From NCBI GenBank assembly GCA_031835245.2, contig JAVKOQ020000002.1, forward strand, positions 248,001 to 312,000: a stretch of 64,000 bases of DNA. Direction: 5' to 3'. Every line of letters starts with the position of its first letter. Positions within the stretch are counted from its first letter, which is position 1. The position numbers and the translations under genes are program-made. The notes under the pieces are model-generated. The model saw only the letters and a list, made by a program, of their open reading frames with translations, was not told where the DNA came from and searched no databases. The DNA comes from Balamuthia mandrillaris. Lineage: Eukaryota. Shown here piece by piece: positions 1 through 64,000 of this stretch.

Positions 1-250
1 GCTCGGCTCACGAGCGGCAGCGGCCTTCTTCTTCTCCTCTTTCTTGGCAGCAGCTCGTTGCGCTCTCTCTCGTCGCTTCTGCTCACTGTTTTTTTAACAA
101 AAAAAATAATCCATTAGCACAAAAAAAAAGCATGAATGAATGAAAGGAAAGGAAGAGGAGAATATCATCATAAAATTAAAATAGAAGAAATACAAACTTC
201 TTGCTCAGCTTTTCCTCTCCAGCGCCGCCAGTGTTTTCGACAGGTTCCAT
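1..250 (-). CDS. 5' end of a gene running off the window; probable cytosolic lysyl-tRNA synthetase (N-terminal extension only)
   Basis: ATG at 250, one GT-AG intron, spliced reading MEPVENTGGAGEEKLSKNEQKRRERAQRAAAKKEEKKKAAAAREPS. The 'LSKNExKRR' lysine-rich helix is typical of eukaryotic LysRS N-termini, but similar motifs occur in other aminoacyl-tRNA synthetases. The catalytic domain is outside the window. Confidence 0.55.
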
Positions 251-1074
251 GTTCTTGTGTGTGTGTGTGATTATAAAATCAAAAAAAATAAAATAAATAA
301 GCTGCGAGTAGTGAAGATGAGATCAGGTCCCGCTACTCTGTTTCTTTTAAGTTTCGCCAATGTCAAATAATTTATTTTTTTGGGTCTATTTTCTTTCTTT
401 TTTGTCGTTTTCTGAGTAATTTCTTAGGATCCATTCGGATGCGCGGTGGAGGAAAATCCCTGTGTTCCCCGGACAGGAAATTCTGGACGAGCGGGACGAC
501 CGAAAAAGTCCCATCCGTGGAGCTGCATGAAAATATCATGACGTCGTGACGAAAGAAATGGCCAGAAAAGAGCAAATTTTGCACACAAGAAAAGGAAGAG
601 GAAAGAAAAGATCATAATACTTCATGGAGGAGCGTGGGAAGGGTTGTCGCAAGAGAGGGAATGATTTTGCCATATGTTTGTGCAGCTGCCCGAGGACGGG
701 GTGACAGTGGTTGCCTGGACCTGCAAGTGCAGGGAGGGAGGATAGTAGGCAACCTTTCAGTTCAAACTGCCAGCAAAGGATTGAGGAGGCGAGAAACCAG
801 TCCTCCCCGAACTTACCAAGGAAAAAGTAAGTCGATGCAATCTTGGGTTGGTTTGAAGAGTAGCCGAGACCCACATTTTGATGCTTCCTCTGGTCGCAGA
901 GTCAAGGCAACAAGAGTTCCAGGTACACAACGGCTCAAAAGAAGAAGAAGAACAAGGAGAACCAAGAAGAAGAAAGCGTTACAGAAAAAAAAGAAAAGCA
1001 TTGTTGCAAAAATAAAAATAAGACTGCTTGGACAATAACAAAAGGGAAGTTGTTTTTCTTTAAGTGTTACACTG

Positions 1075-1170
1075 TTAGCCGCAGCATCCGCCCTTGGCGT
1101 TGCCACCTTCAGCCAAGTTCTTGACGTCAGGGATATCAATGCTGTGAAACAAATATATAAGTAAATAAAG

Positions 1171-1214
<44 letters not shown>

Positions 1215-2251
1215 AGAGAGAGAAGTACGGTGGCTCGTCAGGAATGCGGGAGAGAGCAAGTTGAGCAGCGGCAAAGAAGGCTTGGTCTACATTAACAGCA
1301 TCTCGTGCACTGAATAAAACAAAAGTGAGAAACAAGGAGATTACATCTAAATACCCCAGAAAAACAAAGAGAGCAGAACAAAGAAGGAAGGATGGCGAAC
1401 AAACGGAGGAAAGGAGAAAGACACAAAAAGAACAAAGAGAGAACAAGGAGAAAGGAGAAGAGAGGAAGCAGAAACAAGAACAAGAAATATTTACCTTGCT
1501 TCGAAGAAGGGCATGTCGCCTCTCTCTCGACACCAGTTTTCTCCGGCCTTGGTAGAGACCGCTCTCCTGTCCTCCTGGTCCACTTTGTTGCCAATGACCA
1601 CGAAGGGGTAGTGGTCAGGGTCCGTAACGTTGGCCTGGACCAAGAACTCTGTCCGCCAGTTGGTCAGCGCCTCGAAGCTCTTGCTGTTGCACACGTCGTA
1701 GACCAGGATGCAGCAGTCCGCTCCTCTGTAGAACGAGTTTCCTAACGATTGGAAACGCTCTTGTCCAGCAGTGTCCTTTGTTGTTTTTGGTTTGTTCAGG
1801 TTTCATGTGTTCTTTCCTTAGGTTTAAAAGAGCTCCCAAAAAAAATATATATGTACCCAGATCTGAAGGGTGATGAACTTCTTGTCCACTTGGACCTCTT
1901 TGGTGAGAAAGTCAGCGCCAATGGTGGCTTTGTACTGTTCGCTGTACTTCTTGTTGACATAGCTGCAATAAAAACAACAAAATGTTAACCAAAGAAATGT
2001 TAGAGGCTCGAGATGAGGCTCAGAAGAAAAAATAAAATAAACGTACCGATCCATCAAAGAGGTCTTTCCAACCCTTTTATTTATTTATTGTTTTGTTAAT
2101 AAAGAGTAAGCAATGAGAATTGGTTTTGAAAAAAAAAAACAGAGGAAGAGGAAGAGGAAGATGAAAAGAGAAAGCAAAAGCAGAAGGAGGGCCTCGCGTA
2201 CCCACTATCCCCCAACAAAATCACTTTTAGCAAAGCTCTACGCTGCGCCAT
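1075..2251 (-). CDS. RAB7: Rab7 small GTPase (multi-exon)
   Basis: Spliced reading [92 protein letters not shown]. Ends in a prenylation motif (GGCCG*). Introns are GT-AG. Confidence 0.95.
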
Positions 2252-2633
2252 CTCTTCTTATCGTCAATAAATAATCAAAAAAAAGGGTGATGCGCGCACG
2301 CTTGGTGAGTCAGTTTTTTTCTTATGGCCAAAAGTTTTAACAAAACAGACAGAAACACAAAAAGGAACAGAAGATGAAAACATCAAAACAGCGACCTTCC
2401 TTCCTCGTTCCCTGTCCCTTTTTTTTTTCTACAGTTGGAAATGAAGCCCACTTCTTTTTTTTCGTTTGAATAAACTACCAAAAAAGTCCGAATAATTCAT
2501 CGAATAATTCAGACTTTCTTTTTATTTGGAGAAATTATTACGATTTTTTGTACACCATTGTCGACATTTAATAAAAGGGGAATTTTCAACCAAAAACTTA
2601 ATTTGTTGATCCCTGGAATCGAACCCGTGATGA

Positions 2634-5498
2634 TCAGGGCCGATGAGAAAGAGCGGAGGAAGAGGAGGAAGAAGGGGAGGGGAGGAGGCTCCACAGAGGC
2701 TGACCGGCCTGCAACACTTTGGAGGAGGAGCGAACGAGAGGGGTGGAGTAGGCGCCTTTGCTCCGGCTCAGCTCCTCCAACCTGGGCTTTGTTTGTAGAA
2801 ACAGTTGCAGGCATTCCTCCCGTTTGGAGCTGCGTTCCTCTGCCACGAGATTGGCTGTGGTGGTGTGGTGATCTCTTGGTGACCGCGACTTGCCGCTCCC
2901 CGTTGCTTCTTGATCCAAAAAGTACACTACAAGTACGTGCAGAGCAGCAATGCCTTCAATAATGTAGCTGCAATGAGAGAGAGAGAGTCAAAAAACTGCG
3001 TTAAAAAAGAAGTGAGAAGCCAAACAAAAAAACCTACTCTTCAAACGGAGAAGACATCAGTTTCTGCAATACCGGCAACAATAACGCACACACCTCCAAC
3101 GTCAACACCTGCTTCCACTTGTCTGCCCCATTCCCATTTCCTCCCTCTTGCTCACCTGCTCCTCCTCCCGACAACACGGCCTGACGACCCTCCAAGCCAA
3201 GCAAAACGTGCAAGACATCCGCACAAACGCCGGCATCGTTCATCTTTGCCATTTGGAGGAGGGCCGTGGTGCGGTCGCCACGGTTCCAGAGGGCCTTGAT
3301 GGCCCTGGTCCGGCTGAGGCGGGAGCTAAGCACGCTCATTTGGTCCTGGTGTTGGTGCAGCACGCTTTCCAGGAGGTTCGTCTCGGATAAGGGCGCTCCT
3401 GCTCCTCCTCCACTTTGGTCCTTTTTTTATTCGAGCAAAAGTACCTTGAGTGAACTGAAGAAGAAAGCAAAAAAAAAAAAAGCAAAGCATAGCAAAAGAA
3501 AGAGAACAAACCAGGAACGCTTCGATGGAAAGGCCAATGGGTTTTTGACGGTCTGGTTGAAGCAGAGGTGTCACCACGGGTGGTGCATCATTGCCAGCAT
3601 TACAACTGGTTTGTTGGTGGGTGTTGCTGATGGCACCAACGCTTTCTTGTTTGTCGGTTGATGATTGTTCTTGTTGCGGGTGTTGTTGCTGTGGGCTAAA
3701 GTCGCTGATGATGGGATGTACTGAAGAAGAGGAAGAAACGGTTTTGGTTGGTTGTGATGATGGCAGTTGTGCATGGGTGATGGGCTTTGTCTGTAGTACA
3801 TCTTCTTGTGGTATTGTTGCTGCGGTTACATTCTTTTCTTAAGTTAGTATTGCTTTTTTTTTTCCAAGCTCAAAACAGAGAAGCGAAGCAAAGAAGCAGA
3901 GAGAAGAGAAGAGAAAGTCGAAACGTGCGGTACCTTCAAATCCAAAAACCAAATGCTGAACTTGTCTTTGGAGAGGGAGCACGAAAGCAGCTGGTTCGTG
4001 GATGGCAAAATGTGAAGGTCGCCGGCGCTTCCTCCAACAGCAGGCGAAGAAGGATCAGCCGCAAAGAGGGCAATGGGGGGACGAACAAAGTCCGGCCATC
4101 GCGTCACCATGTTAACCCCTCCTTCGCTGTGAGAACTAACGAGGCTCGTCCCATCCGGAGTGAACAACAAGGAACAAACGGAACCTGCCGTTTTGCTGAT
4201 CGTGGAGGTAGCGGTGAAGGAATCGAGATCCCAAACGCGGATCACGCCTTGCCCATTGCCGGTGGCCAAGAAGAACTCGTCGGGATGAAAGGCAATGGAG
4301 CGGATGGCTTCATGATGGTGGTGCCCTCCTCCTCCTCCGATGGTAGTTTGAGAAGAATTGGGCGATAGGTTGTGCAATAACTTTCCAGCTGTAAGATCCC
4401 ATATCTTAAAGAGTGAACGCGTTAAACAAGGATGCAAAACAAAAGAAAGAAAAGCACACTAAGAAACGAAAAAAAAAAAAAAACAAACAAGAAAACAAGG
4501 AGCTTGCATAAAGAACCTTTGTGAGCCCTTCTTGGCCACCGGAGACCACCCATTGGCCATCCGGGCTGAACCGAATGGAAAGGATGGAGGAGAGATGTCC
4601 GTTGTAGGTTTGAATGCATTCCTTGCGCCTTACATCCCACAGCTTGAGATGGTTACCGGCACACGAAGCAAGAAAGTTGCCGTAGGGATGAAACTCCATT
4701 CTCACGTCCTCTCCACTCAAAGCAGAGACTTGATCAAAGGTGCGAACGACTATATAAAGGATAAGTAAACGGAAAAGACCAAAACTCTCACAAAGAAGAA
4801 GTAGCAGAACAAAGAAGAAGAAGAAGAAGAAGAAGAAGAAGAAGAAGAAGAGAAGAAGAAGAACACGAAGAAGGAGGAGAAGAAGAAGAAGAACAAGAAC
4901 AAGAACAAGAACAACAAGAACAACAAGAACAACAAGAAGAACGAACAACAACAACAACAACAAAGAAGAACAAAGAAGAAGAACAAGAAAGAAGAACAAG
5001 AAGAAGCACGAGAAGAAGGAAGAGGAGAATACGAAGAAGAAATGAGAAAGAAAACGACAAACCTTGACCTCTGTGAAGATCCCAAAGCTTGAAACAACCG
5101 GTGGAAGAGGTGGCGGCCAACAAGTCCTCGTTGCCGTTGAAAGCGACGCAGGTCACGTTTCCTTTCTGAAGATCTGTGAGAGTCTGAAAAGAAGAGAACA
5201 AAAGTGAGTCGTTGTTTGAGGAAGCTGTTTCATCGGAAAGAAAAACGGAACCATTATGTTCTTTGTCTTTGTGGTACTCCACAACTTTACCAACCCATCA
5301 GCTCCTCCGGTGGCAATCTTTTGGCAAAAAACAGTGAGATGAACATATCGCAAGAGGCAGAGAACAGCTCCGTTACCATTCGCCCCGTGCGTTTGCCGAG
5401 AGTAGCACAGCTGATCACCGGCTCATGTGCGCTGGTCTCCTCTTTTGATCAAACACATACAAGTTTTTTTAAAAATACAACACAGTGTCAATCCTCAT
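2634..5498 (-). CDS. KATNB1: Katanin p80 WD40 regulatory subunit (multi-exon; start approximate)
   Basis: N-terminal WD40 repeats (IATGGADGLVKLW; EFHPYGNFLAS; LWDVRRKECIQTYNGH; RFSPDGQWVVSGG; IWDLTAGKLLH; FHPDEFFLATG) and a C-terminal con80-like domain (HQDQMSVLSSRLSRTRAIKALW..VCADVL..LTLEVCALLLP). Confidence 0.88.
4795..5045. repeat. Intronic (AAG)n/(AAC)n microsatellite in katanin p80
   Basis: Directly visible; pyrimidine-rich on the sense strand. Confidence 0.9.
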
Positions 5499-5610
5499 GT
5501 CCGGTCCTCAAACTCTCTTTTGATTATATAACGTACGAATCTTCTGCAGGTGTCTCGTCATTCTTTTGCTTCTTCGGTGGCAACTTCTTTTTTTTTAACT
5601 TCCACCTCTC

Positions 5611-5646
<36 letters not shown>

Positions 5647-5755
5647 CTTATATTTTGATCGATGAAAATCCAATCCAAATCCCAATCAATCTTGCTTTTC
5701 TTCTTCTTCGCTGCAACCCACACCACAAACCCACCCTGCTACTTGATTCCACATT

Positions 5756-5767
5756 TTTGGCGGGAAA
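5756..5767. promoter_or_regulatory. E2F-like site TTTGGCGGGAAA in the divergent katanin/ankyrin promoter
   Basis: Matches the classical E2F consensus (reverse complement TTTCCCGCCAAA) in a short divergent intergenic region. Function is inferred. Confidence 0.35.
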
Positions 5768-5898
5768 ATGTCGACTATTATCCGGAGATATGGACAGACC
5801 GTGCTCATGTGAGAGATCTGTCCAGAAAGATCCCTTTGCTCCCTGGGAGGCAGGGCTGGACTTATTTTTCTCCAACTGGTTAGGACCTGAAAGAAAAA

Positions 5899-7056
5899 AT
5901 GGAAAGAAAGCGGGAGGACGGAAGAAAGCGGAAACGGCACCTGAACAGCAATGAAGGCGACCCTCCTCCTTCAGGGCAAACCCCATCCTCGCTCAGCAAA
6001 GAAGAGCACACTGTCACAGACCTTCCCTTGCCCGACGAGCTTCTCTGCCACATCCTGCAGCTCACTGGCCCCTTGTATGCTGCCATAGCGGCCAGAACCT
6101 GCCGCCGGTGGTACGCCTGCTGCCCGCGCAAGCTCCGTAGCCAGCTCAGCCTTCGTGGCGTGTGTCGAACGCTTCCCTTGCTGCGCTGGGCCGAGCAGAA
6201 CCTCTGTCCTGTGTCCGACACGCGCCTCTGTGCTGCCGCCGCGGCAGAAGGCCAGCTGGAGGCCCTGCACTGGTTGCGCAAGCGGGCCTGCCCTTGGGAC
6301 AGCGCTACCTGCCACAACGCCGCACGAGGGGGTCACCTGGCCGTCCTGCTCTGGGCTCGTCAACAGGGTTGCCATTGGGACCATCATACCTGCAGGCACG
6401 CCGCTGCTGGTGGTCAGTTGGAGGTGCTGCAGTGCCTTCATCTCAACCACTGCCCCTGGACAGAGGCTACCACCATCATAGCAGCCGAAGAGGGACATCT
6501 GTCGGTGCTGCAATGGGCCGTGGAGCATGGCTGTCCTTGGAATAGGAGCACCCTTTTCCATCGTGCCGCAGCCCGAGGCCATCTGCACATTCTCAAATGG
6601 CTCATAGAGGAGAAGAGCTGTCCCCTGTCAGCTACAGCTTGCTGCTACGCCGCGGAGGGAGGTCACCTGCACGTACTAAAGTGGTTGCGAGACAAAGGGT
6701 GTCCTTGGGACTCTCGCACCTGCGCGAATGCTGCCCGAGGAGGCCATTTGGAGTTGCTGCAATGGGCTAGACAGGGCTCACCAAGCGAAAGACCTTGCCC
6801 GTGGAACAGCGTCACCTGCTACAACGCAGCTTGGGGCGGGCATCTGAAGGTGCTGCAATGGGCAAGGGACAACGGATGTCCATGGAACGCCCAGACATGC
6901 TACTTTGCAGCCGAGGGCGGGCATCTGGAGGTGCTGCGTTGGGCCTTGGAGAACGGGTGTCCCTACGACAAGAAGGCTTATTTTTGGGCCCAGCAGAAGG
7001 GACACATGGCGGTGTGCAGATGGCTGGAGGCCAACGGGTACCACAGTGCTCCTTGA
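5899..7056 (+). CDS. Intronless F-box-like + ankyrin-like repeat protein (giant-virus/amoeba type), 385 aa
   Basis: Single ORF with an N-terminal LPLPDELLCHIL..AARTCRRW F-box-like motif followed by about 10 repeats of about 25 aa (AAxGGHLEVLQWAR.NGCPW). Confidence 0.9.
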   Translation: MERKREDGRKRKRHLNSNEGDPPPSGQTPSSLSKEEHTVTDLPLPDELLCHILQLTGPLYAAIAARTCRRWYACCPRKLRSQLSLRGVCRTLPLLRWAEQNLCPVSDTRLCAAAAAEGQLEALHWLRKRACPWDSATCHNAARGGHLAVLLWARQQGCHWDHHTCRHAAAGGQLEVLQCLHLNHCPWTEATTIIAAEEGHLSVLQWAVEHGCPWNRSTLFHRAAARGHLHILKWLIEEKSCPLSATACCYAAEGGHLHVLKWLRDKGCPWDSRTCANAARGGHLELLQWARQGSPSERPCPWNSVTCYNAAWGGHLKVLQWARDNGCPWNAQTCYFAAEGGHLEVLRWALENGCPYDKKAYFWAQQKGHMAVCRWLEANGYHSAP

Positions 7057-7232
7057 AGCGTCGACACAAATCGATTGCAACGATTCGTCGATCTTTGATT
7101 ATTTCAACCAATCAAAAACGGGTTAGCCACGTCAGCTCTATTATTTGTAGACTTAGTAAACTGAACTCGATTGGAGCACAATTGGTTCAACTGTCCAAAC
7201 AAAAAATAAATAAAAGAAAAGAAAAAAGAAAG

Positions 7233-7442
7233 ATGGAAGAACCAACGACAAGTACGACGGCGCAGCAGCAGCAACCACAACAAGCTCCCTATGTCTCTCT
7301 TCCGGCTCCTTGCGATGCGTTGGTATACTCCGACAGCGACAAATTGGCCGTGGCAACCTCCAACCTCACCGGAAAGATTTGGAACGGCGAGGTCCTCATC
7401 TTTGAGGGCAAAAACAAGAGGCGCTGCTTCACAACAGGTTTG

Positions 7443-7477
<35 letters not shown>

Positions 7478-8024
7478 CTTTTTTTGTGACTGTGCTTTCA
7501 GTGACGCGCTCGCTCACTCACCCAATCACCTGTTAGCGAGTGGCAATTGCGACATTTGTTGGTTGGGTCCAAAGAGCGAGTACGCTGTCTCTGCAACGGA
7601 TGAAGGAGCCATCTTTTTGTGGTCACTGCTGGAAGCCAATGTGGACAAAGCGAAGCAAGTCTTTGCGGAGCACGACGACACTGTCTCTGCCCTTTGTGCC
7701 AGTCCGAATAACCACAACGAGTTCGTCTCGGGCAGTTGGGACACGAAGTATGTTTTATTTATAGGTTTTATGAGGAGAGAGGTGAGGGAAGAGAGAGGAG
7801 AGAGAGGAGAGAGAGAGAGAAGAGGGTGAGGGGAGGGAGAGAAGCTTTTCCTTTGTTTGCCAACAGATACTTGAACAAAAGGGCAAAGATATGGGACACG
7901 GAAGAAGGTCGTAGTTCAGTAACCCTGGAAGGTCATTTGGACTCCATTTACACGCTCGACTGGAACAAGAAAGATCCCAACATGATTCTTACTGGCGGAA
8001 AGGTACATTCATCTTCGCTCTTTT

Positions 8025-8065
<41 letters not shown>

Positions 8066-8709
8066 TGATGAGGTGAGACACATTACATTTCTCGGTAACC
8101 CATAAAAGGACAAGCGCATCCTCAACTGGGATAAGCGACAAGGATTGGTTGCGCAAAGGTACCAAATGCCATGCGGTGTGTTCAGTGTAGCCGTCAATCC
8201 TCAAAATGAACACGTCTTTGCCGCTGGTAACATCATCCTCCTTACCTTTGTTTTGTTGCCGATTTCTTATCCTTTCTTTGACTTGTTGTTTTGTATTTGT
8301 GTGTCCAGGTTTGGAAGCTGCAGTCGTTCATGTTTATGATACACGAAAGCCAACAGAACCATTGATAGTAGATGTTCGTTTTCATTTTTAAAACACACAC
8401 ACACTCTCTCTCTCTTCCCGTTTTTATCTTACGTTCTAACCATTTCATTCACGTGCGTTTTTTTTGACAAAGGATGCCATTCATGAAGAGAGCGTAAGAA
8501 AAGTAGTTTTCTCTCCACACGACTCCTCTCTTCTTGCCTGTGCTGCCGATGACGCCACCGTCACCGTCTTTCGCACTGACGAACACCACGAAAACGGCCA
8601 GCACTGGTGCGCTTTTCTTCACTTCTTCCATTTCATCCATTCTCGCTATCCCTTTCTCTCTCTCTCTCTCTCTCTCTCGTCGTCGTTCTCCTGATTTTTC
8701 TTCTCTGTT

Positions 8710-8752
<43 letters not shown>

Positions 8753-8901
8753 GATTTTTCTTCTGTTTTGTGGCGTATAGTTATCGTTCGGAGGCACATC
8801 GAGACTATGTGCGAGGATTGGCTTGGAATCCAGACAAACAAAACCTGTTGGCGAGTGGTGGTTGGGACAAAGCTATTTATCTTCACACTATTTCTTCTTA
8901 A
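7233..8901 (+). CDS. WDR77: Methylosome protein 50 / WDR77 (multi-exon WD40 protein)
   Basis: N-terminal LAVATSNLTGKIWNGEVLIF, EHDDTVSAL..FVSGSWD, and C-terminal HRDYVRGLAWNP..LLASGGWDKAIYLH, all resembling MEP50 motifs. Confidence 0.75.
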
Positions 8902-8941
8902 ACACAAAAAAGAAAATGTTTCTTTTTAACAACAAAAAGGG

Positions 8942-9775
8942 TCATTTTTCTTTCTTTTCATGTTTTTCTTTCTTCTTTTCTTTTTTGGAGGACCGCTTTT
9001 CGCGGCTCGTTTCTTTCTTTTCTCCTTTTGCTTCTTTCTTTTTTCCCTTCTTTTTCTTTTTGTCTTTCTTCTTTCGTTCTTCCTCTTCACTTTCTTTTGC
9101 GTTTACGTTTTGTACAAAAGCGGCAACAATGTTTTGTGCTTCTTTTTCTTCGCCGCTTTCTTTTCCTTTTGCTTTGCCTTTGCTCCGGTTCAGCTGCACG
9201 AACGGATGTTGCAGCAGGTCTGATGCAGTGGCTCGTTTTGCTCCTTCTTTACACAAACTATAAAGACAATAGCAAAGGGGTGAGCATCAACACAGAAAAG
9301 AAAGAGGCGAAAAGAGGAACGAACCAAGCTTGAATGAAATCACAAAAGTCAGCGGAGAACCGTTGGGCGGGCAGAGAAGGCGGCGGGTGGTTGACTATAT
9401 AGTCGTGCAGCTCAAAGAAGGTGATGGCGGAGGAGTCTTTGCCCTCTTGAGGAGGGGTGTAAGGGTAGTAACCCAACGCGCATTCCATTATGCTGAGCCC
9501 TAACGACCAGATGTCTGTTGTGCTGGAATGAGGTTCCCCTTTGATGCGTTCTGGCTTTTAAATGTTGAAAGAAGAGAGAATGAAGAAAGGTGAGAAGCTG
9601 AAAAGCAGAGAAAATAAAAAGGAACAAAGGTACATACGTCCATGTAGGTGGCAGTACCAGCAAAGGTAAGAGCTAAGCCAAGGGTCTTTTTAAGTTTGCC
9701 GGTAACCCCAAAGTCGGCAATCTTGACTTGTCCCTTCTTATTCAGTAATATCTGTTTCACAAAATGGTGTTAGGT

Positions 9776-9831
<56 letters not shown>

Positions 9832-10894
9832 GAAGTGCAAGAGGCAATACATTAGCGGGTTTGATATCTCTATGAACAATGTGTAGCGTCTTGTGAAGGT
9901 ATTGCAAACCTTGCAGTATCTAGGTGTGAGAAAGCGAGAGGTAAAGTTATAGAATAGAAAATGATACGGAGAGAATCTGAGAAAGAGACAGAAGAGAGAG
10001 AGAGAGAAGAAAGAGAAAGAGAAATAGAGCAAGGGATTACTTGAAGCGTGATAGCAGTCAACACGTTTTCAGGGATAGTTACGCCAGAGGCTATAAGGTC
10101 AGCGAGCGAGCCGCAGTCCATGTACTCCAGAAAGATGCGAACAACGCCCTCCTCATATGACGCACCGTAGAAGCCCACGATCGAGTGATGGGCAGAACTG
10201 TGATGCGTTCTCAACTCTAAGAAGAGTTTCTTCTTCAACTCTGTTTTTCTTTTTCCATCAGAAAGAAGGAAAGAACGAAAGGAAACGTGAAGGAGAAGGG
10301 GACAAACCTTCGCTCACATCAACAGCGATCACTTTCACAGCCACGAAACGCTCGGAAGGCCGGTGCCGCATCTTCTTGACGGTGCCGCTAGAACCGGAGC
10401 CAAGCGTTACGCCCAAGTCTTCCATGTCACTCATTCTCATCGTCGTTCGATTGGGTTCTCCCTGTCCTTCTTCCTCTTCTTCATTCTCTTCTTCTTCTTC
10501 ACTTTCTTTGTTGGAGTGCGAAGAAGATCGACTGCGGCTGCTTTTTCTGCTTCTTCGTCTTCTTTGATGGATCTCTTCCGCGTCTTCTTCTATTTTTAAT
10601 CCTTCTCGACCTATGCGAAGCCCGTCTTCCACCAAAACACCTCCTCTACTAAAGTTTCTATTTGTTTTGTTTTAAAAAAAAGTTAGAATCAAAAAGAAGC
10701 TGGAGGAGGAGGATGCTGACAAACTTTTCTTCTTCGCCGTTTGGTGGTGGAGAAGCTGGAGTGTCGACACGTTGAATGAGAAGCGGCGTGGCGTTAGAGG
10801 TCTTGGCTTTGAACTTGTCCATGAACAACGGCCGCTTTCGTCGGTCTCCCGCTCCTCCTCCTCCTTTTCCATTGTTGTTGTTGGCCAGGCTCAT
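8942..10894 (-). CDS. MAP kinase kinase (STE7/MEK family; multi-exon)
   Basis: LGSGSSGTVKK, VAVKVI, IVGFYGA..IFLEYMDCGSL, HRDIKPAN, KIADFGVTGKLKKTLGLALTFAGTATYMDPERI, DIWSLG, FSADFCDFI..RATASDLLQHPF. Confidence 0.92.
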
Positions 10895-11134
10895 CGCTCC
10901 GCTCCGTTCTTTCTTTCTTTTTTGTTATCGCAGGACATGAGATCACAGCAAAATTCAAGGGAGGAGGACACGAGAGAGAGGACAGAAACTTGGGCTCTCT
11001 CTCCGCAGGGGTGCTCCCAGGGAACCAAAAGTTTGAGAGGAAAGAACCAGTTCACCCACTTGGATGTTAGGCAGCGTTTCTGCTCCCTCCTTTCAATGAT
11101 AGTTGGAGCGGTGTAAAAGGAAGAAAGATTGAGT

Positions 11135-12301
11135 TTATTCCACAGGACATCCGTTCTCTACGGCCCATTGCAACAGCTCCAAGTTATCACTTTCTGCTGC
11201 TTCAATGCAGGTGTCTTTATCCCAAGGGCAGCCGTTCTCTCTGGCCCACTTCAGCACCTCCAAATGACCTCCTATCGCTGCTCCAACACACGTTTCGGCA
11301 TCCCAAGGGCATCCCTTCTCTCTGGCCCACTTCAGCACATCCAAATGACCTCCTATCGCTGCTCTAACACACGTTCCGACATCCCAAGGGCATCCGTTCT
11401 CTCTGGCCCACTTCAGCACTTCCAAATGCCCTTCCTCTGCTGCATCTCCACACGTTTCGGCATCCCAAGGGCATCCGTTCTCTCTGGCCCATTTAAGTAC
11501 GTCCAAATGGCCTCCCGCTGCCGCCAAGGCGCATGTGTTTGCATCCCAAGGGCATCCGTTCGCTCTGGCCCACTTCAGCACCTCCAAATGACCTCCTCTT
11601 GCTGCTTCAATACACGTTCTTGCTCCCCAAGGGCTGCCGTTCTCTCTGGCCCACTTCAGCACATCCAAATGACCTCCTATCGCTGCTCCAACACACGTTC
11701 CGACATCCCAAGGGCAGCCGTTCTCTCTGGCCCACTTCAGCACATCCAAATGACCTCCTATTGCTGCATCTCCACACGTTTCGGCATCCCAAGGGCAGCC
11801 GTTCTCTCTGGCCCATTTTAGTACTTCCAAACGTCCACCCATGGAAGCCATGGCACAGGTGTCCTCATTCCAAGGGCAGCCTTGCTCTCTGGCCCATTTC
11901 AGCACTTCCAAGTGGCCTCCTTTGGCTGCGCTGGTGCAGACTTGCTCACCCCAAGGGCAGCCTTGCTCTCGCACCCATTTCAACACCTCTAAAGCCCCGT
12001 TGCTTGCTGCCGCTTCATAAACGGCCTCGGCGGCCTCGGGCAAAGAGAGTCCGTTGCACAAGGACCAGCGAAGCAACGGCACGGTGCGGCTGGCGGATCG
12101 AACGGAAAGGCGGTGGCGGAGGGGAGGGGGACAGCAGGCGAACCATCGCGTGCACGTCCGCGCAGCCACCGACACCATGTCCTCAGGCAGCTGCTCAAAC
12201 ACGTGACAAACCAGTTCCTCTGGCAACAGCTCTTCCACCCAACACTTGTCTCGAAGGGCGTCTTCTCCAGCGGCGGGCAGCCGTTCCTCCTTCCTCTGCA
12301 T
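11135..12301 (-). CDS. Intronless F-box-like + ankyrin-like repeat protein (giant-virus/amoeba type), about 388 aa
   Basis: Likely ATG at 12301 (MQRKEERLP..). LLPEELVCHVF..AARTCTRW is followed by about 11 near-identical 25-aa repeats CPWDAETCxxAAxGGHLEVLKWARENG. Paralogue of 5899-7056. Confidence 0.9.
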   Translation of the reverse strand: MQRKEERLPAAGEDALRDKCWVEELLPEELVCHVFEQLPEDMVSVAARTCTRWFACCPPPLRHRLSVRSASRTVPLLRWSLCNGLSLPEAAEAVYEAAASNGALEVLKWVREQGCPWGEQVCTSAAKGGHLEVLKWAREQGCPWNEDTCAMASMGGRLEVLKWARENGCPWDAETCGDAAIGGHLDVLKWARENGCPWDVGTCVGAAIGGHLDVLKWARENGSPWGARTCIEAARGGHLEVLKWARANGCPWDANTCALAAAGGHLDVLKWARENGCPWDAETCGDAAEEGHLEVLKWARENGCPWDVGTCVRAAIGGHLDVLKWAREKGCPWDAETCVGAAIGGHLEVLKWARENGCPWDKDTCIEAAESDNLELLQWAVENGCPVE

Positions 12302-12461
12302 GACCTCTTCCTTCGTTTCCACGCGCGTGCAGCGAGTCCTATTAATATAGAGTCCTCCCCACGACGTCACGACAATAGGGTGTCCGTTAAGCCAACAAGA
12401 AAAAGAAAAGAGAAGCGAGCGTTGTTCTGTCCATCCGCGGAGCGCGAAGCCAAAGGAGAGG

Positions 12462-13720
12462 ATGCACAAAGCGACCATGATCCACGGGGAAGAAAATAAC
12501 AACGGCCAGCATCGCAGCAGCAACAGCGCCTCGCCGGCTCACCTTCAAGGCGTTTCCCTGCTGGACAGGAGGGAGCTTCGGCTGAGGGAGTGGCACCAGT
12601 GCGTGAGCAACACGCTCCACTGGGACCGCATGCACAGGGAGCTGGCCTACCAGGTGGACGGGCGAAGGAGGAAGATCCTCTCCCGCTTCTCCTACCTCCG
12701 CTTGGAGGGCTGCCAGCAGATGCAGGACCTGATGAAGCTCATCATCACCGCTCCTCCCGAGGACTCTCTCCTCTCCATCTTCTTGGAGCTCCAAAACGAC
12801 AAGGACCGCAATGGTACTCTCCTTTCTTACTTCTTAGTTCTGCTTTCTCCGTTCGCTCTTCTCTCCTCTCTATTCTCTCTTTTCTCTGCGCTCATCTCGT
12901 TCTCTCGTCTCTTCGCGCTTCTCTCTTCTGGTTTACGCACGAATAGTGACTGCGATATTTTTGGAGTCCGTCCTGTCGCCAACGTTCATGGCAGAAGTCA
13001 GCTCGTTAAGTCCGGTGAGTTCCAGAGAGAAGCAAACCGCGCTGGAGACCATGCAAGGTCTTCTCGTGCTTCACCAGCCCAGCAAAGAATATTTTGCTCA
13101 ACTGGATGGCGTTTCGGTACTTTGGCCTGCTTCTCGTCTCTCGTCTCTCTTCTTTCTCCTCTTCTTTCTAAACCATTGAAATTACACCAGAGCTGTTTAA
13201 AGCTGTTGCAATCGGAACAAAGGTCGTTCTTGGGAGTACCTTGCTTGCAGGTGTTGCTCTCCGCGATGATCGGCAGTGATGCCACCAACCGGCTGTGCTT
13301 CGAGGAAGAAGATGGTTATCTTCACCTCCTCGCCATTCTTAAACAACGAAAAGCTAGTAAGCGTACCAGGTTGGATCCTTTCTTTCTTTCTTCTTGCTTC
13401 CTTCATCTGTCTTCACACTGCTTACTCCTTGTATCTTGTGTCTTGCTTCTCCGATGTTCTTTGTTTTCTCCTCCAAAACAAAATCTAAAACAAAACTGAA
13501 ACTAAAACAACATAGGTACCATTGTGCAGAGTTCATGAGCCATGCAGGACAATACTTTGGAGCGAACGAAAAGCTAACAAAGCTGATGGGGGAGAGGCTT
13601 TGGAGCTTGATTGCGCGGCATACCTTCACTCAATCACCATCCAAGCAATGCATATTTGCTTTGGTGGAAGCAATTGATGAAGTGCTTCTGGCTTCGGCAC
13701 CTGTAGACAGCGGAATATGA
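12462..13720 (+). CDS. Septation-initiation-network Cdc14-like protein (S. pombe cdc14 family, not the phosphatase)
   Basis: Spliced reading contains LELQND, ALETMQGLLVLHQPSKEYF, CLQVLLSAMIG..NRLCFEEEDG and CAEF, resembling the fungal CDC14/SIN family pattern (LQGxLLLHxPSr.F ... NxRxFEExDG ... EF). Confidence 0.6.
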
Positions 13721-13801
13721 AGAAGAAGAACAAGAAGAACAAGAAGAAAGAAGCAACAAAAAGAAATTGTAACGTAAAAAGAAGTGACGTTGTTGTTTCA
13801 G

Positions 13802-16594
13802 TTAATGGCGCATGTGAGCTCTGTGCTCATTAACAGTATCAATAAGATGTTGAACCACGCTTTCATCTGCGCGTTTTTGGAAAAGTTAGTGACTGCACAA
13901 AAAAACTTTAAAAGATCCAAAGAACAAACCAGCTAACGTGGAAGTGTCTCCCAAATCTTCAGGGCTAGACTCTCCAGAGGCGATCTTTCGCAACAAACGT
14001 CTCATGATTTTACCGCTTCTGGTCTTTGGCAGTCCCGTCACAAACACTATGTGATCCGGTGTCGCAAATGGACCTATAAACGATTTTTTTTGAGAAGAGA
14101 GCAGCGAAGCAGAGAAGGAAAAGACACGCAGCGAAGAGTAAAAGTAAGAAGAGTAAAGATAGAAAGACGCGAAAGGAACAAACCGATGTGTCGGCGAACT
14201 TCCATCTTCAACTCGGCGGCCAAATTTTCAGTTCCTTCGTAGCGTTCTTTCAGCACACAATAACAGAAAATGGCGCTCCTTTTTTTGTATATCACCAGTT
14301 TCAACAAGGGTTTTTAAAAAACAAAGACAAAGAAATAAACAAAACAGCATAATACCCTTTAATGTCATGGGGAATGGCAATGACAGCAGCTTCATTGCAT
14401 GAAACATGTGCAACCAAAGAGTTCTCGATTTCAGCAGTACCCAAACGATGTCCAGACACGTTAATAACATCTATCTTATTAACACCCCAACGAGCCCGCA
14501 AGAGGGAGAGAGGGTAAGCGAGTGAGAACAGCAAGAAAAAAAAAAGGAAACGGACCATCAACGCGGCCAGTAATCCAGTAGAAGCCGTCTGAGTCACGAC
14601 GAGCGCCATCACCGGTGAAGTAATACCCCTTGTAAGCCTATTTGTACGTTGCAAAAAAGTCAGTCATTGCTGATATTGACAGCCCACAAGTTTTATGCAA
14701 GGAGAAGAGGACGAGACATACGTGCATGTACGTGCGAAGGTAACGTTGATGATCACCTAATACAGTTCTGATGGAAACGAATAAGCGACAGCGGAATAAT
14801 TAGGAAAATTGGGAAAGTAACCTTGAAATACCAGGCCAAGGATGCGACAATGCCAACAGACCTTTTGAAAAATGCAGAATAAGGGCAAATCGAGAAGAGG
14901 AGGGAGGAAGAAGACAAAGGAGAGGAGGTCAAACCCTCGGCTTCAGTTTCGGTGATGGGTTGTCCAGATTGCCCATCCAACAACGCCGGTTGTACGCCAA
15001 AGAAAGGAAGACCTGCAGAACCAGGTTTGCTCGGCACTGCTCCTGGCAAAGACGTTATTAATATACCGCCCTTTTGTTAACAGAAAGTGAAAATGGGTGA
15101 GCAAGAATGAAGAAAAGAAAAGAAAAGAGAAAAGAAAACTCACAGTTTCAGTTTGCCAGTACGTGTCAACAATGCTGCATTTGCCTTCACCAACGATCTC
15201 ATAATACCATTTCCATGCAGTTGGATTAATAGGCTACATACAAGCCACAAAACAATAATAAGAAAGAAGAAAAACAAACTACAAACAAAACAGAAGCAGA
15301 TGTACCTCTCCAACACTGCCCAAAATGCGGAGTGAAGAACGATCATACTTTTTAACTATATCATTGCCAGCTTTCATGATGGCACGGATGGCCTGTTTTG
15401 GAGTAAGTGGGAGAGAGCATGAAGAGCGGATAAGTATTAACGAGAATGCAGGATGAAAACAACGCAGTATACCGTTGGCGCAGTATAGAAGATGGTAACT
15501 TTGTGTCTCTCGACAACGTCCCAATAACGACCAGCTGTTTCGCAGAGAGCAGAGGATTAGAGCAAGAGAAATAGAAATAATGCAGGATTTATAAGGACGG
15601 GATACCATCAGGGTAAAGGGGAGTTGATTCAAACATCAATGTCGTTGCTCCATTGCACAGCTTTAGCAGGGAAATAGACAATAAGCAAAATAGAAAAGAG
15701 AAAGATAGAAGGAAAAATGCATAATACCGGTCCGTAAACAATGTAGCTATGGCCAGTTATCCAGCCAACATCAGCGACGCAAGCATAAATGTCGCTGTCA
15801 GGATGACAGTCAAAGACGAAGCGATGGGTGACGGACGTGTACAGCAAATATCCAGCAATCGTATGCATAAGTCCTTTGGGCTTGCCAGTACTGCCAGAGG
15901 TGTAGAGGAGGAAGAGAGGATCATCACTATCCATTGCCTCACATGGACAATAAGGCCTTTGCGCATCCTTTTGATAGTATTTTGTTATTTAGTGTTCATA
16001 TGAGATTCGGAAGAAGAGAGAGTGAAAGAGAAACAACGAAAGAGGAACAGAGGAAACATGAGAGTAGAAAATATACCATAGCCTCTTTCAAGTCGATGTC
16101 ACGAGGAGGGTGGAAAGGAACATTAGCACCAGTTCTCTTGTGCACGAATACTGTCTGTGATCGAGTGTTATAACACAACCTCATTTGTTTCAAAAATAAG
16201 TCAAAAAATGGTAACCTTGACGTCAGGACAACCAAGAAGGGCTTCGTCTACTGTTTCTTTAAGTGGAATGATGCGGCCACCACGTTTGCCCTATTGAAAG
16301 AAAGAGAAGGAATGAAGTACAGAACAAGTAAGGATCACAATAAGAGAGAGGAGAGGGTTGGGTTCAAAGGGTAAATGTACTTGATCAGCAGTGATAAGGA
16401 CGGTGGATTTAGCATCCAGGATGCGCTGTCGGAGAGCTTCAGCGCTAAATCCAGCGAAAACAACACTGCCATTGCACGAGAGAATCATTTAGAATAAAAT
16501 CGGTAAACGTTAACCAAGCAAACACATAATAGATGTACCTATGCGGTGCACCAATTCTGGCACAAGCAAGCATCGCTACTATAGCCTAAAAGAG

Positions 16595-16631
<37 letters not shown>

Positions 16632-17576
16632 GGAAGCAACAATGAAGTCAACACAAAGACATTGGCTAGCGGGAAGCAAATAATATATACCTCGGGAACC
16701 ATAGGCATGTAAATAGCAACAACGTCTCCTTTCTTCACGCCTACCGACTTGAGCACATTTGCCATCTTGCTAACTTCTCTCAGCAGCTCCCTGAACGGTG
16801 TCCACCGTTATTTCATCTGCTTCGTTTGAAATAGCGGTCCAACCACCACAAAAGAAGAAGAATACAAACGTACCCATAGGTGACCTTCTTAACCATTGAT
16901 GGCTCGTCTCCTATTGATAAATAAGCACGGGAGATGAGAGGTGAGAGAAGGAGACAGAAAAGAGGACAAGAGAACGAGAGATGAAAGATGAGAAGAGAGA
17001 ACAAGACAAGTGAAGAGAAGGAGAGAGAATGAGAGAAGCAGAGAGAAGCGAGAGGGAGGTGTACCTTCCCAAAGAATGGCAACCTTGTCAGGGTTCTGAA
17101 AGACATGACGGTCCACGCACTGGTAGCACGCGTTCAGTTGACCTCCGAGAAACCACGCTATGTCTCCATGCTCAAACGATCTTTTTTTTAAAAAAAAATG
17201 AAAGCAAACCCCACTGTTATGTTTCATCCTCCTTCTTCTCTCAACACAAGCAGACATACCCAGTTTGTACGTGATGAAAAGGTCTGTACCACGTTAACAT
17301 CTCAGCAGCCAACTAGAGAGAAAGAGGGAGGGAGGGGTGAGAAGAAGAAGAAGCAGAACAAGCACGAAAGGAACAAAGGAAGGAGAGCAAAAAAACCTCG
17401 CCCCAGAACGCCTCGGGCTCCGAGACGCTCCTTTCGTACATCTTTTGGTACTGCTCGAGGCTGTTGATGTAGGCGGAGGCCTGGATGCCCGGAGGGGGCA
17501 CGTAAAACGCCTCCTCCCCTCGCTGCTTCTTCGTGGGTCCTTGGTGGTTCGACTCCTTCTCCTTTTCAATCTCCAT
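13802..17576 (-). CDS. ACS: Acetyl-CoA synthetase (AMP-forming; many exons)
   Basis: [104 protein letters not shown]. Confidence 0.96.
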
Positions 17577-17632
17577 CCTCTCTCACAAAAATCTGGCCAT
17601 GTAACAAAACAAATTAAACAGATCTCAGAAGT

Positions 17633-17680
<48 letters not shown>

Positions 17681-18089
17681 CAAGACTCACCAAACAAAAA
17701 GAAGTGCACAGGGGGGAGGGACACACGCAGAGAGCAGGAAGAAGAAAGGTTTGACCAAAACGAAATCACAAAAACTAAACGAAAACTTTCTTTCTTCGCT
17801 TTGACCTCACGCTCGTTCTTGAGGAAAGGGCAAAATATGTCCAAGCCGCGACGCTGCCAGGGGGAGGGTTCTCAGCGCAGACAATTCGGATGGGAGAGGC
17901 CGGACCGTTGAATTCGTCGCCAAAGGGAATGCGGAATGCTGCCAGCAGCTCTTCGAAGAAAGAAGAAGCAGCTGCTAGTCATTCGTTGCGACAGAAGGCC
18001 TTCGGTCAGGGAGGGGGAAGGTCTTCCCAAAAGAGGGGGGAGCATGGGGAAGTCTCAATACTTTGCTTAGGAATAAATGTTTTTGTTAT

Positions 18090-21000
18090 TCAGCTAGTTT
18101 GTGGCGAGGAAGCATCCTCCGCTCCTCCTCCTCCTCCTCGGCCGTGGGTTTGGTGGTGGTGGTGATGGTGCATGACATCCACAAAGTTCCACTCCTCCTC
18201 GTAGACCGTCACCCGCAAATGGGCCGCTTCGTCCTCGTTTCCGGCCTCCTCCCTCTCTGGCTGCGGTTGCTGGGATTGCTGCATGGCAAAAGTGAAGAAG
18301 CTCATGCCTCCAAACTCGACCTGCTCTTGGGAGGGAGCCAAGCCCATGAAGGAGTACCTCCAGAGCCCTCTCAGCTTCCATCGGCACCACAGCTGGCCGT
18401 TCTGTTTTGGAATGTGCTCCACCATCTGAATGGAGAAGGAGAGACCCTCAAAGACCTGGTGAAGGTGCTTTATGCAGTTGAGCAATGCCTTGAAGCCTTG
18501 TTCTTGTTTGGTCTTGTCCGGAATGGAGCGCGAGCTCAGACCCATGAGCTTCACGTTCGGTGCGAAGAGGACGGACAAGTCTATTTGCTGAACCGTTAGA
18601 CAAACGAACAAAAGAACACAAAAGAGACGGGCAGAAGAGGAAGGAACGGAGCAGCGACGAAAGAGAGAAAGAAGAGAGAAAAAACAGTACTTTTGAGTTG
18701 TCCAGTGTTGATGGCGTCGAAGAAAGACATCAAGTAGAGCTTCTTGCTTTCAAGATCCGGATCCACTGAAGACAACGTTCGAGCGGGAGTGGCAGAGGAT
18801 GAAGGAGCGGAAGAGGAAGAAGAACCAGCAGTAGAGGTTGACGGCGCTGCCGAAGGGGAAGAGGCATCTGCGGAAGCTGAGGCAGGGGGTTTAGGCTTTT
18901 TAGGTTTGGTCACATTCTCCGTCTTGAGGCTGAACTTTCTGCCAGGAAAAGGCAGAAAGAAGGTCATCCGGTTGGGATAGACCAGCCTGTCCCGGACAAA
19001 CTTTTTGAGGGTGGTGACCAAGTACTTATCCACTTTGGGCAGCCAGTTGACTTGTCGGTATTTCTCCCCGATCTCCACCCGAACGCCGATGTCCGTCTCT
19101 GGCATCTCTGCAAAGGATGCTCTGAACCGTTCCATCAGCTTTGGAGGTCCGTAGATATGTAACTGTTTGCGTGTTGTTGCTCAGTGCTTTGGTTTTTAAA
19201 AAAAAGGAAGAAGAAAGGAGAATGAAGAATGGAGAAGAAAGCAGAAGAATGGCAGCGAAGGGGGGAAACAAAAGTACTTTGCCGGAGATGCGAGAAATGG
19301 TGAGAGTGATCTTCATTGGGATGGTGGCGAAGCGATCCCTTGGCCAGTTGATGTACACCTCTGTGCTGACGGAAACACTGAACCCTCCGTTATAGTCCAG
19401 CAATGCCTCTCCGATCTATTGCCGCAAAAAGCTTCAAGTTAACAAAATGAAGAGAAGCGAAAGGGTAAAAAAAGCAAAAGAATGCAACGAGCAAAAAGAA
19501 AGAAGCAAAGGAAAGAAAGTGGGAGAGCAAGAGAGAGAGAGAGAGCTTACCACTTCATTTTCCAAGCATCCACGCAACAACTTTATTTTTTGTACTCTCA
19601 AAAAGGAACTACCCACATCTATATTACTTATTTTTATAGGTCCCTATTATCGTGGAATAGAAAAGAAGAAAGAATGTCAGAAGAAGAAGTAGAAGAACAA
19701 GAAGAACAAGAAGAGAGGAGAATGTTTAACGCACAAGATAAGCAGGACGTTTCTTCTTGGCGTCAAACTTGCGCTGCAAACGTCTGGCCAGACCTTCCTT
19801 GAAGACAGTGGATTGCTGCATGTCCGCAAAGTCTCTTTCCAGGATGATGTTGAACCACTCGCATTGCAGCCATTCGCTCTGCATAAGGCGATTCCTGTTC
19901 TCCACAGCAAAACTGTGGAAAGCGTTTTCCTGGTTGCCAGAAGCAGCAGAGGAAGATGAAGGTGAGGAGGAAGAAGCAGATGGAAAATTAGGAGAAGAAG
20001 GGTTTGAAGATGATGACGCAGAAGATGGTGGAGCTAAGGAGGTGGAAGTCGCAGCAGATGAAGCAGTTGTTGTTTGTGGTGCTGGTGTCGAAGAGGCAAA
20101 AGCGGATATTGTTGTTGTTGGAATGGAATCGGTCTGAAGCTCATTAAGCGAGTTGGTTTTAGCTGTTTTCTCATCTTCTTTTTGTTTATGTTGTTGTTTT
20201 GGTGACTCTTGTTGTGGTTGCTGGTGTTTTTGTGTTGGGTCTTTTTGAAGAATGTAAGAAGAGGAAGGAGAAGACGTTGGCGAAGAGGAAGCAGAAGAAG
20301 CAGCAGAAGGTTGAATAGTAGAAGTGGAAGAGAATGAGGCGTCGCTTGTTATGCTTGAAAATGATGCATCATCAGAGTTGAGAGTGAAGGAGTCGGTTGA
20401 AAGGTCTTGGCTTGGACGTCGTCGAGGACTAGGAAGAGCATTGTTTGGGAGTGGAGGAGTAGCAGAGAGGGACATGGCCATTTGGGCGAGGCCTGACGTT
20501 TTGGAAGCCAGCTTGATGCCTTTCTCAATCGCTTTCACCCATTTGGCCAGAGTTTCTGTGAAGCGAGTTAGTACTCAGCAAAGCAGAATGAATAAACAAG
20601 AAAGAAAGAAGGCCAACCTTCGGATCCTGCACGAAGTATACATTTATCGGTCTGAGTACGAAACACTGTTGCGTTGAAAGGAAGACCGTCAGGCCGCGTG
20701 GTGCTGTAGAGGCTAGCACCGCTCTTGTTGAAGATCTTGAAGGTAAGCGTGCGGAAGGGATCCACCGCCGCCTTTTCTTTGTTCTTCTTCCTCTTCTTTA
20801 CTTTACATCCTCTTAACCGTATCAACCCTAAACAATCCTTTGCGTTCGTCTCCGACTAAACATGTTCGATAGAAAGTAACTTTAGCATTCAACAACAAGA
20901 GAAGAGAACGCGAGAAGAGGGAAGAGAACCTTGTTTTTGAAGTAACGGAGAGATTTGGAGTCCACAATAAACCACCAAGTTGAGAAGCAAGACAACCCCT

Positions 21001-21933
21001 TATCCTGTCCTGCATTCAACATTTCCAACCATCCTTCATGATACGATGACGACGAGGAAGAAAAACGAAGAAGCTGAACCACCTTCAGAGCCGCTCAATT
21101 CTCCACTTTCGCGTCCCTCTGAAGCGGTTGAGACAACGGAAACCGCTGCCTTTTCTTCGGCCTTGGAAATCGCTGTACGAATGGCTGACAACCAATCCAA
21201 CATATCCGCATCCGAAGAAGCTTTCATAGTGATCCTATAAGACTTTGACCTGCTTTTGTTGTTGATTGTTGATGTCGATGGAGGTAATATCATCGTTGGA
21301 ATAAGAAGAAGGAAGTCCTCCTTTGTCCTTTTCTTTGGCGATATTATCCGACGAGTTTCGTTTGGGAGTGACAAAGACTTCTCCAGAAGCACGACCCGTT
21401 TTTTTGGAGAACGTGGCCGACTTTTTCTTTTCCTTCTCCGCTCGTTTTCGTTCCTTCTCTTCGTCCTTTTGTTCCTTCTTCATTCGTTTCTTTTCTTCTT
21501 TCTTGATGCTTTCGCTGTTCTTCCTTCCATCTTGCTGTGGTAAAGCAGACGGAGATGAAGAGGCTGGAGAAAAGAAAGAGGGCTCGACCAGTTCTTCTTC
21601 ATCGCTGCTATCTTCCCCGTCATCCTCGTCTTGTCCTTCCTTTATCTTCCTGGTGAAGATTCTTTGTTTCTCTGGATGAGCTATTTTGAAGGTTCGTTCT
21701 TTCAAGGCAATAGTGCGACAACCTTCCAACTTTATAAGACCTCTTATAGTTTTACTCTGTTTTGTATAGCAAAGGGATGAGTTAAGAGAAAAGAGAGACG
21801 AGATGAGAGAGAGAGCGGGAAGGACCTTGGGAGAAGAAAGATATGCTATTTGATCATCCACTAGAACGCACCATCGTTTATAAAAGAACTTCGCTCTATT
21901 GTCAAAAAAGACAAAGTCAGAAAACAAGGCAAA

Positions 21934-21969
<36 letters not shown>

Positions 21970-23254
21970 GAGACGAGATAGATAAAGAAAGAGGCAAACC
22001 GTTTCAAATGCAGCCACCCAGACTTTGCAATGATCTTATCCTGAAAGAAAGGATTGTTGGGTGGTTGTTGTTGTTCTGCCGCTCCATCCTCTCCTTCAGG
22101 TGTTGCGAATGCAGAGGTTGATCCTCTTCCAGGAAAAAACGGAGCTGGCATGGAGTCCGAGTAATGAGCTAAGCTCTTCTTACGGGCTTTGTCGAGCGCT
22201 TTGGCGAGTCCCATTGGAGCACCTGCTATTGTCGCTGCTCGTTTGCTTTTGGTTGCATAGGTTGTTAGTTGTGTGAAAGAGCAAAGCAATGGAAATAAAG
22301 AAACGACATAGAAAGAAAGGAAGGCAGGCAGAAAGACAGAAAGAGAGCGAAACGGTACGGAATGGAGTGAGAACGCAAGTTAGAGGGAGGCAGCAGCTGT
22401 TCGGTACTGGACACGGGAGTTGTCGTAGCAGATGTTAGGTCGCTGCTGGATGGCTCCTCCGTTGTTATCGTCGAGGCACTATCACTCTCATTGAAGCTAT
22501 GATGACTGTTGATGTTCTCGAAAGAAGAAGCAGTAGTGAACGAAGGAGTTGAAGTCGAGGTATTGGAGGAAGAAGAGAAAGAAGTGGTTGAAGGAAGGCC
22601 GGAGTCAGGAGCAGACACCGCAAGTGAAGGAAGCGCGTGGGCTTCATTTTCATTTGCGCGAGAAGCATTCATCAATTGTTGCTCAGAGAAAGAAAGTGAA
22701 GCCGAAGAAGAAGAAGAAGCCGAAGAAGGAACGGTCGAGCCTCTTCTCGAACTGATGGCAGTCGCCATCACAGCGGCGGTAGCAGCAGAAGTGGCCGCGT
22801 GAACGTTTTGTGGTTGCTGTTGCTTTTGCTTCTTCATTTCTTTCTCTCTTTTCTTCTCCTCCTCCCTGTCTTTCTTCTCCTTTTGGCGTTGTTGCTTCTC
22901 CAGCTCTTTCTCCTCTTTCTTCTGCTTCTTGATCGCCTTTTTCTTTTGGCGCGAGGAAGAAGGCACGTTCTCTGGCTCACGAATGGAAGAACCAGAGGAA
23001 GCGGAAGAAGGGACATTCGAGGAAACATTTGACGAAGAGATGGTGGAGGCAGAGGAGACTTTGTCGGGTCGCCGAACTTGGGCGTTTTGTTGCTCAGAGG
23101 GATCTTCCAGCCGGATCTGCGGCACCTTGGCGCGTAGGTAGCGCTCGTTCTTTTTGGTCTTCTTGGCGAGGAGCCATATGAGAAGGGTCACGCTGCCACC
23201 GAGAAAGAAGATGCCGCCCAATACAAACGCCAACAGATGTGAAAAGAGCGACAT
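18090..23254 (-). CDS. Membrane-anchored SMP (TULIP) lipid-transfer protein with two PH domains and a C-terminal SnoaL/NTF2-like domain
   Basis: N-terminal TM (LLAFVLGGIFFLGGSVTLLIWLL); PH1 (KSGWLHLKR..KRWCVLVDDQIAY..RGLIKLEGC..DMLDWLSAI); PH2 (HEGWLEM..WWFIVDSKSLRYFK); SMP (CEWFNIILER..LDYNGGF..ISRISGK..LPKVDKYL..RLVYPN); SnoaL-like tail (FFDAINTG..LFAPNV..WCRWKLRG..EFGGMSFF). Confidence 0.8.
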
Positions 23255-23613
23255 TTCTCTATCGTTACAAATAAAATAAACTAAAATAAAACGAGGAGAG
23301 TTGAAAAAGAAAGGTAGAGATGAAAAATGAAGCTATAACGATTGTTTGATCAAGGTGCTTAGAAGAGAGGAGAACCCTTTGCGAAAAAGTGTGGCGTTAC
23401 TTAAGAGTACACAAAAGAACAGCTGCAACTATTCTACGAAAAAAAAGGTGGAAGGAACAAAAGAAAAAAAAAAAGAAGGCGGCCGACCCCCTTCTTTCTT
23501 TTTTTTTCTCGGGCCTTTTTCTTTCTTCTTTTTCTTTTATTGTTGTTGGGCCTTTATAGCTACATTATTGACTCGAAAGGGGGCTGCATTACCGCATCGT
23601 TCGAACGCAGATT

Positions 23614-24410
23614 TCAGCGGGAATGTTGGACGCTTTCGGTCCCATATCCCTTTCTCAAGGAGCAATTAGCAGCAACCTCTCCCCCCAGCAGTGTGCCCCC
23701 CACAAAATGGGTTCCATGATGAACCTTTTTCCTTTGCTCACCACCGCTTGCCCAACGCTGCAACACGTCCCAAGGGTCATTGTGCAGGCTGCCTGCACAA
23801 AGACTTGGAAGGACGCCCATTGGCAGCAGCACCATTGCACCACCTCCAAATGCCCTTTCCTTGTCGTTGGCCCCGCAACCACTGCAGCACCTCCAAATGG
23901 CCGTGCTTTGCTGGCGAACCGCTTTGCGGCCTGCCGGAGCCATGCTCTCCTCCGAGCAACAGGTCCAAGACTTCGTCTGGCAATAGGTCTTCCACCAAAC
24001 AACAAGCAGGTGGCGAAGTTGTGGAGGAAGACTTTGTTTTTTTCCGGTTCTTCTTCCTTCTCTGCTTTTATCTAGCTCTTCTTGTTGCTGGCAAACAGTT
24101 TGAGTTGCATCGGTCATACAAAGGTTTCACTTCTTTTTTTCTTGTTTAAAAAAACAACACAGACAAACGCAGTCTTTTGTGGTTCCTTGTTGGTACTTCC
24201 GCTACCATCCTTTCCTTCCTGTTGTCGTTTTAGCCTTTTCTTTCTTTTACTCTCTTTTCGATCTTTGACTGAAATGAAATGACAAGTGGAAAAAGGGCAG
24301 CAAAAATGTCCCTGCCCCTCCGTGCTACTTTCGGTGTGTACGCAATGGACCACCTCCAAACCAGACCGTTGCGCGGTGGTCAATAGTTGTGCCAAGTTGC
24401 CGATAATCAA
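23614..24410 (-). pseudogene. Decayed F-box/ankyrin-repeat gene
   Basis: Fragments in different frames: VEDLLPDEVLDLL (F-box-like), KHGHLEVLQWLRG, KGHLEVVQW, GLEVVH..CPF. No continuous ORF. Confidence 0.7.
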
Positions 24411-24767
24411 TTGCTTTTGTTGGATTATGATTTTCTATGAATATATTCAATAAAATCGATAATTCACAATTAATAATGTTGAGCATAGCACAGCCAACCG
24501 TGCCGTTAGGCGAAACAAGGTGATGAGAACGAACGAGGTTATTGCCACCACCAATCGTAACGCTGCTTTCATTCTTCTAAGCAATTCGAACGAGCGAGGC
24601 ATCTCATTCTTTCTCGGTTTGTTTTTTAAAGTGCATTCCTATCATGACGAATAGAGTCATTATAGGAACTCATTTTTATTCTGCTTCATTTCTTTCAAGT
24701 TTTCTTTCTTTTAAAAAACAAAACAACACAGACCAACACAACGGCCAAGAGATAAAAGTGAACAACA

Positions 24768-27125
24768 ATGGGTAACGCGGTTTCAACCTCCACTCCACCA
24801 CAACATAAAGACAAAGAGAAAGAGACCGATGCTGCCTCGTCGTCTTCTTCTTCAGGTCAATCATTGGACTGGGAGGGGCTGAGAGCAAGCTGCCCCGCCT
24901 CGCCCGCTCCTGCGGAAGTCCCGGAAGTGGTGGAAGGCCTTCGCGCCAACTTCGATACGGGGGCGACGAGGTCCTTGGAATGGAGGCTGAGGCAGTTGAA
25001 GGCGATCGAGCAGATGGTGCTGGACAACGAGAAGTGGATCGTGGACGCTGCTGCTGTTGACCTTCATCGTGCCCCAGTTGAAACGGTTTCTTTCTCTTCT
25101 TTCTTTCTGACTTCTTGTGTCTTCTGTCTTTGGTGGTTGACGTGTTTCAAATGATCTGTAGGTTGGCTTTGAGATGGCTTTTTGTTTGGACGAGGTGAGG
25201 AAAGCCCAAAAGGAACTCAAGTCATGGGTCAGCCCAAAGAAGCACTCGGTGCCCTTGTTGCTCAAGCTGGATGGCAGTTGCAACACTTATCCTGGTTCGC
25301 TCCTTCTGCTTTGGCGCTTCTTAGTTCATTACCTTACATACGCTTTCCGCAGAGCCAAAAGGAGTGGTTCTTATCATCGCTCCGTGGAACGGTCCTTGGG
25401 CGTTGGCTGTTATTCCGTTGGTGCGGTTCCATCCTTTAGTCGCTGCTGTGTTGCTGTGCTTCTTCGTTCTTCTTCTTCCTTCTCCTCTTCTTCTTCTCCT
25501 TTCTTCGGAAGATGACCACCGTTGTCTTCGTAGATTGGAGCAATAGCGGCAGGCAATTGTGCGGTATTGAAGCCTTCAGAGTTAGCTCCCCACGCTTCCC
25601 TTCTCTTGGCCTCTCAAGTACCAAAGTATCTCGACAATACTGCAGTCCGCGTCGTGGAAGGAGACGCCTCCATCGCAAAAGTCTTGTTGCAAGAGCAGTG
25701 GGACCACATTTGTACTCACCTCTTGACTCTCCTCTATCTGTCTGCCGTCTTTCGTTTGCCTATCTTTGTCCCTTTTCTCTTCTCTCTTCTCCTTTGCTTA
25801 CGGCTTTCTCTAGTCTATACAGGAGGAGGTCGCGTGGCCAAGTTCGTGGCCAAGGCAGCAGCAGAGTACCTCACCCCCTTAACCTTGGAGCTTGGAGGAA
25901 AGAACCCTTGCTTCATCGACCGTACGGCCAACATCCCTGTAGCCGCAAGGAGAATCGCCTGGGCCAAGTGCGTTAACGGAGGGCAGGTTTGCATGAGTCC
26001 TGACTATCTGTTGGTGGAGCCAAAAGTCATGGAGCCGCTGATGGAAGCTTTGAAAGCGAACATCAAAGAGTTTTATGGAAATAATCCGTTGAAGTCTCCT
26101 GACTTTAGCAAGTTTGTTGTTGCTTCACGTTTTCTTCGTCGCATATTTCTTTCTGAGGTTGTGAGCCTGACTTACTGTTATCCTCTTAAATGACCTAGAA
26201 TCATTTCAGAAGGCCATTTCAAGCGGGTGTTGGGATTGTTGCAAGAGGTTGAAGAGAACGTCCTATTCGGAGGAACTTACGATGAAGAAACTCTGACCAT
26301 TGCCCCGACCTTCATTCGAGAGCCTCCATTGGACTCTTCCATCATGGAGGAAGAAATATTTGCTCCGCTGTGTTCAGTTTTTCCGGTGACTAATCTTGAG
26401 GTTTGGGCCTTTCGTATTCTTGTTCTTGTTCTTCTTCATCATCTTCCTATTCTTCTTGTTGTTCTTGTTCTTCTTCTTCCTCCTCCTCCTCTTCCTCTTC
26501 CTCTTCTTCTTCCTCTTCTTCTTCTTCTTTTTCTTCTACTTCTTCTTCTACTTCTTCTTCTTCTTCTTCTTCTTTATGTTTCTTTTCCGTCTATCTTTCA
26601 CCTTGGTCTGCTTGTGTTCTCATCTTCTTCATTCAAAGGCTGCAATAAAGTTTATCAAGAGACAAGAAAAGAAAAACGGAAAGCCTCTCTTTGCATACAT
26701 GTTCTCTTCCAACTCGGCTGACATTGAAACCTTTGTGCAAGAGACAAGCTCAGGTCAGGTGGGCGTTAACGACTGCATGATGAACTACTCTGTCATTGAT
26801 GCTCCTTTCGGTGGAAATGGAGGTTAGTGTTAAGTCTTCTGTTTGTTTGCTTATAGCATTTGTCCATGTTCACCATTCTCTTTTCTTTTGTCTTCTGTTT
26901 GTCTTTCTATTTCTTGCATTCTTACTCTGCTTTGTTTTTGATACAAACAAAACAGCAAGTGGAATGGGCAGCTATCGTGGAAAACACAGTTTTGATACAT
27001 TCTCGAACTTCAAGTCGGTACTGAAGCGGGGCACCTGGTTGGATCCAGCTGTTCGCTATCCACCTTACGATGAATCCAAGCTCAAAGCCACGCACAAGCT
27101 CTTTGTCCAGGGTTCTCTCTTTTAG
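24768..27125 (+). CDS. Aldehyde dehydrogenase, class 3 (fatty aldehyde dehydrogenase-like; multi-exon)
   Basis: TRSLEWRLRQL, EPKGVVLIIAPWN, LKPSELAP, YTGGGRVA, PLTLELGGKNP, catalytic NGGQVCMSPDY, MEEEIFAP, PFGG.G.SGMGSYRGKHSFDTFS, RYPPY. Confidence 0.93.
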
Positions 27126-27601
27126 AAATCAGACTCTTCACAGCCATACAATACCAAAGAAATACTTGGTCACCTTCTCTCGCTTCATCCTTTGCTCTCG
27201 TTGTAAGTTTCGGTGTTCATAGTGGACCAAGACTATTTTCATGAGGACATGAAGGTATCCGATTGGTGCATTGGTGTGTGGTTCTTTTTCCATAGTCTCT
27301 CTTCCATTGTTGCGGAGGGAGAGAGGAGAAACGCTTGGGTGGCAGCAGAGACAACACGCAGAAATACTGGCAAGCGCCTTGAGAGGAGATAAGATAGTTG
27401 CAACTGAAACAGCGCTTGTTGAGCAATCAGTGCGAGCACAACGAGGAAGTGATGTGTGTGGTGGCAAAGATGCTTTCGGTTGTCTACAAGAAAGATATAT
27501 TTGATTTTTGGTTGGTGGTTTGAAAATTTTCATTCGAAGATCATATCTTTCGCAAAGCTTTTTTGTCGACGTGAAAAGGAACAAAAAGGAAAACAAAAAA
27601 A

Positions 27602-27816
27602 ATGCAATGCTCCACAGAAGACGCCACGAACAGGCTTGCTGCTGCTGCTACTCCTTCGGTAGCAGAGGAAGAGGCGGAGGAGGCAGAGAACAATGTTGAC
27701 GAGCAGGGGGAAGACACCGCCACGGCGGGGGTGCCTTTCTTACACTCTGGCCGAGACGTTGTCTATTGTCCGAGTACGTAGCAGGCATTTCAAATTTTTT
27801 CCCTCAGACAGAGATT

Positions 27817-27853
<37 letters not shown>

Positions 27854-29552
27854 CATCTACAGTTTTCTCTCGACAAAAACAAACAAAAAGTGTGTGGACT
27901 TCCTCCAGAGTATTGTGAATACAACACGAAGAGTGTGTTCAATCGGTGCAAACCATGGCTGCTTCGTAACTATCCTGACCTTTACCCTCAACTCAAAAGT
28001 ACGTTTTCTTCCCTCTCCTCTTTTCCTCATAATTTTTTCATGATTTGTTGGCCCATCTCTCTGCTCGTTTCTTATTCCTGCTCTCTCTCTCTCTCTCTTT
28101 TGGGTTTGTTGATAACAATGCATTTTGCTAAACAGAGGAAGCAGAGAAGAAGCGACGAAGGAGGCCAAAGGGCACATTCTATCGTTGGCCTGAGATTGGT
28201 CTCTTCTACAACGTTCGAGCTCGAATCACTGAACCCAACCAACCAGAACCACACGAAGAAAAAGCAAAAGAAGCGACTGGAGAAAAAGGAGAAGAAGACG
28301 CAAACAAGGACAAGCAAAAAGAGCCAAAGCTGCAGCTTCCTTCCTCCATCACTTATCGCGCCAAGATTAAGCTTCACGGCACCAACGGTGCCATCAGCAT
28401 TCAACACAACGGCAACGATATCTTTGTGCAGAGTCGTAACAAGTTCTTGACGAAAGAGAAGGACCACCATGGTTTTGCAGAGTGGGCGCTGCACAAGGAC
28501 CGCAAAGCATACTTCAAGTCACTCTACAAGCAGAATGCTGGATACAAATCTGTCACCGTCTTTGGAGAGTGGTGTGGCAAAGGTTTCTTTCTTTCTTCTT
28601 TTGCTTTCTTCTTGCATCATCATGATTTTAACTTTTTTTTCTTGCTTCCTTTTCTCTTGGAAACAAAATAAAAGGAATAATGAGAGGAGCAGCCATCTGC
28701 AACGTGGACCAGCGAATGTACGCTGTATTCGCGCTGCTCTTGGACAAGTCCAAGCTCATTGTCGCTCCTGACCAAATCCTCTCCTTCCTCCAACAAGAAG
28801 GCGCTCTGCCCATGCCTCAAGACCTCATTGTCCTACCGTGGTTTCCTTCATTGTCTCCTTCTTACGCTTCAAAAGAGGATGAAGAAGCGGAACTGATACA
28901 AGTACAAATGGACTTTGCTTCTTCGGAAGGACAGTTGATCAAAGAGGTGGATCGAATGAACGTTCTAGTGGAGAACGTGGACAAAGAGGATCCGTGGGTT
29001 AAGTCTCGGTTCGGCGTCAGCGGCAGCGGCGAAGGTCTCGTCTGGTATCCTGTTTCTTTCCCTTTGGCTTCTGAAGAAGTTAAAGAAGAAGCAGAACAGC
29101 GAGTTGAACTCTCTCCAGACCTCTTTCAAGCCTTGAGCTTCAAGACCAAAGGACCAACACACAGCGTCATCGCTGGCAAGAAGAGTGTGCAGCTCTCTCC
29201 CGAGCTGGTGGAGAGCGCAGAGCAGTTTTTAGACCTCTTCTTCACAGAAGCTCGTTTGCGTCAAGGCTGGGAGGAAGTCATCATTTCTTCTTCTCCTTCA
29301 CCTTCACTACAACAAGAAGTAAACAACAACACTGGAAGCAAGACGCATTTGATAGGAGAATTTGTGGAGTGGATTTGCAATGATGTGAGAAAGGAGAGCA
29401 AGCAAGAGTTGGAGCAGAACGGGTTGACTTGGGAGCAAGTCAGCGGTATGGCCAACATACGCGCTCGCAAGTGGTTCTTGGCCGAGATCAACAGGCACGG
29501 CGGCGTTGTTGTTCATCTTCCTTCTGCGTCCCCTTCTCCTTCTTCTACATAG
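27602..29552 (+). CDS. DENR N-terminal zinc-binding domain fused to an Rnl2-like ATP-dependent RNA ligase (4 exons: 27602-27773, 27891-27998, 28136-28582, 28675-29552; about 534 aa)
   Basis: Three phase-1 GT-AG introns give one open frame of 1605 nt. N-terminus VVYCPMCGLPPEYCEY..CKPWLLRNYPDLYP is the DENR/Tma22 Zn motif. It is followed by nucleotidyltransferase motifs I KLHGTN, Ia QSRN, III VFGEWCG, IIIa YAVFAL, IV GEGLVW and V FKTKG, plus a C-terminal domain (TEARLRQG..FVEWICNDVRKE). Confidence 0.85.
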
Positions 29553-29757
29553 TTGAATGTTTTGTTTTTCTTTCTATTTTTTTCTTTTTGTTTCAAGAAA
29601 AAAGATGCACTCTAATTTCTCTTCTTCTTGTTGTTGTTCTTCTTCTTGTTCTTCTTCTTCTTGTTGTTGTTGTTGTTCTTCTTCTTTCTCTTGTTCTTGT
29701 TCTTCTTCTTCTTCTTCTTCTTCCTCTTCCTCTTCCTCTCCTTCTTGTTCTGTCTTT

Positions 29758-30254
29758 TTATTCGGGATTGTTGTTGGGGAAGTCAGGGGACCGTATGTTT
29801 TCTGTGGGTGGGATGATGTCGAGGAGAAAGTCCAGCACGTCCACCTCTTCCACACATTTTGCTGTTGAGGTGCAATGCTGAGTTTTTGCGACAGTAGAGA
29901 GAGAAGAGAGTAGAGAGGTACCCAAGTCTCGGTACTGAAGTGTCTTTTTGCCTTCTTCTTGAGTGTAGGTGTAGGCTTGTTTGGTGAGATAGTCAAGAAA
30001 CAGCTCCTGCATCAACAAAGCGTGAGTATTCCACACAAAAAGAAGTGATCTCGATGAGGAGACAGTCGTACAGTCGATTTAGAAATCATGTGGACAGCGT
30101 CAGTGCTGATTAGCTTCACGTCCGGGTCGGACTTTACAATCTTTTTGATACGGGTGATGGGGAACACGGCCTGCATCCGCGTGGCTTGTTCTTTGCCCTC
30201 CTCGTGCTCCTCTTGATCCCCCTCTTCTCCTGTCCGTTCCTCTTTGGCGTCCAT
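29758..30254 (-). CDS. POLE4: Histone-fold protein, DNA polymerase epsilon subunit 4 / Dpb3-like (3 exons)
   Basis: FPITRIKKIVKSDPDVKLIS.DAV..ISKST|ELFLDYLTKQAY..KKTLQYRDL|AKCVEEVDVLDFLLDIIP. The related CHRAC1/NF-YC family is not fully excluded. Confidence 0.75.
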
Positions 30255-30320
30255 TCTAGGTCTTGTAACTTTTTTCTTTTGTTGGGTGGTGTGCAACTTC
30301 TTTTTGGTTTGGGTTTTTTT

Positions 30321-30331
30321 TTTGGCGGGAA
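30321..30331. promoter_or_regulatory. E2F-like site TTTGGCGGGAA about 67 bp upstream of POLE4
   Basis: Consensus match in the POLE4/RPT4 divergent promoter. E2F sites are typical of DNA replication genes. Confidence 0.4.
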
Positions 30332-30583
30332 TATTTTCGTCGACGTTTTTATTTTTGTGCCGACAGATGACATTTGCAGACATGGTGATGTCACGCAAGC
30401 CATAACTGTCGACTTCAGGTTTTTTTGCCGACCGGCATGTGTGAGGATAGGGATGCGGCAGTGCCAGCGAGGTTTCTCGTGGCGGAAAGAAAAACTTTAG
30501 AGGGACAAAAAAAAGTAGTGAAAAAGAGAGATTGGGTTGTTGCAAAAGGGGGTGAGAATCTAGCACAACACAAACATAACGCC

Positions 30584-32417
<1,834 letters not shown>

Positions 32418-33167
32418 TTGGTTTGTGCACAGAAGAACAAGAAGAAGCAACAGCGGAAAGAGGAAGAGGGAAGAGATGAACAGTAAAAAACTTTTCTTTC
32501 TTTTCTTTCTTTTTTTTTTGAAGGACACGTCACTCGCTTCATACAAAGGATAATAGTGACGTAACGAACCAGATCATAATCGATCAATGTGGGAATGGAA
32601 AGAATTCCAGGCATGCGGGTTATTTTACCACCTGATCGGAAAAAAAAGTTTTTCTGTTTGAAAGGAGAGAATGGAATACACGTCCAACTTTTCGCTTAAA
32701 GAAACACTGTTTGGCACCGTTTTTCTTGGACATTTGTGGCCTTTGTTTGTTTTACAGGTGCCAGGGAAAAAAGGTTTTTTGTCCCCTTTGCGCCCAGTTC
32801 ACGTAGAACAAAAAAGCAAGAAAAAGAGACAAAAGCAAGCCCCCCCAACAAAACGGAACGATCCCCTCAAACGACAATAGAGAGAGATTGTTCTTCTGGA
32901 CTCCCTTCATTCATTCTTTTCGCTAGCTACTATTTTTGTACGCACTCGTTTCTTTTTTTTAAAAAAAAAAAACACCTCCAAATCTTTTTGGTCTGACGAA
33001 ATCACACCACCACAAAAAAATAAAACAGAGACATCGACATCTTTGAAGTACGTCATTTTTTTGATTTTGTGCTCGTTTCTTCTTCTTCTTCTTCTTCTTC
33101 TTCTTCGTTTGTTCTTGTTTTTCTGCTTCTTCTTACCAACAAGAAAAAAAAAGTTGAATAGCAGAAG

Positions 33168-33374
33168 ATGGCAACCAAACCAGGCTTCAGTTTCAAGGGC
33201 TTGAAGGACACCGCCCTCCGGACCAGGCACAACGTGACCTCCAAGTTTGGCCGTGGGGACACCACCGTCGACGCCACCTTCAACCAGGAATGGGAGCGTT
33301 TCACCAAGAACAAGAAGAGGTACAGCAAGCTCAAGAAGGACGTGGAGCACTACTTTAAAACGCTGAAAGGTTAC

Positions 33375-33415
<41 letters not shown>

Positions 33416-33658
33416 TTCACTTCTTTCGATTTTTTTCTCACAAAAAATAAAAAAATAAATACAGAACTGGGTTCAGTTCATACTTCGTTGATGGAGAGTT
33501 GTCATGCCCTTTATGAGGGCACTGGCTCTTTGAGCGGCCCCATCACCGCCTGCACCAAGGCACAGCAGAACATTGAGGATAACCGTGGTGCTTTGGTTCG
33601 TTGCTATTCGTGTTTACGTTTGGTTGTGTAGTGCTCATGCCTGACACCGCTCCTTTAC

Positions 33659-33697
<39 letters not shown>

Positions 33698-34832
33698 TAC
33701 AGGAAAATCAACTCGCCGAAGACGTGTTCAAGCCTTTGGCTGAGTACGTGAAGCAGTTCAAGACTCTCAAGGCTCGAGCGGAGGAGAGAAACCGCAGGCT
33801 TACCGACATGGACCGGTAGATTTTAGACACCAAATTCCTTTCTTTATTATCCTTATGTTACTTACACAGCGTTATTCGTTTCTCTATTGTAGATACAAGC
33901 ATGAAGCCAAGCTACTGAACGAAAAGAATAAACAGGCGGAGGCCCATAACTTCCAGCACAAGTACCAGTGCGCCAAGCAAGGCTATGAGGACTTAAACAA
34001 GGAGTTGCTCTACGATATGGATCTCTTGTACAAGGACCGACAGGTCTTTTTCCAGTACATCTTTGCCTCCTTTATTCTGGCTCAGGCGAGTTACTTTGAG
34101 TGTGCTGCTCAGGAGTACGGCCAAATCCTTAACACCGTGTCGTACATCGACCGCTCTGCAATTCATCACCACCCCAAAGTCGTTCGCGAGGAGAGTGCTG
34201 CCAAAATGTACTTTTCGTGTCCTCTGCTCTCATTCTTGCTCTTCATTCCTGTTCTTATGCTTCTCGTTACATTTCAGAGCACTAACACTTTTTTGTCTTC
34301 CTTTTTTTTTCGCTACGTCCTATTCTTCAACCTTTGAAGCAATCCATACACGCAACCACCTCCATTCCAAGGTGCTCCTCAACAGAGCTACCAAGCTCCG
34401 CCGCAAGCCTACCAACCAGCCTACCAACCCGCACAACCCTATCAACCCCGCGGGGCCGCAGGAGGAGGAGGAGGAGCACCTGCACCTTACCAACCTCAAC
34501 AACAGCCGTCTTACCCTCCTCCGCAACAATCCTCACCTCCTGGAAGCAGAGGCCTCCCTCCTCCACCTGTTGCACGTGGTGGACCCTCTGGCGAGGTTGC
34601 AGAGGCTATGTACCCTTTTGCTGCCCAGAGCCCTGCTGAGCTGTCCTTCCAGTATGGAGATAGAATCAACATCCTGAGGTTCTTACTTTGCTCTCTCTCT
34701 CTCTCTTCTACTTTTGAGCTGACTCTTCCTTTTCATTGTTAAAAAAACAAAAGCAAAAATGGAGATTGGTGGGAAGGGGAGCTCAACGGCAAGCGTGGCT
34801 TGGTACCCAGCAACTATGTCCGCTTGGTCTAA
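33168..34832 (+). CDS. BAR + proline-rich + SH3 protein (amphiphysin/Rvs167-like)
   Basis: BAR-like helices (TTVDATFNQEWERF; ERNRRLTDMDRY; YEDLNKELL.D...L..DR..FF), a proline-rich linker and an SH3 domain (AEAMYPFAAQSPAELSFQYGDRINIL..DWWEGELNGKRGLVPSNYV). Confidence 0.85.
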
Positions 34833-34966
34833 AATGTCCCATTGCCCCAAACTTATTGCATAGTTAGCGATGACTTTTAGACTCTTTTTCTCTTTTTGTT
34901 TGTAACCTTTTCTTATTTTCACGACAACAAAAGAATGGTTTTTTGTTTGTTTCTGAGATTTTTTTT

Positions 34967-35673
34967 TTATGTTTGGTGATGCGGTTTGGCCATCAAGAAT
35001 GTGTACAGCAGAGCAAACATCAGGTTGCAGCCAAGCCCTGCCACCACGCCCACTCTCATCCGCAACGACAGCGATGACTTTTCCCATACCACGAACAAGA
35101 GGGCGGTAAGACTGAAGACAAAGCCAAGGAGGATGCCGTAGAAGAGATCGTTGTTGGACCAGAGTATGGCGTCTGGTTCTTGAATGGCCTCTGCCTCCTC
35201 CTCTTCCGTTTGGTCTGTATGTTTTGTTTAAAAAAATATGAAATAAGAAAGAAGAATAAGAGAAAGGAAGAGAGAGAGAGACAAAGACCTTCTTCGATCG
35301 TTATCGCTAGGTTTTCTGTTGAAGGAGCGTTGCCGCCACCATTTCTGTTTGCAGCACCTCCTCTTCTTCCTCTGCCCCTTTCTGCACCGGCGGTTCGATT
35401 GCGCCGACTGTTGTTGCTGATGCCACTATTGATGTTGGTATAAACAGGAATAGACACGTGCGGAACTTCTGGTGAGTTCTCTATGTCGATCTGTCGTGTT
35501 GCAAAAGAATAGGAACATGAGATGAAAGAAAGAAGTAGAAGGAAAGAGAAAGAGAAAGAGAAAGAGAAAGAGAAAGAGAAAGAGAAAGAGAAAGAGAAAG
35601 AGAAAGAGAAAGAGAAAGAGAAAGAGAAAGAGAAAGAAAAGAAAGAGAAAGAGAAAGAGAAAGAGAAAGAGAA

Positions 35674-35726
<53 letters not shown>

Positions 35727-36468
35727 GAAAGAGAAAGAGAAAGAGAAAGAGAAATGACGAAAGAGAAATGACGAAAGAGAAATGACGAAAGAGAAATGAC
35801 GAAAGAGAAATGACGAAAGAGAAAGAGAAAGAGAAATGAGAAATGAGAAATGAAATTGAGGAAGAGAAGAAGCAGCAACAGAAGAGCAAGAAGAATACCT
35901 CGACGTCGCTAAAATCACCATCCCCGATCTCCTGTAAACTATTGGAAGGAGAAGACGGCAAGGACGAAGACGAAGAAGAAGGAGAAGAGAAAGAACCAAA
36001 GGGAGAGGAAAAAGAAGATGACATCGAGGCAGAAGAAGAAGAAGAAGAAGGAGGAGACAGACTGGAACTCCCAGCAGTGGCCTCCGAGACAGCAAGGTGC
36101 AAGAACACTCCATCACGAAGGCCACAATGCTCCAAGCGTGCATAGTTGTTGAGCAGAGGTTTGCCTCCATGTATCAACCGTAGAAGTTTATTGTGTAAAT
36201 TGTACTTTCTGGCAATCTGTTGTGCGTGTGGGTGTCAATCGAATGGGAGTCAATCGAATGGTTGAAAGATGAGGAAAAAAACCTTTTTCTTGAGTTGAGC
36301 AACGGTGCTGGTTTTGTTAACGGCGAGACGAAGGCGAGGAAAGTTCAGAGAGGTGATGTACACATGTATGAGGTCGTTTGTGGCGGATGTGCCGCCTTGC
36401 TCTTCCCCTTCCTTGGCTTTCTCTTTGCCTCCTCCTCCTCCTTTCCTCCTCTCTGCCACGCCTTCCAT
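34967..36468 (-). CDS. Ubiquitin-like domain membrane protein, Dsc3-like
   Basis: N-terminal UBL (STVAQLKKKIA..LRLIHGGKPL..LEHCGLRDGVFLHL) and a C-terminal two-TM segment (NNDLFYGILLGFVFSLTALLFVVW..SLRMRVGVVAGLGCN) resembling the Dsc3 C-terminal domain. Confidence 0.7.
35540..35850. repeat. Intronic (GAGAAA)n microsatellite plus 14-bp GAGAAATGACGAAA repeats in the Dsc3-like gene
   Basis: Directly visible. Confidence 0.92.
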
Positions 36469-36626
36469 TTCTCTCTTTTCCTTTTTATTTTTTTTTGATC
36501 TTTCTTGTAGACAAGGGGTGACATCATCAATAAGTTTTTGTAGACAATTGATGACGTGGTTTTTTGCAGACTGATGGTTTGAAGGCAATAATCGAACAAA
36601 AGTATTTGATTATCGACAAACCAGCT

Positions 36627-36740
36627 GCGCAATGGTTTGGTTTAGGAGTGGTCCTTGTCGACACAAAATTTCCCCGCTGAGAGGAGCAGGGAAGCGCAGA
36701 GACTTTTTTGCTGCCCTTTTATCCCTTGCCATTTCTTTTC
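36627..36740. repeat. Direct repeat copy 1 (114 bp)
   Basis: GCGCAATGGTTTGGTTTAGGAGTG...CCCTTGCCATTTCTTTTC aligns to 37494-37608 with about 9 substitutions and 1 indel (manual count). Confidence 0.95.
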
Positions 36741-36978
36741 TATTAATTAGGCTAACCGAGGAACTCCATCAACGTTTGTTCTTTCATCCCTGCACCCCTT
36801 TCTTGCTTGCACTCTTCTCCCCTCCTTCCGCGGTGTTTTCGATGTCGTCTTGAAATCAAAGCTTACTCATTCACCCAACAAATTGCCTACTGTGCGGTGA
36901 CGGCATTCCCGTTGTTGCTGCACTACTCCGAAAAAAAAAAAAAAAAAAAAAACCAGAGCAAATAGTCATCTTTGTTAT

Positions 36979-37314
36979 TCAAAAGTTCTCAAGAATATTG
37001 CGCAACTTTCCAGTAAGCTCGCCCACCTTTGCCAAATTCTTGGCCGAGCTCAGCAGTTTGGAGAGATCATAGCTGCCTGGTTTTTTCTTGATTGCAATCA
37101 GGTAAGGGCAATTGGGATTGAAGTCCTCTATGGGAAAAAGGACGCTCGTTCGTTGGGAGTTCCACAGCCAGTCCCTGGTGTCAATGGAGATGGTTTTCCC
37201 TGGAGCCACCGTCGTCCTGCCAAAGAAGCCAATCAGAGGACGCCAATCCGTGGCCACGTCGTAGGTTTTTTTGGTGTCGTTGTAGATAATGATGTGAGTC
37301 TCCGGGCTTGCCAT
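36979..37314 (-). CDS. Small intronless orphan protein (111 aa) between direct repeats
   Basis: Clean ORF MASPETHIIIYNDTKKTYDVATDW... with globular, non-low-complexity composition and an A/C-rich leader before the ATG like other genes here. No family recognised. Confidence 0.6.
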   Translation of the reverse strand: MASPETHIIIYNDTKKTYDVATDWRPLIGFFGRTTVAPGKTISIDTRDWLWNSQRTSVLFPIEDFNPNCPYLIAIKKKPGSYDLSKLLSSAKNLAKVGELTGKLRNILENF

Positions 37315-37493
37315 TGTCTTGTGTTTTGGTTTTTGTTTGCAAATGCAAGGTTTGTCGTTTTAAAAAAACTATAAATAACGACGACTAAAATATAAATGAA
37401 ACCAGGTTCGGTGTTGAATTCGTGCTCCCCACGCGCTCGCGGGTCCGTTAGAATGCTGACGTTCGATCTTCGGCAATCTGCTGAGCGACCAAC

Positions 37494-37608
37494 GCGCAAT
37501 GGTTTGGTTTAGGAGTGATCCTTGTCGACACTAATTTTCCCCGCTAAGAATAGCAGGGAAGCTCAGGGACATTTTTTGCTGCCCTTTTTTCCCTTGCCAT
37601 TTCTTTTC
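37494..37608. repeat. Direct repeat copy 2 (115 bp)
   Basis: About 91% identical to 36627-36740. Confidence 0.95.
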
Positions 37609-37952
37609 AGTCACAGATATAGGATATAGGTCGACAACAATGTATTTACTGTTACACTTGCAAGAAAACATCACTGTTGGGTTTCGTGATGCGCAGGTCA
37701 CATCCTCCCTTTACGTGCCGGTTGACGTCATGGCGCCCCCTCCACCTCCTCCTCCTCCTCCCGGCAAAAAGTTTTAAATGCGGAGTGTACGTTTACGTTA
37801 CATTCATGGTTATGGAAACAAAACGTACACCATTACTGTAACAGAAAAGACACGTGTCTTTGTTGTTGCCTCACATCTCGTTGCTAATAAATGAATGCCT
37901 ACAGCAATATCAAAAAGAAAGTTGTTGCAAAAGAAAGCAAACAAACCACTTC

Positions 37953-40172
37953 ATGCTACCTCTTCGCCACTTCCTTGTTCTCCTTCTTCCTCTTTTCCTG
38001 GTTCTGCTTTCTTCTTCCTCTCCTGCCGTTTCCGCGACAACATGTGAGCCCTTTGCAGGCAGTCCCTCCACCGGCGGCCGCTGCGACGTCTTTCTCGTCG
38101 ACCCCAGGGCCAACGTCACCATCCCCACCGGCTCCACCTACGAGGAAGTGGAGGGGCGGGCTCGTGACCTCACCTTTGCCTTCTCCGGCGTGATCTCCCG
38201 GCCCTGCAGGGCGGCAGGCCTCCTCTTCACCTGCCTCTACGCCTTTCAGGGCTGCGGGCAGGAAGCGGGGCTGGAGTACTTCGGGGTCCTGCCCTGCAGA
38301 GAGGTCTGCACGCGGTTCTTCGAGCTGTGCGAGGAGGACTTTGCCAGGGCGGGGGAGGACGTGGAGCTGCCCATCACCCCGGCGGCCTGCTTGCTTTTGC
38401 CGGAGAGCAACGGCACGGCGGCGTGTAACGCAGGCCGCTATGACCTCGGTACGTTCACCTGATACTTCTTTGTTGCTTTTGGTCGTTCTTGTGCTTTTGT
38501 TGATGTTGTCCTTCTCGCTGTGCTATAACACCCGATGTACTCTTGAACATGTTCAGAGCCAGAGTATGTTCCAGAGGACTGCCCTCATCCCCTCGTCTTC
38601 GCCCAGGACGTGGCCCCCATCGCAGAGATGCCCACCCAACCCTCCATTGACAGCAAGACCGGTCGAGTGGGTCCCTGCATCCTGCCCTGTCCCTATCCTT
38701 ACTATTCCGAAGCTCAGCTGGATGGCACCTTCCTCACCTCCACCGTTGTGGCCTGGATCTCCTTGATTCTCTCCCTGTTCTACGTGCTGAGCTCCTTGTT
38801 GTCTCCTGCCAGGAGGTTCTTTCCTGCCAACCTCATCACTTGGGTCATGCTGTCGATGGCTGGATTAAGTTTGGGAGTGCTGTCGGGAACGTTTGTGGAG
38901 GGAGGGCAGAGGAAGGTCATTTGCCCAGCGGATAACAGGTATGCTTCTCAACAGGAAGGCGATGCGCCCTGTGTTATCCAAGGTTAGCTTTTTTCTTCTG
39001 TTTTGTTTTTCAAGTATTCACATATATTATTCATTATATGTTATGGGGTTACTTACTCAAGTTTCTGTTCTTCAACTTGCAAGCTTTGTTGATAACCTAC
39101 TTCTCCGTGAACACAGCGGCCTGGCTGTTGATCCTCTGCTTAAACACCTACTTGCTCTTCGTGAGGGAGATTTCTCAAGAAAGACTGGCCAAGTTCTACC
39201 CCCTCTATCACGTGGTGGCGTGGGTATGTCCCTTGATATCTTGTATCGTTGGTCTTTCTCTGGAGATGATGGAAGCCATTCCTGCTGGCTCCCATTGTCT
39301 TGTTGGTCATTTTGGAAATGGCCCCGATGGCTTGTGGCTCTGGCTTCTCGTTTTTGTGCCATGTAAGCTCTTGCCCTCCTTCTGTTATTCTCTCTCTCTC
39401 CCTCCCTCCCTCCCTCCCTCCCTCCCTTTATCACAGAGAAGGCTAATGCTTGGGTTTGGTTTGTTATAGCCATTCCAAGTACCATTTTGAGCTGCATATT
39501 CTTTGGGCTGGCTTTGTTTAAGTTATTCAAGGTTTGTTTGTTTTTCTCTCAACCTTTGTAACTCCAATATCTGTTAAAGCGAGTTTACAAAACAAGACAA
39601 ACTGAACCAACACAAAACCTTTCACAGGTGCGAGTCAAGAGCAGCTCCTCACAGATCAGCGTGACCGTGTTGGTCCGCTTCAGCATTGCAGTATTCAGCA
39701 TGTGGGTTACACTCGTTCTCCTCCTCGTGATTCGCATTTACTCCACAGCAGTGACGGACGATGTTGAGAATGCCGTCCAAGATCAGGTTATCATCAACTT
39801 TCTGCTTTCTCTCTTGTCTTGTCTTCTCTCTTGTCTCTTGCCTCTCTCTCATACATGTTGTTGTAGGTTATTTGCAGTGCCGTCACCGGAACCGAATGTG
39901 AGGTGGACTTTGTCTATTCCTATGGCATCTACTTCCTTCTGCCCTTCGTGGCAGGCATCCTTGGCACCCTGATGTTTGTCTCGCTGGCCTCTCCGGAGAC
40001 CTTCTTGGTGTGGGTGCGCCTCTACCGAGGAATACATTGGGGAGATCCCAAGCAGAGCTTCCACGACCTGAAAGACACCATCTCGCACAGAGAGGACGAC
40101 GGCACAAGCCTCAGCTCCTCCGTAAGACACCACACCACCAAGAAAGATGTAGATGAAAGTGTGGAGGAGTAG
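37953..40172 (+). CDS. Frizzled/smoothened-like GPCR (Fsl type; multi-exon)
   Basis: Signal peptide (MLPLRHFLVLLLPLFLVLL), cysteine-rich Fz-like domain (C..C..FTCLYAFQGC..LPCREVCTRFFELC), linker CILPCPYPYY, RRFFPAN after TM1, seven hydrophobic segments, and post-TM7 ETFLVW. Confidence 0.82.
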
Positions 40173-40391
40173 TTTGTTTGTTTGCAGTTTTGTTTTTTGT
40201 TGTAAATTGTAGTTTTTTTTTTTCATTCATTTCAGCATTCTCTTCTCTTCTCTCTTCTCTATTACCCTTCTCTCCTCTCCTCTCTCGTCTCTACTACTTG
40301 AAAATGTAAGGTATGCCAAACATGATAAAAATGAGTAAGAATGTTAGATATGAAAGTGTAGACACTCGCTCAGATTTCACGTCGACACGTA

Positions 40392-41315
40392 ATGAAAACG
40401 ATAGAAAGGAAAAAAGAGGAAGAGACCCACTTGATGGATGATAGACGAGGACGAAGCTCAGAGGACAGTCACAGAAATGCTGGCAGCAGGGAAAGGGACA
40501 GAGTAGAATATTCCTCCAGGTCCAGCAGGGAGCGAAGCGGTAGAAGCGGTGGAAGTACCAGCAGCGGGCGCTCACGCGAGGATTATTACTATTCCTCTTC
40601 TCATCATCGCTATTCCCCTTCCCCCGCTCCTTCCTCCTCCTCTTCGTCTTACTCTCCTTCGGTTTCTCGCTCCAGTGGCGACTATTCTCGCACTCCTTCC
40701 TCCTCCTCAACTTCTCATCACCGCCAACCACATCGCAATTACTCCTCCGCCGAGGAAGAACGCTCACAACAACACCGCGAAAATCTTCCCTCCACGCCTT
40801 CTTCTGCTTCTTCACACTATTCACGTTCACCTTATCAAACTCCCTCTTCTTCGCAACACCAACGTCACCATCCTCACCACCACCATCAGCGTGTACCCTC
40901 TCCTCCCTCCACTTCTTCATTGCCTCCTCCTCTTTCCTCTGCTCCTTCTCCTTCTCCCTCTCTTTCTTCTTCTTCCTCTTCTTTGCCTCCTCCTCCTCCA
41001 TCATCTATTATTCCTCCTCTTTCTTCTCCTTCTCCTGCTTCTTCTTCTCCCGCTGCAACAACAGCGTTGCCTCCTCTTCCTTCAACCGTTTCTCCTTCTC
41101 TTCCTTCGTCGGCGGCCAGAAAGACGTTGTTCTCGTCCGCAGAGAGGCAGCAACCTGCTGCTGTAATGGCACAACTTCTTGGCTCACCCGCTTGGACCCT
41201 TGCTGAGAGTCTTGACAAAGAGGTATCTCTTTGCTTCGTTTCTTCCCTTTTCTCTTTCTATTTATTTCTATACTCTCTCTCTCTCTCTCTCTCTCTGCTC
41301 TTTTTTCCTCCTGTT

Positions 41316-41365
<50 letters not shown>

Positions 41366-41782
41366 TTTTCCTCTCCGGTGATTTCTTTGACTTATCTCGT
41401 TTCATTCAACACCCAAAAACTAAAGTTGACAAGAATAAGAGACGAAGTGGAGACAATAGACTTTACTCTGATGAAGCAATCACGAGCCCTTCACACCAGC
41501 CAATACGAGCTTCAACGAAAGCAGCTGAGCATCGCCGCTGTCGACATGAAACTCTCCACCATCCAAAAACACATCGACGACTTGCAGACAACCGGAAAGT
41601 TGTCTTCTCTCTCTTCATCCTCTTCCAGGACAGACCTTTCATCGCTGTCCTCGTCTTCTTCTTTATCAACATTGGAGCAAGAAAAGGAACGTGAACCGCA
41701 ACAACAAGCAACAACGAACGAACAAGAAGCTCCCGCTTCTTTTTCTGGTCCAGCTCCTCCTAAGAAACAACGCCTCAAATAA
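40392..41782 (+). CDS. Unknown Ser/Arg/Pro-rich protein with a short coiled coil (2 exons; start uncertain)
   Basis: Long ORF, an intron after SLDKE, a second exon LTRIRDEVETIDFTLMKQSRALHTSQYELQRKQL (coiled coil), and a C-terminal NLS-like PPKKQRLK. Confidence 0.6.
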
Positions 41783-41937
41783 TGCTATTCATCATTGCCC
41801 CCTTTTGTTTATTGTACTCTTCTCTTCTTGTTCTTCTCTTCTTCTCTTCTTCTTTCTTCCTTCTTCTTTCTTCTATCTTCTTTCTTCTTTCTTCTTCTAA
41901 CACTTTACTTTCAAAAGAAGAATACTATCATATATTA

Positions 41938-44369
41938 TTACAACAAGACTTCCAGGTTCTTTGGTTCAATGGTCAACGACTTGAGATACATTTCTTCCTC
42001 GCTGTAGTTGCTATGTGCAGGAAAGTGGTGCAACAAGGTGGAGATCTGATGAACGTGATGAAAGTTAAAGGGAACCATTTGATAGCTCAGAGTGTCCAGG
42101 ATGAGAGCCCACACGCACTTTCGCTTGGTAAAGTTAATGAGCACAGCGTTGTTGTGGATGATGTCGTCGTCATTTGCTTCTTCCACGAATGCCAAGTCTC
42201 GCAGATGTAGTCCTCTTTTTGAAGAGAGAGAGAGAGAGGAGAGAGATGAGAATGAAGGTAAGAAAAGGAAGGAAAAGACTTACAGGAAGGGAATGGCTGG
42301 AGCTTTGGCTTTATTAAAGTATTCGCGATATTTTTCATATGAGTTCTCATGGCTCAAGAGCTTCTCCAACTCTTCCAAAATCTGTTTTGAACCCCATATA
42401 AGAAGTGTAAAGAATGGAGAGAAGAAGGAAAGAATGAAGCGTACTTTGAGAGTTTCACGCGGTAACTCTCGCCGAGTGAAGCGAAGACGATACACTGCGA
42501 CATTGTTTAGCCCAGAGAACACGGCCATTAGCGTGTTAAAATTGCCTTGCTTTCTTAGGTGCTGCAAACAAACAAAAAAGAAAGGATAAAGAAAAGCAAT
42601 GAGTGTGTTAGCAAAAGAACAATAAACTGCTAAACTGCAAGCAAATAACTTACATCTGCAATTTTGATAAAACGGGCCATGACCTTGGCTCGCTGTTTCA
42701 CTTTCTGTACATCAAGAATGCTGGTGGTGACCCACCGCGCTATCTCGTTGAAACGCCTCAAACAGGCGACCACGGTTGGGGCTCGTTGCTCTGCCTCCAC
42801 CGGATCGCACCATGCATTACACAACAGCTCTGATGGCTTCATAAAATTGTTTTTTCTTGGTTAAAAAGATAATAAGTAAAGAAGCTAAAAACAAGTTTGT
42901 CCGTGTACCTGTATAGCGACGTACAATTCGAATTCCAACAGCGTGAGTTGACGAGCGATCTCCTCCTCGTCGACGGCGTCCAGGGTGAGAGTGGGGGAGA
43001 AGATATTCTTTGGCACTTTTGGTTCTGGGGTGTTGGTGTACTCTACTCTCTGTTGTGGTTCTTCCAGTTTGCTCCCTTCCTGTGATAGTTGAGAATAACT
43101 TAAACAAAGCAAAATAACACAGTCAGAAGAAATAAATAAAAATACCAGTTTAGCTAGAGCGTTCCGAAGTTGCATTGCGAGTTTGAGATGGCCTTCGGTG
43201 ACAAGGGTGTTGTCTATCCAGGTGTTGAGAGAGGAAACGAGTTTCTCGTTCCAATCTGGCTGGTGGTTTTCCAGCCAATATTTGATCACGGTGAAGATGC
43301 GGTGGTGGATTTGTTTCCTCATGGTGAGGCCTTTGCTGTCTATCACATTACTGACCATGTGATACCTTGAAACAAAAATGAGCGCAACGAAGAACAGTGG
43401 AGTACCCAGAAGGAAAACATACCTCTGTATCAGCTTTGAAAGCAAGACTTCAGGTGTGGTAAAAGACTGGTAAGTGAAGAGGAAGATCTTTCGAAAGTCC
43501 AAGTCTGGATTGCTGATGGAGGTGAGCCAGGCCACCAATGTGTTGAGGTTGCCAGCCTGCACTTCCTTTGTGTCTTTATCCAACAAAAGGTTAGTCGCAT
43601 GTTCTTCTGCGTACATCTCTGCAAGTTCCTGTTGTCCCTCTAGAATAGATAGTTAAGCAATGAAGCGTGATGAAGTATGGAAGAAGAAGAAGAAGCAGGA
43701 GAAGAATAAGAGAGAAGAGAGAAGAAGAAACCTTCATCAAAAGCATTGGCCGGCATAAAGTCGTAAACATGCACTTCGGCATCATCCTCGTCGTCCTCTT
43801 CGGAAGGCAACGGGTCGAACACTCGGTTGGGGTCATCTATTCCAACTTGCAATAACCGTTTTAACGTTTCGGGCGGGAGTTCTTCTGAGTTGACATCTAA
43901 CCAAGAAGAAAAAAAAGGAAAGAATACGATTCTCTGCATTAGAAACTACAAAAAAAAAAAGAACAGTGAATAAAACGAGGGCTCACATTTCACTCCACTT
44001 TCTTCTTCCAAGAGTTGAGCCGTTTCATGAAGGCCTTCTTCTCTCAAGCATTGAAGGATGAGCTTCAGTTTAACCACGTGAGATAACGTTTCTTTGACTT
44101 CAGTCTTGCTGGAGTTGATGACACGACCGAAAGATGCGGCCTGACCCAGTGGCCGAAACCGCTCTCGCAGTTCCAATACTTCTGGATGTTTGCGCATCAC
44201 TCGAGGCAGCCATTGAGAGCGAGGCACCATTATAGCTGTCATTTGGGAGAAGGAAAGGGTTTAGGGAACAAAAATGTGAAAGAACCAAAGGGAATGAAGA
44301 ACCTTCCGTGATGGAAGGATCCAAGCCTGCGCTAAGTCGGGACTCTGTCCGCAACAGTAGTTTTTCCAT
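41938..44369 (-). CDS. Ras guanine nucleotide exchange factor with LisH, REM (RasGEF_N) and CDC25 domains
   Basis: LisH (LKLILQCLREEGLHETAQLLEEESG), REM (VQAGNLNTLVAWLT..FLFTYQSFTTPEVLLSKLIQRY) and CDC25 (EIARQLTLLEFELY; RFNEIARWV; NFNTLMAVFSGL; PAIPFL; LINFTKR). Confidence 0.93.
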
Positions 44370-44622
44370 TTTATATTCCTGTTCGTTTCGTTTCGCTTGC
44401 CTGTCGAACGAGGATGAAAGCCACCCAGAGTCTTCAGCATAAACCTGTTCTGCTCCGCTTTCCTCCTTTTTTTTGTTGCGTGAAGAGGCACGTTGCTGAC
44501 GTCAACAAATCTCCTTTTGTGCAATTGTTTTGAGGAGCTAACTTGTTTCCCAAGCTCAAACCTGCGGTAAGAGAAGAAGAGAGAAGAGAAGAACAGAGAA
44601 AATAGAGAAGACACGGATTCAT

Positions 44623-44972
44623 TCAAGAAAAGAGAAACACAACGATACGGTTCCAAAGAAACGCCAAACCCAAGTCAGCAAACATCACTGTCAACAGTGT
44701 GGATTGCAACTATTTTTTTTAAAGAAAAAGGTAAGCAAGAAGAAAAGAAGAGGAGAAGCAGAAAAAAAAAGTACCGCAGGGGGAAGCAGCACAAGCTCCA
44801 AAAATTCGTTGAACGGGGGGACTAGTTGGGTGGCAGCCAAGAAAGTGAAGCCAGCGGTAGCTCCCAATCCATACATTAACGCTTTGTTCTCTGTCAAGCC
44901 TTCCATGAATGGACGTCCCTGTGTGCATTTTTTATTGTGTGTGTGTGCGTGCGTGTTGGTTTTGAACGGCAG

Positions 44973-45016
<44 letters not shown>

Positions 45017-45457
45017 GGCATACTCTGTAGTTAACAGCAAAAGTGGCCACTTGCATCGTCGTAGAAATGAGGAATACAGCTGTGTTCACGATGTTTGGAG
45101 TGAACAACGCCTCCTCTTCCGCTCCTGAAGACGCCGAAGATGCTGTCTCCTCTTCCAAAGCCAAAGAATTCACTGTAAAGAGATAAGTTCAAATAAGTAT
45201 AAAAGCTAAGAAAAACAAAGAGACAACAAGCAGGAAAACTGGAGAGACAGCTAACCATCAACAGGTTGCTCAGCAGCATCAGAGTAAAGATGAGCTTGTT
45301 GAGAGATGTAAATAAGGCTAGAGAGATGGATGATAACTTGTCCGATCAACGAAAGCACGATAGACAAAGAAAACACTGAAGATGGCGGTCGTTGAGGAGC
45401 CAATCTAGACAGAGGCTACAGCGATAAAATGGGATTAACAGTTGATACAAGTGAGAA

Positions 45458-45488
<31 letters not shown>

Positions 45489-48400
45489 CAACACGAGAAA
45501 TGAACGACACTAACCTTGGATTGAGAGATAAATAAGAAGCAAAGTGCTATCAGCATTCCAGCCGCTGTCGCTTGTCTTCACAAGACAGAATAATTAATTA
45601 AGCTTAACCAAACAACGAAGTAACAATAAAAACTCAAAAAAACAGTAACTTACATATCGCCAAGACGAATGCCATCCAAGTAAAGCACGCTCAGAGAGTA
45701 TGCATTAATTACGCAGTTGAGCGCCAAAATCTTGAACATCTGCATCGTGGTAACCAGAGTACAACGTCCTTGTCGGATGATGTCGATCACTGGCAAGACT
45801 GACGTGCTCTTTGCGGTGAAGGGAGATGCGATAGAGGCATCTCCAATGCGAACCGGTTGGGAGCCTTCCTCTTGTTCCTCCAATAGAGCAGCCAAAGTGA
45901 GGTTAGCCGCTCCCGTTGGACGTTTTTTCTTCGAGACAGAAGGTGATGAGGAGGAAGCGGAAGAAGAGGATGCTGATGGTCGTTTGTGTTTGGCACCTTT
46001 TCGCTGTGACATTATGAGAAGATATCAAGAAGTAAGAGATGTGAAGTAGAGAACAAAACAGCGCAAAGTGAACAAAAATGAACAGAAAAGAGAACCTGTT
46101 TCAGAGAAGCTGAAGGACCAGCTTTAGCAGATTTCGATGTAGTGCTCCTATCTGATGAAGATGCAGAGGCAGCACCCTCTCCGCTGGTCTTAGTTTTACT
46201 GCTTCCTTCATTTGAACTGGTCAACAAAGCAACGCCAACATGAGCTTGCTTCAAGGCACCAACGTCGTTGGTTCCATCTCCACACATCAATGTGGTGTAG
46301 CCGAAGCTCTTCATTTTGGCCACGATGAGCTGTTTGTGTTGAGGGGAGACACGAGCCCAAACGGAAACTTGAGGAACAAGCTGCTTCCATTCTCTTACCG
46401 GTCGGTTGGTTTGTTGCAGCCAGTCTAAAGCTTGGCCAGAGAGACAGAGCTCATAGCCATCCTCAGCTTTCGCTATTACTTCATCTGCGTTTTCCAGTCC
46501 GTTTTTTCTGAGTTGTTGCAGAGCTTTTTTGGACATTGGAAGAGGCAGCATTCGCCCTTTGGCTCCTTCGAATGGTAAGCGAACGGTCTCGTCGACAGAC
46601 ACCCAATAGGCTTTCTCTTTTCCGCTTTCTTGTTGGATGGTAAGAATGAGAACAGGCTTCTTTAGGATATCGAGTTCGGTGGCTACTTGGCAGGCCGTCA
46701 AAGTGTTATCGCCAGTTATCATTGTCACCTTTATAAAACATTCAAAATTTAAGTTAAAAGAAGCAAAAGATAGAAGAGAGGTAGTAGAGACCATGTGAGA
46801 AGCCTGAATGAGGGCACGCATTGTAACCAACGACTCTTTTTTGAGGATTGATTTGAAGACCAAAAAACCAGCAAATGTCAAGTCGCATTCTATCTCTTCT
46901 CTCGGAATAGCATTTAACTGTATTTATCCAATAAAAGATAACCTTGAGTCATCAACATAAAGAAAGGAGAGACAAGAGTGACTAGAAAGAGACCTTGCTG
47001 GCGTTAACGTAGCTCATAGGTTTATATCCAACAGCGATCACACGAAAACCTTTACGAGAATAGTGCTTATAGGTTTGTGTATAATGGGACGGAACCTTTT
47101 TAAAAGATTGCAGCGCATTAGCAAAGCAAACGGGACAGTTTTGAATCTCAAGCACCTACCTCTGTGAAAAATGGTTGCATTGTTTCAGGGGCGCCTTTGG
47201 CTGTGACCATGAGAGTGGAGGCGCTCTCGTGATCAAGAGATACAACAGTGGCCATCCTCTTCAGCTCTGACGTGAAGTGAAACCTACGCACAATGCGCAC
47301 TTGGCCTGGTCGACCATGGCTGCGGCCAACACTAACTTCTCCTACATTATTAAGTGTAATTAGTCTGTTGTTCGCGCTGCTCTTATATTTTCTTTCTTGT
47401 TTTCATCTTTGTCATTATCTTCTCATTCAAGTCAATCTCTTTCCACAAACCTTTAGTATAACTCCAATTGATGCCTTCCAATGCAGCTACTTCCATAGGA
47501 TCACCCACTTGTTTTCCGTTAAGGTAGACCAACGAGTGACAACCAGCAATGGCCAATGTTTGTTCCCAATCCAACTCTTTTGGATCGTTAAGGGCAAGCG
47601 GATCGCTTTTTTGAAAAACGTAAGCAAATACCAATAGCTGAACGAAACAAAGATAAATCGCAAGAGAGAGAGAGAGAGAGAGAGAGAGTACTCAAGGCCA
47701 GCAACGCCCTCCAAGATCAGCTTATCACTGGTCAAGGTACCAGTTTTATCAAAACAACATATCTGAACTTTTCCAGCAAATGGAATGCGGAATGGCTCCG
47801 TACAAAATATACCTATATCAAATGAAAGATGAGCAAAGTGAATAATATAATGCTGAACAGTTAAAAAAAGAACTAACCAAGTCGACGAAGGGCAACCAGA
47901 GAGGTGTTGACAGCTAAAGAGAGCTCTGTAGGAAGCTCGGGGGGTACCACCGACGTAATGACAAGCGCACACTCCAGAAAGAGTTTCCATCTGCTGCGTG
48001 ACTCGTCCTGCAAACCTGTTTGTGTATTTTGTTGGCAAACATGCTCTTTAATTTCTTTTCTTTCAACCCAAACCTTTGTAGAGCACATAGCCAGAAGCGG
48101 CAATAGCAAAGCAAAGAAGGCAACCGATGAACAAAAAGGTTTCCAACGTGTTAGCTGTCACTCTCTCGGACGAAAACATAATTGTCCGCATCAATTTGCC
48201 CTTTTTGACAATACGAAAGAAATGGTCATAAGTGGTGTGAGAGAGAGAAGAATAAAAGAAAGTACCTGGCTCGTGTAGAAACCGGTGCGAAGGACATAAA
48301 CGATGCATCCACCATCAGGAGCTGTAGTACCAAATGAGCAAGAGAGAGAGAGAGAGAGAGAGAGAGCAAAAATAACCTCTTAGGCGATAATTTTCTTCTG

Positions 48401-48932
48401 TTTTGGAAACAGCAGAAGCCTGAACTATGGTAGTACCACCAAATATGACGTGTATGTGGTCAGTACTGTTCGAGATGTTGAAATTCTCGTCACCGTTGCG
48501 ATACTGGATGCTTTCCTAAATCATATATTAAGAATCACAGAGAACGAGATGTGGCAAAAGCAATCAGAGAGAAAGGGTGTGTACCTTCAACTGTGGCGTG
48601 CTTTCGCCGGTGAGCATTGCTTCATCGACTACACACGAGCCAGACAACAACAGCACATCACCTGCAACGAATAAGGCACATTACAATTATGAAGAAAAAA
48701 AAATCATAATCAAGAAGGGAGTAAAAGTACATGGGCAAATGGTCTCATCGTTCAGTCGAACCAATGAACAAATATCTCCAGGTAAAAGCTCTTTGGCAGA
48801 GACTTGAGTCCATTTGCCCTCCCTATAAACAAACATGTTTTGTTTGGGTTTTGCCATCTCTGCCATCTCACGCAATACTTTCAAGTTTTGTATCCGCTAT
48901 TATGGGAAATACGTGAGAAAAGAGGAGGAAAC

Positions 48933-48975
<43 letters not shown>

Positions 48976-49617
48976 GCTCTGCTCACCGTTTGTACCACTG
49001 AGGACTCAAAGACTACTAACATGACCAACGTCAACAAGCTAAAGTACCAATAGGCATCAAAGAACCAAAGACACACGCAAAAGACCTGAAAGACAAAGAA
49101 AGGAGCCAGCGCCTGTTCTTTGAACAACTCCGCAAACGAAGGTAATGGGATTTGAAAGCTGAAGTATAACGTAAGAACGTCAGAGCATATAACAAAAAGG
49201 AAGAAAGAGAACTAAACAAAGCGACAAAGACAACTTCAACCGACAAACGATAAGAACAAACAAAAGGAAACGGAGTGAGTACTCATTCTGTTGCCATTTG
49301 CGTTGAGCGCGATGCAGGTCACCAGCGGTGGTATGTCCCTTGACGGATTGATATACCTCCAGTTGACCCGACACAGGAAAATCCAGCTTCCTGAACCGGC
49401 CTTCTCCTTGGTCAAAGACAAAAGTACGCTGCTGATAAATAAACCACAACCGCTCTCCTTCAGCACCGTCCTCGCTCTCATCCTGTCCAATCACCATGAT
49501 GCAAAGCATAAGCACAAGAAGCAAGTGGCAAGAAAGAAGAAGAAGAAGAAGAACAAGAAGAAGAAGAACAAGAACAAGAAGAAGAAGAAGAAGAAGAACA
49601 AGAACAAGAACAAGAAC

Positions 49618-49651
<34 letters not shown>

Positions 49652-50434
49652 AGAAGAAGAACAAGAACAAGAAACAAGAACAAGAACAAGAACGAGAACA
49701 AGAACAAGAACAAGAACAAGAACAAGAACAAGAACAAGAACAAGAACAAGAACGAGAACAAGAACAAGAACAAGAACAAGAACAAGAACGAGAACAAGAA
49801 CAAGAACGAGAACAAGAACAAGAACAAGAACAAGAACAAGAACAAGAACAAGAACAAGAACAAGAACAAGAACAAGAACAAGAAGAACAAGAAGACGTCA
49901 GCGTGAAGAGAGCACAATGAACAGAACAGCAAAGCCGCGAGATAGAAAAGCGCTCCTACCTGACGATGAAGAGCACAAAGCATGGTTGGCCCTTTGTGCG
50001 CAGCAGGAGGAGCGACCCTCACAAAATCCGCTTTCCTCACATCAGACACCTTTTTTTTTGTTTGAGAGTTTAACAAGTAGCGGAAGCGATTGAAATGATT
50101 GAAAATCACTCCACAACGAACGAACCTTTCGATAGGCAAAGAAACAGCGAGCGTTGACCGACCAGTGCATAGCCAAGAAGGATAGAACGTGAAGAACGAA
50201 CAGCACGGGCAAGCCCAACAGCCAGAGGGCGTTCTTGTCCTCATCCATGTGCAGAAGGTAGGCGGTGAGGACGGCCGCGTAACCCAGCACGAACGGCACG
50301 ACGTTGAGCCAAAACCATGGAGAAAGGGCCTTGTGGTAAGTGAGAGCGAGGCTCAGCTTGGTTTTCCTGGGGCTCGCTCCAGCCGAGGAAGAGAAAGAGG
50401 CCGAAGAAGAAGAAGAACCACTTTTCTGTTTCAT
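44623..50434 (-). CDS. ATP13A1: P5A-type ATPase (ATP13A1/Spf1; many exons)
   Basis: [140 protein letters not shown]. Confidence 0.96.
49530..49895. repeat. Intronic (AAG)n/(GAACAA)n microsatellite in the P5A ATPase gene
   Basis: Directly visible. Confidence 0.92.
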
Positions 50435-50558
50435 CTTTCTTTTTCGACCAATAAATGCGGTGAATAATTGTCGATATTATTTAGTAATTTCGATAGTATC
50501 GTTAAGCGTGGAAATATTTTCTTCTTTTTTGTTTCTATCGGATATTTTGCGATAATGG

Positions 50559-52024
50559 TTAGCTGAGCAGCTCCACCGCTTCTTCTCTCCTCATGGCTGA
50601 GGATGGCGCTTTCACGTTGAAGTTGAATGTAACGCTTTCCTTGTCGTTCATGAGACTTACGGCAGCACGATAGGGTCCGTTTTGTTTGATGGTCTCTTTC
50701 TGTAAACCAGTCAAGTAGACCCCATTGTACCAATAATCCAGCTTTCCTGTTTGTTTTTAATGGGTCTGTGAGTCCTCAAAAACAAACAACATGCAGGAAA
50801 CAACGAAACCTGCATCAATGTCCAGGCATACGCCAAGCACGTCCCCTTGTTTGAACCATTGAAATTCCTGCAGCGGAGGTTTGCTGTCTTTGCCATGATT
50901 GCCTCTTACCTCACCTGTATATGGTATTATGCTCCATCCTAAAGAGATGTGAAAGAATAAGGAGTTGAACCGACATTTCTCAAGAAAACCATCTGTGAGC
51001 AAACCTTCTGAAGTAGAATGTCCAATAATGCCAGTGTAGGTGTTACAAATTTTACTTGGAAGCACTCCTACAAATATCTGTGCGTTTATATAATTAAACT
51101 TTACCTCCCAATAGTGTTGTCCTGAATACACCGGGGAGAAAATAAGAAAAAGCATAAAAGATGAGAAAGGTAAAGAAACAGCAAGAAGAAGAAAGAAGAA
51201 GAAGAAAAACAAGCAGAAGAGAAGAAGAAAAAGAAGCAGAAGAGAAGAAGAAGAAGAAGAAGAAGAAGAAGAAGAAGAAGAAGAAGAACAAGAAGAAGAA
51301 GAAGAAGGAAGAAGGAAGAAGGAAGAAGCAGAAGAAGAAGAAGAAGAAGAAGAAGAATAAGAATAAGAAGAAGAAGAAGAACAACAACAAGAAGAACAAG
51401 AACAAGAATAAGAACAAGAACAATAAAGAGAACATGGATAAACACAACGAGAAAACACAAAAGAAATAAACCACATGGAAGAAGAAACCCAAACCAGAAT
51501 GCCAATCACGAGAAGCGTAGACGCGAAAGTGGTTGTAGTGCGTTCCGGTGACCGTTACCGTCAACTTCTTGTCCTCCAAACAAAGGTACTTGTCGCTGCC
51601 ATTAGCGACTTCCAAGTGTATGACTGGCACAACCAACAAAATAAATACATAAATAAAAGCGAGAAAAAAAAGAAACAAACATGAAAATAAAAATAAATAA
51701 ATAAAAAGGTGCATTACATTGCGACTGATAGAGTTCCTTCCAAGTTTGGACGTCGTGAGGAAGGGAGGACAAGCCCTCCTCCACCACGCCGCTCGTTTGC
51801 AGCACCATTTGCCAAAAGTAATCCCGGCGTAACAGCTGTGCAAAATGCTTGCATACCAAATGGCAGTGGAACAGGTCCTTGTTGGTGTTTTTGCTGCCGT
51901 GGGTTGTGCTCCTTACCACCAGCGGGGCCAGCCAGACCAAGGTGGTCAGCTGCAACTCGCTCGGCAGCTCCAAGAACGGGAAGTGAGGAGGGTCTTCTTC
52001 TTGGGGAGGCTTTGTGTTCGCCAT
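50559..52024 (-). CDS. F-box + SPRY/B30.2 domain protein (multi-exon)
   Basis: F-box FLELPSELQL..HLVCKHF..W..WKELY, and SPRY motifs SGQHYWEVK..IFVGV, GWSI, FKQGDVLGVCLDIDAGKLDYWYNGVYL..PYRAAVSL. Confidence 0.85.
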
Positions 52025-52343
52025 TTTTTCTTTTCTTTTTTTTTTTGTTGTGTATTCAAGCAGAAAATTGGTCTGGTCCTGTCCCTCTGATAATTTAGGA
52101 ATGTTTCTGGACAATTCCCTTGCATGAATGGCATCCATACATATCGCCATATTTTTGTAGACGTTTAATATCGGAGAGGCTTCAACGAAACGACGTCGTT
52201 CATGTTGGGCAAGGTTAACCTTGGTAAAGTAACGCTGTCGTCGGAAGATGTTTACGTATCCGTTAGGAAGGAGAAGAAAGATAGGTGGAGGCAAGAGGAG
52301 TTTTGGAAATCTGCCTGGCTGGTACGAATGCCTCCGTTGGTGA

Positions 52344-52453
52344 AATACAGCTGTATAAACAGGTGTCTAGACAGGTTTTTCCTGTATATACAGCCCGCCG
52401 ATCACCAAACAGGTTTTTCTGTATTTCTAACGGCCTGTTTAGACAGCTGTATT
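52344..52453. repeat. Cluster of 12-bp CAG(G/C)TG-containing units forming a 20-bp inverted repeat
   Basis: AATACAGCTGTATAAACAGG (52344-52363) versus CCTGTTTAGACAGCTGTATT (52434-52453), 1 mismatch. Internal ACAGGTTTTT(C)CTGTAT occurs twice. Confidence 0.85.
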
Positions 52454-52789
52454 GATCATTTTTCTGTATGCGATCACAAGATAGATAAGAGCAGGGTTCA
52501 TACGGAGAGAAGAGATAACATGACGGATAGGAGATTGTCTGCAAAAACTTGGGGTTTGAATTCCGTTCAATACATTCAAACCCTCACCTTCAGTTTTTTG
52601 CTCTCATCAGGTCTCTCTCTCTCTCTCTCTCTCTCTTTTGATTCTTTTGTTGCAAAATGTTTATTATTGAAGCATATCATGATGACAAGAGAAGAGTGTG
52701 ACAGAACAGCTCTCTGTGATCCCCAAACACAAGTATTGCAGTAACTCCCTGGTGAGAAACAAGACAAGAGACAAGAGGTGAGCAACAAG

Positions 52790-53210
52790 CTACAAGAATA
52801 GAGGTAAGAGCTGAGAGAGGAAAGACGAGAGAGCAGAGAGCAGAGAGAGGAGAGAGGAGAGAAGAGAGAGAGGCAAGAGGTGAGAAGTGAGAGGAGAGGT
52901 AAGAGAAGAGGTGAGAAGAGAGGAGAGAGAGGCGAGGAGAGAGGAGAGGAGAGGTAAGCAGAGAGAGGAGAGAGGCGAGAGGCGAGAGGCGAGAAGCGAG
53001 AGGCGAGAGGCGAGAGGCGAGAGGCGAGAGGTGAGCGGAGAGGTAAGAGAGGGGAGAGGTGAGAAGAGAGGAGAGGTGAGAGGTGAGGTAAGAGGAAAGA
53101 AAGAGAGGTGAGGAGAGAGATAGAGAGGCGAGAGAGGTGAGGAGAGAGAGGAGAGAGGTGAGAGGCAGGGAGGAGAGAGAGGAGAGAGGAGGTGAGAGAT
53201 AGGCAAGAGG
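52790..53210. repeat. Polypurine microsatellite (GAGAG/GAGAGGC/AGAGAGC units)
   Basis: Directly visible tandem purine repeats. Confidence 0.95.
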
Positions 53211-54079
53211 TGCGCAGAGTACCTCCTGGTGGAGCTCCGTGTGGAGTGATGCTGCCAATACACTCCTCACACCCAACGCGCACCCACGCCTGACTGCCGC
53301 TCCTGTACCCAACTCCCTTCTCTCTAGAGCTAAACGACTGGGCTCAACCAGTCAGCACGCCGGCACTGACCAGGACCCCCGTTTCTGGGACAACTAGGCC
53401 CGCTACTTCGAAGACAACGTCGCTCGTCGCCTTTGAAGGCCTCACCGTCTGCGTCCTGGGCAACATTACGAGTGCCAACATCCTGGCACACCTTGGCGAT
53501 GAATGCAATAGACTCTTCCACTGCTATCAACACAAGTGCCACAAGGGTGACGCCTAGTAGGCCTTACCTTCCGCACCAACACAGATGCCAAGCAACTCCT
53601 CACGCGTGGTAAGACGTACCTCCCCGGCGGCTCCATCATGGAGAAGGCCAAGGAACGTTCCAACCTTGTCGTCCTGACCTTCACGATGATGAGGAGACCA
53701 GTGATGATGACGGAACCAGTGACGGCACTCTGGAAATCAATGCCAGTGACGACGATGATGATGTGCCCACGCCTACCGATAGTCTCAAGCAACCCTGCCC
53801 TGCCCTCCTCCTGGCCGTTGACGCCAGCAACTGCTCACGGCGATGTCATTCATGGACTCGTTGCCAACCAAACACGGCTCCACCAGGAGGTGCTTCGGGC
53901 GCAGCGTGAGACTGAAGCCCAGCCACAGGACGGAGTGCGACCAGTTGGCACGGACCTCCGCTCGCCCACCAGTCTCCGTGTGGAGTGATGCTGCCAACAA
54001 CACTCTTCACCTCCAATGTATTCCAGCACGTCCTTGCCCCTCCGACCCTCCTCCTGTCCAACTTGCTGATAGCTGCTCC

Positions 54080-54325
54080 TTCTGTCTCTGCTCTGTCTCT
54101 GTCTCTGTCTCTGTCTCTGCTCCTGTCTCTGTCTCTGTCTCTGTCTCTGTCTCTCTGTCTCTGTCTCGTCTCTGTCTTCTCTGTCTCTGTCTCTGTCTCT
54201 GTCTCTGTCTTCTGTCTCTGTCTCTGTCTCTGTCTCTGTCTCTGTCTCTCTCTCTGTCTCTGTCTCTGTCTCTGTCTCTGTCTCTGTCTCTGTCTCTGTC
54301 TCTGTCTCTGTCTCTGCTCTCTCTC

Positions 54326-54362
<37 letters not shown>

Positions 54363-54367
54363 GTCTC

Positions 54368-54420
<53 letters not shown>

Positions 54421-54585
54421 GTCTCTGTCTCTCTGTCTCTGTCTCTGTCTCTGTCTCTGTCTCTGTCTCTGTCTCTGTCTCTCTCTCTGTCTCTGTCTCT
54501 CTCTCTGTCTCTGTCTCTCTCTCTGTCTCTGTCTCTGTCTCTCTCCCTGTCTCTGTCTCTCTCTCTGTCTCTGTCTCTCTCTCTG

Positions 54586-54619
<34 letters not shown>

Positions 54620-54620
54620 G
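54080..54620. repeat. (CTCTGT)n/(CT)n microsatellite, about 540 bp
   Basis: Directly visible. Confidence 0.97.
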
Positions 54621-55339
54621 CTAGCACCAAAGGCTCCGCAACCATAAACATGGGAGAGGAACATGGAATACTTGGCGTCTACTCTCGTGGCGTTCCTCTA
54701 CAAGCAGTGACGATGATAACGACACCACATCCACACCTCAAACAGCTCGGCTATGTGTTCCGCATGGCCGTTGATGCCAGCATCTGGGCACTGCGTGATG
54801 TCACCACCAAGAGATGCTCCGGACACAGTTCAAAACAGAAGCCTGTCACCTCCATGACGCCTAACACCAAGATTGATTCACTCCTGGTGGAGGTGGCAGC
54901 CCTCCGTTCCAACCTTTCGCTCACCCTTCCAGCACCACCCCCAATGTAGTCAAGCACCGCTCTGTTGTGTCTGTGCCCAACTTACCACTCTCCCACTCAC
55001 TCATTTTTCTCTCGTCACAGTGCCGTGAGGATGAGCTCTCGTGCAGAAAACCAATGAGGAACCAGCAGCCGGTTAACAAAGCATTGAGATGGGAAGCGAT
55101 TAGGACAAGAAGCAAGCTATTTACAAACTCAGTGTACGATATTTTTTGCTTCTCTTTCCTCTCTTTTGATGTTCTCTGTCTCTTTTGTCTTTGAATCTGT
55201 TTTTCTTTCTTTTTTTTCTCTCTTTCTATGTCAGAGGACCAGTCCAGTCCTCCATGATACAACGCCATTAGTATCTTGTTCTTTTTCAACTGCTTCTCTC
55301 TTTCTCCCTCATAGTGCCAGTCAGGTCCTCCACCATACA

Positions 55340-55920
55340 TCTTGTTCTCTGCTCTCTCCTCTCTCCTCTCTGCTCTCTGCTCTCTGCTCTCTGCTCTCTC
55401 CTCTCTCCTCTCTGCTCTCTCCTCTCTGCTCTCTGCTCTCTGCTCTCTGCTCTCTGCTCTCTGCTCTCTGCTCTCTGCTCTCTGCTCTCTGCTCTCTGCT
55501 CTCTGCTCTCTGCTCTCTGCTCTCTGCTCTCTGCTCTCTCTCCTCTCTCCTTCTCCTCTCCCTCTCTCTCCTCTCCTCTCTCTCCTCTCTCCTCCTCTCC
55601 CTCTCTCCTCTCTCCTCTCTCCTCTCTCCTTCTCCCTCCTTTCTCTTGTTCTCCCATCTCCCCTCTCCTCCCGTCTCCCGTCTCCCGTCTCCCGTCTCCC
55701 GTCTCCTGTCTCCCGTCTCCCATCTCCTCCCGTCTCCCATCTCCTCCCGTCTCCTGTATTCTGTCTCCTGTCTTCTGTGTCCCTCTCGCCTCTCCCCTCT
55801 CGCCCCTCTCCTCTCCCCTCTCGCCTCTCCCCTCTCCCCTCTCTTCTCGTCTCCCCTATCCCATCTTCCCTCTCAGCTCGCCTGTCTCCTCCTGTCTCCC
55901 TCTAAGAGATCTCTCCGTCT
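55340..55920. repeat. Polypyrimidine minisatellite ((CTCTCTG)n, (CTCCCGT)n)
   Basis: Directly visible 7-bp units. Confidence 0.95.
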
Positions 55921-56134
55921 CTGAGTTGCTTTTCAGTCTATTCTCCTTTGTTTACTGTCTGACACCACTACTAACAACTATCACTTTTTTTCCTTTCTTT
56001 CTTTCTTTCTTTTATCTGCCTCTCTGTTGTTTTTCCTTATCATCATCAACTGACTCTTTTTGCCTTTAGATTATCGTCCAACGCCAGCCATTTACAGCAT
56101 TGTTGCCAGGTATTTCTTTTGCTCGTTATCTTTC

Positions 56135-56200
56135 AATTTCTCTTTCTCTCTGTCTCCCTCTTTATCTCTCTCTCTCTTTTTCTTTCTCTTTCTCTTTCTC

Positions 56201-56235
<35 letters not shown>

Positions 56236-56692
56236 TTCTCTTTCTCTTTCTCTTTCTCTTTCTCTTTCTCTTTCTCTTTCTCTTTCTCTTTCTCTTTCTC
56301 TATCTCTATCTCTTTCTCTTTCTCTTTCTCTTTCTCTTTCTCTTTCTCTTTCTCCCTTTCTTGCTCCATCTTGCTTTCTCTTTTCATGTTGTTTAAATAC
56401 TAAATGCTTCATCTTTGTTTTCCTGCTGCTATAGGTAAGCCAGTGGCATTGCTGAGAACGAGAATGGGAATGAGAACGAGAACAAGCACAAGGACGAGAA
56501 CGAGAACGAGAACGAGAATGAGAACGAGAACAAGAACGAGAATGAGAACAAGAACGAGAACAAGAACGAGAACGAGAATGAGAACAAGAACGAGAACAAG
56601 AACGAGAACGAGAACGAGAACGAGAACGAGAATGAGAACGAGAATGAGAACGAGAACGAGAACGAGAACGAGAACGCGAACGCGAACGCGAG
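56135..56692. repeat. (TCTCTT)n tract followed by (GAGAAC)n tract
   Basis: Directly visible hexamer repeats at about 56135-56355 and 56453-56692. Confidence 0.93.
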
Positions 56693-56808
56693 ACTGGGAA
56701 CGAGGACAAGAAAAAGAACAGCAGAACAACAGCAGAGGATGTGGATGGGTCTTTTGATTTGGGATTGGTTCGGAAAATAAACAATTTGAACACTATTATG
56801 GTTCTTTG

Positions 56809-57004
56809 GTGTCTAAACAGCTATCTAAACACCTGTCTGAACACCTGTTTAAACATCTGTCTATACAGCTATCTAAACACCTGTCTAAACACCAGTTTAG
56901 ATAGCTGTATAAACAGATGACCATACAAGGAAAAATCGTTCCCTTTTATGCTTTTTGTCCATACACAGTGTATAGACAGGTGTTTAAACAGGTGTTTAGA
57001 TAGG
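56809..57004. repeat. Array of 12-bp units (consensus about ACACCTGTCTAA) with 36-bp inverted arms
   Basis: Forward units at 56809-56915. Arm 56832-56867 versus arm 56969-57004 (reverse complement) shows 3 mismatches in 36 bp. Same unit as the 52344-52453 cluster. Confidence 0.88.
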
Positions 57005-58084
57005 TCCGATCATCCAACGGAGTGCTCCACAGTAGAATAAAAAAGGGATGCACGCCGGAGGTATGACCCTCGAGAATTCTTCTCCTCTTCAAGGTGACCA
57101 ACACCTCTGAGTGAACCCATACCAGACCATTTCACTTCATTTATGTCCATTTCGTTGGACAACAAAGCAAGCAGCTCCAGAGCAGGGCGAACAATCTGGG
57201 TCAAAGTCTGGATCGCTTGAAGAACTCCTTGGCTTGGTTGTAAACGTATGAACTTCACTGGTGTGTTTGCTGATCCGTTTCCTTCACAATCACTTTGCCT
57301 CTTTTGTTCTTTGTTTAGCAGAGGAAACAAGAACACAACCAGAAACTACTATCAGAATTACATCTGTATGATCAGAAACCCAAGAACCACAATGCTGTTG
57401 GTGAAGGAATGTGCTAACACCTGACCAATTACATCAGTGAACCGAATGAAAAATGATAATTTACGCCAATAGCATCACCGCCTTTTCATACCTTGACTCA
57501 AACTTTTTCCTCCAACACGTTGCACTGTTGACATTTTTTCTTATGGTCTTTGTTTTATTCTTCACCTTTACTTCTGGCAAAACAAAAAGCTAGCCATTTG
57601 AACTTTCCTCCAGTTTTGCAGATGAGGTAACCAACACAAGAGTGTTACGCAAGAAAGAATCGCTAGGAAGGCCTACTGAGTCGGCGTCGAGTACTCTTGC
57701 TGGAGGAGCGTGGCGGGTTGGCAATCTTGCACATCCTGCACCACAGTTTGTAATGGCTCGTTGTGCCCTCCGCCTGAGAACAGTTCAGATGGTCCATGCG
57801 CGCTTTGTGCGTCTGTTCCATGGACAATTGATTCTCCTGGTTACTAGGCCTCCCTTGGCTTCATTGCAACACACAGACTCTTTCACTGTGCCACCAGCAA
57901 CAATTGCAGCACTTCCTCGGTGGCTCGATGCTATCTTTGAGATCACATCGTGTCTGGACTTGCCTTCCAACTCATGGGCGACCTACCAGCAATAGAAGCA
58001 TAGTACCTCGCTGTTAGCCATTCCCTTGGCCCAAACGCGTTTGGCTTCCTTTCTTTTGTTGTTGTTTTTTCCCTTCTGTTTTTG

Positions 58085-58117
<33 letters not shown>

Positions 58118-58182
58118 TTTTGTTGTATTTCGCAACTCTCCACAGATATATGAAACAGAAGATGGTGAAGAGAATTTATGTA

Positions 58183-60061
58183 TCATTCTTGTGGCGTAGT
58201 GTCAAGGCTGTAATAGAGAACCATATCGGCAGGTTGATCCCAAAACTGCAGATACAAAATAATAAATATCAACATTAGACACTAGACAAAAGTGAAGCTA
58301 GAAAAAAGGTGCAAGATTGGTTCATACCGTGTTACGAATGCACTCAAGTGTGTCATTGCGTTCCAGTGTGATGTATTTGTTTCGTTCAACGGTACTGCCA
58401 GGATTAACTGTTGGGACAAGAATGCTGATTTGAAAGTTGTTATGGTTGCCTACTTTGCTCAAAAATGTTTCGCTGTCTTCACCATTCTCTGGTGTATTGT
58501 GACCGTTTCCATTCATACCTTCTACAACAAACACAAAAATCAGAAAGGGACAAATAAGCAAGAAAAAAAAACAAAGACAAGAGTAAAAGTAAAAAGGGTT
58601 GTCACCTGAAGTAGGAGCAGCGCGGGAGGAAAGAAGAGGAGGAATTCGCTTCGCCAAAAATTGGGTGAGTTTCTGTACTGTTGCAGACTTGTTCGTTTTT
58701 AGACAATTCTTGTCCAATACAGGCAGCTGCGTTTCGTTTGGGTGTGGGTATAAAACAAAATCTATAAACTGTACCGCCCGTTTGAAAGGTCGTTAGCCAC
58801 TAACAAAGCAACGCCATAAGAAAGTAGTTTGCCAAACCTCTGGATTGTTGGCGAGTTTTGTGGCTAGTTGGTGTTTCCGCTTGGGCATGTGGTAATGTTG
58901 AAGCTCTCCTGTACTGGTTCCTGCTGGTGCTTGTTGTGGTTGTGGTGGTTTCGTTGTGGTGGGGACAGAAGAGGCGGCTGGAGAAGAGGGCGTGGCGGAA
59001 GGAGAAGGAATGGTCGTGGAAGAAGGGGTCGCTGATCCGGTTAGTGCATTATTAAAAGAGTCCGGGTATTTTCCGTGTAAGTCTTTAGATAAAACGTTTG
59101 AAAAACAACAGTGAGAAATGAAAGTGTACTTACTTGGTTTTGTTGTGCTACTTTTAGAGAAAGGTTCTGGCGACGTTGGTTCCGCAGAAGCAGAACTCTT
59201 TCGCCGACTACGTCTGGTGTTCATGGGAGATGGGACTGGCGTTGATGATGAAGACCCACCCGTGGAGGATCTCCTGACCGCCGCAGCCTGGCGTTTAATA
59301 CCCCTTTCTACACTGTCAGTAAGAGCTTTCCGATTTAGACTTTTGTTGATGTCCTCGATGAAGGACGCTTCCTGGGCCTCATACTCATCTAGGTTTGGGT
59401 AGATGGCGGCAATCAATTTGTCAAAGTTTGGATCTGGACGCAAGTGACGACGGGACGAGCAATGAACTCTACATGTAGGACATTCCTTCTTCTTGCTGTG
59501 ACAGTGCAAGGAAAGCACATAAGTAAAGTGGACAACAAAAACAAAGGAAAGGAGGAGGAAATAAAGAAAAAACCTCAGGCGAAGACACTTGGAAATGCAG
59601 TCTGCGCAGAACCGATGCAAGCACTCCATGACCGTCATTGTCCTGCGGATGATACCCAAGCAAATGGGGCAGGTGAGCTCCACGTTAAGCATGCGAATCT
59701 GCAGGGTGGTCGTGCTGCTGTCCTCAATGGGCAACATGGGTTTTCTATAAAGCTCATACAGGGTCAAACCCTCCACCTCCTCTTCCTCTCTTTCGTCCTC
59801 CTCTTCCTCTTCTTCCCCCTCTTTCTCTCTCGCTCTGGCCTCTGCCTTTTCTTTTCCCACTACTTTTCTTCTTTGTGTTGCCACCCCGTTGCTGGCTTCA
59901 CCCGTGTCCGTGCCCCCTCTGCTCCTTCTCTGCCTCTTGCTCTCTCGGGTGGTTGCCACCGTCTCTTCCTCCTCTTCCGGAGCAGCAGCACCCGCTCTGG
60001 CGGCTCTCTTCCGCAGGGTCTTGCCGCCATCATTGCCACGCCCTGTTTGAGTGCATGCCAT
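58183..60061 (-). CDS. RING1: RING1/RNF2-like E3 ligase (PRC1 catalytic subunit) with RING and RAWUL-like domains
   Basis: ELTCPICLGIIRRTMTVMECLHRFCADCISKCLRL|SKKECPTCRVHCSSRRHLRPDPNFDKLIAAIYPNLDEYE. The C-terminal FVLYPHP..LKTNKSATVQKLTQFL..TLECIR..FW..MVLYYS resembles RAWUL. Confidence 0.88.
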
Positions 60062-60427
60062 GGTGTTAATTATTTATTTGTTTAAAAAAAAAAGAACATG
60101 TTCCTCCGGAAGACCTTCTTCTAGAAATAAAAAACATAAGGCACAATGCAACGTACCTAGAGAAGCCCTGTCTTCCATTAGTTTGCCAAACCGGAAGTGA
60201 TGGCCAAGCAAGCAAGTGTGTGTTGAGGGAGTGGACTTGGTCCCTCTTCCGTGCTACTTTTTTTTTAATTTTTTTATCCTCCGATTGGAACTGTGACGTC
60301 AGTTGCTTGTGATCGCATTTACCTATCCACCAATTAGAAATCATAAAACATTCCGATTGTTTTCGGATGGAGATCAACCCGTGGAATTTCCTTTGTCGAC
60401 AGAAAAGCAAGCGAGCAGCGAGAAGAA

Positions 60428-61765
60428 ATGAAAGCGGTGGTGGTCGAGCGATGGCAAGAACCGGAGGAGCTCGCCGTCAGGCAAGCCCCGCTGCCGCCAT
60501 TGAAAAAGGGAATGGTGATGGTGGACGTGAAATATGCCGGCGCAAACTTCTACGACATTCTGATGGTGCAGGGCAAGTACCAGTACCGACCGCCATTCCC
60601 TTTCATCCCCGGCACCGAGTTCTCTGGCGTGGTCTCCAGGGTGGGCGAAGGCGTCACCCAGTGGAGAGTGGGCGATGAGGTCTATGGCATCGCTGCTACC
60701 GGTGCCTACGCGGAAAAGATCGCCGTGCCGGCCAATAGCATCCGTGCGATACCTCGTGGCATGTCCCTGCAATACGTATGCTACTTATCGGCTCCTCCCC
60801 GGCTTTGTTTTGTTCTGATCACACGCCCTAACGCTGTCTGTTCGTTTTGGTCTTACAGGCCGCTGGTTTTTCTATGACCTATCCCACCTCCTATGGTTCG
60901 CCTTTATCCTGCGTTCATTCTTGCGTTCAGCTTCTTCTTTTTCCCTCCTCTCTTGTTGCTCCATCATATCTCATTTGCTTTCAATCTCCCCAGCTGCATT
61001 GGTCTACAGAGCGAACCTACAGTCAGGGGAGACCCTGCTGGTGCACGCTGGGGCAGGTGGGGTGGGCATTGCCGCCATCCAAATAGGCAAAGCCCTGGGG
61101 GCTCGCGTCATTGCCACCGCTGGTGGCCCTGAAAAGTGCGCAGTCGCCAAAGCCGCTGGGGCTGACCACGTCATTGACTACAACAACAAGGAAAAGGACT
61201 TTGTGACCGAGGTGAAAGATCTCACCGATAGCAATGGTGCAGACGTTATCTTTGATCCGGTTGGTGGTGAGGTCTTTGATAACTCGACCAAATGCATTGC
61301 CTGGGGTGGACGTATGTCTTCTGTCTTGGTTGTAGGTTGTTCTTTTGTTCGTTGCTGATCAAGTCTCTTGGGGAGAAAAGGATTGTTGGTGATTGGTTTT
61401 GCAGGCGGAACCATTCCAAGCATTCGCACCAACCGGGTTCTTCTCAAAAACTGTTCTATCGTTGGGTATGATCTTCTTCCGCTCTTCTCCTGTCCTTTTT
61501 CTCGTTCTTGTTGAGCTAAAGCTGAAACCGAAACAGCGTGTTTTGGGGATCATACCAATATAAGCAACCCTCCAAAGTCGAAGAAGCCTTTCAACAGTTG
61601 GAGCAAATGTTTGTGGAAGGCAAACTGAGGCCAGTGGTCTATCCCAAGTCGTTCCGTTTGGAGCAGCTTCCTTTGGCATTGCGTGAGATCGCAGAGAGAA
61701 AGACCTTCGGGAAACTCATCGTTGAGGTTGATGCTAATCGCCAACAACAATCTGCAAAGCTTTAA
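60428..61765 (+). CDS. NADPH:quinone oxidoreductase (zeta-crystallin/MDR family) with a peroxisomal PTS1
   Basis: GANFYDILMVQGKYQYRPPFPFIPGTEFSG, LLVHAGAGGVGIAAIQIGKALGARVIA, GADVIFDPVGG, IAWGGRLLVIGFAGG, and C-terminal -AKL*. Confidence 0.93.
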
Positions 61766-61769
61766 ACAA

Positions 61770-61804
<35 letters not shown>

Positions 61805-61871
61805 AACGGAACAAAAGCAGGTGATAAGAGAAAGAACGATGCACTAGTTCTTTGTTTTTATACAACGTTAG

Positions 61872-62098
61872 TTACAAGCCAAGACTTTTTCTTACAGTGG
61901 CGGCCACTTTCTCGTTGAATGCTTCTCGGTCATCTCTCCACATTTTCTGGTTGAAAAAATCATCAAGTGAGCAAAAAAAAAGAAACAGAAAGAAAAGAGA
62001 AAGAAGCGCCTACAGCTGCATCAAGGTTTGCTGGACTTTCATCATTTGGTTCTGGTAAAGCAAAAACAAAACAAAAAAAAAAGACAAGTTAAAAGGGA

Positions 62099-62137
<39 letters not shown>

Positions 62138-62770
62138 CGAACCTGAGAGCATGCTCATAACGGATATCAAAATCTTTTCAACGCTCTGAACGGGCGACCA
62201 CCGCTCCTCGCTCTTCTCGTAGTGGGTCGGGTCATCTCCCGCATGCAAAATGGATATGCAAACCTCTCCGTTTGTATAAACTGCTCACGGAGGGGTTGAG
62301 CAAAGGGAATGAGAGAAGGAAAGAGGCGCAAGAGAACATAAGAAGCAGAGAAAAAGAGAAGACAGCTCAACTGTTTGGGTGCCACATTTCAGAAGCGAAT
62401 GTCATTTTGGGTGGGTTCAAAGGGTAGTCCTTGGGAAAGACGAGCCGAGCCGTGAAGACGCCGCCTTCGTAGGGTGTACCGGGTGGACCCCTATGTTTGG
62501 TTTTAAGTTATAAAAAAGAAGCCATTCTTTACTACGAGAAAAAAAAACACCCAGCAGCAGGAAAATAAAACGACAGAAAGAAGTCGTACATGATGAGAGC
62601 CTCCCACTCCAGAAAGTTATCTTCGCTCACTGGTCCAACCGTCAAACCCTCTGGAGGGTTGATCGTGAGCTCTTTTTGTTTTAGGTTAGTCTTGTTGTGA
62701 ATATCTCTTTTTTTTTTGTTTGTCCTTTACCTCTGTACTCATGCATAAGCCGTTTATACGCAGTTGCCAT
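61872..62770 (-). CDS. UBE2G2: Ubiquitin-conjugating enzyme E2 G2 / Ubc7 (multi-exon)
   Basis: [80 protein letters not shown]...[36 protein letters not shown]. Confidence 0.95.
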
Positions 62771-63103
62771 GGATGGACGCTCTTTCAAAAAAAACAAAAC
62801 AAAACAAAAACACTACACACAATCACAAACACCAAAGACCAGTTCTCTGTCTCTTTTCTTCTTTTCCACTTTTTCTTGTGCCTGCTCTGTCCTCCACAAC
62901 TCGAGCTGCTTTTGTGCAGTCCGATCGGGAAATTTCCGATCACAAAAACGATGCACAACTTTAGCTGCGATTGTGCTGGGTGGATGTGTCCGCAAAATTT
63001 TTTGAAATTTCAACGGTACGAGGAGTCAACTAGAAAAAAATCAGATTAATTTTTTTCTTTTTTGGTTGGGAAAAAAGATCGAAAAGAAGAAAAGCAAACG
63101 ACG

Positions 63104-64000
63104 ATGGACCCGAGTGGTACACAACAACAAAGTTCCTATGGAGTAACAACCTCCTCCTCTTCCTCTTCCTCCTCCTCCGCCTCTTCCAAAACAACAGAGT
63201 CACATCAACAACAAAGAACTCCTCTATTTATGTCAAACAGCGGGGGCTTCCCCAGCCTGACCTCCTCCCCTGCGACCCTCTCCTCCTCGGCCTCCAGCAC
63301 CCCCATTCAGAAAAACGTGGCCGACGATGACGACGATGAGGCCGACGCGGTGGCGGAGGAGGTCCGCTCGCTGAGCATGGACCCCACACGCATCCCCCTC
63401 ACATTTGATGAGAGCTCACAAAACGCTGACGAGGTGGACATGTCGAGGCATCCTTCTGGCATTATTCCCACTCTTCAGTATGCTTTTTTTAAAACTCTCC
63501 TCTCTCTGTCTCTCTGTCTCTCTCTATTCTTTTCTTACATCTCATCGTTCTGCACCAACTCTTAAAATTGAAAAAACAAAAAGAAATCTTGTATCAACAG
63601 TAAATTTGGGCACTCGGCTTGACCTCAAGGAGATTGCCTTGCACGCCAGAAACGCCGAGTACAATCCCAAGGTACTCTTTCAAAATAAATGCCTCTCTCC
63701 TCTCCATTTGTTTCCTCTTTCTTCTGCTTTCTTGTTTTCCCACCCTATTTGCCGGTCAAAAGCTTCCTCTGTCTTTCTCTCTCTCTCTCTTGTCTTTCTC
63801 TCCTGTGCTCTCTTCTCTCCCCTTTCTCTCGTCTCTCCTTTCATCTCCATTCTCTCTCTCTCTCTTTCTCTTGTCTTTCTCTCCGCTCTCTTCTCTTCTC
63901 TCTCTCTCTCTTATCATTTCTGTGTTTCTTCTCTCAACCTCCAAATCCATTCCAGCGTTTTGCGGCTGTCATCATGAGAATTCGCGACCCCAAAACAACG
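63104..64000 (+). CDS. TBP: TATA-box binding protein (5' part; runs off the window)
   Basis: Low-complexity N-terminus, then [54 protein letters not shown]. Confidence 0.96.

What the first reader, a model, noticed from the sequence alone, without database searches (positions are those of the whole stretch)
27602..29552. DENR zinc finger fused to an Rnl2-like RNA ligase: candidate ribosome-docked RNA repair enzyme
Seen in sequence: exons 27602-27773, 27891-27998, 28136-28582 and 28675-29552 join through three phase-1 GT-AG introns into one uninterrupted 534-aa frame. Residues 54-93 read VYCPMCGLPPEYCEYNTKSVFNRCKPWLLRNYPDLYPQLK (Cys56/59/66/77). The rest carries a complete ordered set of covalent nucleotidyltransferase motifs: KLHGTN (Lys172), QSRN, FGEWCG, YAVFAL, GEGLVW and FKTKG. 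No SUI1 domain is visible. Established knowledge: this CxxC-x6-C-xn-C-xxWL motif is the N-terminal zinc-binding segment of DENR/Tma22, which binds MCTS1/Tma20. The DENR-MCTS1 pair sits on the 40S subunit near the P-site tRNA during recycling and reinitiation, and DENR normally ends in a SUI1 domain. KxHGxN-type ligases belong to the T4 Rnl2/RNA-editing ligase group and seal 3'-OH/5'-phosphate RNA breaks. Inference: the SUI1 domain has been swapped for a ligase, so MCTS1 could deliver the ligase to 40S-bound tRNA or rRNA to repair nicks, for example from ribotoxins of ingested bacteria or from viral infection. I do not know of this architecture being described, but I could not search.
Basis: partly seen in the sequence, partly recalled or inferred. 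Interest (0 to 1): 0.92.

Follow-up and report, generated by a model that had tools for sequence, protein, structure and literature searches.

The report
Amoeba RNA ligase with DENR hook
A spliced, expressed gene of the amoeba Balamuthia, shared with five other distant and likely eukaryotic lineages, joins the partner-binding zinc finger of the ribosome-recycling factor DENR to an RNA ligase, which would likely let the ligase borrow DENR's tRNA-binding partner MCTS1 to find and reseal broken tRNA, an arrangement I did not find described.

Summary
Confirmed. Four exons give a 534-aa protein identical to NCBI KAL6080043.1 (Balamuthia mandrillaris, named only 'Tma22'). One intron-free contig joins the DENR exons to the ligase exon. 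Pfam finds DENR_N and RNA_ligase above cut-off and no SUI1. The fusion occurs in six lineages at 27-47% identity, on one branch (SH-aLRT 96). DENR_N is its best-conserved part (55% against 44% for the ligase core). It keeps all four cysteines and, here, the three residues human DENR uses to bind MCTS1. Prokaryotic relatives often carry a tRNA-binding domain at the same position, and 29 of 71 bacterial loci lie in or beside same-strand tRNA arrays. Best reading: an MCTS1-recruited tRNA repair ligase (about 0.45). Ribosome docking is possible but unshown. Not tested: activity, MCTS1 binding, and whether a normal DENR persists. Three T4 active-site positions differ family-wide, and no end-healing domain is present. 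Four literature searches found no description, but the main RNA-repair survey (Burroughs and Aravind 2016) could not be read. The scan had not noted this on other DNA.

The parts
27602..27773 (+). Exon 1: ATG, acidic disordered N-terminus (pLDDT under 50 for residues 1-48) and the start of DENR_N with Tyr55 and Cys56
   Evidence: X1 contig coverage begins at 27583
27774..27890 (+). Intron 1, 117 nt, GT..AG, phase 1, splits the CxxC of the zinc site
   Evidence: spliced in X1, X6, X7
27758..27988 (+). DENR_N zinc segment, residues 53-90 (Cys56, 59, 66, 77; Glu64, Tyr65, Tyr68 = human Glu42, Tyr43, Tyr46), predicted MCTS1-binding hook
   Evidence: PF21023 53 bits; PDB 6ms4_B E=6e-5 from exon 2 alone; PMC6013234
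27891..27998 (+). Exon 2: rest of DENR_N
   Evidence: PF21023 48 bits on this exon alone
27999..28135 (+). Intron 2, 137 nt, GT..AG, phase 1; the junction that joins DENR_N to the ligase
   Evidence: skipped in X1 contig 3 with 103 nt on the shorter side
28136..28582 (+). Exon 3: short Lys/Arg-rich linker, then ligase motifs I (Lys172, codon 28369-28371), Ia (Arg194) and III (Glu238)
28168..29171 (+). Nucleotidyltransferase domain, residues about 105-408
   Evidence: VIA-align Z 16.1, rmsd 3.0-3.1, about 200 aligned residues to T4 Rnl2 1s68/2hvq; Z 15.8 to REL1 1xdn
28583..28674 (+). Intron 3, 92 nt, GT..AG, phase 1
   Evidence: spliced in X1 and X6; two unnamed relatives (P0092, P0196) leave the protein alignment at the same codon
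28675..29552 (+). Exon 4: motifs IIIa (Phe261), IV (Glu362), V (Lys399, Lys401), C-domain and stop
29205..29495 (+). Rnl2-type helical C-domain, residues about 420-516, with Arg436 and Asp479 matching T4 Arg266 and Asp292
   Evidence: family profile aligns to 2hvq through this region, E=8e-17; both residues in 112 of 112 aligned ligases

Best explanation
The gene encodes one spliced protein in which a DENR zinc segment precedes an Rnl2-family ligase; the segment likely binds the cell's MCTS1, MCTS1 would hold a tRNA by its acceptor end, and the ligase is predicted to reseal 3'-OH/5'-phosphate breaks in that tRNA using ATP. Shown: gene structure, splicing, both domains, conservation of the fusion and of the binding and catalytic residues. 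Inferred: zinc and MCTS1 binding (about 0.8), ligase activity through adenylylation of Lys172 (about 0.85), tRNA as main substrate (about 0.6). DENR_N plus MCTS1 would do the job that a fused tRNA-binding domain does in many bacterial relatives. The tether is short (about 15 residues against 47 between DENR_N and SUI1 in a canonical DENR), so the ligase would sit close to MCTS1, and Rnl2 enzymes favour nicks in duplex RNA; breaks in tRNA stems near the acceptor end are therefore my first guess. Repair could happen on free tRNA or on tRNA left on a recycling 40S subunit. Ends with cyclic phosphate and 5'-OH would need healing enzymes encoded elsewhere.
For: One spliced molecule. Six lineages at 27-47% pairwise identity have DENR_N plus RNA_ligase above Pfam cut-offs; they fall in one 17-row clade, SH-aLRT 96. 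Mean pairwise identity among the six: DENR_N 55%, ligase core 44%, C-domain 37%, acidic N-terminus 21%; four Cys, Tyr55, Glu64, Trp80, Leu81 in 6 of 6. Human residues 24-51 are the minimal MCTS1-binding piece, Glu42/Tyr43/Tyr46 are needed, the complex binds tRNA without ribosomes with little selectivity, and MCTS1 Phe104 is predicted to stack on the acceptor end (PMC6013234). T4 Rnl2 K35, H37, R55, E99, F119, E204, K225, K227, R266, D292 map to K172, H174, R194, E238, F261, E362, K399, K401, R436, D479, kept in 97-112 of 112 aligned ligases. 42 of 73 hits to the ligase core carry tRNA_bind PF01588. Of 71 bacterial loci, 30 hold 3 or more tRNA genes; in 29 all are on the ligase strand and in 23 they flank it on both sides. 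One such array is induced under translational stress and some of its tRNAs are cleaved (PMC8421152, passages). Tether lengths.
Against: No activity or binding was measured. The tRNA evidence comes from relatives at about 30-38% identity on another branch, and the array loci are mostly related cyanobacteria found with one cyanobacterial query, so they are not independent; 41 of 71 loci have no tRNA gene, and I ran no background count. Human tRNA binding was shown for full-length DENR with MCTS1; neither protein bound alone, and whether the N-terminal piece suffices I did not see tested. T4 positions E34, D120 and K209 are Ile/Val, Ala/Ser and Tyr here; I recall these as important in T4 Rnl2 (recalled, no call). 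The NCBIfam Rnl2 model scores only 14.9 of 197 bits. No kinase or phosphatase domain is fused, and ATP-grasp ligases need 5'-phosphate/3'-OH ends (PMC7824862 passage). One lineage (P0329) has Leu at the Tyr46 position. Presence of MCTS1 in this organism is assumed, not checked.
Confidence: 0.45

Rival explanations
1. MCTS1 docks the ligase on the 40S subunit, where it repairs 18S rRNA, mRNA or P-site tRNA in place during recycling.
For: MCT-1 binds 18S helix h24 on its own (PMC7114459 passage). The ligase takes the place in the chain that SUI1, which binds near the P site, has in DENR. A basic linker is present in all six fusions.
Against: The SUI1 contact with h44 is gone. A roughly 45-kDa ligase on a 15-residue tether must fit at the subunit interface (inference). 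The family's comparative signal is tRNA, not rRNA.
Confidence: 0.22
2. The zinc segment has been repurposed: it no longer binds MCTS1 but binds RNA or another partner, and the enzyme is a general nick-sealing ligase, possibly nuclear.
For: The fused segments share a two-residue insertion absent from 17 of 17 aligned canonical DENRs. The linker KKRRRR resembles a nuclear import signal (sequence; inference). A Balamuthia paralog (KAL6051413.1) lacks DENR_N.
Against: The residues kept are those known to face MCTS1 and zinc; the insertion lies just after the minimal binding core.
Confidence: 0.13
3. The protein is a regulator of recycling and reinitiation: it competes with, or has replaced, canonical DENR for MCTS1, and ligation is secondary.
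For: DENR and MCTS1 depend on each other for stability (PMC6013234 discussion). I could not show that a canonical DENR exists in this genome.
Against: Catalytic residues are invariant in 6 of 6 fusions. The fusion was not found in any named model eukaryote among listed hits, which fits an accessory role better than a core one.
Confidence: 0.1
4. The active site does something other than nick sealing, such as 5'-adenylylation, circularisation or single-strand joining of RNA held by MCTS1.
For: Three T4 positions differ throughout this subfamily; I found no solved member (closest PDB matches 13-19% identical).
Against: The C-domain, which T4 Rnl2 needs for AMP transfer to RNA (PMC3149579 passage), and its Arg-Asp pair are kept, as are all step-1 to step-3 residues named in that paper.
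Confidence: 0.1

Closest known systems
DENR / Tma22 (PF21023 + PF01253; PDB 6ms4, 5vyc)
   Same: N-terminal four-Cys zinc segment with Tyr33, Glu42, Tyr43, Tyr46 equivalents; acidic disordered N-terminus.
   Different: No SUI1 domain; an RNA ligase follows after about 15 residues; two-residue insertion in the zinc segment. The NCBI name 'Tma22' describes only 38 of 534 residues.
T4 RNA ligase 2 and kinetoplastid REL1 (Rnl2 family; PDB 2hvq, 1s68, 1xdn)
   Same: Nucleotidyltransferase fold (Z about 16), KxHGxN motif I, motifs Ia-V, helical C-domain with the Arg266/Asp292 pair. REL ligases also reach RNA through a partner protein (KREPA1/2; PMC4599027 passage).
   Different: 13-19% identity; KxKLHG instead of EKIHG, no motif IIIa Asp, no motif IV Lys; partner predicted to be recruited by an N-terminal DENR segment, not by the C-domain.
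Bacterial tRNA_bind (PF01588)-Rnl2 fusions and phage 'RNA ligase 2' of the same subfamily (e.g. roseobacter phage DSS3_VP1)
   Same: Same ligase subfamily (30-39% identity, same deviant motifs; Foldseek E=3e-27); an N-terminal module linked to tRNA binding.
   Different: Their module binds tRNA itself; the eukaryotic one would borrow MCTS1. I found no functional study of either.
PrfH-RtcB and MJ1316-fused systems (translation factor coupled to RNA repair; PMC6514570 passages)
   Same: Logic of tying a translation-factor module to an RNA ligase or end-recognition domain.
   Different: Different ligase class (RtcB), release-factor rather than recycling-factor module, bacterial or organellar.
Naegleria NgrRnl (Rnl5; PDB 5cot)
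   Same: Protist nick-sealing ligase with an N-terminal appended domain.
   Different: Rnl5 has an OB-type N-domain and no C-domain; this protein has DENR_N and a C-domain; profile match only E=0.01.

Membership tests
DENR/Tma22 | N-terminal DENR_N zinc segment with four Cys | tested here: met
   PF21023 53 bits, cut-off 25.3; 4 Cys in 6 of 6 fusions
DENR/Tma22 | MCTS1-contact residues Glu42, Tyr43, Tyr46 (and Tyr33) | tested here: met
   Glu64, Tyr65, Tyr68, Tyr55 by alignment to 5vyc/6ms4 and PMC6013234
DENR/Tma22 | C-terminal SUI1 (eIF1-like) domain | tested here: not met
   No PF01253 in 6 of 6 fusion lineages; 2 of 2 canonical controls score 80-85 bits
DENR/Tma22 | Physical heterodimer with MCTS1; 40S binding | not testable with these tools
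Rnl2 RNA ligase family | Nucleotidyltransferase fold with motifs I, Ia, III, IIIa, IV, V | tested here: met
   PF09414 48.3 bits; top structural matches 2hvq, 1s68, 1xdn; residue map
Rnl2 RNA ligase family | Rnl2-type helical C-domain with Arg266/Asp292 | tested here: met
   Profile alignment to 2hvq runs through it; Arg436 and Asp479 in 112 of 112; two bacterial relatives hit T4_Rnl2_C PF18043. The query itself does not hit PF18043.
Rnl2 RNA ligase family | T4-type residues Glu34, Asp120, Lys209 | tested here: not met
   Ile171, Ala262, Tyr367; same changes in all 9 aligned members. Their importance in T4 is recalled.
Rnl2 equivalog TIGR02307 | Score above the curated cut-off (197 bits) | tested here: not met
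   14.9 bits: a divergent subfamily, not the T4 equivalog
Rnl2 RNA ligase family | ATP-dependent self-adenylylation and 3'-OH/5'-phosphate nick sealing | not testable with these tools
   needs biochemistry
Rnl5 (DraRnl/NgrRnl) | OB-type N-domain and no C-terminal appendage | tested here: not met
   DENR_N at the N-terminus and a C-domain present; definition from PMC4408790

The most novel reading that the evidence does not exclude
A group of protists has built a dedicated cytosolic tRNA-repair ligase by grafting DENR's MCTS1 hook onto a ligase of a subfamily otherwise common in phages and bacteria, making MCTS1 an exchangeable adaptor: with DENR it recycles 40S subunits, with this protein it presents broken tRNA for repair, possibly while the tRNA still sits on a post-termination 40S subunit. 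This would be the first partner of MCTS1 of the DENR type other than DENR, and a direct link between ribosome recycling and RNA repair in eukaryotes.
Probability: 0.4. Interest if true: 0.9.

Novelty: new variant of a known kind. Interest (0 to 1): 0.74.

Why it matters
It would show that the DENR zinc segment is a portable MCTS1-docking module, and it gives a concrete, testable enzyme for how bacteria-eating eukaryotes might repair damaged tRNA. It also points to a large, apparently unstudied Rnl2 subfamily (494 cluster representatives at E<=1e-30) with altered active-site motifs and tRNA-linked contexts, of possible use as RNA-ligation tools. In Balamuthia, a human pathogen, the gene is hidden under the name Tma22; an enzyme with no listed animal relative in these searches is worth checking for essentiality.

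Tried and rejected
Gene-model artefact: rejected (spliced contig, identical NCBI model, full-length transcript-derived relatives). One-off or decaying fusion: rejected (six lineages; DENR_N best conserved). Widespread fusion: not supported; 0 of 80 metagenome loci picked by DENR_N motifs matched the ligase by tblastn (best 80 of 117, many short), and no named model eukaryote appeared among 73 and 120 listed hits. A DENR_N-region search among long proteins returned only the Balamuthia cluster and missed the known P0006, so it is uninformative. Viral contigs: no relative with DENR-derived patterns. Atlas: no cluster with both domains, no usable feature hit once SUI1 clusters were left out; it holds only clusters of 50 or more. 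No RNA holder was listed on record; raw RNA runs of the same species label were laid instead. A second read-laying meant to look for a canonical DENR paralog and more junction-2 reads gave no result, so both stay open. Supplements of two Balamuthia papers (one file each, 7,685 and 18,197 characters) had no hit for DENR, MCTS1 or RNA ligase; they are too small to be gene lists. No complex was folded: no MCTS1 sequence was available, and DENR-MCTS1 is a solved pair that would tend to pass by likeness. Neighbouring genes show no repair cluster: 141 window ORFs of 105 aa or more gave no kinase-phosphatase, RtcB or 2H hit (short exons not scanned). Two genomes with array-embedded ligases also have RtcB elsewhere, so the ligase is not simply a substitute for it. 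Earlier scan findings: none on this fusion.

Full report
Observation. The introns are AT-rich relative to the exons, and the locus has the GC content of its surroundings. The product is identical to NCBI KAL6080043.1, 'Translation machinery-associated protein 22 [Balamuthia mandrillaris]'; a second record, KAL6068671.1, is 98% identical and differs in the acidic N-terminus. Laying four public runs showed a 255-nt contig of X1 that crosses both the first and the second junction, so the DENR exons and the first ligase exon are in one spliced molecule. Raw RNA reads of X6 and X7 (3-5% of each run read) support junction 1 (2 reads each) and junction 3 (1 read in X6); junction 2 rests on the X1 contig alone. 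A contig of X4 covers 27861-29515 with introns retained.

Domains. Pfam gives DENR_N at 53-90 (53 bits, cut-off 25.3) and RNA_ligase at 169-352 (48.3 bits, cut-off 27) and no SUI1; 2 of 2 canonical DENR controls give SUI1. Exon 2 alone matches human DENR in PDB 6ms4 (E=6e-5) and maps Glu64, Tyr65, Tyr68 onto human Glu42, Tyr43, Tyr46. An AlphaFold2 model from a 129-row alignment has mean pLDDT 83.7 and pTM 0.79, with residues 1-48 disordered. Its best structural matches are T4 Rnl2 and trypanosome REL1 (Foldseek E=2e-9; VIA-align Z 16.1 and 15.8 over residues about 105-408). A family profile matches full-length T4 Rnl2 at E=8e-17 and runs through the C-domain. Counting along that alignment, T4 K35, H37, R55, E99, F119, E204, K225, K227, R266 and D292 correspond to K172, H174, R194, E238, F261, E362, K399, K401, R436 and D479, kept in 110, 97, 109, 112, 111, 112, 112, 112, 112 and 112 of 112 aligned ligases. 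T4 E34, D120 and K209 are not kept in any of 9 aligned members, and the NCBIfam Rnl2 model scores 14.9 of 197 bits. So this is a divergent Rnl2 subfamily with a probably working but rewired site; that those three T4 residues matter is recalled, not from a call.

The fusion is a family. Three word-indexed searches, one exhaustive profile search and three cluster look-ups gave six lineages with DENR_N plus ligase: Balamuthia, P0006/P0079 (Logan, JGI), P0087 and P0247 (EukProt), P0237 (15-member cluster; JGI, Logan, ENA) and P0329 (JGI). A local DENR_N profile run over all 330 proteins then held hit only these six clusters and the window's own exon; each passes both Pfam cut-offs. Pairwise BLAST identity is 27-47%. 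In a 54-row IQ-TREE of the ligase part (quick search, LG+G4; rows chosen from a 213-row FastTree) the six lie in a 17-row clade with SH-aLRT 96. The other 11 rows start inside the ligase or at the basic linker; P0217 starts the same way, and its longer cluster mate P0329 has DENR_N. One origin is therefore likely, not proven. The fused zinc segments share a two-residue insertion absent from 17 canonical DENRs. Among the six, mean identity is 55% in DENR_N, 44% in the ligase core, 37% in the C-domain and 21% in the N-terminus: the hook is under stronger constraint than the enzyme. Only Balamuthia is named; two more are eukaryotic by source, three by inference. No named model eukaryote appears among the listed hits, and 0 of 80 DENR-motif metagenome loci carry the ligase, so the family looks patchy. 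A Balamuthia paralog without DENR_N (KAL6051413.1) falls outside the clade.

What relatives suggest. The subfamily is large (3279 representatives at E<=0.001, 494 at 1e-30; best 150 seen) and common in phages (163 records) and bacteria. Its N-terminal slot is often filled by a tRNA-binding domain (PF01588 in 42 of 73 hits), once by the MJ1316 cyclic-phosphate recognition domain, and two eukaryote-type members are fused to BRCT and PARP. Of 71 GTDB loci found with one cyanobacterial query, 30 hold three or more tRNA genes within 4 kb; in 29 all lie on the ligase strand, in 23 on both sides of it, and 24 have ten or more. Recurrent neighbours include NADAR, Macro, PARG and an exonuclease. Such arrays are induced under translational stress in Anabaena, where some array tRNAs are cleaved and rtcB is co-regulated (PMC8421152, passages). 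Limits: these loci are mostly related cyanobacteria, 41 of 71 have no tRNA gene, I ran no background control, and they sit on a different branch from the fusions.

Mechanism. Human DENR residues 24-51 suffice to bind MCTS1; the co-expressed complex binds tRNAs without ribosomes and with little selectivity, and MCTS1 Phe104 is predicted to stack on the acceptor end (PMC6013234: abstract, passages, Results part 1 of 2, Discussion). MCT-1 binds 18S h24 on its own and the DENR C-domain binds h44 (PMC7114459, passages). The fusion keeps the first function's residues and loses the SUI1 contact. I infer that it recruits MCTS1 as a tRNA adaptor, as the bacterial relatives use a fused tRNA-binding domain, and seals 3'-OH/5'-phosphate breaks. 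The tether is about 15 residues (Pfam end 90 to structural start 105) against 47 in a canonical DENR, and Rnl2 enzymes favour duplex nicks (PMC4408790, passages), so stem breaks near the acceptor end are my first guess. No healing domain is fused or found among 141 window ORFs, and such ligases need healed ends (PMC7824862, passages). I put this at 0.45, 40S-docked repair at 0.22, a repurposed segment at 0.13, an MCTS1 competitor or DENR replacement at 0.10 and another chemistry at 0.10. Whether Balamuthia keeps canonical DENR and MCTS1 is open (no genome).

Novelty. Searches for DENR with RNA ligase (29 papers, 20 listings seen), Tma22/DENR/fused/ligase/Amoebozoa (3 listings), Rnl2/tRNA repair/amoeb/fusion (2 listings) and DENR_N terms (11 listings) showed no description. 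DENR does not occur in PMC6514570 or PMC9503650 (term search). Burroughs and Aravind 2016, the survey most likely to list such an architecture, was not available; I saw nothing of it or its supplement, and most subscription papers are not searched. Both parts are known, and ligases with targeting appendages are a known kind, so I file it as a new variant. It is not a member of the DENR family (no SUI1) and is an Rnl2-family protein outside the T4 equivalog. Interest 0.74.

Noticed in passing
L090-L094, L096-L113, L115, L117, L122, L142, L147, L151: Bacterial tRNA_bind-Rnl2 ligase genes lie inside or beside long same-strand tRNA arrays, with NADAR, Macro, PARG and exonuclease neighbours; the passages I read on these arrays discuss RtcB, not this ligase. 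A candidate tRNA-repair system in its own right.
   Followed up: partly
P0053, P0154 (NCBI KAH3762714.1, Pelomyxa schiedti): Same ligase subfamily fused to BRCT, PARP regulatory and PARP catalytic domains: a possible RNA-damage-linked ADP-ribosyltransferase.
   Followed up: no
P0065; P0172: MJ1316 domain fused to this ligase subfamily; a tRNA_bind-ligase interrupted by a LAGLIDADG intein.
   Followed up: no
P0171 (NCBI KAL6051413.1); loose ends in run X1 at window 28354 and 28578: Balamuthia has at least one paralogous ligase without DENR_N; loose contig ends suggest a further related transcript.
   Followed up: partly
window:25534-27122 (+) and 30015-30617 (-): Immediate neighbours are an aldehyde dehydrogenase upstream and a histone-fold (CBF/NF-Y type) gene downstream; no functional link evident.
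   Followed up: no
window:37842-39466 (+): Frizzled/Smoothened-like receptor with an Fz cysteine-rich domain in an amoeba (Pfam hits).
   Followed up: no
window:5884-7053 (+) and 11138-12538 (-): Two GC-rich ankyrin-repeat ORFs in opposite orientation, the second next to a kinase fragment at 9873-10313.
   Followed up: no
L019, L022, L027, L028, L033, L035, L046, L076, L077: A set of canonical DENR proteins carries an extra conserved segment of about 50 residues between DENR_N and SUI1.
   Followed up: no
L121:2519-3167: Six near-identical ARAGORN 'Ser' calls on the strand opposite the ligase; probably a repeat, not tRNAs.
   Followed up: no
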